The notes beneath the pieces are model-generated. The model saw only the letters and a list, made by a program, of their open reading frames with translations. It was not told the origin of the DNA and searched no databases. A program made the translations under genes and the position numbers. Below, one piece after another: positions 1-64,000 of a stretch of DNA of 64,000 bases. Numbering within the stretch: position 1 is the stretch's first letter; each line of letters opens with the position of its first letter. Location of the stretch: NCBI RefSeq assembly GCF_000006765.1, contig NC_002516.2. One strand, written 5' to 3'. The DNA comes from Pseudomonas aeruginosa PAO1 (lineage in GTDB: Bacteria; Pseudomonadota; Gammaproteobacteria; Pseudomonadales; Pseudomonadaceae).

Positions 1-151
1 GCACCACCGCCTGGTCGGCTTCGCCCAGCCAGTCGCCGACCACGGTGACCGTGCCCAGCTCCTTGGCTTCCTCTTCGGCCTGCGCCGCCTGCATGGACAC
101 ACCCAGCGCGATGGCGACGGCCAGGCGCGACAACGAACTCACGGACGACAT
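1..151 (-). CDS. TonB-dependent receptor, N-terminal fragment (continues off the left edge; PA3268-like)
   Basis: Hand translation from ATG at 151: MSSVSSLSRLAVAIALGVSMQAAQA-EEEAKELGTVTVVG. This gives a signal peptide plus a TonB-box-like TVTVVG, with a GGAG RBS upstream. Confidence 0.8.
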   Translation of the reverse strand, partial: MSSVSSLSRLAVAIALGVSMQAAQAEEEAKELGTVTVVGDWLGEADQAVV

Positions 152-247
152 CGAGGCTCCCCCAGGGACGCAGGAAAAAGTGGGGCGCAAAATTACGGCA
201 AATCGTAAAGAACGTAAATACAAATGATTTGCAAATGTGAGCTTGAC

Positions 248-1144
248 TTATTCGTAGATCGTCAAGGATGAGCGCGCGCAGGCCGAGCGGTATTCACCCG
301 GTGCCACGCCGTAGGCCTGCTTGAACTGGCGACCGAGGTGGCTCTGGTCGGCGAAGCCCAGCTCCAGGGCCACCTCCAGCGGCGCCCGGCCGCTCTTGAG
401 CAGTGCCCTGGCCTGCTCCAGGCGGCGCTGCCTGAGCCAGGCGTGGGGCGGCATGCCGGTGGCGCGACGGAAGACCCGGGCAAAATGGAACGGGGACAGA
501 TTGACCGCCGCCGCCAGTTCCTCCAGCGAAGGCGGATCGAGCAACCGCGCCGCCAGCAGTTCGCGGGCACGGGCCACCGCCAACGGCTCCTGCCCGGCCT
601 TCGGCGCTTCTGGCAGGCGGGCGTGGCGACGGAACAGGGCGAGCACCGTCTCACGCCAGCGGGTCTGGGTTTCCAGGCTGTCGGCATGCTCGGCCAGCAG
701 GCGGTGCAAGTGGACGAAGGCGCGTGCCAGGGGCTGGTCGTGGATCACGCTGTCGGCGAAGCGCGGCACGCCGCCATGATGGATTTCCAGCTCGTCGAGA
801 ATCCCGTCGATCTGTTCCATTTCCGGGTAGTAGCCGCGATAGAGCCAACCGGCATCATGGGCCTTGGAGCCGGTGTGCACTTCGTCGGGGTTGATCAGCA
901 CCATGCTGCCCAGCGGGGCCAGGTGCTCGCCGCCACGATGGCGGAAGCGCTGCGCGCCCTGCTCGATGATGACCAGGGCGAAGCTGCTGTGCACGTGCGG
1001 CGCGAAGCGCTGCTCCACATAGCGCGCGTGCAGCAGTTCGACGCCGCCCAGTTCGGCGGCGCGCCAGAAATGCGTGTGTTCTCCGCTCGTCTCGTCCGGC
1101 ACTGCCGTCTCCTCGTTCGCCCGTCCGGACGGGCCGCCCAGCAT
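248..1144 (-). CDS. AraC-family transcriptional regulator (PA3269-like); start may be GTG at 1102
   Basis: N-terminal cupin (FAPHVH...EQG) and C-terminal double HTH (LSPFHFARVF...ALELGFADQSHLGRQFKQAYGVAPGEY). Confidence 0.9.
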   Translation of the reverse strand: MLGGPSGRANEETAVPDETSGEHTHFWRAAELGGVELLHARYVEQRFAPHVHSSFALVIIEQGAQRFRHRGGEHLAPLGSMVLINPDEVHTGSKAHDAGWLYRGYYPEMEQIDGILDELEIHHGGVPRFADSVIHDQPLARAFVHLHRLLAEHADSLETQTRWRETVLALFRRHARLPEAPKAGQEPLAVARARELLAARLLDPPSLEELAAAVNLSPFHFARVFRRATGMPPHAWLRQRRLEQARALLKSGRAPLEVALELGFADQSHLGRQFKQAYGVAPGEYRSACARSSLTIYE

Positions 1145-1168
1145 ACCGCAGGAGCGACGGAACCGGCT

Positions 1169-1738
1169 TCAGCCGGTGAAGCTGGCTTCCAGCGCCGCCT
1201 TGACCTGCGGCCATTCGTGGTCGGTGATGCTGTAGACGAAGGTGTCGTCTAGCCGCCCGCCGGCCAGCCGCCGGTGGTTGCGCAGCACGCCCTCGCGCTG
1301 CGCGCCGAGCTTGTCGATGGCGCCCTGGGCGCGCAGGTTGCTCGCCGCCGTGCTGAGCTGCACGCGGACCATGCGCAGGTTGTCGAAGGCATGCTTGAGC
1401 ATCAGGTACTTGATCATGCGGTTCAGGCCGCTGCCGTGCTGGGCCTGGTCGAGCCAGGTCCAGCCGATCTCGCAGGCCGGCAAGGCGGGAAGGAACTCGG
1501 CGAAGCGCGTGGTCCCGACCAGTTGCACACCGAGGCGGACGGCGAGCGGCAACGCCCTGCCCTCGCGCTGCTCGGCGAGGCTCTGGCGGTACCAGTCCGG
1601 CCGCGTCGGTCCGTCCATGTACTGCAGCGCCTCGCGGTTGGCTTCGGCGAGGCTCACCAGCTCGGGAATGTCCGCTTCCACCAGCGGCTCGAGACGCAAG
1701 GCTCCGCGCTGCAGGGTGATCGGTAGCGGCTTGAACAT
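1169..1738 (-). CDS. GNAT/RimJ-RimL-like N-acetyltransferase (PA3270-like)
   Basis: EIGWTWL...HGSGLN and NLRAQGAIDKLGAQREGVLR motifs; start taken at MFKPLP with a GGAGG RBS. Confidence 0.85.
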   Translation of the reverse strand: MFKPLPITLQRGALRLEPLVEADIPELVSLAEANREALQYMDGPTRPDWYRQSLAEQREGRALPLAVRLGVQLVGTTRFAEFLPALPACEIGWTWLDQAQHGSGLNRMIKYLMLKHAFDNLRMVRVQLSTAASNLRAQGAIDKLGAQREGVLRNHRRLAGGRLDDTFVYSITDHEWPQVKAALEASFTG

Positions 1739-2021
1739 GGGCGCCCTCCTCGACATCGACGCAAAACTCCGCTCCCATCAGAGCGTAGCGGCCGCGTTTA
1801 GTGCCGCAGCCGAAACCGGCTACGATGAACGGACAGCCGGCCGCCGGGGCCGTCCGCGCTCACGCAGCCCGGCACGCTACCAACTCCGCGCGTCCGGCTC
1901 AAGCATGCGTGCGACCTTGGTCGCAGGCGGCCTGACGCGCGGGCCGACAAGTGCGAAACTGGCGCGAAAGCAAGACCCCCGCCTCACGCCAGCTTCACGC
2001 GGGGACATCATCGGAGTTCGC

Positions 2022-5000
2022 ATGTCGCTGTCCATCGGGCTGATCGCCGTGGTCGCCCTGGTCTACATGGCCATCCTGTTCGCCATCGCCTTCTATGGCG
2101 ACCGTCGCCGCACCCCGCTCTCACCCCGCCTGCGTGCCTGGGTCTACAGCCTCTCCCTGGCAGTGTACTGCACCAGCTGGACCTTCTTCGGCGCGGTCGG
2201 CCAGGCCACCGACCAGCTCTGGTCGTTCCTGCCGATCTACCTCGGACCGGTGCTGCTGATGCTGTTCGCGCCCTGGGTGCTGCAGAAGATGATCATGATC
2301 AGCAAGCAGGAGAACATCACCTCCATCGCCGACTTCATCGCCGCCCGCTACGGCAAGTCGCAGGCGCTGGCGGTGGTGGTGGCGCTGATCTGCATGGTCG
2401 GCGTGCTGCCCTATATCGCCCTGCAACTGAAAGGCATCGTCCTCGGGGTGAACCTGCTGATCGGCTCCGGCGCCGACTCCACCGGTACCCGCGCCCAGGA
2501 CACGGCGCTGATCGTGTCGCTGGTGCTGGCGCTGTTCACCATCGTCTTCGGTACCCGCAGCCTGGATGTCACCGAACACCACCGCGGCATGGTCCTGGCC
2601 ATCGCCTTCGAGTCGCTGGTCAAGCTCACCGCCTTCCTCGCCGTGGGCATCTTCGCCACCTTCGGCCTCTACGACGGCTTCGCCGATCTCTTCTCCCAGG
2701 CCCGCGCCGCGCCGCAGTTGGCCGACTACTGGGAAGAGACCGTGCACTGGCCGGCGATGCTGCTGCAGACCGGCGTGGCGATGACCGCGATCATGTGCCT
2801 GCCGCGGCAATTCCACGTCACCGTGGTGGAGAACATCGAGCCGCGCGACCTCAACCTGGCGCGCTGGGTGTTCCCCATCTACCTGGTGCTGGCCGCGTTG
2901 TTCGTGGTGCCGATCGCCCTCGCCGGCCAATTGCACCTGCCCGCCGGGGTAATGCCGGACTCCTTCGTCATCAGCCTGCCGCTGGCCGAGGCGCACCCGG
3001 CGCTGGCCCTGCTGGCATTCATTGGCGGCGCCTCGGCCGCCACCGGAATGGTCATCGTCGCCAGCGTCGCGCTGTCGACCATGGTCTCCAACGACATGCT
3101 CCTGCCGTGGCTGCTGCGACGCCGGGAAAAGGACACCGAACGGCCCTTCGAGGCCTTCCGTCACTGGCTGCTGACCGTACGCCGGGTGAGCATCGCGGTG
3201 ATCCTGCTGCTCGCCTACGTGGCCTACCGCCTGCTCGGCTCCAGCGCCAGCCTGGCGACCATCGGCCAGATCGCCTTCGCCGCCATCGCCCAGCTCGGCC
3301 CGGCGATGATCGGCGCGCTGTACTGGAAACAGGCCAACCGCCGCGGGGTCTTCGCCGGCCTCGCCGCCGGCTCGCTGCTGTGGGCCTATACGCTGGTCCT
3401 GCCGGTGGTGGCCAAGGGCCTCGGCTGGCCGCTGGAGCGCATCCCCGGCCTGACCTGGCTGGCAAGCAATCCCTTCGGCCTGCCGATCGAGCCGCTGACC
3501 CAGGGCGTGCTGATCTCGCTGGTCGGCAACTTCGCCCTGTTCGGCCTGGTCTCGGTGCTCTCGCGCACCCGCGTGTCCGAGCACTGGCAGGCCAGCCGCT
3601 TCATCGGCCAGGAGATCTCCCAGCGGCAGAACTCGCGCTTCATGCTCGCGGTGCAGGTGGAAGACCTGCTGATGCTCGCCGCGCGTTTCGTCGGCGAGGA
3701 ACGCGCGCGGCAAAGCTTCATCCGCTTCGCCTACCGCCAGGGCAAGGGCTTCACCCCGAACCAGACCGCCAACAACGAGTGGATCGCGCACACCGAGCGC
3801 CTGCTCGCCGGGGTCCTCGGCGCGTCCTCGGCGCGGGCGGTGGTGAAGGCCGCCATCGAAGGGCGCGAGATGCAGGTGGAGGACGTGGTGCGGATCGCCG
3901 ACGAAGCCTCCGAGGTGCTGCAATTCAACCGCGCCCTGCTGCAGGGCGCGATCGAGAACATTACCCAGGGCATCAGCGTGGTCGACCAGTCGCTGCGCCT
4001 GGTGGCCTGGAACCACCGCTACCTGGAGCTGTTCGAGTACCCGGACGGGCTGATCTACGTCGGCCGGCCGATCGCCGACATCATCCGCTACAACGCCGAT
4101 CGCGGCCTGTGCGGGCCCGGCGATCCGGACATGCACGTGGCCAAGCGCCTGTACTGGATGCGCCAGGGCACTCCGCACACCTCCGAGCGGCTGTTCCCCA
4201 ACGGCCGGGTCATCGAGCTGATCGGCAACCCGATGCCCGGCGGCGGCTTCGTCATGAGCTTCACCGATATCACCGCCTACCGCGAGGCCGAACAGGGCCT
4301 CAAGGGCGCCAACGAGTCGCTGGAACAGCGGGTCCAGGAGCGTACCCAGGAACTCTCGCAGTTGAACCAGGAACTCAGCGAGGCGAAGAGCAACGCCGAG
4401 GCCGCCAACCAGTCGAAGACCCGCTTCCTCGCCGCCGTCAGCCACGACCTGATGCAGCCGCTGAACGCCGCGCGGCTGTTCTCCGCCGCCCTCGCCCACC
4501 AGGACGCGCTGCCCGGCGAGGTCCGCGACCTGGTGCAGCACCTCGACTCGTCGCTGCGTTCCGCCGAGGACCTGATCACCGACCTGCTGGACATCTCGCG
4601 CCTGGAAAGCGGCCGGGTCAGCGCCGAACGCAACCCGTTCCCGCTGAACAACCTCTACGATGCCCTCGGCGTCGAGTTCAAGGCGCTGGCCCAGGAACAG
4701 GGCCTGCATTTCCGCCTGCGCGGCAGCCAGCTGCGGGTGGACAGCGACATCAAGCTGCTGCGGCGCATCCTGCAGAACTTCCTGACCAACGCTTTCCGCT
4801 ACGCCAAGGGCCACGTGCTGCTCGGCGTCCGCCGCGAGGACGGCTACCTGCGCCTGGAGGTCTGGGACCAGGGGCCGGGCATCCCACCGGACAAGCAGAA
4901 AGTCATCTTCGAAGAGTTCAAGCGCCTGGACAGCCACCAGACCCGCGCGGAGAAAGGCCTCGGTCTCGGCCTGGCGATCGCCGACCGGCTCTGCAAGGTC

Positions 5001-5501
5001 CTCGGCCATCCGCTGGAAGTACGTTCCTGGCCGGGCAAGGGCAGCGTCTTCAGCGTCCGCGTACCGCTGGCGCGGCAGGCGCCGCCGGCCCTGGCCAACG
5101 GCCACAAGGCCGAACCGGCGCAGGCGCTGAACGGCGCCCAGGTGCTCTGCGTGGACAACGAGGACAGCATCCTCGCCGGCATGAACAGCCTGCTCAGCCG
5201 CTGGGGCTGCCAGGTCTGGACCGCGCGCAGCCGCGAGGAATGCGCCACGCTCCTGGACAGCGAGATGCGCCCGCAACTGGCGTTGATCGACTATCACCTC
5301 GACGACGGCGAGACCGGTACGCAATTGATGGCCTGGCTGCGCACGCGCCTGGGCGAGCCGGTGCCGGGGGTGGTGATCAGCGCCGACGCGCGGCCGGAAC
5401 TGGTGGCGGAGATCCACGCCGCCGGCCTCGACTACCTGTCCAAGCCGGTCAAGCCGGCCGCGTTGCGGGCCCTGCTCAGCCGCCATCTGAGCCTGCGCTG
5501 A
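2022..5501 (+). CDS. mxtR: Hybrid sensor histidine kinase, SLC5(SSF)-STAC-PAS-HisKA-HATPase-REC (MxtR/CrbS, PA3271)
   Basis: Multi-TM SSF domain (YCTSWTFFG), H-box FLAAVSHDLMQPL, N-box NFLTNAFRY, G-boxes DQGPGI/GLGLGL, receiver LIDYHLD. Start at MSLSIG after GGAG. Confidence 0.9.
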   Translation: MSLSIGLIAVVALVYMAILFAIAFYGDRRRTPLSPRLRAWVYSLSLAVYCTSWTFFGAVGQATDQLWSFLPIYLGPVLLMLFAPWVLQKMIMISKQENITSIADFIAARYGKSQALAVVVALICMVGVLPYIALQLKGIVLGVNLLIGSGADSTGTRAQDTALIVSLVLALFTIVFGTRSLDVTEHHRGMVLAIAFESLVKLTAFLAVGIFATFGLYDGFADLFSQARAAPQLADYWEETVHWPAMLLQTGVAMTAIMCLPRQFHVTVVENIEPRDLNLARWVFPIYLVLAALFVVPIALAGQLHLPAGVMPDSFVISLPLAEAHPALALLAFIGGASAATGMVIVASVALSTMVSNDMLLPWLLRRREKDTERPFEAFRHWLLTVRRVSIAVILLLAYVAYRLLGSSASLATIGQIAFAAIAQLGPAMIGALYWKQANRRGVFAGLAAGSLLWAYTLVLPVVAKGLGWPLERIPGLTWLASNPFGLPIEPLTQGVLISLVGNFALFGLVSVLSRTRVSEHWQASRFIGQEISQRQNSRFMLAVQVEDLLMLAARFVGEERARQSFIRFAYRQGKGFTPNQTANNEWIAHTERLLAGVLGASSARAVVKAAIEGREMQVEDVVRIADEASEVLQFNRALLQGAIENITQGISVVDQSLRLVAWNHRYLELFEYPDGLIYVGRPIADIIRYNADRGLCGPGDPDMHVAKRLYWMRQGTPHTSERLFPNGRVIELIGNPMPGGGFVMSFTDITAYREAEQGLKGANESLEQRVQERTQELSQLNQELSEAKSNAEAANQSKTRFLAAVSHDLMQPLNAARLFSAALAHQDALPGEVRDLVQHLDSSLRSAEDLITDLLDISRLESGRVSAERNPFPLNNLYDALGVEFKALAQEQGLHFRLRGSQLRVDSDIKLLRRILQNFLTNAFRYAKGHVLLGVRREDGYLRLEVWDQGPGIPPDKQKVIFEEFKRLDSHQTRAEKGLGLGLAIADRLCKVLGHPLEVRSWPGKGSVFSVRVPLARQAPPALANGHKAEPAQALNGAQVLCVDNEDSILAGMNSLLSRWGCQVWTARSREECATLLDSEMRPQLALIDYHLDDGETGTQLMAWLRTRLGEPVPGVVISADARPELVAEIHAAGLDYLSKPVKPAALRALLSRHLSLR

Positions 5502-5508
5502 GCGGGCC

Positions 5509-9855
<4,347 letters not shown>

Positions 9856-9923
9856 CATGCTTCGCACTATGGTGGCGCCGCGGGCGACTCACAAGCCCCG
9901 CCGATCGCCCGTCGGGCGCAGTT

Positions 9924-10307
9924 TCAGAGCCCGGCGACGAAACGGTCGAAGCGCTCGGCGTGCAGCGCTTCGCTGCCGTTCTCCTCGAGCAGCCGGCGAG
10001 CCTCGGCGGCCTTCGGCGTCTCGCCGCCGATCAGGCCGAGCAGGCGCTCGCCGCGCGGCGTGAGGACGAAGTTCTCGCCATTGCCGCCCTGCTCTTCCGG
10101 ACGCGGCTCGATGAAGCCGCCCTCCAGCAGGATCGCCTCGTAGTCGGCGGCCTTCTGCTTCAACGCATCCATGTCGCCGACCCGCTGCCCGGCCTGGGAG
10201 CGTTCCTCGGCCAGGCGTTCGGCATGGGCGCGCGGGGCGAAGTTCTCATGGGCGGACTGCCGGACCTCCAGCAGCAACCGTTCGACCAGATCCCAATCGT
10301 GAGTCAT
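9924..10307 (-). CDS. Hypothetical winged-helix/DUF2513-like protein (PA3273-like)
   Basis: Start MTHDWDLVERLL after an AGGAGG RBS; C-terminal LEGGFIE...FVLTPRGERLL resembles a wHTH wing. Confidence 0.65.
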   Translation of the reverse strand: MTHDWDLVERLLLEVRQSAHENFAPRAHAERLAEERSQAGQRVGDMDALKQKAADYEAILLEGGFIEPRPEEQGGNGENFVLTPRGERLLGLIGGETPKAAEARRLLEENGSEALHAERFDRFVAGL

Positions 10308-10473
10308 GGCATACCTCCTGCGGCATAAGCGACGAGGGTCCTTCGCACCCTCTCTATGCGTGCGACCCGCAACCCGCCGCGAGGGTTCGAATCGGTCGCC
10401 GTCCGGCGTTGCGGCTGAACTTTGTCGGCTCGACCGGGCTCCACCGCTCAGGACCACCCCACAGGAGTACGCC

Positions 10474-10761
10474 ATGAAACCGCTTTTCGCCCTCGCCAGC
10501 GCCTGCGCCTTGCTGGTCGCCACGCCGGTCTTCGCCTGTTCCGAAGCGGAGGCGGAAAAGATGGGCAAGGAAGTCGCCACCAAGGTCGCCTCGATCACCC
10601 AGAAGAACCCGCAACGGGCCAGGGAACTCAACGAGCAGTTGCGCCAGCGCCAGGAAGCCCGCTCGGAACAGAACCGGCCGAGCGATTGCGATGCCTACGC
10701 GCAGATGCTCAAGGAACTGGATCAGGAAAAAGGTGACGTACAGCGCAACACTTCGCAGTGA
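10474..10761 (+). CDS. Small secreted helical protein with two Cys (PA3274-like)
   Basis: AGGAG RBS, signal peptide MKPLFALASACALLVATPVFA, mature CSEAE...SDCDAY. Confidence 0.7.
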   Translation: MKPLFALASACALLVATPVFACSEAEAEKMGKEVATKVASITQKNPQRARELNEQLRQRQEARSEQNRPSDCDAYAQMLKELDQEKGDVQRNTSQ

Positions 10762-10839
10762 TCCGCCGGTTCGGGGTGCGGTGGCCCGGGACGGCGGGGT
10801 CCGGCGCCCGTGACGGGCGCGCCACCCACCCCGCCTGAG

Positions 10840-11169
10840 TCACTGAGACAGGCGCGGGCCGAACAGCACGACGCTGGCACCGACCACGCACAAGGCCACG
10901 CCCAGCCAGTCGCTCCATAGCGGCCGCGAGCGCTCGACAAAAGCCAGCCAGAACAGCGACGCGGCGACGTAGATGCCGCCATAGGCGGCATAGGCGCGGC
11001 CGGCGTAGCTGGCCTCCACGCGGGTCAGCAGCAAGGCGAACAGGGTCAGGCTGAGCAGGCCGGGCAGCACCCACAGGGCGCTCTTGCCCAGCCGCAGCCA
11101 GAGATAGAAAGCGTAGCAGCCGGCGATCTCGCAGAACGCCGCGAGGACGAACCAGAAGTAGTTGATCAC
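10840..11169 (-). CDS. ynfA: YnfA/UPF0060 (SMR-like) membrane protein
   Basis: [10 protein letters not shown]...[11 protein letters not shown] signature, four TMs, GTG start overlapping the upstream stop (GTGA). Confidence 0.9.
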
Positions 11170-11588
11170 CGCCGCCCGCCCTCCCGCTCCCAGGCGCAGC
11201 GGACCTGCAGGTCGCTCTCCTGGGGGGTATGGAAGCCACGCTCGGACTCCCAGCGGAAGGTATGGCTGCCGTTCACTTCGGTCTCCAGGTGGACCACCGC
11301 GCTGGCCCAGTAGAGGCGCCTGAGCAACGCCTCGAACTGCTCGACCCACAGGCTCCACTCGTATTCGATGGCCTGGTAGCTGGCACCGAAGTGGATGATC
11401 TGGGTCTGGTAGAGCCCGGCCCCGGACTGCTCGCAGCGGCTGAACATCTCGCGTCCGAGGAACGGCCAGGCCTCGCCGCCCGGCAGGCTGTCCAGCACGC
11501 GGCGGTTGGCGGCACGACGCATGCGCCGCTCCATCGAATCGCCCGGCCAGTCGCGGATGCAGCCATAGACGATGGATTCAGACTCCAC
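11166..11588 (-). CDS. Conserved hypothetical protein (PA3276-like), translationally coupled to ynfA
   Basis: ORF with typical codon usage (IIHFGASY...EYEWSLW...VHLETE); 4-nt overlap with ynfA. Confidence 0.7.
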
Positions 11589-11651
11589 AGGGGTACTCCA
11601 GAACAGAACGGACTCGCAGAGGCAGCCTTCTAGCACAGGGCGCGAGGCCGG

Positions 11652-11687
11652 AAAAGCAAAAAGCCTCGCAAATGAGCGAGGCTTCTT
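11652..11687 (-). terminator. Intrinsic terminator downstream of the SDR gene
   Basis: Stem AAGCCTCGC/GCGAGGCTT followed by a T-run on the minus strand. Confidence 0.65.
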
Positions 11688-11820
11688 GTGGGGTCCAACG
11701 TACTTCGGCAGGCAGGCCGGTGACTCAAGCTACTCGATCGCACCGCCTTGGGCAAGCACTATCTGCGCCGCACCGCAATGGTGCAAAGCCGCGCCCCTGC
11801 TGGCCTGCAGCCATTTCCAC

Positions 11821-12633
11821 TCAGGCCTGGCGCTGACGCTTGGCCTGCATCTTGCCGGCCATCGCGGTCATCTCGTCATAGATCGCCTGGGGATTCTGCT
11901 GCTTGATCCTCCAGGCCATCCGCGCCTGCTCGTGGGGCAGGATCAGGAAACTGCCCTTGGCCACTTCGGCGTGGATGTAGTCGGCGATGTCGGCGGCGCT
12001 GATCGGCGAACTCTCCAGCAACTTGCCGACCTGGTGCTTCATCTCGGGGCTCGGGCCGCGGAAAGAGTCCAGCAGGTTGGTCTGGAAGAACGAAGGACAG
12101 ACCACATGGACGCCGACCTCGACCAGCGCCAGCTCTACCAGCAGGCTTTCCGAAAGCGCCACCACCCCGGCCTTGGCCACGTTGTAGTTGCTCATCGCCG
12201 GGCCCTGCATCAACGCCGCCATCGAGGCGATGTTGACGATCTTGCCCTTGCTTCGCTCCAGCAACGGCAGGAAGGCCTTGCAGCCCTTGACCACGCCTAT
12301 CAGGTTGATCGCGATCTGCCAGTCCCAGTCCTCCAGGGACAACTCGCCGAAGAAGCCGCCGGAGGCCACCCCGGCGTTGTTGACGATGACGTCGATGCCG
12401 CCGAACTTCTCCTCGCAGCTCTGCGCCAGCGCGGTCAGTTGACTGTAGTCGCGTACGTCGCAACGCTGGGTGAAGCCATCGCCACCCGCCTCGCGCACCA
12501 GTTTCAGGCTTTCCGCCAGGCCGGCCTCGTTGACGTCGGCCAGCGCCAGGCGCCAGCCGTCACGCGCCCAGCGCAGGGCGATTTCGCGCCCCAGCCCGGA
12601 GCCGGCACCGGTGATCATCATGCGGTTTTGCAT
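11821..12633 (-). CDS. Short-chain dehydrogenase/reductase (PA3277-like)
   Basis: TGAGSGLG, NNAG, YxxxK (YNVAK). Confidence 0.92.
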   Translation of the reverse strand: MQNRMMITGAGSGLGREIALRWARDGWRLALADVNEAGLAESLKLVREAGGDGFTQRCDVRDYSQLTALAQSCEEKFGGIDVIVNNAGVASGGFFGELSLEDWDWQIAINLIGVVKGCKAFLPLLERSKGKIVNIASMAALMQGPAMSNYNVAKAGVVALSESLLVELALVEVGVHVVCPSFFQTNLLDSFRGPSPEMKHQVGKLLESSPISAADIADYIHAEVAKGSFLILPHEQARMAWRIKQQNPQAIYDEMTAMAGKMQAKRQRQA

Positions 12634-12758
12634 AGGGGGTCCTGCCTTCCTGTTCGTGTGATGAAGGCCAGTGTAACCAAGGGTTTCAGCGCCCTCCGGC
12701 TAAATCAGGAAGCTGAATGCCTCGGGCAAACCCGGACATGCCGGGCCGCGCGAGGGGC

Positions 12759-13109
12759 TCAGGCGAGCAGCAGGACGCAGAGCTTGCCCAGGACCAGGGC
12801 GATGCCGCAGGAAACCAGCAGGTAGGAGGCGCCATCGAGACGCCGGCGGTACAACTGGGCGAAGGAACCCACGTGATGCTGCAGGACGAACATTCCCAGT
12901 GCCACCAGGATCGCCGGGATCAGGAAGACGAATTGCCAGAAGTGTTCGACCGCCAGCGTCGCTTCGCCGTCGTCCGCGAGCAGCAGGGCGCCCCCCAGCA
13001 ACTGGCCCAGCAACAGCAGCCCCCCGACGCCAATACAGGCACGTCCCCAGCCGATCATCAGTCCCTCCCAGAGCGTTTCCGAGGGACCAGCATAGCCAGA
13101 TGCCGCCAT
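12759..13109 (-). CDS. Small hypothetical membrane protein, about 3 TM (PA3278-like)
   Basis: Three hydrophobic segments; start position uncertain. Confidence 0.6.
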   Translation of the reverse strand: MAASGYAGPSETLWEGLMIGWGRACIGVGGLLLLGQLLGGALLLADDGEATLAVEHFWQFVFLIPAILVALGMFVLQHHVGSFAQLYRRRLDGASYLLVSCGIALVLGKLCVLLLA

Positions 13110-13226
13110 GCGATCTGTGCCCTGGGTCAAGCTGGGCGGCCCGCCCGGACATCCACCAGGCAATTTCATGACGCGGGTAACATCCTGCGGAAACGAGCCC
13201 CGCCCGCCGGACGGGGCCCGAGCGCC

Positions 13227-14549
13227 TCAGAACACGTACTGCAGGCGCATCACCAGGCCATCGCCGCTATCGTCGCCGTTGGCATTGCTGATCTTGTCGG
13301 TCTTCGCCTTGACGTAGTTGGCGGAAACCTTCACCGCCTCGTTGGCGTACCAGTTGACGCCCAGGGTATGGGTCTTGCCCTTGGCGTCGCCGACCTCGCG
13401 GGTGGCGCTGTCGACGACGATGTTGTCATCCTCGACCTTGATCGAGTCGTAGCGGTAGAACAGCTCCCAGGCGCCGATTTCCTTGTTCTCCGGCTTGATG
13501 GTGTCGAACTTGGCGCCGTCCAGCTTGTAGAGGCGCGGCTCGCCGGTGAGGGTGTAGGCCAGTTGCGCGTAATAGCCGGAGGCCTTGAGATCCTCGCGGT
13601 CGCGCTCGGCCTTGACCGTGCGCCGCAGGTACTCGGCCTGGGCCGAGAAGGCACCCAGCGCCCAGGCGCCTTCCAGGCCCCAGACCGAGTCGTCCTTCCA
13701 CAGCCCCTCGACTGCCGAACTGCCGCCGAACAGACCGCGGTTGCCATTGCTGCCGGCATCGTTGCCGCCATTGGTGGAGACGCCGCGCATGCCCATGCGC
13801 GGGCGGATCCGGGTATCCACCGCGCTGTCCTCCAGGTCGCGATAGGCGTATTGCAGGCCCAGGTGCACCACGTTGCCCGGCTCGTGCAGCGGCGCGAACA
13901 CGCCGCGCAGGTTGTAGCGCTTGACGCTGTCGCCGTCGGTATCGTTGTTGTTCTCGCTGAACACGCTGCCAGAGAGGAAAGCCATGCCGCCCACCACCGA
14001 GCTGGCTTGGATACCGGTACCGACGTTGTCGTTGACCCAGTCGGCGATGTCGTAGGTGAGGTTGCGCTCCAGCGCGGTGACCCATTTGGAGCTGGTGGCC
14101 TTTTCCAGGCCGAAGTCGGTGTAGAAGCGGCCGAACTTCAGGTTGACCGGGTTGAAGCCGGTATAGGTGACCGAAGCTTCGTCAAAGTAGCCGGCGCTGT
14201 CGTTGCCGACGTTGCGCGACAGGTCGTAGTTGATCTGGTACTTCCAGTCCCGGTAGGCGGTGCCGCCGAACTCCAGGTAGGCGCGGCGGAAGTAGGCGGC
14301 ATCGGCGGTATTGCCGTTGTTCGTGTAGTAGCCGTCGAAGCGGCCGTAGTCGGCCTGCAGGCGGCCGCCGAGCTTGAAGCTGAATTCCTTGTCGGTGGTG
14401 GCGACTTCGAGGCCGCCCTTGGTCTTGATCACGATGTCGGCACCGTCGGTGGTCACGGTCCCGGCCAGGCTCTGCGCGGAAATCGCCAGGCCCAGCAAAC
14501 TCCAGGCAACACTGCTCCCCACCCCTTTGCACGAGTGTCTGCGAATCAT
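13227..14549 (-). CDS. oprP: Phosphate-selective porin OprP
   Basis: 440 aa; mature N-terminus GTVTTDGAD; RRAYLE and GRFYTDFG (Tyr at both specificity sites); C-terminal YVF. Confidence 0.97.
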
Positions 14550-14652
14550 CAGGTAAGTCCCCTGTTCGGATTTCGAATGGTCTTGAGCAGCGCGGAAACG
14601 GCCGGTTCTGTCGCCGGCCGGCGCTGCTGGAGGGGGATCATCTGGATGGGTT

Positions 14653-14692
14653 GTGACAGCGAGACTGCAAAGCGCGAAAGCTTTTGTGACAG
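14653..14692 (-). promoter_or_regulatory. Pho box(es) of oprP
   Basis: Minus strand reads CTGTCAC (14686-92), then TTGCAGT-CTCG-CTGTCAC (14653-70), in 11-bp phase. Confidence 0.8.
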
Positions 14693-14954
14693 GCAGCCGG
14701 ATAGCGCCTGGATGAGGCCGTCGGATAAGGGCGCAGGCCTAGAGGCATCAGGTCCGGGCGACAGATGTAACAGTTTGTTTCATATATTGCGGCAACCTTG
14801 CGAAGATTGCATGACTGCAATGAAAACCAAGAGTTTCTGCCGATAACCGTCTGGCTTTCGGATATTCCTGCCAGTACCTGCGGGTAGACCTGTAGCGAAA
14901 GAAAGACCCGGTTGCAGGCTGCCAACATCGCCACAACCGGGTAAGGAAGCGATT

Positions 14955-14984
14955 AAAAAGACCTCGCCGGAGCGAGGCCGAAAA
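14955..14984 (-). terminator. Intrinsic terminator after oprO
   Basis: Minus strand GGCCTCGC-TCCG-GCGAGGTC-TTTTT. Confidence 0.65.
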
Positions 14985-15007
14985 CAGGAGCAGATCGTTG
15001 TCGCTTC

Positions 15008-16324
15008 TTAGAACACGTACTGCAAACGGGTCACGAAGCCGTCGCCGTCATCGTCGCCATTGTTGTTGGTGATCTTGTCGGTCTTCGCCTTGACGTAGGC
15101 CGCGCTGATCTTCACCGCATCGTTGACGTACCAGTTCACGCCCAGGTTGTGGGCCTTGGCCTTGGTGTCGCCGACTTCGCGAGTGGCGGTATCGGCGACC
15201 ACGTTGTCGTCTTCCACCTTGATGTTGTCGTAGCGGTAGAACACTTCCCAGGCGCCGATTTCCTTGTTTTCCGGCTTGACGGAGTCGAACTTGGCACCTT
15301 CCAGCTTGTACTGGCGGGACTCGCCGGTCAGGGTGTAGGCCAGTTGCGCGTAGTAACCCTTGGCCTTGATGTCCTTGTAGGCGTTGTCATCGGCCTTCAG
15401 CTTGCGTGCCAGGTATTCGGCCTGGGCCGAGAACGGGCCCATTGCCCAGGCGCCTTCCAGGCCCCAGACGCTATCGTCCTTGTAGGAACCGGCCGGCGAG
15501 TTGGAGACACCGCCGAAGGTCGCGCGGTTGCCGTTGTCACCGGCGTCGTTGCCGCCGCTGGTGGCGATGCCGCGCATGCCCAGGCGCGGACGGATGCGCG
15601 AGTCGAAGGCGGTGTCGTCGAGGTCGCGGTAGGCATAGTTCACGCCGACATGCAGAACATTGCCGGCTTCGTGCATCGGCGCGAACACGCCGCGGAAGTT
15701 GAACTGCTTGACGCTGTCGCCGTCGCTGTCGTCGGCGTCCTTGGCGGATACGCCGGCGGACAGGTAGGCCATGTCGGCGAGGGTCGAGTTGACCTGGGCG
15801 CCCATGCCGTCCTGGTGGGTGTTGATCCAGTCGGCCAGTTCGTAGGCGGCGTTACGCTCGGGAGCGGTCACCCACTTGGAGCTGGTGGCCTTTTCCAGGC
15901 CGAAGTCGGGGTCGAAGCGACCGAACTTCAGGTTGACCGGGTTGAAGCCGGTGTAGGTGACCGAAGCTTCGTCGAAATAGCCGTTGTCGGAGCTGCCGGT
16001 GTTGTGCGACAGGTCGAAGTTGATCTGGTATTTCCAGTCCTTGTACGCGGTGCCGCCGAGTTCGATGAAGGCGCGGCGGAAGTAGGCGGCGTCGGCGGTG
16101 TTGCCATTCTTGGTATAGAAACCGTCGAAACGGCTGTAGTCGGCCTGCAGGCGACCGCCCAGCTTGAAGCTGAATTCCTTGTCGGTGGTGGCGACTTCGA
16201 GGCCACCCTTGGTCTTGATCACGATATCGGCGCCGTCGGTGGTCACGGTGCCGGCGAACGCCTGGGCAGATACGGCCAGAGCCAGAGCGCTGGCAACGAA
16301 GCCGAGCGAGTGCTTACGGATCAT
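15008..16324 (-). CDS. oprO: Pyrophosphate/polyphosphate-selective porin OprO
   Basis: 438 aa from MIRKHS; paralogue of OprP with RRAFIE and GRFDPDFG (Phe/Asp specificity residues). Confidence 0.97.
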
Positions 16325-16447
16325 CGAAGATTTCCCCTTAATGGTGTGTGCATTGGCAACACGCGAGTGCCTGGCTACAGCGCGCCCCTTGTTCCGCGCT
16401 GGCCGTAAGGCGGCCCCTTTGTGTTGGGGGAATCTTGGCGATGGCAG

Positions 16448-16487
16448 ATTGCAGCCAAATTGCATGGAGATAAATGTTTCATTACAG
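16448..16487 (-). promoter_or_regulatory. Tandem Pho-box array of oprO
   Basis: Minus strand CTGTAAT-GAAA-CATTTAT-CTCC-ATGCAAT-TTGG-CTGCAAT: four heptads at exact 11-bp spacing. Confidence 0.8.
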
Positions 16488-16569
16488 AGGAACTTTTTAT
16501 CTCCAATGCGAATAACGCGAAAAGCCCTCTACTACGGGCCTTTCGGGTTATTCGATATGGGTAGAAATC

Positions 16570-17163
16570 TCAGCGCAATTTTTGCGCAATCCAGAAGTCA
16601 GCAGAAAGCCACTTGCCGGCGCCGCCGAAGAACAGCGCGAGCAACATCACCAGGTAGGTCGCGGCGAACTCGATGCCGTTGTTGACGATGGCGAAGCTTC
16701 CGCTCGACGTCAGCCAGTCGTAGTTGCCGTATTCGCGCAGGATTTCCCGGGCTCGCGCCAGCTTCTCGCCAGCCTCCAGCACCTGGGCGTTGGCGAACGG
16801 CGCGGACGGATCGGCGATCGCCTGCCAGCCGTTCGGCCAGTGCACGGCGAAGATCGCTACCAGCATGGTCACCATCAGCGGCAGGCTGATCCAGCGCACG
16901 GCCAGGCCGCACAACAGCAGCACGGCGCCACCGGCCTCGCTCAGCGCGGCGAGCCAGGCCAGCAGTTCGGGAAACGGCAGGCCGAGTCCCCAGTCGGGAT
17001 TGCCGAACCACTCGATGGTGGCCGGCATGTCCGCCAGCTTCTGGCTGCCGGCCATCCAGAACACCGGCGCCAGGTACAGGCGCAGCGCCAGCGGGGCGAG
17101 GAAATCCGCTCGACGGGTGACGTCGAGGGCATGCTGTAAACGCAGGAAGACAGTCTTCATCAT
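16570..17163 (-). CDS. DoxX-family membrane protein (BufD/HvfD-like; PA3281)
   Basis: PLALRLYLAPVFWMAG..K, E..G.VLLL.GL..R, NGIEF; start overlaps the DUF2063 stop. Confidence 0.85.
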   Translation of the reverse strand: MMKTVFLRLQHALDVTRRADFLAPLALRLYLAPVFWMAGSQKLADMPATIEWFGNPDWGLGLPFPELLAWLAALSEAGGAVLLLCGLAVRWISLPLMVTMLVAIFAVHWPNGWQAIADPSAPFANAQVLEAGEKLARAREILREYGNYDWLTSSGSFAIVNNGIEFAATYLVMLLALFFGGAGKWLSADFWIAQKLR

Positions 17164-17897
17164 CACTCCAGAGCGCCCTCGCCCATGAGGATACCCTGGG
17201 CGTGCCAGTCCTCCAGCAAGGCGAAGGCATTTTCGAAATACTCCACGTCGGCGCTCAGGCCGCAGCTTCCGGCCAACTCGCGCAACAACGGCAGCAGCGC
17301 CACCGGCGCCTCGCCCTCCTCGCTCAGGCGCTGCGCGAGGCGATAGGCGAATGGCGACAGGTGCAGGAAGCGCACCCGCTCCGCCGGATCGCGCCAGACC
17401 AGCAGGCAGGTCGGCTCGGCCGGCGGCTCCATCGGCCGATGGCTCGGCCCCAGGCGATGGACCGGCCAGCGATAGGCCAGCGGCCAGGCCAGTGGCGACC
17501 ACGACCAGGCCTGCGGCAGCGTCTCGACAGGCGCCTCGGCCAGCGACAGGGCCAGCTCGACCCACTCGTAGTGAGCCAGCTCCAGCAGGAAGGGCGGATC
17601 GCCCTCCTCCGCGCGGTAGCCGTCCTGCAGCCAGCCGATGAACTCCTCGCCCAATTGGCTGAAGTACGGTGTGCGGCAGCGATGCTCGCGCATGAAGGCA
17701 CGCACCAGGCGATGCCAGCGCGGCTCGTCGAACAACTGGCGCAGGACCGGGAAACCGCTGCTGATGAAACCGTCCAGGTTGTTGAAGAACAGTTCCTCGT
17801 AGATCGCCATGCGCTCCGTCGCGATGCCGGGCGGCAAGGCCTGCTGCGGATCGCGGATACGTGCGGCGAAACGCCGTTGCAAGGTCGTGTGGTTCAT
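17163..17897 (-). CDS. DUF2063 / RiPP-recognition partner protein (BufC/HvfC-like; PA3282)
   Basis: RMAIYEELFFNNL...F...H.CRTPYF...F...LLELAHYEWVEL; ATGA overlap with the DUF692 gene. Confidence 0.85.
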   Translation of the reverse strand: MNHTTLQRRFAARIRDPQQALPPGIATERMAIYEELFFNNLDGFISSGFPVLRQLFDEPRWHRLVRAFMREHRCRTPYFSQLGEEFIGWLQDGYRAEEGDPPFLLELAHYEWVELALSLAEAPVETLPQAWSWSPLAWPLAYRWPVHRLGPSHRPMEPPAEPTCLLVWRDPAERVRFLHLSPFAYRLAQRLSEEGEAPVALLPLLRELAGSCGLSADVEYFENAFALLEDWHAQGILMGEGALE

Positions 17898-18748
17898 GTG
17901 CCGTACCCCAGGCTGCGCAGTTGCGCTTCACCGCTGCGCCGCTGCAGCTCGCGGATGCGATCGGTTTCGGCATACAGCTCGCTCAGTGGCGGGAGGTTGA
18001 AATCGCGCTCCAGCAGCGTCGGGCGTTCGCCATGGCAGGCATAGGCATGTGCCAGCAGTTCCCAGACCGGATCGCAGACCGGCGCGCCATGGGTGTCGAT
18101 CTTCAGGCTGGCGCCCTGTTCGTCGTGCCCGGCCATGTGCAGGTAGGCGATCCTCCGGCTGGGCATCGCGGCGATGTAGGCGTGTGCGTCGAAACCGAAG
18201 TTGCAGGCGTTGACGTAGACGTTGTTGACGTCCAGCAGCAATTGGCAATCGGCTTCCTCCAGTACCGCGCGGACGAAATCGACTTCTTCCAGCTCGCCCG
18301 GCAAGCGCGCATACGCCGAGACGTTCTCGACGATCAACGGCCGCTCGAGGACGTCCTGTACCACCCGGACCCGTTCGGCGACCCGGCGCACCGATTCGTC
18401 GCTGAACGGTAGCGGCATCAGGTCGTAGAGCTGGCCGTCGTCGGCGCAGGCCGACAGGTGCTCGCTGTAGGCACGGATGTCATGCTGCTCGATGAAACCC
18501 TTGATCGCGCGCAGCAACGACATGTCCAGCGGGGCGTAGCCACCGAGGTTGAGAGACAGACCATGGCAGAGGAACGGCAGGCGCTCGGTCAGCTCGCGGA
18601 ACTGGCGGCCGAGACGGCCGCCGATGCCGATCCAGTTCTCCGGAGCGACCTCGAGGAAGTCGACCCGGACCCCATCGCCGGCGCCGAGCGGCTCCAGCAG
18701 CGCGCGACGCAGGCCTAGCCCGGCGCCGCTGACGAATTCCCGTTGCAT
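17894..18748 (-). CDS. MNIO (DUF692) multinuclear non-heme iron oxidative enzyme (BufB/HvfB-like; PA3283)
   Basis: GLGLRR, EVAPENW, CHGLS, YSEHLS, DLMPLP, ENVS, LLLDVNNVYVN, HMAGH, DTH, LLERD. Confidence 0.92.
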   Translation of the reverse strand: MQREFVSGAGLGLRRALLEPLGAGDGVRVDFLEVAPENWIGIGGRLGRQFRELTERLPFLCHGLSLNLGGYAPLDMSLLRAIKGFIEQHDIRAYSEHLSACADDGQLYDLMPLPFSDESVRRVAERVRVVQDVLERPLIVENVSAYARLPGELEEVDFVRAVLEEADCQLLLDVNNVYVNACNFGFDAHAYIAAMPSRRIAYLHMAGHDEQGASLKIDTHGAPVCDPVWELLAHAYACHGERPTLLERDFNLPPLSELYAETDRIRELQRRSGEAQLRSLGYGT

Positions 18749-18766
18749 GGTCCGTCTCCTCAGGCC

Positions 18767-19081
18767 TTACGACTTCTTCTTGTCGGCGCCGCAGTTGCCT
18801 TCGCCGGCCTTCTTCTCGCCACCGCAGGAACCTTCCTTGGCCTTGCGATCCGCACCGCAGCTGCCTTCATGACCGGCCTTGGAGGCTTCGCGCTTGCCCT
18901 TGTCGGCACCGCACTTGGCCTCGCCGCAGGAACCTTCCTTGGCTTTCTCGGCGGCAGCCACGCTGTAGCCGCTGCTCAGCTCCTGCACGGCGAAGGGATT
19001 CTGCGCGGCATGCGCGCCGACACTGGCTACGCCGAGCAGAGCAGCGCCGACGACGGAAGAAGCGAGGGAAATCTTTTTCAT
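18767..19081 (-). CDS. RiPP precursor with signal peptide and 5 ExxCG motifs (HvfA/bufferin-like; PA3284)
   Basis: AGGAG RBS; MKKISL...GAHA|AQNPF; EGSCG, EAKCG, EGSCG, EGSCG, EGNCG; first gene of the MNIO operon. Confidence 0.88.
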   Translation of the reverse strand: MKKISLASSVVGAALLGVASVGAHAAQNPFAVQELSSGYSVAAAEKAKEGSCGEAKCGADKGKREASKAGHEGSCGADRKAKEGSCGGEKKAGEGNCGADKKKS

Positions 19082-19134
19082 GGGTAACTCCTGAAGTTGG
19101 TAGCGGGCGCCGGTATGGCGTCCTCGCTCCAATG

Positions 19135-19160
19135 GACGGAGCACCCCTGGCGGCGTTACA
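19135..19160 (-). promoter_or_regulatory. Putative ECF sigma promoter of the RiPP operon
   Basis: Minus strand TGTAAC-N16-CGTC, with the -10 element 54 nt upstream of the precursor ATG. Confidence 0.65.
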
Positions 19161-19306
19161 GCGGAGTCGAAAAAAATTTCCCGTCCCTTTGCCTGAACTC
19201 AGGGATTGCCCCTGCTGGAGAAATATCGGTCGGCGATATTCGCCAGGTCCCAGGCGTTCTCCTCAACTTCGGATGCTCGCCCAGCGAAACGGATTGCCGC
19301 CCCTCC

Positions 19307-19337
19307 GTAGGGCGCATATCGCGCAGCGATATCCGCC
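19307..19337 (+). repeat. REP-like palindrome
   Basis: GTAGGGCGCATATCGC-GCA-GCGATATCCGCC resembles Pseudomonas GTAG-type REPs. Confidence 0.55.
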
Positions 19338-19430
19338 AAGCCCAGCCACACTCCTCGACCTCGTCACGCGGAAGAGAGAGCCGCCCACGCCAGGCCGGGT
19401 CCGGTTCGCCCACGCCGGATAGCGGAAACG

Positions 19431-19466
19431 AAAAAGCCGCCGCCCACGAATCGCGGGCGGCGGCTT
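19431..19466 (-). terminator. Intrinsic terminator after the anti-sigma gene
   Basis: Minus strand AAGCCGCCGCCC-loop-GGGCGGCGGC-TTTTT. Confidence 0.75.
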
Positions 19467-19486
19467 GGTGTCGAGGGTACCCCGGC

Positions 19487-19726
19487 TCAGCGCCGCGCGG
19501 CGTCCTTGCGCAATTCGGAGAGATGCGCGGCCAGACGGTCGAGTTCCGGCCCCTGCCCTTCCGGCAGATGGCGCACGGTCGCCTGGGTCAGGCGCATCTG
19601 GCGGATGAAGCGCCGGCAATGCCGGCACATGAGCAGGTGGCTGCGCACCGCCAGTTGTCCACGGAAGTCCAGTTGCCCATCGAGAAAGTCGCTGGACCGG
19701 GCGACCAGTTCCTTGCAACTCAGCAT
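19487..19726 (-). CDS. Soluble zinc-binding anti-sigma factor (zf-HC2/ZAS)
   Basis: 79 aa, MLSCKE...HLLMCRHC (HxxxCxxC), no TM; overlaps the sigma stop by 7 nt. Confidence 0.85.
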   Translation of the reverse strand: MLSCKELVARSSDFLDGQLDFRGQLAVRSHLLMCRHCRRFIRQMRLTQATVRHLPEGQGPELDRLAAHLSELRKDAARR

Positions 19727-20331
19727 TGGCCGGTCTCCTCGAAATGCTCCAGGGTGGCGAAGACCTTCAGGCGGGCGCGATGCAGCAGCACCCGGACATT
19801 GGAAAGCGTGATATCCAGGAGATCACGGATTTCCTCCAGCTCCAAGCCCTGGCGTTCGCGCAGGGTCAGCACGCTGCGCTGCAGTTCGGACAGACCGTTG
19901 AGGGTCTTGTCCAGGCAATCGCGCAGTTCGCCCTCGGTGAGCAGGGCTTCCGGCGAATCCTCGTGCCAGGCGTGCGGCGGCTGGCTCCAGTGACCGTCGG
20001 CGGCAAAGCGCTGGTCATCCACCGTACCATGGGGCCCCGGCAGGTCGTCGAGGAAAACTTCCCGGCGAACCTGGCGCAAGCGGCTCTTGGCGGTATTGGC
20101 GGTAATGGTCAGCAGCCAGGTCTTCAGGCTCGAACGCCCCTGGAACCCGTCCAGCCCGCGAACCGCCGCGAGCCAGGCGTCCTGCACCACTTCCTCGGTA
20201 TGCGATCTGCCGATGATCGCCCAGGCCACGGCCCGCATGGCGCCCTGGTAGGCGCCAACCAGCTCGCGGAAGGCTCGCTGCTCGCCGGCCAGCAGGCGCG
20301 GCAGCAGCTCGGCGTCGGTAGGCGCCGCCAC
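19720..20331 (-). CDS. ECF RNA polymerase sigma-70 factor (PA3285)
   Basis: Region 2 EEVVQDAWL...SLKTWLLTITAN; region 4 LSELQRSVLTLRE...NVRVLLHRAR; GTG start. Confidence 0.92.
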   Translation of the reverse strand: MAAPTDAELLPRLLAGEQRAFRELVGAYQGAMRAVAWAIIGRSHTEEVVQDAWLAAVRGLDGFQGRSSLKTWLLTITANTAKSRLRQVRREVFLDDLPGPHGTVDDQRFAADGHWSQPPHAWHEDSPEALLTEGELRDCLDKTLNGLSELQRSVLTLRERQGLELEEIRDLLDITLSNVRVLLHRARLKVFATLEHFEETGQC

Positions 20332-20333
20332 GA

Positions 20334-21455
20334 TCAGTGTTTACGCAGGATCACGCTACCGATCGAATAACCGGCGCCGAACGAGCTGAGCACCCCGATG
20401 GCGCCGCTGGGCAGGTCGTCCTGGTGCTTGTGCAGGGCGATCACCGAGCCGGCGGAACTGGTATTCGCGTAGCTGTCGAGGATCACCGGCGCCTCGTGCG
20501 CCTCGGCGTCGCGGCCGAGCAGCTTGCGGGTGATCAGTAGGTTCATGTTCAGGTTGGCCTGGTGCAGCCAGAAGCGCTTGACCTCGGCGACCTGGATTTC
20601 ATTGGCCGCCAGGTGCTCGCCGATCAGCTCGGCGACCATCGGGCAGACATCCTTGAACACCTTGCGGCCTTCCTGGACGAACAGCTTGTCGCGCTTGCCG
20701 ATACCGCTCTCGTCGGCGCGGTTGAGGAAGCCGAAGTTGTTGCGGATGTTGTTGGAGAACTGGGTCAGCAGCCTGGTGCTGACGATGTCGAACTGGTGCT
20801 TCGACACGGCCAGGTCGGCGCGCTCGACGATCACCGCGGTGCAGGCGTCGCCGAAGATGAAGTGGCTGTCGCGGTCGCGGAAGTTCAGGTGGCCGGTGCA
20901 GATCTCCGGGTTGACCATCAGGATCGCCCGCGCCTGGCCGGTCTGGATCGCGGTGGTGGCGGCCTGGATACCGAAGGTGGCCGAGGAGCAGGCCACGTTC
21001 ATGTCGTAGCCGTAGCCCTGGATGCCCAGCGCGGCCTGCACCTCCACCGCGATCGCCGGGTAGGCGCGCTGCAGGTTGGAGCAGGCGACGATCACCCCGT
21101 CGATGTCGGCGGCGCTGCGGCCGGCACGCTGCAGCGCCTCCCTGGCGGCGGCCACGGCCATCTCGCAGAGGATCGACCACTCGTCGTTGCTGCGCTCGGG
21201 AAGGTACGGAACCATGCGCTGCGGGTCGAGGATGCCTTCCTTGTTCATCACGAAGCGGCTCTTGATGCCGGACGCCTTCTCGATGAACGCCGAGCTGGAC
21301 TCGGCCAGCGCCTCCAGTTCGCCCTTGGCGATGGCCTCGGCGTGCTGGTCGTTGTACTGGCGCACGAAGGTATTGAAGCTCTCCACCAGCTCATCGTTGG
21401 AGATGCTGTAGGGCGGAGTATAAAGACCGGTTCCGCTGATGACGGCTTTATGCAC
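20334..21455 (-). CDS. Beta-ketoacyl-ACP synthase III-like condensing enzyme (PA3286, octanoyl-CoA shunt)
   Basis: NVACSS (catalytic Cys), FGDA, HQAN (His/Asn), GAG; GTG start after AGAGG. Confidence 0.9.
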   Translation of the reverse strand: MHKAVISGTGLYTPPYSISNDELVESFNTFVRQYNDQHAEAIAKGELEALAESSSAFIEKASGIKSRFVMNKEGILDPQRMVPYLPERSNDEWSILCEMAVAAAREALQRAGRSAADIDGVIVACSNLQRAYPAIAVEVQAALGIQGYGYDMNVACSSATFGIQAATTAIQTGQARAILMVNPEICTGHLNFRDRDSHFIFGDACTAVIVERADLAVSKHQFDIVSTRLLTQFSNNIRNNFGFLNRADESGIGKRDKLFVQEGRKVFKDVCPMVAELIGEHLAANEIQVAEVKRFWLHQANLNMNLLITRKLLGRDAEAHEAPVILDSYANTSSAGSVIALHKHQDDLPSGAIGVLSSFGAGYSIGSVILRKH

Positions 21456-21945
21456 AGTTGTTCCTCTTCTCTCGCTGGGCCGCCGTCGAACGGGGCCGAT
21501 TAGGCATAGCGGTGCCCGCCTGGGGCCGGCACCGGAAACGGGTTCGCTCGCGGCGATGCCGGGCGCTCTACGAAAAGACGTTGGCGACGCGCTTTCGTAC
21601 AGGGCCCGGGCAAGGTCGGCCATTGCGCAGTGTGCCACCGCCTCGCTTCGGCAAGCGCGCGCACCGCTCAGTGGTATCGAAGGCGCCAAGGATATTCCAG
21701 AGTGCGCGCCGGGCACAGCCGATAGGCGCACGATCGGTTTATTTTCCCCGTTTTCGCCACCGATATCCGTATCGAACTGTAAAGACGACGCAACCAGGCC
21801 GGCTTCCGGTCACAGCAGGCTGGCACCTTCCCACCCCAACCATCGATTGAATTTGCCAACCCGCCCCATAGGCAATGCTCAACAGCCCACCTCGGCAAGG
21901 CCGCCTATCATTCGGCAAACCCGGTATTCACAAGGAAGCAGCCCC

Positions 21946-22461
21946 ATGACCGATAGCCCTCGTCCAGAACTGGATATGGAAACCCAGGAGTTCGTCCACC
22001 AGCTGTTCGACCTGGCCCGCCAGGGCAACAGCCAGCGCCTCGAGCAACTGCTGCAACAGGGCCTGCCGCCGAACCTGCGCAACCACAAGGGCGACAGCCT
22101 GCTGATGCTGGCCAGCTACCATGGCCACGCCGACACGGTACGCCTGCTGCTGGCCTACAAGGCCGACCCGGACCTGCGCAACCTGGCCGGGCAGACACCG
22201 CTGGCCGGCGCTGCGTTCAAGGGCGACCTGGCGATGGTCGAACTGCTCCTCGCCGGCGGCGCCGACGTCGAGGGCGCCTCGGCCGACGGCAAAACCGCAC
22301 TGATGATGGCGGCCATGTTCAACCAGGCCGAGGTCGCCGCCAGCCTGCTGGCCCACGGCGCCCGTCGTGACGCCCAGGACGCCGCCGGGCTGACGCCGCT
22401 GGCGGCGGCGCGGATGATGAATGCCGAGGCCACGGTCGCGCTGCTCAGCCGGCCCCACTGA
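21946..22461 (+). CDS. Ankyrin-repeat protein (PA3287-like)
   Basis: Repeats GDSLLMLASYHG, GQTPLAGAAFKG, GKTALMMAAMFN, GLTPLAAA. Confidence 0.9.
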   Translation: MTDSPRPELDMETQEFVHQLFDLARQGNSQRLEQLLQQGLPPNLRNHKGDSLLMLASYHGHADTVRLLLAYKADPDLRNLAGQTPLAGAAFKGDLAMVELLLAGGADVEGASADGKTALMMAAMFNQAEVAASLLAHGARRDAQDAAGLTPLAAARMMNAEATVALLSRPH

Positions 22462-22464
22462 GCC

Positions 22465-22935
22465 TCAATCCGCCAGCACCTCGGCCAGGCTGACGACCTG
22501 GCCGAAATGATGCTTCCACAGGCGCACACCCAGCTCCCCCGAGCGATCCAGCGAGGAGCCGAGCACCAGGTCGCCGATCAGGGTCGGTTGCAGGCCGGCG
22601 TCGAACAGGGCGAAGCCGGCGGCGAGCACGCAGGTGTCAGCCTGGATGCCGCAGACCAGCACCCGTTCCGCTCGCAGCGCACGCAGATGGTCGACGAGTT
22701 CCGCCGTCGGCAGGTAGCCATGCTTGACGAAGACCCGGTCGGCCGCCACCAGGCAGGCATCGTCGAGCGGCGGTCGCCAGCCGAGCTGGCGCTGGAACGG
22801 CGTACGGGATTCGTCATGGCGCTCGACGCTGGCCACCGAGGGCATCCGCCCGAGCAGTTGGCCGATGCCTTCCAGCAGCCAGTCCGGCGGGGCGAAACAG
22901 GGTTGCACGTCGACGATCAGCAGGGCCTGGCGCAT
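22465..22935 (-). CDS. Isochorismatase-family cysteine hydrolase (PA3288-like)
   Basis: ALLIVDVQ, FVKHGY, GIQADTCV (D-K-C triad). Confidence 0.85.
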   Translation of the reverse strand: MRQALLIVDVQPCFAPPDWLLEGIGQLLGRMPSVASVERHDESRTPFQRQLGWRPPLDDACLVAADRVFVKHGYLPTAELVDHLRALRAERVLVCGIQADTCVLAAGFALFDAGLQPTLIGDLVLGSSLDRSGELGVRLWKHHFGQVVSLAEVLAD

Positions 22936-23047
22936 CGGTAGTCGGCTCCGGAAGAACAGGCCAGGCATTCTAGCCCACTCCGCCCCGTCGCTCCGCGCTC
23001 CAGCGAAACTGGGCTAGCCTGAGGGAACCTTTCGACGGAGAGCCTTC

Positions 23048-23461
23048 ATGCGCCCGATGTACGCCGTAGCGATCCTTTTCCTCCTGGCCGGCTGTTCCTC
23101 GGTTCCCGCCGAGAAGACCCGGGCGATCCCCGCCGAACGCCTGCTCGGCTACCAGCAACCGGTGAGCGGTGGCGGCCGGCTGGAAGTCCACCGCGACTAT
23201 GGCTACCTGGGCGGCGGCTGCTACGTGGCGTTCCTTATCGACCGCCAGGTCGCCGCGCGCATCGGCGTCGGCGAGGAAGCCAGCTTCCAGGTGCCGGCGG
23301 GCGAGCATGTGGTCGGTATCGGCATCGATACCCAGGACGACACCCTCTGCGGCAAGGGCCTGCTGAACCGCGAGCTGAGAACCCGGATCGCCGCGGACGG
23401 CAACGCGCGCTTCCGCATCGTCAGCGAGGCCAGCAGCGGGTTCGACATCCGCGCCGAATGA
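23048..23461 (+). CDS. Hypothetical lipoprotein (PA3289-like)
   Basis: Lipobox LLAGC; small beta-sandwich-like mature domain. Confidence 0.75.
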   Translation: MRPMYAVAILFLLAGCSSVPAEKTRAIPAERLLGYQQPVSGGGRLEVHRDYGYLGGGCYVAFLIDRQVAARIGVGEEASFQVPAGEHVVGIGIDTQDDTLCGKGLLNRELRTRIAADGNARFRIVSEASSGFDIRAE

Positions 23462-23499
23462 TCCGGGGCGACAGGTCGGCCGCGTTCGCCGGTCGAGGT

Positions 23500-26148
23500 T
23501 CAAAGCGATTCCATCAGGTCCTTGCCGCGCTTTAGCCAGCCCGGCGCCGAGCCGGGGCCCGGCGGTTGCGCCTGCTCCGTGCCCATGTCCTGCAAGGCCT
23601 GCTTCGCCTCGGCGAGCCAGGCCGGGGTCGCCGCCGCGGGCGCCTGGGTGAGTTCGGCCTTGGCCACCAGCCCGGCCAGGCTGCCCAGGTCGCGCGCCTT
23701 GAGCGCCTCCACGGTCTGCTGAGCCAGCAGCACCTGCTGCAATGCGGGCGATTGCACCGCCGCGACCGCCAGCGGCGGCGGTGGCGGCAACTGGCCGATC
23801 TGCTCGACCTTGTCGCCAGGCTCGCGGGTGAAGGCCCGCAGGTTGTCCAGCGCCGCCCCGCCGACCATCGGCAAGGCGATCCCGGTCAGCGGGTCGAAGG
23901 CGCTGATCTCCGGCAGGCCGACCTTGCCGCTCAGCAGCGGACGCGCCAGCGATGGCAGGAACAGCCCGAGCAGCATCCGCGGATCGCGACGCTTGACGCT
24001 GAGGCCGACGCTGGCCAGCATCACCCCGACGCCTACCACCCGCCCGGCGGTGGCCAGTACCGAGAGCCGCTTGTTCGACTCGTTGTCGAAATGCACCAGG
24101 CGATAGCGGAAGTAGTCGGTGAAAGGTTCTCGCGGGCCTATCGCCGAAGTGTTCATGAACCAGGCGCGGGAGTCGTGCACCTGTTCGTCGAACAGCGCCA
24201 CCAGTTTTTCCTGGCCCGGCGCCACCCGGTCGGGAGCGCTGAACAACTGGTGGTAGCGCGCGCTGCCGTCGCGGTGGATCTGGCTGTATTCCTCGGCTTC
24301 GTCTTCCTCGTTGATCAGGAATACGGTGCCGCCGAGCAGCAGGTCGATCACTCCGCCCACCGTCATGCCGTCGTCGAGCACGCCCCAGTCGCCCTTGTAG
24401 TCATGGGCGAATTCGGCGGCGGCGCCGAGCAGTTGGCGCTGGTCCAGCGGCGGGTCGAACTGCTTCTCCACCCGCAGGTCGCGCAGTTGGTCCTCGCCGC
24501 CGATCAGCGCCACGTTGCGATCCCACTCCGCCTGTTCGGCGGCGCTCATCGGCGGGAGCGGCTCGCCCTGCTGGGCGGCCGCGTACTCCCGGCTACGCCG
24601 CTTGTGCAGGGCCTCCCAGGCCTTCTGCTGGGCTTCCGGCATGTCCGGCGGGACATTGGCGAAGAACGCCTTGTTGCGCAGCCCGCCGGCATAGCGGTCG
24701 ATGCGCCAGGCGGTGATCAACGCGGTCTCGCGACGGATCACCTCTTCCAGGGGGCCGGCCTTGGCCTGGGCCTGCCAGGCGTTGAAACGGGTGGCGAGTT
24801 CTTCGGAGACGCTGAACTCCGCTTCAATCTTGGGCACCATTACCCGCCACTCTTCATGAAAGTCTGGATGGACGGCAGGTGCTGGAACTTGCAAAGGAGC
24901 ACCTGCCTCGAAAGCCTCCGCATACATATGCTGCAACGCTATCTGGGATAGTAGAAATTCCGAACCTCCCACAGCTTTCCCCTGGTTGCCGACGCCATAA
25001 CCGCCACCAACATCCGAGTGAACACCAGGATAAGCATATTCCACCGTCCACTTCCGGTAGCAGGAGGGCCCCGTCCGACGTCCGTTGGCATCCATGTCAC
25101 GACGGCGGATCGAATCGAGTGGAAAACTGGCACGCTGCTCATGACAGGAAACCAGATGCACGCAACGTTTCAGAAAAGAACAGTCTTCCGGCAGGATGGT
25201 CGGCAGGCACTGGGAGAGGGCCTCATCGGGCAGGCGCATGGTGTCATCGGCCCAATCCATATGCCCGGCAGCGAACGGCGCACTATCCGCCAGCCCAACT
25301 GCCGCCACGGTATCGAAAAGGCCGAGGAACTCGATCGAGATCGGCAGACCGGCAAAGCGATATTCCACCCGACCATCGGCATCGCTGACCCGGGTTAGCT
25401 CCTGCAGCCAGTTGGCAAAGGCTCGTGCTTCTGCCGCCCCACGGGAGAATCCGTAGATATACAAGCGCATGGCCAGGATATGCGGTTTCTGTCCAGAGTT
25501 CTGACGCTGTCGAAGCTTTTCTTCCAGTTCCTTGAGTTTTGGCTCCAAGGCAGCTCGGCGTTTTTTCTCGCCGTTTTCCAATAAACCACCAGTGAGCGTA
25601 CTGACGGTCCAGTTAGTGGACATTTCTTCTACTAGGCCCTGAACATCATTTAGTTTAAGCCTACTTTTTAATAAAGTATAGAAAAGAGCATCAACTAACT
25701 GAACCAGCCCCCAGTTTATTCGATTTTCGCCTCCCTCAGCACCAATTAATCCCATGTTTGAAGGCGTAAATTCTTTAATATCCGGAAACACCGTACCCAC
25801 ACCTGGGCAATAGTACTTAAAAATCCCCCTACTGTTTATATCATCGCCGCTCCCAATACTTGCATGAATTAGCCTAGCGACATTACTGCAAGATGGAGAA
25901 ACCGATGAACCATCAGCCTTATCGTTATTATTAGTCCCATCAAAACCAAGTGTAATATGGATAGCTTTACAGCAAGGCGCACCACCGACTACGTCACCTT
26001 CAGAAAGCCTTTTTTGCTCTTGCGCCCTTGAAAAAACCCGTTCATCGCTCTGCTGCTTTAATATATTTTCTGATAATTTTTTAGAATCATAAGTCAGGCG
26101 CCCTGCCACAGGATGGGTGGGTGCTATATGAAATCCAAAATTAGGCAT
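23500..26148 (-). CDS. tle1: T6SS phospholipase effector Tle1 (DUF2235)
   Basis: FDGTNNN, YYCPGVGT, YGFSRGAAEAR (GxSxG), FLGLFDTV, HEQR, GVHSDVGGGY; sits in a vgrG-DUF4123-immunity context. Confidence 0.93.
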   Translation of the reverse strand: MPNFGFHIAPTHPVAGRLTYDSKKLSENILKQQSDERVFSRAQEQKRLSEGDVVGGAPCCKAIHITLGFDGTNNNDKADGSSVSPSCSNVARLIHASIGSGDDINSRGIFKYYCPGVGTVFPDIKEFTPSNMGLIGAEGGENRINWGLVQLVDALFYTLLKSRLKLNDVQGLVEEMSTNWTVSTLTGGLLENGEKKRRAALEPKLKELEEKLRQRQNSGQKPHILAMRLYIYGFSRGAAEARAFANWLQELTRVSDADGRVEYRFAGLPISIEFLGLFDTVAAVGLADSAPFAAGHMDWADDTMRLPDEALSQCLPTILPEDCSFLKRCVHLVSCHEQRASFPLDSIRRRDMDANGRRTGPSCYRKWTVEYAYPGVHSDVGGGYGVGNQGKAVGGSEFLLSQIALQHMYAEAFEAGAPLQVPAPAVHPDFHEEWRVMVPKIEAEFSVSEELATRFNAWQAQAKAGPLEEVIRRETALITAWRIDRYAGGLRNKAFFANVPPDMPEAQQKAWEALHKRRSREYAAAQQGEPLPPMSAAEQAEWDRNVALIGGEDQLRDLRVEKQFDPPLDQRQLLGAAAEFAHDYKGDWGVLDDGMTVGGVIDLLLGGTVFLINEEDEAEEYSQIHRDGSARYHQLFSAPDRVAPGQEKLVALFDEQVHDSRAWFMNTSAIGPREPFTDYFRYRLVHFDNESNKRLSVLATAGRVVGVGVMLASVGLSVKRRDPRMLLGLFLPSLARPLLSGKVGLPEISAFDPLTGIALPMVGGAALDNLRAFTREPGDKVEQIGQLPPPPPLAVAAVQSPALQQVLLAQQTVEALKARDLGSLAGLVAKAELTQAPAAATPAWLAEAKQALQDMGTEQAQPPGPGSAPGWLKRGKDLMESL

Positions 26149-26162
26149 CTTCCCACCTGCCT

Positions 26163-26717
26163 TCAGTTAGCCGGACATATCGTTGACTTTCTCATCTCGA
26201 AATAGGCCTTATCAGGATATTTTGGATGATTCGGCCCATAACAAGTCGTAGAAACAGCCACCTCGTCACACGGCAAGAAGTGCACCTGCAGCAAGCACAC
26301 CTTTTCATCATACCTAGGCACATTCACAGTCGCCTTGTGACGGGTGTAACTTGAGGCATGCCTCAAATAATCACTCTCATCCAACCGCCCATATTTATCT
26401 CGTTTTATAACGGCACGGGGATTTGGATCCTTCTCCCATTCCACAATAACTTTCAAATTTGGATTCCATCTCTTTGGAATTACCCCACAACAAACTTGAC
26501 TACCATCTCCCTGATAAGGACCTAAGTTCGGTCCGCCAGCACCATTCACCGTAAATTCGTTAATCGCCGCCGAAGTATGGTTGTAACCCATGACAGGTGC
26601 AGACAGCACTTCAGGCCCAGCTTGGCATGCCACCAGCCCAAAGAAGGTGCTGAGAAAAACCACCAACCCAATGGACTTTTTAGTTCCCACACAGATCAAA
26701 CTCATCAACTTCTGCAT
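26163..26717 (-). CDS. tli1: Tli1-family immunity lipoprotein (DUF3304), copy 3, intact and adjacent to tle1
   Basis: Lipobox LVAC; GYNHTSAAI..F.VNG; VCC; VEWE; VHFLPCD. Confidence 0.88.
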   Translation of the reverse strand: MQKLMSLICVGTKKSIGLVVFLSTFFGLVACQAGPEVLSAPVMGYNHTSAAINEFTVNGAGGPNLGPYQGDGSQVCCGVIPKRWNPNLKVIVEWEKDPNPRAVIKRDKYGRLDESDYLRHASSYTRHKATVNVPRYDEKVCLLQVHFLPCDEVAVSTTCYGPNHPKYPDKAYFEMRKSTICPAN

Positions 26718-27256
26718 GACATACCCCTCATATCAAAGTAACCTTTATTCGGATATTCAGGATGAAACGGCGCATAACAGGCAGCTGAAGTAGCAACCTT
26801 ATCACATGGAAGAAATTGTATTTTTAGCGAACAAATCTCCTTACTATCACAAGGAGGTATATCGACGACTTCCTTATGACGAACATACAAGAGCCCATGC
26901 TCTCTCATACGTTTTCTCCAGCCATCTGAAAATATCTTTCCGGCCAGTCTTTATAAGCCCCTGGCTCAGGAACTACCTCCCACTCTACGGTTGCCTTCAA
27001 GCCCGACTTCCAAACTCTAGGAACGACACCACAACATACCTGCCCTGCTCCCCCCTGAAATGGACCAAGGTTTAATCCGCCAGCACCATTTACACTGAAT
27101 CTGTTAATAGCCGCCGAAGTATGGTTGTATCCTCCGATAGGAGTAGACACCATATCAGAGCCTGCCTGACACGCTTGTAAAAACAAAAAACCTATCAGTA
27201 AAGCAATCAGCCAATCAGGTGTCCTTAACCCCTTTGCATTCAAGAGCTTTTTGCAT
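26705..27256 (-). pseudogene. Tli1 paralogue copy 2, broken by two single-base indels in homopolymer runs
   Basis: Removing one A at 27248-52 and adding one T at 26929-32 restores a 183-aa ORF, MQKLLNAK...LQAC...YFSDGWRKRMREH...SCRS. Confidence 0.75.
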
Positions 27257-27762
27257 GAAGGCTCTCTCTTCTGAAAATACTTTCTAACTGGGTACTCTGG
27301 ATGCCCCTGGCTGTAATAGGTTGTTGAGACCGCGACCTGGTCACACGGGAGGAAATGCACCTGCAACAGGCATATTTTTTCACTATATCTAGGTATATCC
27401 ACGATCATCTTGTGTCGGGTGTAGCTTGAGGCATGTCTCAAGTAATCATCTTTATCCAGCCGTCCATATTTATCTCGCCTTATAGCGGCGTGCGGTTTGG
27501 GATCTTTCTCCCATTCCACGACAGCTTTCAAATTTGGATTCCACTTCTTTGGAATCACTCCGCAACAAACCTGGCTACCATCCCCCTGATAAGGGCCTAA
27601 ACGCGGTCCACCCGCCCCATTCACCGAAAACCAATTGATCGCCGCGGACGTATGGTTGTAACCCATCACCGGCGCCGCCAGCATGTCCGGCCCGCTCTGG
27701 CAGCTCGCGGCCAGCAGGGGCCCCGGAAGCAGGGCGGGAAGGCCGATGCCGCGCCCGTTCAT
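26905..27762 (-). CDS. Tli1 paralogue copy 1, read through into the N-terminal half of copy 2 (285-aa fusion)
   Basis: Start MNGRGIG overlaps the DUF4123 stop (ATGA). A full DUF3304 domain is followed in frame by a second signal peptide and a partial DUF3304. Confidence 0.75.
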   Translation of the reverse strand: MNGRGIGLPALLPGPLLAASCQSGPDMLAAPVMGYNHTSAAINWFSVNGAGGPRLGPYQGDGSQVCCGVIPKKWNPNLKAVVEWEKDPKPHAAIRRDKYGRLDKDDYLRHASSYTRHKMIVDIPRYSEKICLLQVHFLPCDQVAVSTTYYSQGHPEYPVRKYFQKREPSCKKLLNAKGLRTPDWLIALLIGFLFLQACQAGSDMVSTPIGGYNHTSAAINRFSVNGAGGLNLGPFQGGAGQVCCGVVPRVWKSGLKATVEWEVVPEPGAYKDWPERYFQMAGENV

Positions 27763-28574
27763 GCGCGACTCGTTCCCGCCGGGGAAAAGCCGGGGCCGGG
27801 GGTCTGTTCGCGTAGCCATTGGGCGACGAAGGCATCGCGCTGGTCGAAGTCCTGCAAGCCCTGGCGGTCGGCGGCCAGGTGCGCCTGGACCAGATGCTGG
27901 AGCAGGCTTTCCTGGCTGCCCAGTCCATGCTCGCGGGGCAGCACGAAGTATTCGCGGCGGTAGGCTTCGGCCTCGCTCCAGGCGCGCAAGGCAGCGACCT
28001 GGTGCGCTTCCAGGCGGAGGGCCGCTTGCAGCGGCGGCGTCTCGTGGGCCTGGTAATGACCGGCCAGCGCCCTCGGCCGGCCGTCGCGGTCCAGCCAGTG
28101 CCAGCTGGAAACCGGGGCATGCAGGTAACAGCTCTGCCGGGGATCGAGCATGTCGCTGACGGCCATGAACAGGCCCGGCTCGTAGAAACGCAGTACGCCG
28201 CTGGAACGACCCTGGTTCCACTCGGCCTGGGTGCAGCTGCGCAGGTGCTCGCCCAGGCGCGGCAACGGCCAGGGGCTGAACAGGAGCATCAGGTGGCGGC
28301 GGCAGTCGATGCGTTCGAGCAGTTCGTCCAGCCAGGCCGCGTGGCCGTCTTCCAGGCGCAGCAGCAGCGGGCCCTCGTCGGCCAGGGCGGCCTCCGGGGT
28401 TTGCTCCAGCAATTTGAACAGCGCCGGAGGATCGCTTTGCCGCGCATGCTCGGCGAGCAAGGGATAGTCGTCCAGCCCGGTGGCATCGACCAATACATCG
28501 ATGTGGGTCTGCAAGCCGCGATCGCGGGAGCGCTGCCACAGCTCGCGGGCCCAATGGCGGGGGTTCGGCGTCAT
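27759..28574 (-). CDS. DUF4123 T6SS effector adaptor/chaperone
   Basis: LVDAT, GPLLL, LGEHLR...VLRFYEP; located between vgrG and the effector module. Confidence 0.85.
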   Translation of the reverse strand: MTPNPRHWARELWQRSRDRGLQTHIDVLVDATGLDDYPLLAEHARQSDPPALFKLLEQTPEAALADEGPLLLRLEDGHAAWLDELLERIDCRRHLMLLFSPWPLPRLGEHLRSCTQAEWNQGRSSGVLRFYEPGLFMAVSDMLDPRQSCYLHAPVSSWHWLDRDGRPRALAGHYQAHETPPLQAALRLEAHQVAALRAWSEAEAYRREYFVLPREHGLGSQESLLQHLVQAHLAADRQGLQDFDQRDAFVAQWLREQTPGPGFSPAGTSRA

Positions 28575-28583
28575 CGCGGTTCC

Positions 28584-30650
28584 TCAGCGCTCGGCGAGCG
28601 CCTGGCCTCTTTTCTTCGCCTGTAGCAGGCACTCTTCGCAGACCGGTTGCCGCGGCGGCAGGTTGGCCGCGACCGCCTCGGGTGGCGCGCCGGAGCTGTC
28701 CTGGTCGGCCATGCCCGGCACCCGCGGCATCTTGATCGCGATCCCCGAGCCGCTTCCCGGCGCGCCGCCTGCATTGATCCGTGCCAGCGGGCCGCTGATG
28801 GCGATGCCGCTTGCGTCGAGCCGGATGAAGCTGCCGCCGGCCGTCACCGTCAGTTCGCTGTCAGCCTCGATCACCATCTTCTGCCCGGCCTTCAGGTGGA
28901 TCTCGCGCCCGGCCCTGGCCAGGTAGGCACGACCGAGCTTCACGTGCTGGCTGTCGCCGACCGTCAGGTGGTCATCGGCCTTCAGCTCGACCTTGCGCTC
29001 TCCGTGCACGGTGTGATGCTCCTCGGCCTTGAACTCGCTGTAGCTGTTCGCCTCCACGGTGTCGTGGCGTTCGTGGCCGACGCGGATCTTCTGGTCGTGC
29101 TCGATGTTCTCGTCCCAGTCGCGCTGGGCATGGACGAAGATCTGTTCCTGGCCCTTGCGATCCTCGATGCGCAGCTCGTTGTAGCCACCGCCGCCAGGGC
29201 TGCTGAGGCTCTTGAAGACGCTGCGGGTCTGGTTCGCCGGCAACTCGTAGGGCACCGGGTGGGCGGCGTGGTAGACGCAGCCGCTGACCAGCGGCTGGTC
29301 GGGATCGCCTTCGAGGAAGTCCACCAGCACTTCCATGCCGACCCGCGGAATGACGATGCCGCCATAGCCGTTGCCGGCCCAACCGCTGGCTACGCGCAGC
29401 CAGCAACTGCTCTTGTCGTCGCCCTGGCCCTCGCGGTCCCAGTGGAACTGCACCCTGACCCAGCCGTAGCGGTCGCAGTGGATTTCCTCGCCTGGCGGGC
29501 CGGTCACCACCGCGGTCTGGCTGCCCAGCACGCGCGGCTTCGGGTGCTCCAGCGGCGGGCGGAAGAACACCTCCCAGGGCGTCGCGAGGAAGCGGTTGCG
29601 GTAGCCCTGCTGGAAGTCGTCCGTGCTGGCCGACGTGTCGGAGGTAACGTTCTCTTCCAGCACCTGCGGCTGCTTGCCTTCGTGGAAGACTTCGCTGAGC
29701 AGCCACAGGTCGTTCCACTCCGCGCGCGGGTGCTCGGCGATCTCCAGGAAGTGCCCGCTGACCAGCAGCGGCTGGTCGCTGACCCCTTCGCCCAGGCGCC
29801 GGTCGGCGCGGTGCCGCTCCAGGGCGCGCTGGCTGAGCAGCTTGCCGCGCTGGCGATCGACGAAGCGACCGGGGTAGTCGTAGTCCTCCAGGTCCGGCTC
29901 GGCCGGGGCGTCGGCAGCGGGGCGATTGCCGGCCTCCAGCAGCAGCCGCGGCTTCTCGAAGTCGTAGTCGCGGCGAGTGGTGCGCGTGGTGCGGCTGGCC
30001 AGGCGCAGGCTGAAGCGCTTGATCACCGGTTCGTCGGCGACCAGCCCGCTGTCGTGCACGTAGGCGGTGGGACGGCCCAGGCGGGGGAACACCGTCTGGT
30101 CGTCGCCGAACACCAGCAGGTGCGCCTCGGCGCTGTGCCGGAAATGGAAATGGATGCCCTCTTCGGCACAGAGGCGCTGGACGAAATGCAGGTCGCTTTC
30201 GTCGTACTGCACGCAGTATTCGCGCTCGGGATACCGGGTGCCGAGCTGGAAGCGGTAGGCGTCGGCGAGGATGCCGTGCTCCTCGAGGATCAGGGCGACG
30301 ATCTGCGGCACCGTGAGGTGCTGGAAGATCCGCTGGTTGTTGCGCTGGGCGAGGTAGGCCAGGTGTGGGACGAGGGTGAGGCGATAGCGGGTCAGGCGCT
30401 TGCCGGCATCGCCCTGGGCAGCGCCGTAGACCAGGCCGTGGACACCCTGGCCCTGCGGGGTGAAGGCGAGGAAGGCGGGTCGGTGCATGAGTGCTTCGAG
30501 GTCGAGGCCGGCGCGCTCGCTGACCAGTTCGAGTTCGAAGCGGTAGGGCCGGCTGATGCCTTCGTGGCCGCTGAATTCGAGAACCTGCAGGTCGTGACGG
30601 AGGCCGTCGAGGCTGAGGCTGAAGTGGGTCTGGTTGGCCGGGTTGAACAT
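28584..30650 (-). CDS. vgrG: T6SS spike protein VgrG (VgrG4a-like, PA3294)
   Basis: EGISRPYRFELEL, YCVQYDESDLHFVQRL..EEG, IPRVGMEVLVDFLEGDPDQP, NELRIED, gp5-like repeats. Confidence 0.95.
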   Translation of the reverse strand: MFNPANQTHFSLSLDGLRHDLQVLEFSGHEGISRPYRFELELVSERAGLDLEALMHRPAFLAFTPQGQGVHGLVYGAAQGDAGKRLTRYRLTLVPHLAYLAQRNNQRIFQHLTVPQIVALILEEHGILADAYRFQLGTRYPEREYCVQYDESDLHFVQRLCAEEGIHFHFRHSAEAHLLVFGDDQTVFPRLGRPTAYVHDSGLVADEPVIKRFSLRLASRTTRTTRRDYDFEKPRLLLEAGNRPAADAPAEPDLEDYDYPGRFVDRQRGKLLSQRALERHRADRRLGEGVSDQPLLVSGHFLEIAEHPRAEWNDLWLLSEVFHEGKQPQVLEENVTSDTSASTDDFQQGYRNRFLATPWEVFFRPPLEHPKPRVLGSQTAVVTGPPGEEIHCDRYGWVRVQFHWDREGQGDDKSSCWLRVASGWAGNGYGGIVIPRVGMEVLVDFLEGDPDQPLVSGCVYHAAHPVPYELPANQTRSVFKSLSSPGGGGYNELRIEDRKGQEQIFVHAQRDWDENIEHDQKIRVGHERHDTVEANSYSEFKAEEHHTVHGERKVELKADDHLTVGDSQHVKLGRAYLARAGREIHLKAGQKMVIEADSELTVTAGGSFIRLDASGIAISGPLARINAGGAPGSGSGIAIKMPRVPGMADQDSSGAPPEAVAANLPPRQPVCEECLLQAKKRGQALAER

Positions 30651-30878
30651 CCGCTGTCCCCTGTTTCTCGAAAAACCTGCACGGCTGGCGTCCCTGTTCG
30701 CCGTGCTCGATCCGAAGTGCGTGATCGCGCGGATGCTACGTCAAAAAAACTGTGCAAATTGTTGCGCACATCGCCGGAAAACCGCGGCGCGCCTGACCCT
30801 CGACAGTATGTAACAAAATATTTCAGAAAAATCCGACGAGCGAAGGACCGCCCCCGAACCGGGCCGGCCCATGCGCAA

Positions 30879-31316
30879 TCAGCCTTGCAGACGCTGCGCC
30901 AAACGCTCCTGAAGTTGTGCGAGCACTTCCGGGTCGCCCTGCTTCGCCGCATGGATGCCGAGATTCTCGCCGCTGAAGCGCGGGATGACGTGGAAATGGA
31001 TGTGGAAGACCGTCTGCCCGGCGGGGGCGCCGTTGAACTGGGCGACCTGCACGCCGTCCGGCTGCACCTCCTCGACCAGGGCGCGGGTCAGGCGCTGGAC
31101 CACGGCCATGACCTTGACCAGGTTCTGCGCCTCGATCTCGAGCAGGTTGCGCGCCTCGGCGTGCTTGGGAATCACCAGGGTATGCCCGTAGGACTGCGGG
31201 AACAGATCGAGGAAGGCGAGCACGTCCTCGTCTTCGTAGACCTTGTAGCAGGGAGCTTCGCCGCGAATGATCTTGGCGAAGATGTTCTGGGAATCGTAAA
31301 CGCCGTGCAGACTCAT
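30879..31316 (-). CDS. HIT-family nucleotide hydrolase (PA3295)
   Basis: IFAKIIRGE, GHTLVIPK, FHIHFH (HxHxH). Confidence 0.92.
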   Translation of the reverse strand: MSLHGVYDSQNIFAKIIRGEAPCYKVYEDEDVLAFLDLFPQSYGHTLVIPKHAEARNLLEIEAQNLVKVMAVVQRLTRALVEEVQPDGVQVAQFNGAPAGQTVFHIHFHVIPRFSGENLGIHAAKQGDPEVLAQLQERLAQRLQG

Positions 31317-31421
31317 GGAGGCTTTCCTTGAACGAACCGGAATAGACCTGCGCACCATACCGGCTCGCTCCCCGCTCGTCACGACGTGATGCGTCGCGCG
31401 CGCCACACACTTCGAAAGAAA

Positions 31422-31439
31422 TTGTCACAAGCCCGTCAT
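31422..31439 (+). promoter_or_regulatory. Pho box of phoA
   Basis: TTGTCAC-AAGC-CCGTCAT, about 80 nt upstream of the phoA ATG. Confidence 0.85.
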
Positions 31440-31520
31440 CACCCTTCCCTACTTTCGTAGCACTCGCCGGATGGCCCTGCCGTCTCGCACAGCCACCTCC
31501 TCAACATAGGGAAATGCGTC

Positions 31521-32951
31521 ATGACCCCAGGTTATCCCCTCGCCCTCTCTCTTGCCGTCTCCATGGCCGTGCTCGGCAGCGCCTTGCCGGCCCAGGCGCG
31601 CCAGGACGATCCGTCACTGTTCAACCGCCAGGCCCGTGGCGAACTCAGCGAGTACGGCGGCGCACGGCGCGTCGAGCAGGACCTGACCCAGGCCCTGAAG
31701 CAGTCGCTGTCGAAGAAGAAGGCGAAGAACGTGATCCTGCTGATCGGCGACGGCATGGGCGACTCCGAGATCACCGTGGCGCGCAACTACGCGCGCGGCG
31801 CGGGCGGCTACTTCAAGGGTATCGATGCGCTGCCGCTGACCGGTCAGTACACCCACTACTCCCTGCACAAGGACAGCGGCCTGCCGGACTACGTGACCGA
31901 TTCCGCCGCCTCCGCCACCGCCTGGTCCACCGGGGTCAAGTCGTACAACGGCGCGATCGGCGTGGATATCCACGAACAGCCGCACCGCAACCTGCTGGAG
32001 CTGGCCAAGCTCAACGGCAAGGCCACCGGCAACGTCTCCACCGCCGAGCTGCAGGACGCCACCCCCGCCGCCCTGCTCGCCCACGTCACCGCTCGCAAGT
32101 GCTACGGTCCCGAGGCCACCAGCAAGCAGTGCCCGAGCAATGCCCTGGAGAACGGCGGCGCCGGCTCGATCACCGAGCAGTGGCTGAAGACCCGCCCTGA
32201 CGTGGTTCTCGGCGGCGGCGCCGCGACCTTCGCGGAAACCGCCAAGGCTGGCCGCTATGCCGGCAAGACCCTCCGCGCCCAGGCCGAAGCCCGCGGCTAC
32301 CGGATCGTCGAGAACCTCGACGAGCTGAAAGCCGTGCGCCGCGCCAACCAGAAGCAGCCGCTGATCGGCCTGTTCGCGCCGGGCAACATGCCAGTGCGCT
32401 GGCTCGGTCCGACCGCCACCTACCACGGCAACCTGAACCAGCCGGCGGTGAGCTGCGAGGCGAACCCGAAGCGCACCGCCGACATCCCGACCCTGGCGCA
32501 AATGACCAGCAAGGCCATCGAGCTGCTGAAGGACAATCCGAACGGCTTCTTCCTGCAGGTCGAGGGCGCGTCCATCGACAAGCAGGACCATGCCGCGAAT
32601 CCGTGCGGCCAGATCGGCGAGACCGTCGACCTCGACGAAGCCGTGCAGAAGGCCCTGGCCTTTGCCAAGGCCGATGGCGAGACCCTGGTGATCGTCACCG
32701 CCGACCACGCCCACTCCAGCCAGATCATCCCGCCGGAAACCGCCGCGCCGGGGCTGACCCAACTGCTCACGACCAAGGACGGCGCGCCGCTGGCGATCAG
32801 CTACGGCAACTCCGAGGAAAGCTCCCAGGAGCACACCGGCACCCAGTTGCGCATCGCCGCCTACGGCCCGCAGGCCGCCAATGTCACCGGCCTGACCGAC
32901 CAGACCGACCTGTTCTTCACCATCCGTCGCGCACTGAACCTGCGCGACTGA
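31521..32951 (+). CDS. phoA: Alkaline phosphatase
   Basis: [14 protein letters not shown] (catalytic Ser), [19 protein letters not shown]; Sec signal peptide. Confidence 0.96.
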
Positions 32952-32964
32952 TCGGACCAGAACG

Positions 32965-33000
32965 AAAAAGGCGCGCCGGTTTCGACCGGCGCGCCTTTTT
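32965..33000. terminator. Bidirectional terminator between phoA and hrpA
   Basis: AAAAAGGCGCGCCGGT-TTCG-ACCGGCGCGCCTTTTT. Confidence 0.9.
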
Positions 33001-33023
33001 CATTTCGCGCGGTATCCCTGGAA

Positions 33024-36000
33024 CTAGCCCTCGACCTGGCTCCACTGCTTGGCCAGGCGCTTGTCCGAGACCGGCAGCCGGGTTCCCAGTTGCTGGGCGA
33101 ACAGCGAGACCCGGTACTCCTCCAGCATCCAGCGATACACCTGCAACTCGGCGTCGCGCTTGCCTTCCTGGGCGTGCTTGGCGAGGCGCGCCTGGTATTG
33201 CGCCCAGAGTTCGCCCAGCTCGCCGCTCCACACCCGGTCGCGCTGGACCTGGCCGGCGACCTTGTCCAGGCGCTGCTCGATGGCCTTGAGGTAACGCGGA
33301 TACTCCTTCAACCACTCCAGCGGGGTGGCGCGGACGAACCCCGGATACACCAGGTTGGCCAGTTGGCCCTTGACGTCGTTCAGCGGCACGGTCATGGCCA
33401 GCTCGACCTTGCCCTTGAAGCGCTTCTGCAGGCCGTGCCAGAGCTTGAGGATATCCAGCACCAGGCGTGCCAGGCGCTCGGCGTGCTCGTTCCAGGCAGC
33501 GCGCTTGCGCTCGGCCAGCGCGGCCAGGGCGGCGCCGTCGCGCGGCAGGCTTTCGCCCTGCAGCACGCAACTGTCGAGACTGGCCAGGAGGATGTCCTCG
33601 ACCAGCGCCTCGACCCGTCCCAGCTCGCGGTACAGCAGGCCCATCTCGGTCTGCCCCGGCAGCTTGGCGCGCAGGTACTTGGCCGGCTCGGCCAGTTGCT
33701 GCAACAGCAGTCGTTGCAGGGCGCGGCGGTGTTGGTAGTCGGCCTCGGCCTGGGTCGGGAAGCGCCCTTCCTTGACCTCGCCCTGCTCCTCCACCAGCGC
33801 CGGGTATACCGTCATCGACAATCCGGCGACCTTCTGCTGGGCCTTCTCGGCGACGCTGGCGAAGGCCTTGGCCTCCACCGGACGCTGCTGTTCCTTGTCG
33901 GCCTGGGGAATCGCCAGGGCCGCCTGGCTGGCTTCGGCGAAACGCGCGGTGAGTTCGGCTAGGTCGCGGCCCTCGCCGAGGAACTTGCCCTGGGCGTCGA
34001 CCACCTCAATGTTCATCCGCAGGTGATCGTCCAACTGCGTCGCCGCCTCGGCCCAGGCCTCGTCGGCTACCCGCACGCCGGTCATGCGCTGAAGCTCGCG
34101 GCCCAGCACCTGCGGCAGCGAACCTTCGCCGAAGGTGATGCGCTCCAGGGCGGCGCGGACGAAGTCCGGTACCGGCACGAAGCTCTTGCGGATCGCCTTC
34201 GGCAGGTTGCGCACCAACGCCACCGCCTTGTCGTAGAGCAGGCCGGGCACCAGCCAGTCGATGCGTTCGGCCGGCAATTGCGGCAGCAGCGGCGCCGGTA
34301 CCCGCACGGTGACGCCGTCGCGCGCGGTGCCGGGCTCGAACTGGTAGCTCAGCGACAGGTGCAGGTCGCCCAGGCGCAGGCGATCCGGGTACTGCGCCGC
34401 AGTGACTTCGCTGGCTTCGCGGGCCAGCACGTCTTCCTCGCGCATCAGCAGCAGGTCCGGCTGATTCTGCCGCTCGCGGGCGTACCATTTCTCGAAACTG
34501 GCGGTCTGGTAGATGTCCGCCGGCAGGCGCGCGTCGTAATAGGCGAACAGGGTTTCCTCGTCGGCCAGGATGTCGCGCCGGCGCGCCTTGGCTTCCAGCT
34601 CGTCGAGCTTTTCCAGCAACTGCCGGTTGGCGCTCAGGCACTTGGCGCGGCTGTTGATCTCACCGCGCACCAGGCCTTCGCGGATGAACAGCTCGCGCGC
34701 CACCGGCGGGTCGATCGGACCGTAGTGCACCGGACGTCGACCGATGACGATGAGGCCGTAGAGGGTGACCTGCTCGAACGCCACCACCTGGCCGCGACGC
34801 TTCTCCCAGTGCGGCTCGAAGTGGTTGGTCTTGATCAGGTGCCCAGCCAGCGGCTCCAGCCAGTCCGGCTCGATCTTCGCGACCATTCGGGCGAACAGCT
34901 TGGTGGTCTCCACCAGTTCCGCGGCCATGATCCATTGCGGGCGCTTGCGAGCGATGCCGCTGGACGGATGGATCCAGAAACGTCGCTGGCGAGCGCCGAG
35001 GTAGTCGCCTTCCTCGGCCTTCTGCCCGATCTGGCTGAGCAGGCCGGACAGGATCGCTTTGTGGACCGCCGCGTAATCGATCCCCGGTACCTCGCGTTCG
35101 TTGTCGGCCGACGCGCCTTTCTTCGCCTCCGGCTTGCGCGCCTCGGCCTTGGCCGGACGCCCGAACGGCAGCTTCAGTTCGCGGCAGATCAGGGTCAGTT
35201 GGCGGTGGGCGTCGCGCCACTCACGCAGGCGCAGGTAGTTGAGGAAGTTCTTCCGGCACCAGCTGCGCAGGGCATTGGAACCCAGCGCCTGGCGCTGCTC
35301 CTCGAAGCCACGCCAGAGATTGATCAGCGCGGCGAAGTCGGAATCCGGGTCCTTCCATTGCGCGTGCGCCTGGTCGGCGGCCTGCTGCCGCTCCACCGGA
35401 CGCTCGCGCGGGTCCTGCACGGACAGCGCGCTGGCCACCGTCAACACTTCCTCGAGGCTACCCTGCTGGGCCGCCTCCAGCAGCATGCGGCCCAGCCTCG
35501 GGTCGATCGGCAGGCGCGCCAGTTGGCGCCCCAGCGGGGTCAGCTGGCCTTCGCGGTTGACCGCCGACAGTTCCTGCAGAAGGGTGAAGCCGTCCTTGAT
35601 CGCCTTGCCGTCCGGCGGCTCGATGAAGGGGAACGCCTCGATGTCGCCGAGGCGCAGGTGCAGCATCTGCAGGATCACCGCGGCCAGGTTGGTGCGGAGG
35701 ATTTCCGGGTCGGTGAAGGCCGGACGCGCGTTGAAGTCCTCCTCGCTGTAGAGACGCACGCATATGCCCGGCTCGACCCGTCCGCAACGGCCCTTGCGCT
35801 GGTTGGCGCTGGCCTGCGACACCGCCTCGATGGGCAGCCGCTGGACCTTGGCGCGGTAGCTGTAGCGGCTGATCCGCGCGGTGCCGCTGTCGATCACGTA
35901 ACGGATGCCCGGCACCGTCAGCGAGGTTTCCGCGACGTTGGTGGACAGCACGATCTTGCGTCCCGGGCGCGGCTGGAAGATCTTCTGCTGCTCGGCCGGG

Positions 36001-37004
36001 GTCAGTCGCGCGTACAGCGGCAGCACCTCGGTGTGGCGCAGGTTGGCCTTGCGCAGCATCTCCGCGGCGTCGCGGATCTCCCGCTCGCCGGGGAGGAACA
36101 CCAGCACGTCGCCGGGCCGCTTGCCGACCTCGCGTTCGTGGGCGGCGATCTCGTCGAGGGCGGCGAGGATGCCCTGGTCCACCGACAGGTCGTCCTCGAC
36201 CCGGTTGCCCTCCTCGTCGGTTTCCGCCGCCAGCGGCCGGTACCAGGTCTCCACCGGATAGGTGCGGCCGGAAACCTCGATCACCGGGGCGCCGTCGAAA
36301 TGCCGGGAGAAACGCTCCAGGTCGATGGTCGCCGAGGTGATGATCAGCTTCAGGTCCGGACGCCGGTGCAACAGGGTCTTCAGGTAGCCGAGGAGGAAGT
36401 CGATGTTCAGGCTGCGCTCGTGGGCTTCGTCGACGATCAGCGTGTCGTAGCGCTCCAGGTAGCGGTCATGCTGGGTCTCGGCCAGGAGGATGCCGTCGGT
36501 CATCAGCTTGACCAGGGTGCTGTCGTCGCTCTGGTCCTCGAAGCGCACCTGGTAGCCGACCAGCGCGCCCAGCGGCGTGCCGATCTCTTCCGCGACCCGC
36601 GTCGCCACGCTGCGCGCCGCCAGCCGACGCGGCTGGGTATGGCCGATCAGGCCGTGGATGCCGCGACCCAGCTCCAGACAGATCTTCGGCAACTGGGTGG
36701 TCTTGCCCGAGCCGGTCTCGCCGGCGATCACCACCACCTGGTGGGCGGCGATAGCGGCCTTGATCTCGTCGCGCTTGGCGGCGATCGGCAGGCTGTCGTC
36801 GTAGCGGATCGCCGGCACGCTGGCGCGCCGCGCCTCGACCTTGGCGCAGGAGGTCTGGAAGCGCTCGACCCACTGCGCCAGGCGCGCGTCGTCGGGCTGC
36901 TTGCGCAGTTCGTGGAGCTGCCGGCGCAAGCGGTGGCGGTCGCTGATCTGGGCCTGGTCGAGGCGCCGGACGAGTTGGTCAAGGGAAGGAGTCTGGTCGG
37001 TCAT
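33024..37004 (-). CDS. hrpA: ATP-dependent RNA helicase HrpA
   Basis: GETGSGKTTQLPK, DEAHERS, SAT, QRKGRCGR, C-terminal EEYRVSLFAQ (DUF3418). Confidence 0.95.
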   Translation of the reverse strand: MTDQTPSLDQLVRRLDQAQISDRHRLRRQLHELRKQPDDARLAQWVERFQTSCAKVEARRASVPAIRYDDSLPIAAKRDEIKAAIAAHQVVVIAGETGSGKTTQLPKICLELGRGIHGLIGHTQPRRLAARSVATRVAEEIGTPLGALVGYQVRFEDQSDDSTLVKLMTDGILLAETQHDRYLERYDTLIVDEAHERSLNIDFLLGYLKTLLHRRPDLKLIITSATIDLERFSRHFDGAPVIEVSGRTYPVETWYRPLAAETDEEGNRVEDDLSVDQGILAALDEIAAHEREVGKRPGDVLVFLPGEREIRDAAEMLRKANLRHTEVLPLYARLTPAEQQKIFQPRPGRKIVLSTNVAETSLTVPGIRYVIDSGTARISRYSYRAKVQRLPIEAVSQASANQRKGRCGRVEPGICVRLYSEEDFNARPAFTDPEILRTNLAAVILQMLHLRLGDIEAFPFIEPPDGKAIKDGFTLLQELSAVNREGQLTPLGRQLARLPIDPRLGRMLLEAAQQGSLEEVLTVASALSVQDPRERPVERQQAADQAHAQWKDPDSDFAALINLWRGFEEQRQALGSNALRSWCRKNFLNYLRLREWRDAHRQLTLICRELKLPFGRPAKAEARKPEAKKGASADNEREVPGIDYAAVHKAILSGLLSQIGQKAEEGDYLGARQRRFWIHPSSGIARKRPQWIMAAELVETTKLFARMVAKIEPDWLEPLAGHLIKTNHFEPHWEKRRGQVVAFEQVTLYGLIVIGRRPVHYGPIDPPVARELFIREGLVRGEINSRAKCLSANRQLLEKLDELEAKARRRDILADEETLFAYYDARLPADIYQTASFEKWYARERQNQPDLLLMREEDVLAREASEVTAAQYPDRLRLGDLHLSLSYQFEPGTARDGVTVRVPAPLLPQLPAERIDWLVPGLLYDKAVALVRNLPKAIRKSFVPVPDFVRAALERITFGEGSLPQVLGRELQRMTGVRVADEAWAEAATQLDDHLRMNIEVVDAQGKFLGEGRDLAELTARFAEASQAALAIPQADKEQQRPVEAKAFASVAEKAQQKVAGLSMTVYPALVEEQGEVKEGRFPTQAEADYQHRRALQRLLLQQLAEPAKYLRAKLPGQTEMGLLYRELGRVEALVEDILLASLDSCVLQGESLPRDGAALAALAERKRAAWNEHAERLARLVLDILKLWHGLQKRFKGKVELAMTVPLNDVKGQLANLVYPGFVRATPLEWLKEYPRYLKAIEQRLDKVAGQVQRDRVWSGELGELWAQYQARLAKHAQEGKRDAELQVYRWMLEEYRVSLFAQQLGTRLPVSDKRLAKQWSQVEG

Positions 37005-37178
37005 CTAGGCTTTTCGAATGCTGTGAGCGTGCCGCAGTCGCGGAGGACGGGAGAAGCTCCGGCCACTGCCGAGGCGAAAAATATTCGGAATTGTCGCAGA
37101 TTTGAGCGGAAGAGGACGAATCCCGGTTAACGCTCGCTGCCGCGATACGGCCGACGCTGCTGGTGGGCGATGGCCCTC

Positions 37179-37388
37179 TCAGCGCCCCAGTCGCTTGAGC
37201 ATCTCGGCCAGCGGCAGCGCATCGGCGGTGCCCGCTCGGCAGTCGGCGAGGCGATCCTCGGCCACTGGCGGCCATTGGCGCTTCACCTCGGGGCCGGCGC
37301 GATGCAGCAATGCCTGGGTCAGTTCCAGACGCCGGCTGATCGGCAGACGGCGTATTTCTTCGGCCAGGGCAGGATCGAGGCGGGCCAT
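37179..37388 (-). CDS. 69-aa protein resembling TIGR02574/PF09720 addiction-module (unstable antitoxin) components (PA3298-like)
   Basis: GAGG RBS; EEIRRLPISRRLELTQAL...W..VAEDRLADCRAG...LPLAEMLKRL. The family resemblance was judged by eye. Confidence 0.6.
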   Translation of the reverse strand: MARLDPALAEEIRRLPISRRLELTQALLHRAGPEVKRQWPPVAEDRLADCRAGTADALPLAEMLKRLGR

Positions 37389-37463
37389 GGGGGGTTCCTC
37401 CGGCAGGTGATGCGCTGCCGGCACGTCCGCACAGGCCCGCTCACCCCGCAACCGACTGCCTGC

Positions 37464-37496
37464 AACGAAGAAGCCCCGCATCGGCGGGGCTTCTTC
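37464..37496 (-). terminator. Terminator after fadD1
   Basis: 13-bp stem GAAGAAGCCCCGC/GCGGGGCTTCTTC. Confidence 0.7.
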
Positions 37497-37510
37497 AGGC
37501 AACGGCGGAC

Positions 37511-39199
37511 TTACTTCTGGCCCGCTTTCTTCAGCTCTTCGTCGCGCAGTTCGCGGCGCAGGATCTTGCCGACGTTGGTGGTCGGCAGGCTGTCGCGGAA
37601 CTCCACGGCCTTCGGCCGCTTGTAGCCGGTCAGGTTGTCATGCATGTGCTGCATGACCTGTTCCTTGGTCAGGGTCGCCCCCGGCTTGACCACCACGAAG
37701 ACCTTGATCGACTCGCCGGACTTCTCGTCGGGGATGCCGATCGCGGCGCACTGCAGGACGCCCGGCAGGGTCGCCAGCACGTCTTCCAGTTCGTTCGGAT
37801 ACACATTGAAGCCGGAGACCAGGATCATGTCCTTCTTCCGGTCGACGATGCGCATGTAGCCGTCTTCCTGGATGATGGCGATATCGCCGGTCTTCAGCCA
37901 ACCATCGGCGTCGAGGATCTCGTCGGTGGCCTCCTGGCGCTGCCAGTAGCCCTTCATCACCTGCGGACCCTTCACGCAGAGTTCGCCGCGCTCGCCCAGG
38001 GGCACTTCCTGGCCGTCGTCGCCAATCACCTTGCACAGGGTCGAGGGCACCGGGATACCGATGGTGCCGACCTGGATGTTCTGGAACGGGTTGACCGATA
38101 CCACCGGCGCGGTCTCGGTCATGCCGTAGCCTTCGCAGATGGCGCAGCCGGTGACTTCCTTCCAGCGCTCCGCGGTGGCCAGTTGCAGCGCCATGCCGCC
38201 GGAGAGGGTCAGCTTCAGCGCGGAGAAGTCCAGCTTGCGGAAGGTTTCGTTGTTGCACAGGGCGACGAACAGGGTGTTCAGGCCGACGAAGCCGGTGAAC
38301 TTCCACTGGCCGAGGTCCTTGAGCATCGACGGCAGGTCGCGCGGGTTGGTGATCAGGATGTTGTGGTTGCCGGTGAGCATCATCGCCATGCAATGGAAGG
38401 TGAAGGCATAGATGTGGTACAGCGGCAGCGGCGCGATGAGGATCTCGCAGCCCTCGTTGAGGTTGGCGCCCATCAGCGCCTTGCACTGCAACATGTTGGC
38501 CACCAGGTTGCGGTGGGTCAGCATGGCGCCCTTGGCGACCCCGGTGGTGCCGCCGGTGTATTGCAGCACGGCGACGTCGTCGGCCTGCGGCGCGGCTTCC
38601 TGGAACGACTTGCCGGCGCCCCTGGCCAGCGCGTCGGTCAGCTTGGTGGCTTGCGGCAGGCTGTAGGCCGGCACCATCTTCTTGATGTGCTTGACCACGA
38701 AGTTGACGATGAAGCGCTTCAGCGGCGGCAGGATGTCGCCGACTTCGGTGACGATCACCTGCTTGACGCCGGTCTTCGGCAGTACGCCCTCGACCAGGTG
38801 GGCCATGTTGGCCAGGCAGACCACCGCCTTGGCGCCGGAGTCGTTGAACTGGTGTTCCAGTTCGCGCGCGGTGTACAGCGGGTTGGTGTTGACCACGATG
38901 AGGCCGGCGCGCATGGCGCCGAAGACCACGATCGGGTATTGCAGGACGTTGGGCAACTGGACGGCGATGCGGTCGCCGGGCTTGAGATCGGTGTGCTGCT
39001 GCAGGTAGGCGGCGAAGTCGCCGGACAGCTTGTACAGCTCGCCGTAGGTCAGGGTCTTGCCCAGGTTGGTGAACGCGGGCTTGGTGGCAAAACGTTGGCA
39101 GGACTCCTTCAGTACCGACAGGATGTTCGGGTACTGGTCGGGATTGATCTCGGCAGCAATACCCGCTGGGTACTTGTCCTTCCAGAAGTTTTCGATCAT
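37511..39199 (-). CDS. fadD1: Long-chain fatty acyl-CoA ligase FadD1
   Basis: YTGGTTGVAKG, EGYGMTE, GWLKTGD, DRKKD; starts MIENFWKDKY. Confidence 0.95.
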   Translation of the reverse strand: MIENFWKDKYPAGIAAEINPDQYPNILSVLKESCQRFATKPAFTNLGKTLTYGELYKLSGDFAAYLQQHTDLKPGDRIAVQLPNVLQYPIVVFGAMRAGLIVVNTNPLYTARELEHQFNDSGAKAVVCLANMAHLVEGVLPKTGVKQVIVTEVGDILPPLKRFIVNFVVKHIKKMVPAYSLPQATKLTDALARGAGKSFQEAAPQADDVAVLQYTGGTTGVAKGAMLTHRNLVANMLQCKALMGANLNEGCEILIAPLPLYHIYAFTFHCMAMMLTGNHNILITNPRDLPSMLKDLGQWKFTGFVGLNTLFVALCNNETFRKLDFSALKLTLSGGMALQLATAERWKEVTGCAICEGYGMTETAPVVSVNPFQNIQVGTIGIPVPSTLCKVIGDDGQEVPLGERGELCVKGPQVMKGYWQRQEATDEILDADGWLKTGDIAIIQEDGYMRIVDRKKDMILVSGFNVYPNELEDVLATLPGVLQCAAIGIPDEKSGESIKVFVVVKPGATLTKEQVMQHMHDNLTGYKRPKAVEFRDSLPTTNVGKILRRELRDEELKKAGQK

Positions 39200-39353
39200 G
39201 GAAGCCCACTCCTAAGCAACAGCTAATCTTCACCGCTCATGGCGGCATCTTGTTGTGATCTGCTCGCTAACCCTGGACCCAGGGCTATTAGGCGCGCCGA
39301 GATTATCAGCTTTGCCAGAGGCAGACCAGCACCAAACATGACCTATTCGGTCA

Positions 39354-39383
39354 AAAAAATGACCGAGACATTAGTCTCGGTCA
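39354..39383 (-). terminator. Terminator/attenuator between fadD2 and fadD1
   Basis: Minus strand TGACCGAGAC-TAAT-GTCTCGGTCA-TTTTTTT. Confidence 0.8.
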
Positions 39384-39433
39384 CGGTCTTTCCTGTCCCC
39401 GGCAAATGCCCGTTTCAGAGCCTTGTAAGGCTA

Positions 39434-41122
39434 TCAGGCGATTTCGCGCAGCTCACGACGGAGGATTTTACCCACAGGCGTCATCGGTAATGCATCCTTG
39501 AGCACAATCTGTCGCGGAATTTTGTATCCGGTGAGGTTTTCCTTGCAGTAGGCCTTGAGTTCCTCGACCGACAGGCTGGGGTCGCGGGCCACCACGAACA
39601 GCTTCACCGCCTCGCCGGACTTCTCGTCGGGAATGCCCACTGCCGCGCAACTGGCCACCTTCGGATGGGCCATCACCACGTCTTCGATCTCGTTGGGGTA
39701 GACATTGAAGCCGGAGACCAGGATCAGGTCCTTCTTGCGATCGACGATGCGCACGAAGCCGTCCTCGTCGATCACCGCGATGTCGCCGGTCTTCAGCCAG
39801 CCTTCGGCATCGAGAATCTCCTCGGTGGCCTCGGGACGCTGCCAGTACCCCTTCATCACTTGCGGACCTTTCACACAGAGTTCGCCACGTTCGCCGACAG
39901 GCAGCTCGTTGCCCTGCTCGTCGATCACCTTGAGCGCCGTGCCCACGACCGGTATCCCCACCGTACCCAGGCGTGCCTGCTCGCCGTAGGGGTTGGTGGT
40001 CACCACCGGCGAGCATTCGGTGAGGCCATAGCCTTCCACCACGGTGCAGCCGGTGACGCCCTTCCAGCGCTCGGCGGTGGCGCTGACCAGTGCGGTGCCG
40101 CCGGAGTTGGTGAGCTTCAGGTTGGAGAAATCGACGTCCTTGAACCCGGGGTGCTCCATCAGCGCGACGAACAGGGTGTTGAGGCCGAGCAGCGCGGAGA
40201 AACGCCACTTCTTCAGTTCCTTGACGAAACCGGGGATGTCGCGCGGGTTGGTGATCAGCACGTTATGGTTGCCGCTGACCATCATGCACATGCAGTTCGC
40301 GGTGAAGGCATAGATGTGGTAGAGCGGCAGCGGCGCGATCATCACCTCCTGCGCCTCCTTCATCAGCGGCAGGCCATCCTTGCCGAGCTGGGAAAGCTGG
40401 GCGTGGACCTGCAGCATGTTCGCCACCAGGTTGCCGTGGGTGAGCATCGCCCCCTTCGAGACCCCGGTGGTGCCGCCGGTGTACTGCAACACGGCGACAT
40501 CCTCCAGGCCGACCCTGACCGGCTGCAGGGCATGGCCCTGGCCTTGCTTCAAGGCCTGCCTGAACGGCAGCGCCTGGGGCAAGCGATAATCGGGGACCAT
40601 CTTCTTCACCGACTTCACCACGCTGTTCACCAGCCAACCCTTCAGCGCCGGCAACAGGTCGCCCATGCGCGCCTCGATCAGGTACTCGATCCGCGTATCC
40701 GGGAGCACTTCCTCGACCAGCTTGCCGAACACGTTCAGGTAGACCAGCGCACGCACGCCGGCGTCCTTGAACTGGTGGCGCATTTCGCGGGCGGTGTACA
40801 GCGGATTGGTGTTGACCACCACCAGCCCCGCGCGCAAGGCGCCGAACACCGCGATGGGATATTGCAGGACATTGGGCATCTGCACCGCGATGCGGTCGCC
40901 GGGCTGGAGATCGGTCTGTTTCTGCAGGTAGGCGGCGAAGGCGGCGGACAGACGATCGAGTTCGGCGTAGCTGAGCGTCACGCCGAGATTGCTGAAGGCC
41001 GGGCGGTCGGCGAATTTCTTGCAGGAGCGCTCGAAGACCTCGACCACGGAACGGTAGGCGGCGAAGTCGAGACTGTCGGGTACGCCGGCCGGGCGTTTGT
41101 CGTTCCAGAATTCAGGTTGCAT
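39434..41122 (-). CDS. fadD2: Fatty acyl-CoA ligase FadD2
   Basis: YTGGTTGVSKG, EGYGLTE, GWLKTGD; tandem paralogue of fadD1. Confidence 0.95.
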   Translation of the reverse strand: MQPEFWNDKRPAGVPDSLDFAAYRSVVEVFERSCKKFADRPAFSNLGVTLSYAELDRLSAAFAAYLQKQTDLQPGDRIAVQMPNVLQYPIAVFGALRAGLVVVNTNPLYTAREMRHQFKDAGVRALVYLNVFGKLVEEVLPDTRIEYLIEARMGDLLPALKGWLVNSVVKSVKKMVPDYRLPQALPFRQALKQGQGHALQPVRVGLEDVAVLQYTGGTTGVSKGAMLTHGNLVANMLQVHAQLSQLGKDGLPLMKEAQEVMIAPLPLYHIYAFTANCMCMMVSGNHNVLITNPRDIPGFVKELKKWRFSALLGLNTLFVALMEHPGFKDVDFSNLKLTNSGGTALVSATAERWKGVTGCTVVEGYGLTECSPVVTTNPYGEQARLGTVGIPVVGTALKVIDEQGNELPVGERGELCVKGPQVMKGYWQRPEATEEILDAEGWLKTGDIAVIDEDGFVRIVDRKKDLILVSGFNVYPNEIEDVVMAHPKVASCAAVGIPDEKSGEAVKLFVVARDPSLSVEELKAYCKENLTGYKIPRQIVLKDALPMTPVGKILRRELREIA

Positions 41123-41368
41123 TTATTCTTGTCCTCTTACCTGAGCGGGTCTGGCCCGCATGTGCGGGGCATCGGGCAACTTAGCAGTTGCGTCGGACAG
41201 CGCAAATACTCCTCCTGCCCTTATTGATAGTGTGAATCTCCAGCCTGTCGCTCTTCGCCGCCCGCCATTCCAGAGCGGCCCGTGCCCAAGGGTGGCGCTT
41301 TTCCGGGACGAAGCCGCGTACGCTGCTAGAATGCGCCGGAACGCGTCCGCCCGGCACAAGGAACGAAC

Positions 41369-42319
41369 ATGCCCGCCGCTGCCTACTGGCTCCCCGCCAG
41401 CGACGAAACCCCGCTGTACACCCGCCACTGGCCGAGCGCAACGGCCGTCGGCGCGGTGATGCTGTCCCACGGCATGGCCGAGCACGCCGGTCGCTACGAG
41501 CGTCTCGCCGCCGCGCTGAACGCTGCCGGCTACCACTTCTATGCGATCGACCAGCGCGGCCACGGCCGGACCGCCGAAGCCGACGAGCTGGGCCACTTCG
41601 CCGACCAGGGCGGCTGGGGCAAGGTGGTCGGCGACCTGGCCAGCCTGAACCACCATATCCGCCAGCAGCACCCGGAACTGCCGATCTTCCTGCTGGGCCA
41701 CAGCATGGGCAGCTACATCTCCATGGCCTACCTGCTGCACCACAGCTGCAGCCTGCAAGGGGCGATCCTTTCCGGTTCCAACTACCAGCCGCAAGCGCTC
41801 TACCGGATCGCCCGCCTGATCGCCCGCTTCGAGCGCTGGCGCCAGGGGCCGCTGGGCAAGAGCGCGCTGATCGACTTCCTCTCGTTCGGCTCGTTCAACA
41901 AGGCGTTCAAGCCCAATCGCACGGCCTTCGACTGGCTCAGTCGCGATCCGCAGGAAGTCGACAGGTACGTGGCCGACCCGCTGTGCGGCTTCCGCTGCAG
42001 CAACCAGTTGTGGGTGGACCTGCTCGGCGGCCTGGCCGATATCACCCCGCCCACCCACCTGCGGCAGATCGATGCCGACCTGCCGCTGCTGATCATCGGC
42101 GGCGAACGCGACCCGGTCAGCCAGGGCAAGCGCCTGGGCGACCTGGCCGACGCCCTGCGCGGTGCCGGGCTGCGCCAGGTGACCCTGAAGACCTATCCCG
42201 AGGCCCGTCACGAGCTGTTCAACGAGAGCAACCGCGACGCGGTCACCCAAGACCTGATCGACTGGCTGGAACAGGCCCTGCGCCACCGCCGGGATCATTC
42301 GACAAAGGAGAGAACATGA
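41369..42319 (+). CDS. Alpha/beta hydrolase, lysophospholipase-like (PA3301)
   Basis: HGMAEH, DQRGHG, GHSMG nucleophile elbow, ARHE. Confidence 0.9.
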   Translation: MPAAAYWLPASDETPLYTRHWPSATAVGAVMLSHGMAEHAGRYERLAAALNAAGYHFYAIDQRGHGRTAEADELGHFADQGGWGKVVGDLASLNHHIRQQHPELPIFLLGHSMGSYISMAYLLHHSCSLQGAILSGSNYQPQALYRIARLIARFERWRQGPLGKSALIDFLSFGSFNKAFKPNRTAFDWLSRDPQEVDRYVADPLCGFRCSNQLWVDLLGGLADITPPTHLRQIDADLPLLIIGGERDPVSQGKRLGDLADALRGAGLRQVTLKTYPEARHELFNESNRDAVTQDLIDWLEQALRHRRDHSTKERT

Positions 42320-42786
42320 GCCAGGTCCAGAACATTCCCTACGCCGAGCTAGAGGTCGGGCAAAAGGCCGAGTACACCAGCAGCATCGCCGAGCGCGACC
42401 TGCAGTTGTTCGCCGCAGTCTCCGGCGACCGCAACCCGGTGCATCTGGACGCCGCCTACGCGGCCACCACCCAGTTCAAGGAACGCATCGCCCACGGCAT
42501 GCTCAGCGGCGCCCTGATCAGCGCGGCGATCGCCACCGTGCTGCCCGGCCCAGGCACCATCTATCTCGGCCAGACCCTGCGCTTCACCCGTCCGGTCAAG
42601 CTCGGCGACGACCTGAAGGTCGAACTGGAAGTCCTCGAGAAGCTGCCGAAAAATCGCGTGCGCATGGCCACGCGGGTGTTCAACCAGGCAGGCAAGCAGG
42701 TGGTCGACGGCGAAGCGGAGATCATGGCGCCGGAAGAGAAGCTCAGCGTCGAGCTGGCTGAACTGCCGCCGATCAGCATCGGCTGA
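42316..42786 (+). CDS. phaJ1: (R)-specific enoyl-CoA hydratase PhaJ1 (MaoC family)
   Basis: SGDRNPVH (D-x4-H), IAHGML; ATGA overlap with the hydrolase gene. Confidence 0.92.
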   Translation: MSQVQNIPYAELEVGQKAEYTSSIAERDLQLFAAVSGDRNPVHLDAAYAATTQFKERIAHGMLSGALISAAIATVLPGPGTIYLGQTLRFTRPVKLGDDLKVELEVLEKLPKNRVRMATRVFNQAGKQVVDGEAEIMAPEEKLSVELAELPPISIG

Positions 42787-42936
42787 GCGGCTTTCCCTAC
42801 CGTCGGGCCATCCGGCCCGGCGGACTTGCCGGGCCGCCGCGCGCTGCTCTACCCTGTCCGCTGTCTTACCTCAATCACCAGGGATAACCGAAGGCACTCC
42901 ACCGCCCGAAACCCCTTACCGGGAATCGGAGCCGCC

Positions 42937-44112
42937 ATGGACCTTCGCTTGCTGTTGCTATCCCTGACCACCTTCGCCGCCGGCCTGGCGGAAAGCATCC
43001 TGATCGGCATCCTGCCGCCCCTGGCCGAAGACCTGCGGGTCTCCATCAGCCTGGCCGGCCAGCTCACCACCCTGTTCTCCCTCGGCTTCGCCCTCGCCGC
43101 ACCGCTGCTCGGCTGGCTGACCCGGCGCATCGAACGCCGCCGCCTGCTGCTGGCGACCCTGCTGCTGTTCGCCCTCAGCAACGCGCTCGCCGCCCTCGCT
43201 CCGGGCTATCTCGGCCTGCTCCTGGCTCGCCTGGGAATGTCGGCCTGTTGCGGGCTGCTGATCGTCCTCGCCAGCCTGCTCGCCGCCGAGCTGGCCGCCC
43301 CGGCCCAGCGCGGCCGGGCGATCGGCCTGATCTTCATGGGCATCAGCGGTTCGCTGGTGTTCGGCGTGCCACTGGGCGTACAGATCAGCGACTGGTTCGG
43401 CTGGCGCTGGATCTTCGCCGGCATCGCGGTCTATTCGCTGCCCTTGTGCCTGCTGCTCTGGCGCTACCTGCCGCAACGCCAGGCCGGCGACCTGCCCGGC
43501 CGCGAAGGCTACCTGCGGCAGTTGCGCCAGCCCGCGCTGTGGCTCGCGCAACTGGTATCGATCCTGTTGCTCGGCGGGCACTTCACCCTGTTCGCCTATT
43601 TCACCCCGTACCTGGCGAGCATGGCCGGTATTCGCTCGCCCAGCGAGATCAGCCTGATCCTCCTGCTGATCGGCCTGGCAGCGCTGAGCGGCGGCTATAT
43701 CGGCGGCTGGCTGGCCGACCACCTCGGCCACCGGCGCGCCCTGCGTCTGGTGCCGGCGGCCTTCGCCCTGGCGCTGGCGGCGGTGCCGCTGAGCCTGGGC
43801 AGCATCGGGTTCCTGCCGGTACTGATGGTCTGGAGCGCGATCAGCTGGATGATCTCGCCGGTGGTGCAGAGCTTCCTGCTGCGCAGCGATCCGGCCAGCG
43901 GTTCCGCCGGCGTCGCCCTGAACACCTCGGCCATGCACCTGGGCGTGGGCCTCGGCGCGGCGCTGGGCGGCCTGGTGGTGGCGGCACTGGGAGTCGCCGC
44001 GACGCCCTGGGTCGGCCTCGCCCTGGTGCTGGCGGCGCTGGCCTGCGCGCTTGGCGCCAGCACGCTGGATGGCGCCACGCAAGCGCTGCCGTTCAGTCCC
44101 CCTGCACGGTGA
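42937..44112 (+). CDS. MFS transporter (PA3303-like)
   Basis: About 12 TMs; G..T.RIERRR motif A; GVPLG..I...FGWRW motif C. Confidence 0.88.
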   Translation: MDLRLLLLSLTTFAAGLAESILIGILPPLAEDLRVSISLAGQLTTLFSLGFALAAPLLGWLTRRIERRRLLLATLLLFALSNALAALAPGYLGLLLARLGMSACCGLLIVLASLLAAELAAPAQRGRAIGLIFMGISGSLVFGVPLGVQISDWFGWRWIFAGIAVYSLPLCLLLWRYLPQRQAGDLPGREGYLRQLRQPALWLAQLVSILLLGGHFTLFAYFTPYLASMAGIRSPSEISLILLLIGLAALSGGYIGGWLADHLGHRRALRLVPAAFALALAAVPLSLGSIGFLPVLMVWSAISWMISPVVQSFLLRSDPASGSAGVALNTSAMHLGVGLGAALGGLVVAALGVAATPWVGLALVLAALACALGASTLDGATQALPFSPPAR

Positions 44113-44950
44113 CGCTGGCGGTCATCCCGGCGCTCAGGTGGACATCCGCCGGCACCTGGTCGAGGCGGATGCGCACCGGAATACGCTGCGCCAGGCGCAC
44201 CCAGTTGAAGGTCGGCTCGACATTGGCCAGCAACTGGCCGTCCGGCGTCGAGTTGCGGTCGGTGATACCGCTGCTGATGCTCTCCACCGTGCCGTCGATC
44301 GGCTGATCGCCGCTCATCAGGCGGACCTGGGCGCGCATGCCGACGCGGATGCCGGGCAGCTTGGTTTCCTCGAAGTAGGCGACCACATAGAAGGACTGCT
44401 GGTCGACCAACGCCATCACCGCCTGGCCCGCCGTGGCGTAGTTGCCCTGGGCCAGGCGCAGGTTGGTTACCTGGCCGTTGCGCGCGGCGCGCAGCTCGCT
44501 GCGCTTGAGGTTGAGTTCGGCGATCTTCACCTGGGCCAGCGCCTCCTGGTACTCGCTGCGAGCGATGGCGGCATTGATCTGGGCGTTTTCCTTGTCCTCG
44601 GCGCTGATCGCGCCGATGCCCAGGCGGCTGCGCCGGGCCGCCTCGTTCTGGCGCAACAGGTATTGCTGGTGACGGGTCTCGGCGACGGCGCGGGCCTGCT
44701 CCAGGTTGGCCTGGTAGCGTTCCTGGTCGATGCGCATCAGCACGTCGCCGACCTTGACCACCTGGTTGTCCTTGACCTCCAGGTCGGTCACCCAGCCGGA
44801 CACGTCCGGCGCCACCACCACCACGTCGGCCCGCACCCGGGCATCGCGGGTCCAGGGCGAGAGCATGTAGTAGCGCCAGAGCCAGATGCCGGCGAGGACA
44901 GCGGCAGCGACCACCAGCAGGGTGACGACGACGCGAAGCGATGCACGCAT
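44093..44950 (-). CDS. HlyD/AaeA-family membrane fusion protein (PA3304)
   Basis: SPWTRDARVRA, VAPDVSG, FNWVRLAQRIPVRI. Confidence 0.92.
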   Translation of the reverse strand: MRASLRVVVTLLVVAAAVLAGIWLWRYYMLSPWTRDARVRADVVVVAPDVSGWVTDLEVKDNQVVKVGDVLMRIDQERYQANLEQARAVAETRHQQYLLRQNEAARRSRLGIGAISAEDKENAQINAAIARSEYQEALAQVKIAELNLKRSELRAARNGQVTNLRLAQGNYATAGQAVMALVDQQSFYVVAYFEETKLPGIRVGMRAQVRLMSGDQPIDGTVESISSGITDRNSTPDGQLLANVEPTFNWVRLAQRIPVRIRLDQVPADVHLSAGMTASVTVQGD

Positions 44951-44976
44951 GCGAATCTCCTTCTCGGGGCGACGAT

Positions 44977-45180
44977 TCAGGTCGTAGCCGCCCAGGTAAT
45001 GCCACTCAACATCAAAATGAACAGGGCGCAGTCGAACAGCGCCTCGTGCCAGACCCAGCGACGCAACGGCGTTTTCTGGATCAGCACCCGCAGCGCGGCG
45101 GTGGCCGCCAGCGCCAGCAGGGCATAGACGAACAGCGGGCTGAGGTAGACGCCGCCCCAGGCCGATTCATGCAGACTCAT
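44977..45180 (-). CDS. DUF1656/AaeX small membrane protein
   Basis: MSLHE...GGVYLSPL...WHEALFD; overlaps the FUSC 3' end. Confidence 0.85.
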   Translation of the reverse strand: MSLHESAWGGVYLSPLFVYALLALAATAALRVLIQKTPLRRWVWHEALFDCALFILMLSGITWAATT

Positions 45181-47161
45181 GGCTTTCCTCCTGATGGCAC
45201 CACTGCTGCCAGGTGAACAGCAGTTGCGCCAGGGCCGCGCGCGCCAGGCGGCTGGCTTCGTCGTCGTGGCGAGCGTCACGCTCCAGGGCTTCGCGCAACG
45301 GCAGGCTGATCCGCTCCAGGCGGTCACTGCGCGGACCCGCGGGACCGGCCTCAAGCAGTTCGCCCAGTTCCCCGAGGAAGCGGTCGCGCGCCTTGCGCAG
45401 GACGCCACGGGCGCCTTCCAGGCAGGCCCGCAGGTGGATCAGTTCGTTACCCAGGTCGAGCGCCAGGAGGCCATCGTCCCAACGCCGCCGCTCCTGCTCC
45501 GGCAACAGGTTGGCGTGCCGCGCCAGGCGCAACAGGCGGTCGGCCATGCGCCCGCCGAACCAGTTCTCCGCCTGCGCCAGCGGGCGCCGGGTGAGGCGGC
45601 CGAGATCGACGCAGGTGGCGTCCAGCAGGCGTCGGGTCAGCCAGCCCGGACGCAAGGTCAGCAAGCGGAAGATCACCACCGCGAAGCCGACTCCGATCAG
45701 CACGCCCTGGGCGGAATTCAGCAGGGTCGCGAGGTTGTAGTCCATCTGGTTGCGCGGCGCGACCAGGACGATGAAGTGGATCGCGAACGAGGTGGCGGTG
45801 CCGGCGGTAACCGGTACGGCCATGCCCAGGGTGGCGAAGAACAGCGGCACGCCCATCGCCAGGCAGAGCAGCGGGAAGCCATTCCACTGCGGCAGCAGCC
45901 ACTGGCTGACCAGCATCGCCGCCGGGATCGCGTAGACGATGCCGCGCAGGAAGCTCAGGCCGATGGCCACCGCGTTGTCGCGGTTGGCGAACAGGCTGCA
46001 CACCACCGCCGCCAGCAGCATCGCGCCGGACGCCGCCGGCCACGCGGTATAGATCCAGTAGACCGACAGCCCGAGCAACGCCAGGGCGCTACGCGTACCG
46101 TAGAACAGCGCCATCTGCAGGTCGCGGTGCCAGGACAGGGTACCGGCGCTGCCCACCCGCCCCTCGACTTCGCCGCTGGCCACCGCGCGCATGCCCTTCT
46201 CGGCATTCACCGCCTTGAGCAGCAGCACCGAGCAGCGGGTCAGCAGGTACCGCTGGTCGTTGCTCCACTGCGGCTCGACCGCGACCTGCGCCAACTCCTC
46301 GCGCAGCGCCTGCATCGACGCCGGATCGGTTCCTTCCAGGGCGCTGGCCAGCGCGGCCAGCCAGCGCTCCACCCGGCGCTCTTCCTCTTCGCTCAGCCGC
46401 GCCCGTTGCCGGGCCACGCCGCGCGCGGTGCGCAACAGGCTGAGCAGGTCGCGCGAGAGCAACGCCAGGGCGCCGGCCCGGCGCCGCCCGCGCTCGCCTT
46501 CGAACCAGGCATGGTCGCGCTGCGCATCGACCTCGACGATCTTGCTCAGCGCGTTGAGCAGCCCCTGCGGCTGCCGCTGGCGCGGGTCGATCTCGCCGCG
46601 CGCGGCCTGCATGCCCAGCAGCCAGGTGGCGTGGGCCTGCTTGTCGAGGTTCTGCTCGACCCGCTGCGGCCAGAGGATCGCACTGACCGCCGAGGCGCAG
46701 ATGATCCCCAGGCAGATCTCGGTACAACGCGCCACCGCCTGCTCGAAGACCAGCAGCGGCTGGTCCACCGCCGGCAGGCCAATGATCGCTACCGTATAGC
46801 CGGAAAGTACGAAGGCATAGGAAACGTGGTTGCGCAGGGAGGTCGAGGCCGCCGTGCAGAGCCCCAGCCAGAGCGAGATGGCCAGCAGGAACAACCAGGG
46901 CGCCTGGGCGAACAGCGCGATCATCAACACCGACATCGCGGTGCCGACCAGGGTGCCGAGCAGGCGGAACAAGCCCTTCGCCACCACCATGCCGGACAAC
47001 GGCTGGGACACGATCAGCACGGTCATCAGCGCCCATTGCGGCTGCTCCAGGTCGAAGCGAAAGGCGCACCACAACGCCAGGCCGCCGGCCAGGAGCGTCT
47101 TGATGGCGAACTTGAGCGCCAGCGTCGAGGGTGCCAGGAACGGCTTCCAGTGAATGGGCAC
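45167..47161 (-). CDS. FUSC/AaeB-family efflux permease (PA3305)
   Basis: FAIKTLLAG, PQWALMTVLIVSQP..G, K..FRLLGT, YAFVLSGYT. Confidence 0.92.
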   Translation of the reverse strand: MPIHWKPFLAPSTLALKFAIKTLLAGGLALWCAFRFDLEQPQWALMTVLIVSQPLSGMVVAKGLFRLLGTLVGTAMSVLMIALFAQAPWLFLLAISLWLGLCTAASTSLRNHVSYAFVLSGYTVAIIGLPAVDQPLLVFEQAVARCTEICLGIICASAVSAILWPQRVEQNLDKQAHATWLLGMQAARGEIDPRQRQPQGLLNALSKIVEVDAQRDHAWFEGERGRRRAGALALLSRDLLSLLRTARGVARQRARLSEEEERRVERWLAALASALEGTDPASMQALREELAQVAVEPQWSNDQRYLLTRCSVLLLKAVNAEKGMRAVASGEVEGRVGSAGTLSWHRDLQMALFYGTRSALALLGLSVYWIYTAWPAASGAMLLAAVVCSLFANRDNAVAIGLSFLRGIVYAIPAAMLVSQWLLPQWNGFPLLCLAMGVPLFFATLGMAVPVTAGTATSFAIHFIVLVAPRNQMDYNLATLLNSAQGVLIGVGFAVVIFRLLTLRPGWLTRRLLDATCVDLGRLTRRPLAQAENWFGGRMADRLLRLARHANLLPEQERRRWDDGLLALDLGNELIHLRACLEGARGVLRKARDRFLGELGELLEAGPAGPRSDRLERISLPLREALERDARHDDEASRLARAALAQLLFTWQQWCHQEESHESA

Positions 47162-47223
47162 AGGGTCTTCCGAAACGGGGTCTACATCAGCATAGATAGC
47201 CGGCGAACGCCGAGGCGATATGT

Positions 47224-47254
47224 GCAGCCTATATTATTAGGCTGCTAACAATAT
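47224..47254. promoter_or_regulatory. Two overlapping dyads upstream of the FUSC operon (MarR/SlyA-type operator candidate)
   Basis: GCAGCCTA-N6-TAGGCTGC (47224-45) and ATATTATTAG-GCTG-CTAACAATAT (47231-54), with a TTAG-N4-CTAA core. Confidence 0.5.
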
Positions 47255-47308
47255 CGTCCAGCGACATTCGTAGTATCCCGATCGCTGCGCCGGTGTTTTT
47301 CCAGGCGC

Positions 47309-47520
47309 AAAAAAAACGGGCGACCGAAGTCGCCCTAAGTGCCTTGCGTGCTCTGTGTATCCGGGAGGATCAGCCTTTGCGGCTATGGGAATCCTTCCAG
47401 ATGAAGTAACCGACCCCACCGAAGAAAGCGACCATGAGGCCTACTGTAAGAATCCCTGCGAGAACCACTTCGTCGATGAACATGTTGATGGCCTCCAGTT
47501 GCCGGTTGGGTGTTGCTCGA
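47309..47520 (-). ncRNA. phrS: PhrS dual-function sRNA (activator of pqsR)
   Basis: Recognised sequence; internal 37-aa ORF; terminator GGGCGAC-TTCG-GTCGCCC-G-T8; upstream ANR box. The 5' end is approximate. Confidence 0.92.
47370..47483 (-). CDS. 37-aa membrane peptide encoded within PhrS
   Basis: MFIDEVVLAGILTVGLMVAFFGGVGYFIWKDSHSRKG with a GGAGG RBS. Confidence 0.85.
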   Translation of the reverse strand: MFIDEVVLAGILTVGLMVAFFGGVGYFIWKDSHSRKG

Positions 47521-47554
47521 TGGGCTCAGATTAGCGAGGCGCGGCGGCACAATA

Positions 47555-47568
47555 TTGACCTGGATCAA
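47555..47568. promoter_or_regulatory. ANR (FNR-type) box of phrS, proximal
   Basis: TTGAC-CTGG-ATCAA (9/10 match to TTGAT-N4-ATCAA). Confidence 0.85.
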
Positions 47569-47604
47569 TCGCCCGGACGGGCTTTTTCGGCCAGGTGCAT
47601 GACA

Positions 47605-47618
47605 CTGACCCAGGTCAA
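47605..47618. promoter_or_regulatory. Second, distal ANR-like box of phrS
   Basis: CTGAC-CCAG-GTCAA, exactly 50 bp from the proximal box. Confidence 0.5.
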
Positions 47619-47731
47619 GTTTCGCAGGAGGGAGAATGCGGTCGGACGCCGCAGATAACCGGGAAAAACCTGCCCGATCGCCGCACGTTGCCCGCAGGAA
47701 TGCGCCGCCGGCGAACGCGGCGGCGGAGGCT

Positions 47732-47893
47732 TCAGCGCTTCTTCGGCTTGCCTTTCGGCTTCTTCCGCGGCTTGCCCAGCGGCAACACCTGTTCGAAGGC
47801 CTTGCGGACCTCCTGCAGGCGCTTCTCGTGCACGTCGTGGATGCGCTTGTCGCGCTCGGCGCTGAGGTCGATCACCTTGTCGTCGTCGTTCAT
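47732..47893 (-). CDS. 53-aa small protein with basic C-terminus, coupled to alkB
   Basis: MNDDDKVIDLSAERDKR...GKPRKKPKGKPKKR; ATGA overlap with the alkB-like stop. Confidence 0.65.
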   Translation of the reverse strand: MNDDDKVIDLSAERDKRIHDVHEKRLQEVRKAFEQVLPLGKPRKKPKGKPKKR

Positions 47894-48492
47894 GGCTGGG
47901 GGTACACCAGGCGGAAGGTCAGGTTCAAACGGGGCATGCAGGAGCGGCGGGTCTTCGCCACCTGATGTTGCCAATGATGCTGGGTTGCGCCGCGCATGAC
48001 CAGCAGGCTGCCATGGGTCAGTTCCAGAGAGTGGGCGATGCGGGTCTGGCCCTTGCGCCGCAGGTCGAAGCGGCGGCTGCCGCCGAGACTGAGCGAGGCG
48101 ACCAGCGGATCGCGGCGCAGCTCTGGCTCGTCGTCGCTGTGCCAGCCCATAGAGTCCTGGCCGTCGCGGTAGTAGTTCAGCAGCACGCCGTTGACCCGCT
48201 GGCCGACCTCGCGCTCCACGCGCTCGCGGATCTCGCCGAGCAACGCGGTCCATGGCAGCGGCCGGTGGACCTGGCCGGAATAACGGTAGGCGGCGTCAGG
48301 GTCGCCGTACCAGGCCACCAGGCGCGGGGTCGGATGCTCCTCGCCATGGATGCGCAGGATCGGCTGTTCCCAGGGCGTTTCCTGTTCCAGGCGCAACAGC
48401 CAGGCGCTCGCCAGCGGCGCATCCAGCCAATGCGGGAGATAGCGCAGGTCGGCGTCCGGCAGGGTCAGGGGTGCGTCGGCGAACAGGTCCAT
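47890..48492 (-). CDS. AlkB-like 2OG-Fe(II) dioxygenase (ALKBH2/3 type; PA3306)
   Basis: LLNYYRDG.DSMGWHSD (HxD), WQHQV, RLNLTFR. Confidence 0.9.
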   Translation of the reverse strand: MDLFADAPLTLPDADLRYLPHWLDAPLASAWLLRLEQETPWEQPILRIHGEEHPTPRLVAWYGDPDAAYRYSGQVHRPLPWTALLGEIRERVEREVGQRVNGVLLNYYRDGQDSMGWHSDDEPELRRDPLVASLSLGGSRRFDLRRKGQTRIAHSLELTHGSLLVMRGATQHHWQHQVAKTRRSCMPRLNLTFRLVYPQP

Positions 48493-48545
48493 GGGCCGCA
48501 GGTTACTACGCCGCAAGGCCGCTGCTGAAGCCTGGAAAACCAGGG

Positions 48546-48854
48546 TTACACTTCGATGTCGATCAATTGTCCCTTGCGCGGCAGCTCGTCCGCCTGGGCG
48601 CTCTCCCCCGCCTCGTCAGCCGGCGCCTCGTCCCCCTCGTCGCTCCGCGCGTGCGCCTCGCCGCCCTGGCGGCGCTGGCGACGGCGGTATTCCTCTTCCA
48701 GCCAGCTTTCCTCGTCGCGCTCCTGGCGCAAGGCGACGCCATCGCTGCCCGCGCCAGCCTGGGTCGGCGCGACCGGCGGCGTGGCCGGACGGGGCTTGGG
48801 CGGGTCCTGCTGGACGGTGACCGGGATCAGGCCCTGGGGGATCGGCGGAAGCAT
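48546..48854 (-). CDS. Hypothetical acidic protein (PA3307-like)
   Basis: GAGAGG RBS; MLPPIP...RKGQLIDIEV. Confidence 0.7.
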   Translation of the reverse strand: MLPPIPQGLIPVTVQQDPPKPRPATPPVAPTQAGAGSDGVALRQERDEESWLEEEYRRRQRRQGGEAHARSDEGDEAPADEAGESAQADELPRKGQLIDIEV

Positions 48855-49095
48855 GCAGGCAACCTCTCTGGGTAGTGCCGCGTCATGGGTTCTCGCAGCG
48901 TGCCGGTTTGCGGCGTTCTTCTACAAGGGTTATCGGTCGACCCGCCGCTCGACTTGAGAACCAGCCGCCAGGCGGTCGCTCCCGTACCGACGGACGGCTC
49001 TCCGACGAAGCCGTGGCGCAACACGCAATCCATCGCCAAGCGTCGCTCAACGCCACGCGTTGCGGTACCATACCCGGCTTTTTTGGGAGGTGGAC

Positions 49096-51942
49096 ATGGC
49101 GCAGTATCAACCGGGGCAACGCTGGATCAGCGACAGTGAAGCGGAATTGGGCCTGGGGACCATCCTGGCCCAGGATGGCCGCCTGCTCACCGTGCTCTAT
49201 CCGGCGACCGGCGATACCCGCCAATACGCCTTGCGCAATGCGCCGCTGACCCGCGTGCGCTTCGCCCCCGGCGATGAAGTGACGCACTTCGAAGGCTGGA
49301 AGATGACCGTTCGCGAGGTCGAGGAAAGCGAAGGCCTATTGGTGTACCACGGCCTCACCGCGCAGAACGAGCAGCGCACCCTGCCGGAAACCCAGCTCTC
49401 CAACTTCATCCAGTTCCGCCTCGCCAGCGACCGTCTGTTCGCCGGACAGATCGATCCCCTGCCCTGGTTCTCCCTGCGCTACCACACTCTCGAACGCCGC
49501 AGCCAACTGCTCCAGTCCTCGCTCTGGGGCCTCGGCGGCGCCCGCGCCCAGCCGATCGCCCACCAGTTGCACATCGCCCGCGAAGTCGCCGACCGCATGG
49601 CGCCGCGCGTCCTGCTGGCCGACGAAGTGGGCCTGGGCAAGACCATCGAGGCCGGCCTGATCATCCATCGCCAGTTGCTCTCCGGCCGCGCCGGGCGGGT
49701 GCTGATCCTGGTCCCGGAAAACCTCCAGCACCAGTGGCTGGTGGAGATGCGCCGGCGCTTCAACCTGCAGGTGGCCCTGTTCGACAAGGAGCGCTTCGCC
49801 GAAAGCGATGCCAGCAATCCCTTCGAGGACACCCAGTTGGCCCTGGTCGCCCTGGAGTGGCTGAAGGAAGACGAACGCGCCCAGGACGCCCTGTTCGCCG
49901 CCGGCTGGGACCTGCTGGTGGTCGACGAAGCCCACCACCTGGTCTGGCACCAGGACCAGGTCAGCGCCGAATACGCGCTGGTCGAGCAACTGGCGGAGAT
50001 CATTCCCGGCGTCCTGTTGCTCACCGCGACCCCGGAGCAACTCGGCCAGGACAGCCACTTCGCGCGCCTGCGCCTGCTCGATCCGAATCGTTTCCACGAC
50101 CTCGAAGCGTTCCGCCGGGAGAGCGAGCAATATCGTCCGGTCGCCGAAGCGGTGCAGGAACTGCTCGACCACGGCAGTCTTTCCGCCGGCGCGCGCAAGG
50201 CCATCCACGGCTTCCTCGGCAGCGAGGGCGACGAGCTGCTGGCCAGCGTCGAGGGCGGCGATGAAGAAGCTCGCTCGCGCCTGGTCCGCGAGCTGCTCGA
50301 CCGCCACGGCACCGGTCGCGTGCTGTTCCGCAACACCCGTGCCGCCGTGCAGGGCTTCCCCCAGCGCGAACTGCACGCCTATCCGTTGCCGATGCCGAGC
50401 CAGTACGAGGAATTGCCGGCCGGCGAACACCCGGACCTGTATCCGGAAGTGAATTTCCAGCAGCAGTGGGAAGACGGCGACGACAACAACCGCTGGTGGC
50501 GCTTCGACCCGCGCGTCGAGTGGCTGATCGATACCCTGAAGATGCTCAAGCAGTTCAAGGTCCTGGTCATCTGTGCCCACGCCGAGACGGCCCTCGACCT
50601 GGAAGACGCCCTGCGCCTGCGTTCGGGCATCTCCGCCACGGTGTTCCACGAAGGCATGAGCATTCTCGAGCGCGACCGCGCCGCCGCCTACTTCGCCGAC
50701 GAAGAGTTCGGCGCCCAGGTGCTGATCTGCTCGGAAATCGGCAGCGAAGGCCGCAACTTCCAGTTCGCCCACCATCTGGTGCTGTTCGACCTGCCGGCCC
50801 ACCCGGACCTGCTCGAGCAGCGCATCGGCCGCCTCGACCGGATCGGCCAGCGACACACCATCCAGTTGCACGTACCGCACCTGGAGAACAGCGCCCAGCA
50901 GCGCCTGTTCCAGTGGTATCACCAGGCGCTGAACGCCTTCCTCAATACCTGCCCCACCGGCAACGCCCTGCAACACGAGTTCGGCCCGCGCCTGCTGCCG
51001 CTGCTCGACGGCGGCGAGGACAAGGCCTGGGACGCGCTGCTCGCCGAAGGCCGCGCCCGTCGCGAAGCCCTCGAAGCGGAGCTGCACAGCGGTCGCGACC
51101 GCCTGCTGGAGCTGAACTCCGGCGGCGCCGGCGAAGGCGAGGCGCTGGTGGAGGCCATCGAGGAACAGGACGACGACTTCGCCCTGCCGATCTACATGGA
51201 GCGCCTGTTCGACGCCTACGGCATCCACAGCGAAGACCATTCGGAAAATGCCCTGATCCTCAAGCCAAGCGAGAAGATGCTCGACGCCGGCTTCCCCCTC
51301 GGCGACGACGAAGGCGTGACCATCACCTACGACCGTGCCCAGGCGCTGGCCCGCGAGGACATGCAGTTCCTCACCTGGGAACATCCGATGGTTCAGGGCG
51401 GCATGGACCTGGTGCTGTCCGGCTCGATGGGCAACACCTCGGTGGCGCTGATCAAGAACAAGGCGCTGAAGCCCGGCACCGTGCTGCTCGAACTCCTGTT
51501 CGTCAGCGAAGCCGTGGCACCGCGCGCCCTCCAGCTCGGCCGCTGGCTGCCGCCGCAGGCCCTGCGCTGCCTGCTCGACGCCAACGGCAACGACCTGGCC
51601 GGCCGGGTGTCCCTGGAAACCCTCAACGACCAGCTGGAAAGCGTGCCACGGGTCAGCGCCAACAAGTTCGTCCAGGCCCAGCGCGATGTGCTGGCCAAGC
51701 AGTTCGACGTGGCCGAGGGCAAGATCGTCCCGCGCCACGAGGAACGCGTGGCCAGGGCCAAGCAGCAGTTCGCCGCCGCCATGGACGAGGAACTGGCGCG
51801 CCTGACCGCGCTCAAGGCGGTCAACCCGAGCGTCCGCGACAGCGAGCTGGACAGCCTGCGCACCCAGCGCGAGGAAGGCCTGGCCCTGCTCGACAAGGCC
51901 TCCCTGCGCCTCGAGGCGATCCGCATCCTGGTCGCCGGCTGA
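49096..51942 (+). CDS. rapA: RNA polymerase-associated SWI2/SNF2 ATPase RapA (HepA)
   Basis: [46 protein letters not shown]; GGAGG RBS. Confidence 0.96.
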
Positions 51943-51967
51943 CGCCCGGCAACGGCTGCGCGAAACG

Positions 51968-52004
51968 AGAAGCCATGGGCATCCCCCATGGCTTCTTTCA
52001 TTTC
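51968..52004 (+). terminator. Terminator after rapA
   Basis: AGAAGCCATGGG/CCCATGGCTTCT followed by a T-rich tail. Confidence 0.75.
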
Positions 52005-52125
52005 ATTTCCAGCGAAGGCCGCAACGGCGAATGGCCGCGCGGCGACCGTTCGCCCCGTTCCCCGGCCCCCGCCGGGCCGCGAGCCGGGCGTCGCAGCGGA
52101 ATCGCGACGGTCGCCCTGCGACTTA

Positions 52126-52139
52126 TTGACCTCCGGCAA
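52126..52139. promoter_or_regulatory. ANR-like box of uspK
   Basis: TTGAC-CTCC-GGCAA; PA3309 is a known Anr-dependent gene. Confidence 0.6.
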
Positions 52140-52224
52140 AGGTCCGCCGGCCGCGAGGGTCTACAGTGTCCTTGAAGTTTCAAGAACGCCCGGCGGGCGG
52201 ACACTCACTCTGGAGGGACACCTT

Positions 52225-52680
52225 ATGTACGATCGCATTCTGGTAGCCGTGGACGGCAGCCCGGTCTCCGACCGCGCCCTGGAAGAGGCCATCAAGCTGG
52301 CCGGCCTCAGCGGCGGCAAGCTGCGCGTCATCACCATCGTCGACAGCCCGCTGCGCCACCTTCCCGACTACGCGGTGTACTACAACCCCGAGCCGCTGCG
52401 CGAAGCCGCGCTGAAAGCCGCCGATGACGTCCTGGCCAAGGCCCGCGAGAAGGTCGAGGCGAGCAACGTCGAAGGCGCCACCTTCGATCGCGTCTGCCAG
52501 GAGCGCGCCAGCGAGGAAATCGCCGAGCGCATCGAGCTCGAGGCCCAGGCCAGCGATGCCGACGTGGTGGTCATGGGCACCCATGGTCGTCGCGGCATGC
52601 GCCGCCTGATGCTCGGCAGCGTGGCGGAAGGCCTGATCCGCGTGGCTTCGCGTCCGGTCCTGCTGGTCCGCGACAAATAA
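52225..52680 (+). CDS. uspK: Universal stress protein UspK (PA3309)
   Basis: MYDRILVAVDGS...DVVVMGTHGRRG...LGSVAE. Confidence 0.9.
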   Translation: MYDRILVAVDGSPVSDRALEEAIKLAGLSGGKLRVITIVDSPLRHLPDYAVYYNPEPLREAALKAADDVLAKAREKVEASNVEGATFDRVCQERASEEIAERIELEAQASDADVVVMGTHGRRGMRRLMLGSVAEGLIRVASRPVLLVRDK

Positions 52681-52694
52681 GGCGAAAGCCGACG

Positions 52695-52735
52695 AAAAAG
52701 GCCGTGGGGGGAATCCTCCACGGCCTTTTTTCTTT
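52695..52735. terminator. Bidirectional terminator between uspK and the pEtN transferase gene
   Basis: AAAAAGGCCGTGG...CCACGGCCTTTTTT. Confidence 0.85.
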
Positions 52736-52748
52736 CAGCCCCCGTCGC

Positions 52749-54404
52749 TCACTGGGCTGCCCTGGGCGCGCGGCAACTGGCGAAGATGTCCAGCGCCGGC
52801 TGGTACAGCGAAGTCTGTACGTCCAGCAGGCCGAGCACCGAGTGGAACAGGTTGTCATGGCTCAGGTCCTTGTCGTCGCGCTTGCCGTCCAGGCAACTGC
52901 GCTGGATGCCCCAGTTGCCCAGCGCCTGCGGGGCGAACCACATGACCATCGGCACGTGGATCTGCGCCTGGGGCGCGATCGAATAGGGCGCCGCGTGCAG
53001 GTAGACGCCATTCTCGCCCAGCGACTCGCCGTGGTCGGACACGTAGATCATCGCCGTATCGCGCTTGTCGGCATTCCGCTTGAGCAATTCGATCACCTTC
53101 GTCAGGAAGTGGTCGGTATAGAGGATGGTGTTGTCGTAGACGTTCACCAGCTCTTCCTTGCTGCAACTGCCGAGCTGGTTGGTCCGGCATACCGGCTGGA
53201 AGCGCTCCATCTCCTTCGGGTAGCGCTCGTAGTACTCGGGACCGTGGCTGCCATCGGAGTGCAGGACGATGATGGCGTCGTCCTGCAGCCCGTCGATGTA
53301 CTCCTGCAGGCCTACCAGCAGCGACTCGTCCAGGCAGTTCTTGCCGTCGCAGAACGGACTCGGCTGGGTCTTCGGGATGTCCCGGTTGGGCACCCGCAGG
53401 CAGGTGCCCTTGCAGTCGCTGTTGTTCTCCAGCCACAGTACCTGCACGCCGGCACGCTGGAGAATGTCCAGCAGGCCTTCGTGGGTCTTGGCCTTCTTGT
53501 CGCTGTAGTCCTCGCGCGGGTACTGGGAGAACATGCAGGGCACCGAGACCGCGGTGGAAGTGCCGCAGGAACGGACCTGGGTGAAGTTGACGATGTCCTG
53601 CTTGCTCAGCTCCGGGTTGGTCTCGCGGGCGTAGCCGTTCAGCGAGAAATGGTCGGCACGGGCGGTCTCGCCGACCACGAACACCAGCAGCGATTTCTTC
53701 TGTCGCTGCAGCGCAGCCGGCGCCTGGCGGGCGTCCAGGCCGATCGGCTCGACCACCAGGTGCTCCTTGATCACCAGGCGCTGCTTGGCGTACTTGCCCA
53801 CCGCATAGATGTAGTTGGTCGGGTTGATGAAGTGGGTCAGCTTGTCTTCCTCGCGGAAGATCGGGGCGTAGGTGGAATAGAAGCTGCCTACCATTACCGC
53901 GACGATCAGCAGGCAGCCGAGCAGCGTCAGGATCTTGTTCAGCAGGCCGCGGAAGAACGGCCGGTAGCGTACCGGCCAGAGCCAGATCAGCAGCGAAGGC
54001 AGGACACCGAGCAACAGCAGATAGCCGAGCAGGGTCGGGTTGACCAGGTCGCCGGCCTCGGTGGCGTTGGTCTCGAAGACGTTCTGCACCATCACCGTGT
54101 CGATGCTGATGCCGTAGCTGCCCATGAAGTAGGTCGCGCCGGCCGAGCACAGGGCGACCAGGGTCAAGGCCGGCTTGAGCAGCGGGCGGAAGGAAACCAG
54201 GGTCAGCAGGAGCGTGAAGGCGGCCCACAGGAACGCCGCGAACGAGGCGAAGAACGCGAAGCCCTTCAAGCCTTGCAGCGGCACCAGGCCATGCAGGGCC
54301 TTCCAGGTCGCCGCGTTGTAGAACACCACCAGAACCAGCGCGAACAGCATCACCAGCCGGGTCGAACCGATAGCCGGCAAGAAACGCTTGATACCCCCAC
54401 CCAT
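52749..54404 (-). CDS. Phosphoethanolamine transferase, EptA/MCR family (PA3310)
   Basis: Five N-terminal TMs; VVGETARA, SCGTSTAVSVPCMF (catalytic Thr), GSHGPEY, YDNTILYTD, SDHGESLGE, HDN. Confidence 0.92.
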   Translation of the reverse strand: MGGGIKRFLPAIGSTRLVMLFALVLVVFYNAATWKALHGLVPLQGLKGFAFFASFAAFLWAAFTLLLTLVSFRPLLKPALTLVALCSAGATYFMGSYGISIDTVMVQNVFETNATEAGDLVNPTLLGYLLLLGVLPSLLIWLWPVRYRPFFRGLLNKILTLLGCLLIVAVMVGSFYSTYAPIFREEDKLTHFINPTNYIYAVGKYAKQRLVIKEHLVVEPIGLDARQAPAALQRQKKSLLVFVVGETARADHFSLNGYARETNPELSKQDIVNFTQVRSCGTSTAVSVPCMFSQYPREDYSDKKAKTHEGLLDILQRAGVQVLWLENNSDCKGTCLRVPNRDIPKTQPSPFCDGKNCLDESLLVGLQEYIDGLQDDAIIVLHSDGSHGPEYYERYPKEMERFQPVCRTNQLGSCSKEELVNVYDNTILYTDHFLTKVIELLKRNADKRDTAMIYVSDHGESLGENGVYLHAAPYSIAPQAQIHVPMVMWFAPQALGNWGIQRSCLDGKRDDKDLSHDNLFHSVLGLLDVQTSLYQPALDIFASCRAPRAAQ

Positions 54405-54478
54405 TGAAGCAACTCCTGAAACGTAACGGACCGCCGCCACCCCCCGTGGCGGGGCGCCCGAACTCTATCGGGCGCCTG

Positions 54479-54494
54479 GTCAAAATTTCGTGAA
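54479..54494 (-). promoter_or_regulatory. Candidate ColR box
   Basis: Minus strand TTCACGAAATTTTGAC matches 14/16 of the recalled P. putida ColR consensus YYNASNNYTTTTTSAC. Confidence 0.5.
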
Positions 54495-54730
54495 GCCTCG
54501 CGAGCCCTCGCGGGCGCAGCGATCATGCCCGTGGCGATGGAGCCGGAACAAGCTCAGCTATGCCTTTTCTCCCCGGGAAAATGCCGAAACCGGCCGTATG
54601 TCGGCGGCCAGCGACTTCCTTCCATGCCGACCTTGCAGGTGGCTCCCGCTATCTATACTGGAAGCACAATGCCACCCCCAGCCCGCACCCGCGCCGTCCG
54701 CGGGTTTTCCGTGTCCAGGGAGACACCGCT

Positions 54731-56911
54731 ATGGATTGGCAAGGCCTGCGCTTCCTCGGAGAGTCTCCCGTCGACGGCTACGTGCTGCAGAACTGCACCT
54801 ATTCGCCGTCGCTGGTGGCGCTCGCCTTCCTCGTCGCCTGCCTCGCCGGGTACACGGCACTGGACATGGTCGAGAGGGTCGGCAACAGCCTGAGCCACCC
54901 GCGCCTCTGGCAATGGATCGGGGCGTTCTGCCTGGGCAGCGGCATCTGGGCCACGCATTTCGTCGCCATGCTCGCGTTCCACGCGCCGATCGCCCTGCGC
55001 TACGACCTGCCGATCACCGGCCTGTCGCTGCTGATCGCCGTCGCCGCCTCGTACCTGACGATGTACATGACCGCCCGCCCGCGCTTCGGCCTGCTGCCCT
55101 GCCTGCTCGCCGCCTGCTGCATCGGCCTGGGCATCGCTGCCATGCACTACACCGGGATGGCGGCGATGCGCTCGGTGGCCACCCAGTACTACCAGCCATC
55201 GCTGTTCGCCCTTTCGGTACTGATCGCCATCGGCGCCGCCTTCACCGCCCTCGCCGCGGTCCCCTACCTGCGCGGCCGGCGCAGCGCGCGCTACCGCTAC
55301 ATGAAACTGATCGCCAGCCTGCTGCTGGCCGGCGCCATCGCCGCCATGCATTTCACCGGGATGGCCGCGCTGGTGCTCAGCGTACCCGCCGGCACGCCGC
55401 TGGAACTGCAAGCCAGCGCCGACTCGCTGCGCCTGGGCTGGCTCACCGGAGTGCTCGCCAGCGCCATCGCCGCCTGCGGCATCTGGGCCGCATGGTCGGA
55501 GAAACAACGGGAGCGCCGGCTCAGCGAAAACAGCCGGGTCAACGCCCTGCTCAACCAGCTCGACCACGCCCACGCCTCGCTGCGCCAGATGGCTCGCTAC
55601 GACAGCCTGACCGGCCTGCAGAACCGCACGGCATTCAACGAAGTGTTCGTCCAGCACCTGGAGAATTGTCGCCTGAGAGGCAAGGGCCTGGCGGTGATGT
55701 TCCTCGACCTCGATCACTTCAAGCGGATCAACGATTCCCTCGGCCACGACTCTGGCGACCAACTGCTGAAGATCGTCTCCGAACGCATCCGCAGCGTGTT
55801 GCGCGATAGCGACGTGGTGGCGCGCTTCGCCGGCGACGAGTTCTGCGTGCTCGCCGACCTCACCCAGGACCACGAGGCGCACATCCTCTCGCAACGCCTG
55901 ATGCAGAAGATGAAGGAACCCATCGCCCTGGACGGGCGCACCCTGGTGATGACCGCCAGTGTCGGCGTCAGCCTCTACCCGAACGACGGCGAGCAGTGCG
56001 AGGAGCTGCTGAAGAACGCCGGCCTGGCCCTGCACCAGTCCAAGGCCTGCGGGCGCAACAACGCGCAGTTCTTCAGCCGGCAACTGCTGGTGCGGGCGAC
56101 CCAGGAACTGCAGATGGAGGAGGAACTGCGCCAGGCCCTGCGCGACGACCAACTGGAGCTGCACTACCAGCCGATCCTCGCCCTCGCCGACGGCGAGGTA
56201 CACCAGTTGGAAGCATTGGTGCGCTGGCGCCATCCGACCCAGGGCCTGCTCGGTCCGGACCGCTTCATCGGCCTGGCCGAAGCCAACGGCATGATCGACC
56301 AGCTCGACGACTGGGTGCTGCGACGCGCCTGCCGCGACCTGCGCAGCCTGCACCTGGCCGGCCACGAACGGCTGCGGGTGGCGGTCAACTGCTGCGCCAG
56401 CAATCTCGGCCGGGCCAGCCTGGTCGACGAAGTCCGTCATGCGCTGGAGCAGGCCGGGCTGGCGGCGTGCTTCCTCGAACTGGAGGTGACCGAGGACGCG
56501 CTGATGTACAACATCGACCAGACCATCCCGCTGCTCGAACGCCTCCGCGAGCTGGGCGTCAGCCTGTCGATCGACGACTTCGGCACCGGCTATTCGTCGC
56601 TCGCCTACCTGCGGCGCCTGCCGCTGGACGCGCTGAAGGTGGATCGCTCGTTCATCATGGACATCCCCGCCTCGCAGCGGGACATGGAAATCGCCCAGGC
56701 GATCATCGCGATGGCCCAGAAGCTCCATCTGAAAGTCGTCGCCGAGGGCGTGGAGACTCCGCAGCAACTGGCGTTCCTGCGGGAGAACCATTGCGAGCTG
56801 GTGCAGGGCTACCTGTTCAGCCGGCCGCTGCCGCTGGCGGCCCTGGAAGAGTTCCTCCGCGCCTACCGCTTCGACGCCGCGCCGCCGCTGCGCAGCCTGA
56901 ACCAGGCCTGA
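54731..56911 (+). CDS. nbdA: NbdA, MHYT-GGDEF-EAL c-di-GMP phosphodiesterase (PA3311); the ORF can be extended to 54560
   Basis: THF/MHYT/MHFT repeats, degenerate AGDEF, intact EAL, ELEVTE, DDFGTGYSS. Confidence 0.92.
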   Translation: MDWQGLRFLGESPVDGYVLQNCTYSPSLVALAFLVACLAGYTALDMVERVGNSLSHPRLWQWIGAFCLGSGIWATHFVAMLAFHAPIALRYDLPITGLSLLIAVAASYLTMYMTARPRFGLLPCLLAACCIGLGIAAMHYTGMAAMRSVATQYYQPSLFALSVLIAIGAAFTALAAVPYLRGRRSARYRYMKLIASLLLAGAIAAMHFTGMAALVLSVPAGTPLELQASADSLRLGWLTGVLASAIAACGIWAAWSEKQRERRLSENSRVNALLNQLDHAHASLRQMARYDSLTGLQNRTAFNEVFVQHLENCRLRGKGLAVMFLDLDHFKRINDSLGHDSGDQLLKIVSERIRSVLRDSDVVARFAGDEFCVLADLTQDHEAHILSQRLMQKMKEPIALDGRTLVMTASVGVSLYPNDGEQCEELLKNAGLALHQSKACGRNNAQFFSRQLLVRATQELQMEEELRQALRDDQLELHYQPILALADGEVHQLEALVRWRHPTQGLLGPDRFIGLAEANGMIDQLDDWVLRRACRDLRSLHLAGHERLRVAVNCCASNLGRASLVDEVRHALEQAGLAACFLELEVTEDALMYNIDQTIPLLERLRELGVSLSIDDFGTGYSSLAYLRRLPLDALKVDRSFIMDIPASQRDMEIAQAIIAMAQKLHLKVVAEGVETPQQLAFLRENHCELVQGYLFSRPLPLAALEEFLRAYRFDAAPPLRSLNQA

Positions 56912-56914
56912 GGT

Positions 56915-57805
56915 TCACTCGACGGCGGTCCGGTATTGCTCCACCAGGGTCGCCGGATCGCGTTCGAGATAGCCCTGGCTGCCGTGCAGACGCATCAACT
57001 GCGCGGCCAACCCGCTCATCGGGGTGGCCGCGCCTTGCTCGCGGGACAGCTTCACCGCGGTATCGAGATCCTTGAGCAGGGTCCGTACGTGCCACTTGAC
57101 CGGCTCGTAACGGCTCTCGGCCATTTGCGGGGCGAGGATCTGCAACGGCTTCGAGTCGGCGAAGCCGCCCGCCAGCGCCGGAGCGACCAGGCTGGCGTCG
57201 ACCCCGGCCCGCTCCGCCAGCGCCACCACTTCGGCGATCACCAGGGCGTTGCAGGCAACGATCATCTGGTTGCAGACCTTGGTCACCTGCCCGGCGCCCA
57301 CCTCGCCCATGCGCGTCAGGCGCTGGCCAAGCCGGGAGAGGACCGGCCGCAGGCGTTCGATATCCGCTGCGCGTCCGCCGGCCATGATCGCCAGGCTGCC
57401 GCTTTCCGCGCCCGGCGTGCCGCCGGAGACCGGCGCGTCGACCCAGCGCACGCCGCAGCGCGCCTCCAGCTCGGCGGCCATCTCGCGGGTGGCGGCCGGC
57501 TCGGCGCTGGAGAAGTCCACCAGCAACTGCCCGGGCCTGGCGTTCTCGACGATGCCGCCGGCGCCGAACACCACTTCGCGCACCGCCGCGGTATCGGCCA
57601 GGCAAAGCATCAGGATTTCCGCGTCGGCGGCCAGCTCGGCCGGGACCTCGACGGCTTTCGCGCCCTCGGCCGCGAGCAACTCGCGTTTGCCCGGCGAACG
57701 GTTCCACACCGCCAGCGGATAGCCGGCGGCCAGCAGCCGGCGGCACATGGGCACGCCCATCAGGCCGAGACCGGCGAAGGCAAGGGAAGGCAGGGAAGCG
57801 GACAT
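56915..57805 (-). CDS. 3-hydroxyisobutyrate dehydrogenase-family oxidoreductase (PA3312)
   Basis: GLGLMG, WNRS, DAPVSGG, GQVTKVCNQ. Confidence 0.9.
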   Translation of the reverse strand: MSASLPSLAFAGLGLMGVPMCRRLLAAGYPLAVWNRSPGKRELLAAEGAKAVEVPAELAADAEILMLCLADTAAVREVVFGAGGIVENARPGQLLVDFSSAEPAATREMAAELEARCGVRWVDAPVSGGTPGAESGSLAIMAGGRAADIERLRPVLSRLGQRLTRMGEVGAGQVTKVCNQMIVACNALVIAEVVALAERAGVDASLVAPALAGGFADSKPLQILAPQMAESRYEPVKWHVRTLLKDLDTAVKLSREQGAATPMSGLAAQLMRLHGSQGYLERDPATLVEQYRTAVE

Positions 57806-57953
57806 GGCGAACTCCAATACGCAGCGAATGGGCACGGGGAGCGCCATATTACCCGCGAGGCGCCGGCGAGCAACGCCGCGACGGCTGCCCAAGCGGGCCG
57901 CGCACCACTATACTCCCCGGGTTTTTTCCGCCATTGAACCGGAGAACTCTCCC

Positions 57954-58811
57954 ATGTTGAAACGCTCCCTGGCGCTCGCCGCCGGCATCGCCCTGTCCCT
58001 GTCCGCCGCGCTCGCCCACGCCGAAACCCTGAAAGAACTCAAGGTCTCGGCGATCCCCGACGAGGCGCCCACCGAGCTACTGCGCAAATTCAAGCCGCTC
58101 GGCGCCTATCTGGAGAAGCAACTCGGCATGCCGGTGAAGTTCGTCCCGGTGGCCGACTACGCCGGGGTGGTCGAGGCGCTGGCCGCCGACCGCCTGGACA
58201 TGGCCTGGCTGGGCGGCTTCACCTTCGTCCAGGCGCGGCTGAAGACCGGCAACGCCATTCCCCTGGTGCAGCGCGAGCAGGACCAGCAGTTCACCAGCAA
58301 ATTCATCACGGCCGATCCCCAGGTGAAATCCCTGCAGGACCTGAAGGGCAAGACCTTCGCCTTCGGCTCGGTCTCCTCCACCTCGGGCAGCCTGATGCCG
58401 CGCTACTTCATGCAGAAGGACGGCATCGTCCCCGAGCAGTTCTTCTCCCGCGTCGCCTACTCCGGCGCCCACGACGCCACCGTAGCCTGGGTCCAGGCCG
58501 GCAAGGTCGACGCCGGCGTGCTGAACGCCTCGGTCTGGCAGAAGCTGGTGGACAGCGGCAAGGTCGATACCGCCAAGGTCAAGGTCTTCGCCACCACGCC
58601 GACCTACTACGACTACAACTGGACCGTGCGCGGCAACCTCGACCCGGCCCTGGCCGAGAAGATCAAGCAGGCCTTCCTCGCCCTCGACCCGGCGAAACCG
58701 GCCGACAAGGAGATCCTCGACCTGCAGGCCGCCAGCCGCTTCATCGAGACCAATCCGGACAACTACAAGGGCATCGAGGAGTCCGCACGCGCCGCCGGCC
58801 TGCTGAAGTGA
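57954..58811 (+). CDS. PhnD-like ABC substrate-binding protein (putative selenate/oxyanion type; PA3313)
   Basis: Signal peptide; [36 protein letters not shown]. Confidence 0.8.
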
Positions 58812-59611
58812 GCCTGAGCCTCGACGGCGTGGACCTGGTCCACGCCGACGGCCAACGCGCCCTTGCCGACATCCGCCTGCGCCTGGCCGCTGGCGAACGG
58901 GTAGCCCTGATCGGACCTTCCGGCGCCGGCAAGACCAGCCTGCTGCGGGTGCTCGCCAGCCAATGGCGGCCCAGCGCCGGCCGTGTCGAACTGCTCGGCG
59001 AGGAGCCCTGGGCGCTATCCGCCGCCGCCCGCCAACGCCTGCGCGCGCGCATCGGCCTGGTCCACCAGGCACCACCGCTGCCGCCACGGCAGCGGGTGGT
59101 CAGCGCGGTACTGGCCGGGCGCCTCGGTCAGTGGCCGCTATGGAAGAGCCTGGTCAGCCTGGTCTATCCGCTGGACCGCGCCGGCGCCCACGACGCACTG
59201 CAACGCCTGGATCTCGGCGACAAGCTGTTCCAGCGCTGCGACCAGCTTTCCGGCGGCCAGTTGCAGCGGGTCGGCATCGCCCGGGTGCTCTACCAGCGCG
59301 CCGAGCTGATCCTCGCCGACGAACCGGTCTCGGCCATGGACCCGGTGCTCGCCGGCCATACCCTGGCCCTGCTCAACCGCGAGGCCGCCGCGCGCGGCAG
59401 CACCCTGCTGGCCAGCCTGCACGCGGTGGACCTGGCGCTGCAACACTTCCCCCGGGTGATCGGACTGCGCGCCGGACGCATCGCCTTCGACCTGCCCGCC
59501 GGCGAAGTCGACCGCGCCGCGCTGGACGCCCTCTACGCCAACGAACAACTGCAGGCCGAGCGCGCCAGCCCGGCCGGCGAACCCGCCGTGATGCACATCC
59601 CACGATGCTGA
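58808..59611 (+). CDS. PhnC-like ABC ATPase (PA3314)
   Basis: [19 protein letters not shown]; GTGA overlap with the binding-protein gene. Confidence 0.9.
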
Positions 59612-60438
59612 ACGCCGCTTCTCCGCCGCGCGACCCCGCCGCCCTGCCGCGCCTGCTGCTGACCCTGGCCGCGTTGCTGCTGCTCTGGCCGGGGCTGCGC
59701 CTCAGCGAACTGGATATCCCCGGCCTGTTCAGCGGCGACAACGCGCGCACCATGGGCGGTTTCCTCGCCGGCTTCTGGCCGCCGGCACACGATCCCGGGT
59801 TCCTCGCCCTGCTCGGCCGCGCCACCCTGGAAACCCTCGCCATCGCCACCGCCGGCATGGCCCTGGCCTGGCTCCTGGCGTTTCCCGCCGCACTGCTGGC
59901 GACCCGCGCCCTGTCGCTTTCGGCACTGCCGCGCGGCGGCCTGCCGGCCTGGTGGGCACGGGCACTGCGCTGGCCGGTGCGCGGCCTGCTGATCCTCCTG
60001 CGCAGCGTGCCGGAAATCGTCTGGGCGCTGCTGTTCGTCCGCGCCGTGGGCCTGGGGCCCACCGCCGGGGTGTTGGCCATCGCCATCACCTATGCCGGCA
60101 TGCTCGGCAAGGTCTACGCGGAAATCTTCGAGTCGGTGGATCCGCGCCCCACCCGCGCCCTGCTGCTGGGCGGCGGATCGCGGCTGGCGGCGTTCGCCTA
60201 CGGGGTGCTGCCGAACGCCGCCGGGGAAATGATTTCCTACACTGTCTATCGCTGGGAGTGCGCGATCCGTGCTTCGGTGGTGATGGGCTTCGTCGGCGCC
60301 GGCGGCCTCGGCCAGCAGATCGACCTGTCGCTGCGGATGTTCGCCGGCGGCGAGGTTGCCAGCATCCTGCTGACCTTCCTCCTGCTGGTCCTCCTCGCCG
60401 ACCTGCTGAGCCGCTTCCTGCGCGGGAGGCTGGCATGA
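59605..60438 (+). CDS. PhnE-like ABC permease (PA3315)
   Basis: [33 protein letters not shown]. Confidence 0.88.
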
Positions 60439-61205
60439 GCCGGACCTGGCGCCTGCTGCTCTGGCCGCTGCTGGTGGTGGCCGCGGTGGGCGCCTCGTTC
60501 GCCTATCTGGACATGGACACCGCAGGTCTTTTCAGCGGCAAGGGACTGGGCCAGATGGCCGCCTACGCCAGCGAGTTCTTCCCGCCCGACCTGTCCGCTC
60601 CGCACCTGCGGGCGATTGGCCGGGGGCTGCTGGAAACCCTGGCCATGTCGGCCATCGGCACCCTGCTGGCGGCGCTGCTCGGCCTGCTCTTCGCGCTGCC
60701 GGCGGCAGGTCGCTTCGGCGTGCCGGCGCAGAGCCTGGCGCGACTCCTGCTCAATGCGCTGCGCGCGGTGCCGGAGCTGGTCTGGGGCGCGCTGATGGTG
60801 CTGGCGGCCGGGCTCGGGCAGAACGCCGGGACCCTCGCCCTGGCGCTGCACACCGGCGGCGTGCTCGGCCGGCTGTTCGCCGAAGCCCTGGAGAACACCC
60901 CGGCGCAGCCCGCCGAGGCCTTGCGCCTGGCCGGCAGCGGACGCCTCGCGGCATTCGCCTATGGCACCCTGCCGGGGGTCTGGCCGCAACTGGTGGCCTA
61001 TACCCTGTACCGCTGGGAGAACAATATCCGCATGGCCAGCGTGCTCGGCTTCGTCGGTGCCGGCGGGCTCGGGCAGATGCTCTATTTCAGCCTGAGCCTG
61101 TTCCAGCAGGCCCAGGCCGCCACGGTGATCCTGGCCATGCTGGTCCTGGTGCTCGGGGTCGACAGCCTGAGCGCCTGGGCGCGGCAGCGCTGGGTCAGCC
61201 AATAG
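60435..61205 (+). CDS. Second PhnE-like ABC permease (PA3316)
   Basis: RAVPELVW, GVLGRLFAE, YRWENNIR; ATGA overlap with the first permease gene. Confidence 0.88.
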   Translation: MSRTWRLLLWPLLVVAAVGASFAYLDMDTAGLFSGKGLGQMAAYASEFFPPDLSAPHLRAIGRGLLETLAMSAIGTLLAALLGLLFALPAAGRFGVPAQSLARLLLNALRAVPELVWGALMVLAAGLGQNAGTLALALHTGGVLGRLFAEALENTPAQPAEALRLAGSGRLAAFAYGTLPGVWPQLVAYTLYRWENNIRMASVLGFVGAGGLGQMLYFSLSLFQQAQAATVILAMLVLVLGVDSLSAWARQRWVSQ

Positions 61206-61328
61206 GAAGACGCGCCGCCGCGCCCGTTCGAGGAAATTTACGAAGCCCGCCGAAGATCGGGCATCATCGGTGCTCGGAGCCATCAGGGAGGCACCCCGCC
61301 TCCAGGTGTCCAGGGAGAGGAAGGAACC

Positions 61329-62057
61329 ATGCGCAAACCACTGCTATCCGCATTACTGCTGGGCCTGCTGGCCCTCGGCGGCTGCAGCCTGCCCCAACAG
61401 CAGGCCGGCGCGCCGACCGAGCAGCGGCTCGGCACCCAATGGGGCGAAGGCGTCGCCTCGCCGGTCACCTCGGTGGCCCTGCGACGTCTATCGGAGCAAC
61501 CGGTCGATCGCCGCCAGGTGTTCTACAGCGCGAGCCGCTTCGATGGACGTGCCATCAAGGAACTGCCCCTGGCCAAGGGCAGGGTGGGCTTCGCCGTACT
61601 CGACGAGGATGGCGGCAAGTTCGACCTCGTGCAGCACCGCAGCACCCTGCAATTGCAGGGTCGTGAAGGCCAGCGCTACCGACTGTGGCTGAACAACCTC
61701 GGCAGCGCGACCTACGAGGTGGTCGCCACGGTAGACGGCCTGGACGTGCTCAACGGCCAGCCGGGCAGCCTGAAGAACCGCGGCTATGTGCTGGAACCGG
61801 GCGAGAGCCTGGTGATCGAGGGCTTCCGCAAGAACGAACGGGAAGTCGCGGCGTTCCGCTTCGCCAGCCCCGACGATGCCTACGCCAGCAACAGCGCGGC
61901 CGGCGACAGCCGCAACCTCGGCGTGATCGGCGTGGCCCTGTTCGAGCTGGACGCTCCGGCCAGCGGTCGCGAGGCGCCGGCCGACGGACCGCAGGCATTT
62001 CCCGCCGACGCCCGGAACGGCGGCGGCTACGCGCCGCCACCACGCTATCGCGACTGA
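61329..62057 (+). CDS. Conserved hypothetical lipoprotein (PA3317-like)
   Basis: Lipobox LGGC; VDGLDV..G...RGYVL...GFRK...AFRF...GVIGVALF. Confidence 0.75.
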   Translation: MRKPLLSALLLGLLALGGCSLPQQQAGAPTEQRLGTQWGEGVASPVTSVALRRLSEQPVDRRQVFYSASRFDGRAIKELPLAKGRVGFAVLDEDGGKFDLVQHRSTLQLQGREGQRYRLWLNNLGSATYEVVATVDGLDVLNGQPGSLKNRGYVLEPGESLVIEGFRKNEREVAAFRFASPDDAYASNSAAGDSRNLGVIGVALFELDAPASGREAPADGPQAFPADARNGGGYAPPPRYRD

Positions 62058-62122
62058 GGCATCTTCACGAAAACTGCGCGGCGGCGTTCCTTCATAAGCA
62101 ATCCATCTCACAGGAGCCGCCG

Positions 62123-62623
62123 ATGAACCGCTTTTCACTGCCCCGCCCCGACGCACGCCAGTGCGTCGCCGGCCTGGGTTTCTCCGCCCTTCTGCTGCTG
62201 GCCTCCTCGGCCAACGCCGCCGCCTGCCGCGACATCACCAGCGTGCAGCAAAGCGCCGACGCCACGCGCAATACCTCGATGGGCGGCCACGTGACCCAGC
62301 ACATCTACGGGATGACGCCGCCGTCCGGCTCGTCGCAGAAAGACAAGACCCTGTTCAAGTCGAGAGGCAACTACGACGCGGCCTGGCGCCAGTACGGATA
62401 CATCGACAATCCGGTGGCCTGCAGCGGCAACAGCAAGTTCCAGGTGGTTTCCCTGGAGAAGCTGCACATGGGCAAGATCGATGCCTACTCCTGCAAGCAG
62501 GCCGACGGCCAGGGCGCCTGCACGCGCTGGGATACGTACATGGCCAAGGAGATTTCGTACGGTTTCGTCCTGAAGGACGGCAAGTGGATCCTCAATACCC
62601 TCTACCCGGTTCCCCTCGACTAG
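62123..62623 (+). CDS. Secreted hypothetical protein with a GGH-x3-H motif (PA3318-like)
   Basis: AGGAG RBS; signal peptide ending ANA; four Cys in the mature part. Confidence 0.75.
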   Translation: MNRFSLPRPDARQCVAGLGFSALLLLASSANAAACRDITSVQQSADATRNTSMGGHVTQHIYGMTPPSGSSQKDKTLFKSRGNYDAAWRQYGYIDNPVACSGNSKFQVVSLEKLHMGKIDAYSCKQADGQGACTRWDTYMAKEISYGFVLKDGKWILNTLYPVPLD

Positions 62624-62680
62624 GGCGCAGGCCGTCCGCGCCGGCCGCCCCATTGCAGGGAGCCGGCGCGGCCGTCCGGG

Positions 62681-64000
62681 TCAGAAGGTCAGCGTGCCCA
62701 GGCCCATGCCCGGGTCGCTGAAGCCGGAGCGACCATCTTCCATGCGACCGCTGAAACGCCGCAGGAAGCTGTCCGCCCCCTGCGCGCTGACGCTGAAGTC
62801 GTACCAGTTGCCGCTGCTGCGCAGCGAATAGCGGACTTCCCGGCGCTGTCCCGGCGGCACGTTGACGGTACGCCGCTCGCCCTGGCGATAGACGTTGTCC
62901 TTGACCGTCAGCTTGACCGGATGGCGGCCACGGTTGATCAGTTGCACGCGCAGGTTGCCGAACAGCGGCTCGTAGTCGATCCGCACTTCCGGCAGCGGCG
63001 CCTTGCGCTCCGCCAGGTCGCGCCGCAGGTTGCCGCGAAAGACCCGGAGGAAACCGTTCGGACCGTGCACTTCCAGGTGGTAGTCGCCGCTGGCGTCGCC
63101 CTGGAAGCTGTCGTGCAGGCGCTTGCGCGCGCCGACGGTGTAGCGTTTCGGCGGGTTCTCGCTGTCGAGCAGGTCGAACACCTGGAACACCGCGCCGGCC
63201 TTGCCGGTGTTGGCGAAGGTCAGGCTCAGCGCATCTCCGCCGCTGCGGTAGCGCGCATGCACGCCCAGCTCGTAGGGCAAGGCGCGGGCCGGACGGATGC
63301 CCATTTCCTGCTTGGGCATGGCGGCCACCGCCGGCGGCTTCGGCTTCGGCAGCTTGATCTGGCTGGCGACGATGGCGTCGGCCTGGCTGGTGTCGGGCAG
63401 TTCGGGGAACGGCTCGTTGTTCGGGTTGGCGAAGTTGAACGCCGAGGTCAGGTCGCCGCAGACGGCACGACGCCAGGGACTGATATTCGGCTCCATGACC
63501 CCGAAGCGCTGCTCCAGGAAGCGGATCACCGAGGTGTGGTCGAACACCTGGGAGTTGACCCAGCCGCCCTTGCTCCACGGCGAGATCACGTACATCGGCA
63601 CCCGCGGGCCGAGGCCGTAGGGCTGGTTGCGATAACGGATATCGCCCTTGGTGTGCCATTCGAGGGTGGCGTCGGCGGTGGTCTTGCCACGCAGCGTGCC
63701 GTCCTTGTTCAGGCTCGGCGCGGCCGGCGGGGCGACGTGGTCGAAGAAGCCGTCGTTCTCGTCGAACATCACCAGCAGCGCGGTCTTGCTCCAGACCTCC
63801 GGGTTGGCGGTCAGCGCGTCGAGTACCCAGGAAGTGTACTCGGCCCCCCAGATCGGGCTGGACGGGCCGGGGTGTTCGGAGTACTTGGCCGGGGCGACGA
63901 TCCAGGACACCTGCGGCAGGCTATTGGCCAGCACGTCGCGCTTCAGCGCATCGAGCTTCCAGGTGCTCAGGCCGTTGACGATCAGCGGCGAGTCAGGCGC
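62681..64000 (-). CDS. plcN: Non-hemolytic phospholipase C PlcN, C-terminal part (5' end lies beyond the window)
   Basis: SEHP, FDENDGFFDH, GLGPRVP, FDHTSV, WRRAVCGDLTSAF, plus two C-terminal DUF756 repeats. Confidence 0.92.
   Translation of the reverse strand, partial: APDSPLIVNGLSTWKLDALKRDVLANSLPQVSWIVAPAKYSEHPGPSSPIWGAEYTSWVLDALTANPEVWSKTALLVMFDENDGFFDHVAPPAAPSLNKDGTLRGKTTADATLEWHTKGDIRYRNQPYGLGPRVPMYVISPWSKGGWVNSQVFDHTSVIRFLEQRFGVMEPNISPWRRAVCGDLTSAFNFANPNNEPFPELPDTSQADAIVASQIKLPKPKPPAVAAMPKQEMGIRPARALPYELGVHARYRSGGDALSLTFANTGKAGAVFQVFDLLDSENPPKRYTVGARKRLHDSFQGDASGDYHLEVHGPNGFLRVFRGNLRRDLAERKAPLPEVRIDYEPLFGNLRVQLINRGRHPVKLTVKDNVYRQGERRTVNVPPGQRREVRYSLRSSGNWYDFSVSAQGADSFLRRFSGRMEDGRSGFSDPGMGLGTLTF

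What the first reader, a model, noticed from the sequence alone, without database searches (positions are those of the whole stretch)
26705..27762. Two single-base homopolymer slips fuse and break the Tli1 immunity array (possible phase-variable switch)
Seen in sequence: at the copy1/copy2 junction the minus strand reads TCA TGC AAAAA GCTCTTGA. With A4 instead of A5, copy 1 would stop (SCKSS*), and an overlapping ATG would start copy 2 as MQKLLNAK...LQAC. This mirrors the intact copy2/copy3 junction (TCATGCAGAAGTTGA, SCRS* overlapping MQKL). A second slip (T4 instead of T5 at 26929-32) turns YFSDGWRKRMREH into YFQMAGENV*. The two compensating indels give a 285-aa fusion plus an orphan 67-aa tail; reverting both restores three lipoproteins of about 175-185 aa. 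Inference: either decay of a non-cognate immunity gene or a reversible slipped-strand switch controlling the immunity repertoire.
Basis: seen in the sequence. Interest (0 to 1): 0.7.

Follow-up and report, generated by a model that had tools for sequence, protein, structure and literature searches.

The report
Decayed Tli1 immunity genes in PAO1
In the PAO1 reference genome, two of the three tandem immunity genes next to the antibacterial toxin gene tle1 are broken by fixed single-base frameshifts; this is ordinary gene decay, partly published already, not an on/off switch.

Summary
On the minus strand the window carries vgrG4a, tla1, three tandem Tli1-family (DUF3304) lipoprotein genes and tle1. 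Over the 8.5 kb compared, the locus is 100% identical to P. aeruginosa PAO1. Only the tle1-proximal gene (tli1a, PA3291, 184 aa) is intact. Two single-base length changes of opposite sign, each in a homopolymer run of 5 nt or less, fuse the first gene to the front of the middle gene (285-aa ORF, PA3292) and leave a 67-aa tail ORF.

The first change is already published (JBC 2026, PMC13133936). That paper proposes PA3292 is a pseudogene and could not detect its protein.

The phase-switch reading is not supported:
- The longest run in the array is 6 nt.
- The middle-gene break is shared by PAO1-, PA14- and PAK-type haplotypes that differ by 1-3%.
- The middle-gene pieces evolve neutrally (pN/pS about 1, against 0.1-0.3 for the neighbouring genes).
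- Other lineages carry further, different lesions.
- The fused allele travels with a private substitution and was never seen unfused on its own background.

Intact three-gene arrays (173/183/184 aa) exist in a minority of strains. Their middle gene is 96% identical to the tle1-adjacent immunity gene of strains with a different Tle1 N-terminus. The middle gene is therefore best read as a decayed orphan immunity gene.

The parts
28584..30650 (-). vgrG4a (PA3294 in PMC13133936), 688 aa, T6SS spike protein
   Evidence: TIGR03361 at 672 bits; Pfam Phage_GPD, Phage_base_V and Gp5_trimer_C.
27759..28574 (-). tla1 (PA3293), 271 aa, DUF4123 adaptor/chaperone for Tle1. Its stop overlaps the next start by 4 nt.
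   Evidence: NF053803 Tla1 equivalog at 235.6 bits (cut-off 200); PF13503. ORF bounds.
26905..27762 (-). First immunity gene as it stands, the annotated 285-aa ORF PA3292 ('tli1b'). It holds a complete Tli1/DUF3304 unit that has lost its own stop through one frameshift and runs on into the front part of the middle gene.
   Evidence: Stand-alone 173-aa alleles occur in other strains. Described as a probable pseudogene with undetectable protein in PMC13133936.
26705..27256 (-). Middle immunity gene remnant, first base to last (552 nt, the same span as the intact 183-aa gene of L030/L031). It is broken by two frameshifts, with no nonsense substitution and no large indel. One frameshift is the change that also removes the first gene's stop. 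Its rear part is the 67-aa ORF.
   Evidence: The pieces are 79-80% (front) and 70-76% (rear) identical to intact 183/185-aa proteins.
26163..26717 (-). tli1a (PA3291), 184 aa, the intact cognate immunity lipoprotein of Tle1. Its start overlaps the stop of the 67-aa ORF by 13 nt.
   Evidence: NF053804 at 187 bits over the full profile. The exact protein is on at least 1000 contigs. It binds Tle1 and sits in the outer membrane according to PMC13133936.
23500..26148 (-). tle1 (PA3290), 882 aa, antibacterial T6SS phospholipase effector. Its first ~250 codons are hypervariable between strains.
   Evidence: PF22137 (E = 2e-147) and PF09994. Allele comparison.
25400..27600 (.). Low-GC block (42-47% against 64-74% in the flanks). 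It covers the mature parts of all three immunity genes and the 5' end of tle1, and it coincides with the region that differs most between haplotypes.

Best explanation
This is the vgrG4a-tla1-tli1-tle1 island of P. aeruginosa PAO1. Its ancestral form is a tightly overlapping, probably translationally coupled array of three Tli1-family outer-membrane lipoprotein genes (173, 183 and 184 aa) upstream of tle1.

Only the tle1-proximal gene, tli1a, is the working immunity gene for the resident Tle1. This was shown by others.

The middle gene is an orphan. Its intact relatives are the tle1-adjacent immunity genes of strains whose Tle1 has a different N-terminal 250 residues. It acquired one single-base frameshift before the PAO1-, PA14- and PAK-type haplotypes diverged, and it has drifted neutrally since.

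Later, in the PAO1-type lineage only, a second single-base change in a short run removed the first gene's stop. This fused the first gene to the front of the dead middle gene and gave the 285-aa ORF PA3292.

Both changes look like ordinary replication slippage in runs of 5 nt or less, fixed by descent. They are not a regulated or high-frequency switch.

Shown here or by others: the anatomy, the population distribution, the relaxed constraint, and the missing protein (literature). Inferred: the order of events, the orphan-immunity origin, and loss of function of the first gene in PAO1.
For: - Family and context.
- Identity to PAO1 AE004091.2: 100% over 8496 nt.
- Publication: PMC13133936 reports the single-nucleotide insertion in PA3292 relative to PA14. 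It also reports no Tli1b-V5 signal in PAO1 or E. coli, no two-hybrid contact with Tle1, and Tli1a binding Tle1 in the outer membrane.
- One difference from PA14-type: one gap column in 8161 nt, so the middle-gene break is shared between the two types.
- Shared tail: every three-gene locus of the PAO1, PA14, PAK and L010 types, and all 4 metagenomic P. aeruginosa loci, carries the 67-aa tail ORF.
- Relaxed constraint: window against PA14-type gives middle-gene pieces 3 synonymous to 12 non-synonymous changes (pN/pS 1.0-1.5). The same comparison gives first gene 0.29, tli1a 0.28, tla1 0.11 and the rest of tle1 0.17.
- Further lesions: 78-aa, 85-aa, 71-aa and 60+128-aa pieces of the middle gene occur in other lineages, and PAK has an independent fusion of 253 aa.
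- Intact arrays: 173/183/184 aa in L030 and L031, whose flanks are 98.2-98.7% identical to the window.
- Orphan link: the L030 middle protein is 96% identical to the tle1-adjacent 185-aa protein of two-gene arrays. The Tle1 of those arrays is 71-74% identical to PAO1 Tle1 over residues 61-250 and 98-99% identical over the last 432 residues.
- Single origin of the fusion: 20 of 20 stand-alone first-gene proteins differ from the fused allele at one private residue, and the other 285-aa variant keeps that residue.
- Related loci of other species carry up to three intact tandem DUF3304 genes after tla1.
Against: - The substitution counts behind pN/pS are small (15 changes in the middle gene).
- Loci were fetched by exact-protein look-ups, which are biased towards the state of the query.
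- Only 35 P. aeruginosa loci were read at DNA level. The contig counts are inflated by repeated sequencing of laboratory PAO1.
- NCBI annotation hides frameshifted genes as pseudogenes without proteins, so protein counts under-report broken alleles.
- The first gene's domain is complete in the fusion. The published failure to detect it used a C-terminal tag, so a processed N-terminal product is not excluded.
- No intact member of the PAO1/PA14/PAK allele class of the middle gene was found. The claim that this class was ever functional rests on relatives that are 84% identical at DNA level.
Confidence: 0.85

Rival explanations
1. Reversible phase-variable (contingency) switch. Slipped-strand changes in the two runs would turn the first and middle immunity genes on and off and so vary the immunity repertoire within a clone.
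For: - Both length changes lie in homopolymer runs, although only 7% of array bases lie in runs of 4 nt or more.
- The two changes are of opposite sign.
- Both states of the first gene are common in the species.
- From my own knowledge, 5-nt runs can be mutational hot spots in P. aeruginosa (the mucA22 site), especially in mismatch-repair mutants.
Against: - The runs are 5 nt or shorter, and the longest run in the array is 6 nt. There are no repeat tracts of 3-6 nt units with 4 or more copies, and only one dinucleotide tract. From my own knowledge, known homopolymer contingency tracts are usually 7-8 nt or longer.
- The middle-gene break is fixed in every haplotype of its allele class.
- Its pieces evolve at pN/pS of about 1.
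- Extra lesions in several lineages mean that one reversal would not restore the gene there.
- All 24 contigs read that carry the PAO1-type tail are fused.
- The fused state is in complete linkage with a private substitution.
Confidence: 0.04
2. Sequencing or assembly artefact in the reference sequence.
For: Homopolymer length errors are common in some platforms. Some fetched assemblies clearly carry such noise: L023 has 13 gap columns in 8.2 kb.
Against: - The exact 285-aa protein is on 888 contigs and the exact 67-aa tail on at least 1000, from NCBI, ENA and Logan assemblies.
- The fused allele is also present in strains 38-50 substitutions away from PAO1 over 8.5 kb.
- PMC13133936 reports the same PA3292 frameshift from a PAO1/PA14 comparison and built its Tli1b constructs on that ORF.
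Confidence: 0.01
3. The 285-aa fusion is a working protein. Either it is a two-domain immunity lipoprotein, or it carries a still-functional first domain.
For: - The first Tli1 unit is complete (profile positions 4-152 of 155) with its signal peptide.
- The first gene is under purifying selection between haplotypes (pN/pS 0.29).
- The fused allele has persisted in a clade with about 0.5% divergence at the locus.
- The published detection used a C-terminal tag only.
Against: - Tli1b was not detected in PAO1 or E. coli and showed no two-hybrid contact with Tle1.
- The extension holds an internal signal-peptide-like hydrophobic stretch and only about 60% of a DUF3304 unit.
- According to PMC13133936, InterPro lists only 9 two-DUF3304 proteins against 2360 single-domain ones.
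Confidence: 0.07

Closest known systems
PA3292 'tli1b' of PAO1 as described in PMC13133936 (J Biol Chem 2026; preprint 10.64898/2025.12.24.696360)
   Same: It is this very locus. The paper reports a single-nucleotide insertion in an A-rich stretch relative to PA14_21470 and an extended ORF with a second, shorter DUF3304. The protein was undetectable and the authors propose a pseudogene. Tli1a (PA3291) is the working immunity protein.
   Different: The paper treats the locus as two immunity genes. A text search found no mention of a third gene, the tail ORF, orphan immunity, slippage or phase variation. The analysis here adds four things:
- the three-gene reading;
- the older shared break in the middle gene;
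- natural intact three-gene arrays;
- the link of the middle gene to another Tle1 allele class.
Orphan immunity genes in T6SS, CDI and Rhs loci (V. cholerae auxiliary clusters, Bacteroidales acquired interbacterial defence, E. coli/Salmonella rhs and cdi orphan modules). Mostly from my own knowledge; Bacteroidales orphan immunity is in PMC10470768.
   Same: Tandem immunity paralogs lie next to one effector. The non-adjacent copies resemble the cognate immunity genes of other strains' effector alleles.
   Different: In most P. aeruginosa strains the orphan is dead rather than protective. No displaced effector fragment accompanies it. Protection by the intact versions has not been tested.
Second, truncated tli1 next to tle1 in enteroaggregative E. 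coli, as cited in PMC13133936
   Same: A Tle1 locus with two immunity candidates, where one suffices and the other carries an inactivating mutation.
   Different: The immunity proteins may belong to a different family (I did not check), and the lesion is different. I did not examine that locus.
Simple-sequence contingency loci of Neisseria, Haemophilus, Campylobacter and Helicobacter (my own knowledge)
   Same: Single-base length change in a homopolymer alters the reading frame of a surface-related gene.
   Different: - Those tracts are long (usually 7-8 nt or more) and vary within clones.
- Their ON frame is kept under selection.
- All three features were tested here and not met.
mucA22-type homopolymer hot spot in P. 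aeruginosa (my own knowledge)
   Same: A one-base change in a 5-nt run that recurs as a mutation and becomes fixed in lineages.
   Different: mucA22 is selected during chronic infection and recurs many times. Here the PAO1-type change appears to have a single origin.

Membership tests
Tli1 / DUF3304 immunity lipoproteins (NCBIfam NF053804, Pfam PF11745) | Profile match above the curated cut-off | tested here: met
   The 285-aa ORF scores 268 bits and the 184-aa ORF 187 bits, against a cut-off of 110. The 67-aa ORF scores 53.6 bits, below the cut-off, but matches profile positions 91-149.
Tli1 / DUF3304 immunity lipoproteins (NCBIfam NF053804, Pfam PF11745) | N-terminal lipoprotein signal peptide with a lipobox cysteine | tested here: inconclusive
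   A hydrophobic stretch followed by Cys is visible at the head of all three units. I ran no signal-peptide predictor. PMC13133936 reports SignalP 6.0 lipoprotein signals for PA3291 and PA3292.
Tli1 / DUF3304 immunity lipoproteins (NCBIfam NF053804, Pfam PF11745) | Linkage to tle1 with vgrG and a DUF4123 adaptor | tested here: met
   The genes vgrG, tla1, the three tli1 units and tle1 are contiguous on one strand with overlapping stops and starts.
Tli1 / DUF3304 immunity lipoproteins (NCBIfam NF053804, Pfam PF11745) | Binds and neutralises Tle1 | not testable with these tools
   From the literature, Tli1a binds Tle1, while Tli1b (the 285-aa ORF) showed no contact and no protein. Neutralisation could not be shown even for Tli1a in E. 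coli.
Phase-variable contingency locus (simple-sequence repeat) | Hypermutable repeat tract of sufficient length in or before the ORF | tested here: not met
   The two changes lie in runs of 5 and 4 nt. The longest run in the 1600-nt array is 6 nt. There are no tracts of 3-6 nt units with 4 or more copies.
Phase-variable contingency locus (simple-sequence repeat) | Tract length varies within otherwise identical lineages | tested here: not met
   All 24 contigs read that carry the PAO1-type tail are fused (6 checked at DNA level). All 20 stand-alone first-gene proteins are on other backgrounds. The sample is limited and partly biased.
Phase-variable contingency locus (simple-sequence repeat) | The ON reading frame is kept intact by purifying selection | tested here: not met
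   The middle-gene pieces have pN/pS of 1.0-1.5, and several lineages carry extra lesions. For the first gene alone the test is inconclusive (0.29 between haplotypes, too little divergence within the fused clade).
Orphan immunity gene | A close relative is the effector-adjacent immunity gene in other strains | tested here: met
   The intact middle gene of L030 is 96% identical to the tle1-adjacent 185-aa protein of the two-gene arrays L005-L007. The window's pieces are 70-80% identical.
Orphan immunity gene | The matching effector allele is absent from the same genome | tested here: inconclusive
   The resident tle1 belongs to another N-terminal class (71-74% identity over residues 61-250). 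Only a 64-kb window was available, so the rest of the genome was not checked.
Orphan immunity gene | Protects against non-kin effector alleles | not testable with these tools
   No functional data are available for any middle-gene allele.
Pseudogene | Frame disrupted relative to intact orthologues, with relaxed constraint and no product | tested here: met
   The array carries two frameshifts relative to L030/L031, and the middle gene evolves neutrally. The absence of PA3292 protein comes from the literature. Absence of a middle-gene product was not tested.

The most novel reading that the evidence does not exclude
The broken genes may be kept as a tiled chain of overlapping ORFs because translation of the essential tli1a depends on termination-reinitiation through them. 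The overlaps are tla1/285-aa ORF 4 nt, 285-aa/67-aa ORF 4 nt, and 67-aa ORF/tli1a 13 nt. If so, only frameshifts that preserve the chain can be fixed. A weaker variant is that, in mismatch-repair-deficient lineages, the short run at the first gene's end changes often enough to act as a slow, population-level toggle of the first immunity gene.
Probability: 0.1. Interest if true: 0.5.

Novelty: already known. Interest (0 to 1): 0.22.

Why it matters
The matter is mostly one of annotation and experimental design.

PA3292 in the reference strain PAO1 is not a second Tle1 immunity protein. It is a fusion of one immunity gene with the front of a dead one. Work that uses it as 'Tli1b' studies an artefact of decay, and strains with stand-alone genes are the natural material for studying the first and middle genes.

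The wider point is modest. Tle1 is counted as a core effector of P. aeruginosa (PMC11751169). In the 35 loci read here, however, it comes in at least four N-terminal classes, each with its own adjacent immunity gene. Some strains also keep an extra immunity gene that matches another class. That could bear on kin discrimination between strains. The idea of orphan immunity genes and their decay is well established.

Tried and rejected
- **Metagenome scan with Tla1.** It returned only 4 P. aeruginosa loci, too few for allele frequencies. It was still useful for showing intact arrays in other species.
- **Rfam scan of 22-32 kb.** Nothing reached the gathering score.
- **Exact-protein look-ups.** Each returns loci that share the query's state, so they cannot give unbiased frequencies. 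Only the 67-aa look-up is independent of the junction state.
- I guessed the index of the private residue wrongly and got 0 of 20. redid the count properly: one residue differs in 20 of 20.
- MAFFT reported a third, 2-nt gap block against L030/L031. This is an end-of-extract artefact, because the gene spans are equal.
- **Extra lesions seen only in single long-read-like assemblies (L021, L023).** These may be assembly noise and carry no weight. Lesions seen on many contigs (78-aa piece on 275 contigs; 85-aa piece in L010, L011, L033 and L035) do carry weight.
- **Programmed frameshifting or transcriptional slippage.** I considered these as a way to read through the breaks. No long run exists to support slippage, and I did not pursue the idea.
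- **Not run.** Structure prediction of the fusion (it would not discriminate between the explanations) and the genome-contig scan (one genome per species cannot show variation within a species).
Full report
**What is there.** On the minus strand the window carries five gene units in a row:
- vgrG (28584-30650, 688 aa);
- a DUF4123 gene that meets the NCBIfam equivalog for the Tle1 chaperone Tla1 (27759-28574);
- three tandem units of the Tli1a family (NF053804; Pfam DUF3304);
- tle1 (23500-26148, 882 aa; Pfam Tle1 catalytic and C-terminal domains).

Over 8496 bases the locus is 100% identical to P. aeruginosa PAO1 (AE004091.2, 3.68 Mb). The genes are therefore PA3294 to PA3290.

**The observation.** It holds.
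- The first ORF is 285 aa. It contains a complete Tli1 unit (profile positions 4-152 of 155) followed by the front part of a second unit.
- A 67-aa ORF supplies the rear of that second unit (profile positions 91-149).
- The third unit is the intact 184-aa PA3291.
- The three units align along their whole length at 76% mean column identity.

Relative to natural arrays with three intact genes (173, 183 and 184 aa; L030 and L031), the window has two single-base length differences, in runs of 5 and 4 nt. They are of opposite sign, because the middle gene spans 552 nt from start codon to stop in both. The count is therefore:
- first gene: one frameshift;
- middle gene: two frameshifts, one of them the same change, which lies in the overlap of the two genes;
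- no nonsense substitutions and no large insertion or deletion.

Only 7% of array bases lie in runs of 4 nt or more, so slippage is the likely mutational origin of both changes.

**Not an artefact.** The exact 285-aa protein is recorded on 888 contigs and the exact 67-aa protein on at least 1000. The fused allele also occurs in strains that differ from PAO1 by 38-50 substitutions over 8.5 kb (L012, L014, L015, L020). The published study reports the same PA3292 frameshift from a PAO1/PA14 comparison and built its Tli1b constructs on that ORF.

**Already known.** PMC13133936 (J Biol Chem 2026; preprint December 2025) names PA3291 Tli1a and PA3292 Tli1b. Its relevant results are:
- Tli1a binds Tle1 and is an outer-membrane lipoprotein.
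- Tli1b could not be detected in PAO1 or in E. coli and gave no two-hybrid signal.
- An alignment with PA14_21470 suggested the insertion of one nucleotide in an A-rich stretch, which extends the ORF and adds a second, shorter DUF3304.
- The authors propose that PA3292 is a pseudogene.

A text search of that paper found no mention of a third gene, the tail ORF, orphan immunity, slippage or phase variation.

**Population picture.** I read 31 loci fetched through exact-protein look-ups and 4 P. aeruginosa loci from metagenomes. Five architectures appeared.
- **A, PAO1-type:** fusion, 67-aa tail, 184 aa, tle1 of 882 aa. Loci L012-L024, 99.2-100% identical to the window.
- **B, PA14-type:** 173 aa, 116 aa, 67 aa, 184 aa. 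It is 98.6% identical to the window and differs by one gap column in 8161 bases.
- **C, PAK and relatives:** the 67-aa tail plus further lesions in the middle gene. PAK also has a different fusion of 253 aa that involves two gap columns and is identical in two independent PAK assemblies. These loci carry a 183-aa third gene and another tle1 class.
- **D, two-gene arrays:** 173 aa and 185 aa next to tle1 of 867, 884 or 886 aa.
- **E, three intact genes:** L030 and L031. L026 is like E, but its middle gene is broken in yet another way.

The flanks of D and E are 98.2-98.7% identical to the window, so they belong to the same species. Every three-gene locus of types A to C, and all four metagenomic loci, has the 67-aa tail. 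The middle-gene break therefore predates the split of these haplotypes, which differ by 1-3%.

Stand-alone first genes are the majority state: one allele alone is on at least 1000 contigs.

In more distant species, loci with a Tla1 relative carry one to three intact tandem DUF3304 genes. An intact array is therefore the normal condition.

**Switch or decay.** Five results speak for decay.
1. The runs are 5 nt or shorter. The longest run in the array is 6 nt, and there are no repeat tracts of 3-6 nt units with 4 or more copies. From my own knowledge, known homopolymer contingency tracts are usually 7-8 nt or longer.
2. Between the PAO1 and PA14 types, the middle-gene pieces show 3 synonymous and 12 non-synonymous differences (pN/pS 1.0-1.5). 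The same comparison gives first gene 0.29, tli1a 0.28, tla1 0.11 and the rest of tle1 0.17. The counts are small but the direction is consistent.
3. At least four further lesion patterns of the middle gene exist in other lineages: 78-aa, 85-aa, 71-aa and 60+128-aa pieces.
4. The look-up by the 67-aa tail does not depend on the junction state. The 24 longest contigs it read all carry the fusion: 6 were checked at DNA level and the other 18 were filed by the tool as similar places.
5. All 20 stand-alone first-gene proteins examined differ from the fused allele at one residue that both 285-aa variants keep. This points to a single origin without reversal.

**What the middle gene was.**
- The intact middle protein of L030 is 96% identical to the tle1-adjacent 185-aa protein of the two-gene arrays.
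- The Tle1 of those arrays is 98-99% identical to PAO1 Tle1 over the last 432 residues. It is only 71-74% identical over residues 61-250 and 30-43% over the first 60.
- At DNA level the first 750 nt of tle1 are 73-77% identical between types, with 13-15 gap columns.
- This hypervariable stretch and the immunity genes together form a low-GC block (42-47% against 64-74%).

I infer at least four effector-immunity classes, and I infer that the middle gene of three-gene arrays is an orphan immunity gene for another class. Most of the species has let it decay. Its function was not tested.

**Mechanism and order of events (inferred).**
- The ancestral array had three overlapping genes.
- A single-base slip in the middle gene became fixed in the ancestor of the PAO1/PA14/PAK allele class.
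- The middle gene then drifted neutrally and picked up further lesions.
- In the PAO1-type lineage a second slip removed the first gene's stop.

The fused product carries an internal signal-peptide-like stretch and about 60% of a second domain, and it is not detectable. A processed first domain is not excluded, because the published tag was C-terminal.

**An untested side idea.** The stops and starts overlap all along the array: 4 nt, 4 nt and 13 nt. Ribosome flow to tli1a may therefore survive both breaks.

**Limits.**
- The sample is small and partly biased.
- Contig counts are inflated by resequencing of laboratory PAO1.
- Some assemblies are noisy (L023, and possibly L021).
- No raw reads could be inspected.
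- No signal-peptide predictor was run.

**Verdict.** The decay reading is supported and the switch reading is not. The main break is already in the literature. The three-gene, orphan-immunity reading and the Tle1 allele classes are small additions of a known kind.

Noticed in passing
window 25400-26148 (tle1 5' end); loci L005, L006, L009, L025, L030: Tle1 comes in at least four N-terminal classes. Identity is 30-43% over the first 60 residues and 71-74% over residues 61-250, against 98-99% over the last 432. Each class has its own adjacent immunity gene (184, 183, or two kinds of 185 aa). PMC11751169 counts Tle1 as a core effector, and its main text mentions no classes.
   Followed up: partly
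window 25400-27600: A low-GC block (42-47% against 64-74% in the flanks) runs from inside the first immunity gene to about codon 250 of tle1. It matches the part of the island that differs most between haplotypes. This suggests a cassette of foreign composition exchanged by recombination.
   Followed up: partly
window 26705-27762 and 28574: Stops and starts overlap along the whole chain: tla1/285-aa ORF 4 nt, 285-aa/67-aa ORF 4 nt, and 67-aa ORF/tli1a 13 nt. Translational coupling to tli1a may therefore persist despite the breaks.
   Followed up: no
L008/L009 (PAK, CP020659 and LR657304), L032: PAK carries an independent fusion of the first and middle genes (253 aa), made by different length changes from PAO1's. 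A metagenomic contig (L032) shows yet another fused form. The first gene's end has therefore been hit more than once.
   Followed up: partly
L002, L011, L016, L017, L023: Some assemblies show broken vgrG, tla1 or tle1 calls at this locus. Examples are tle1 as 668+212 aa in L002, vgrG in three pieces in L016, and tla1 as 135 aa in L017. I did not determine whether these are real lesions or assembly noise.
   Followed up: no
L037, L039, L040, L041 (metagenome contigs, Tla1 42-49% identical): Related loci of other bacteria carry three intact tandem DUF3304 genes after the adaptor gene. Multi-gene Tli1 arrays are therefore widespread outside P. aeruginosa.
   Followed up: no
window 22970-23503 (-) and 23048-23461 (+): Just downstream of tle1, public annotations call a 137-aa gene on the opposite strand with no Pfam family. 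A 177-aa ORF on the tle1 strand also has no family hit.
   Followed up: no
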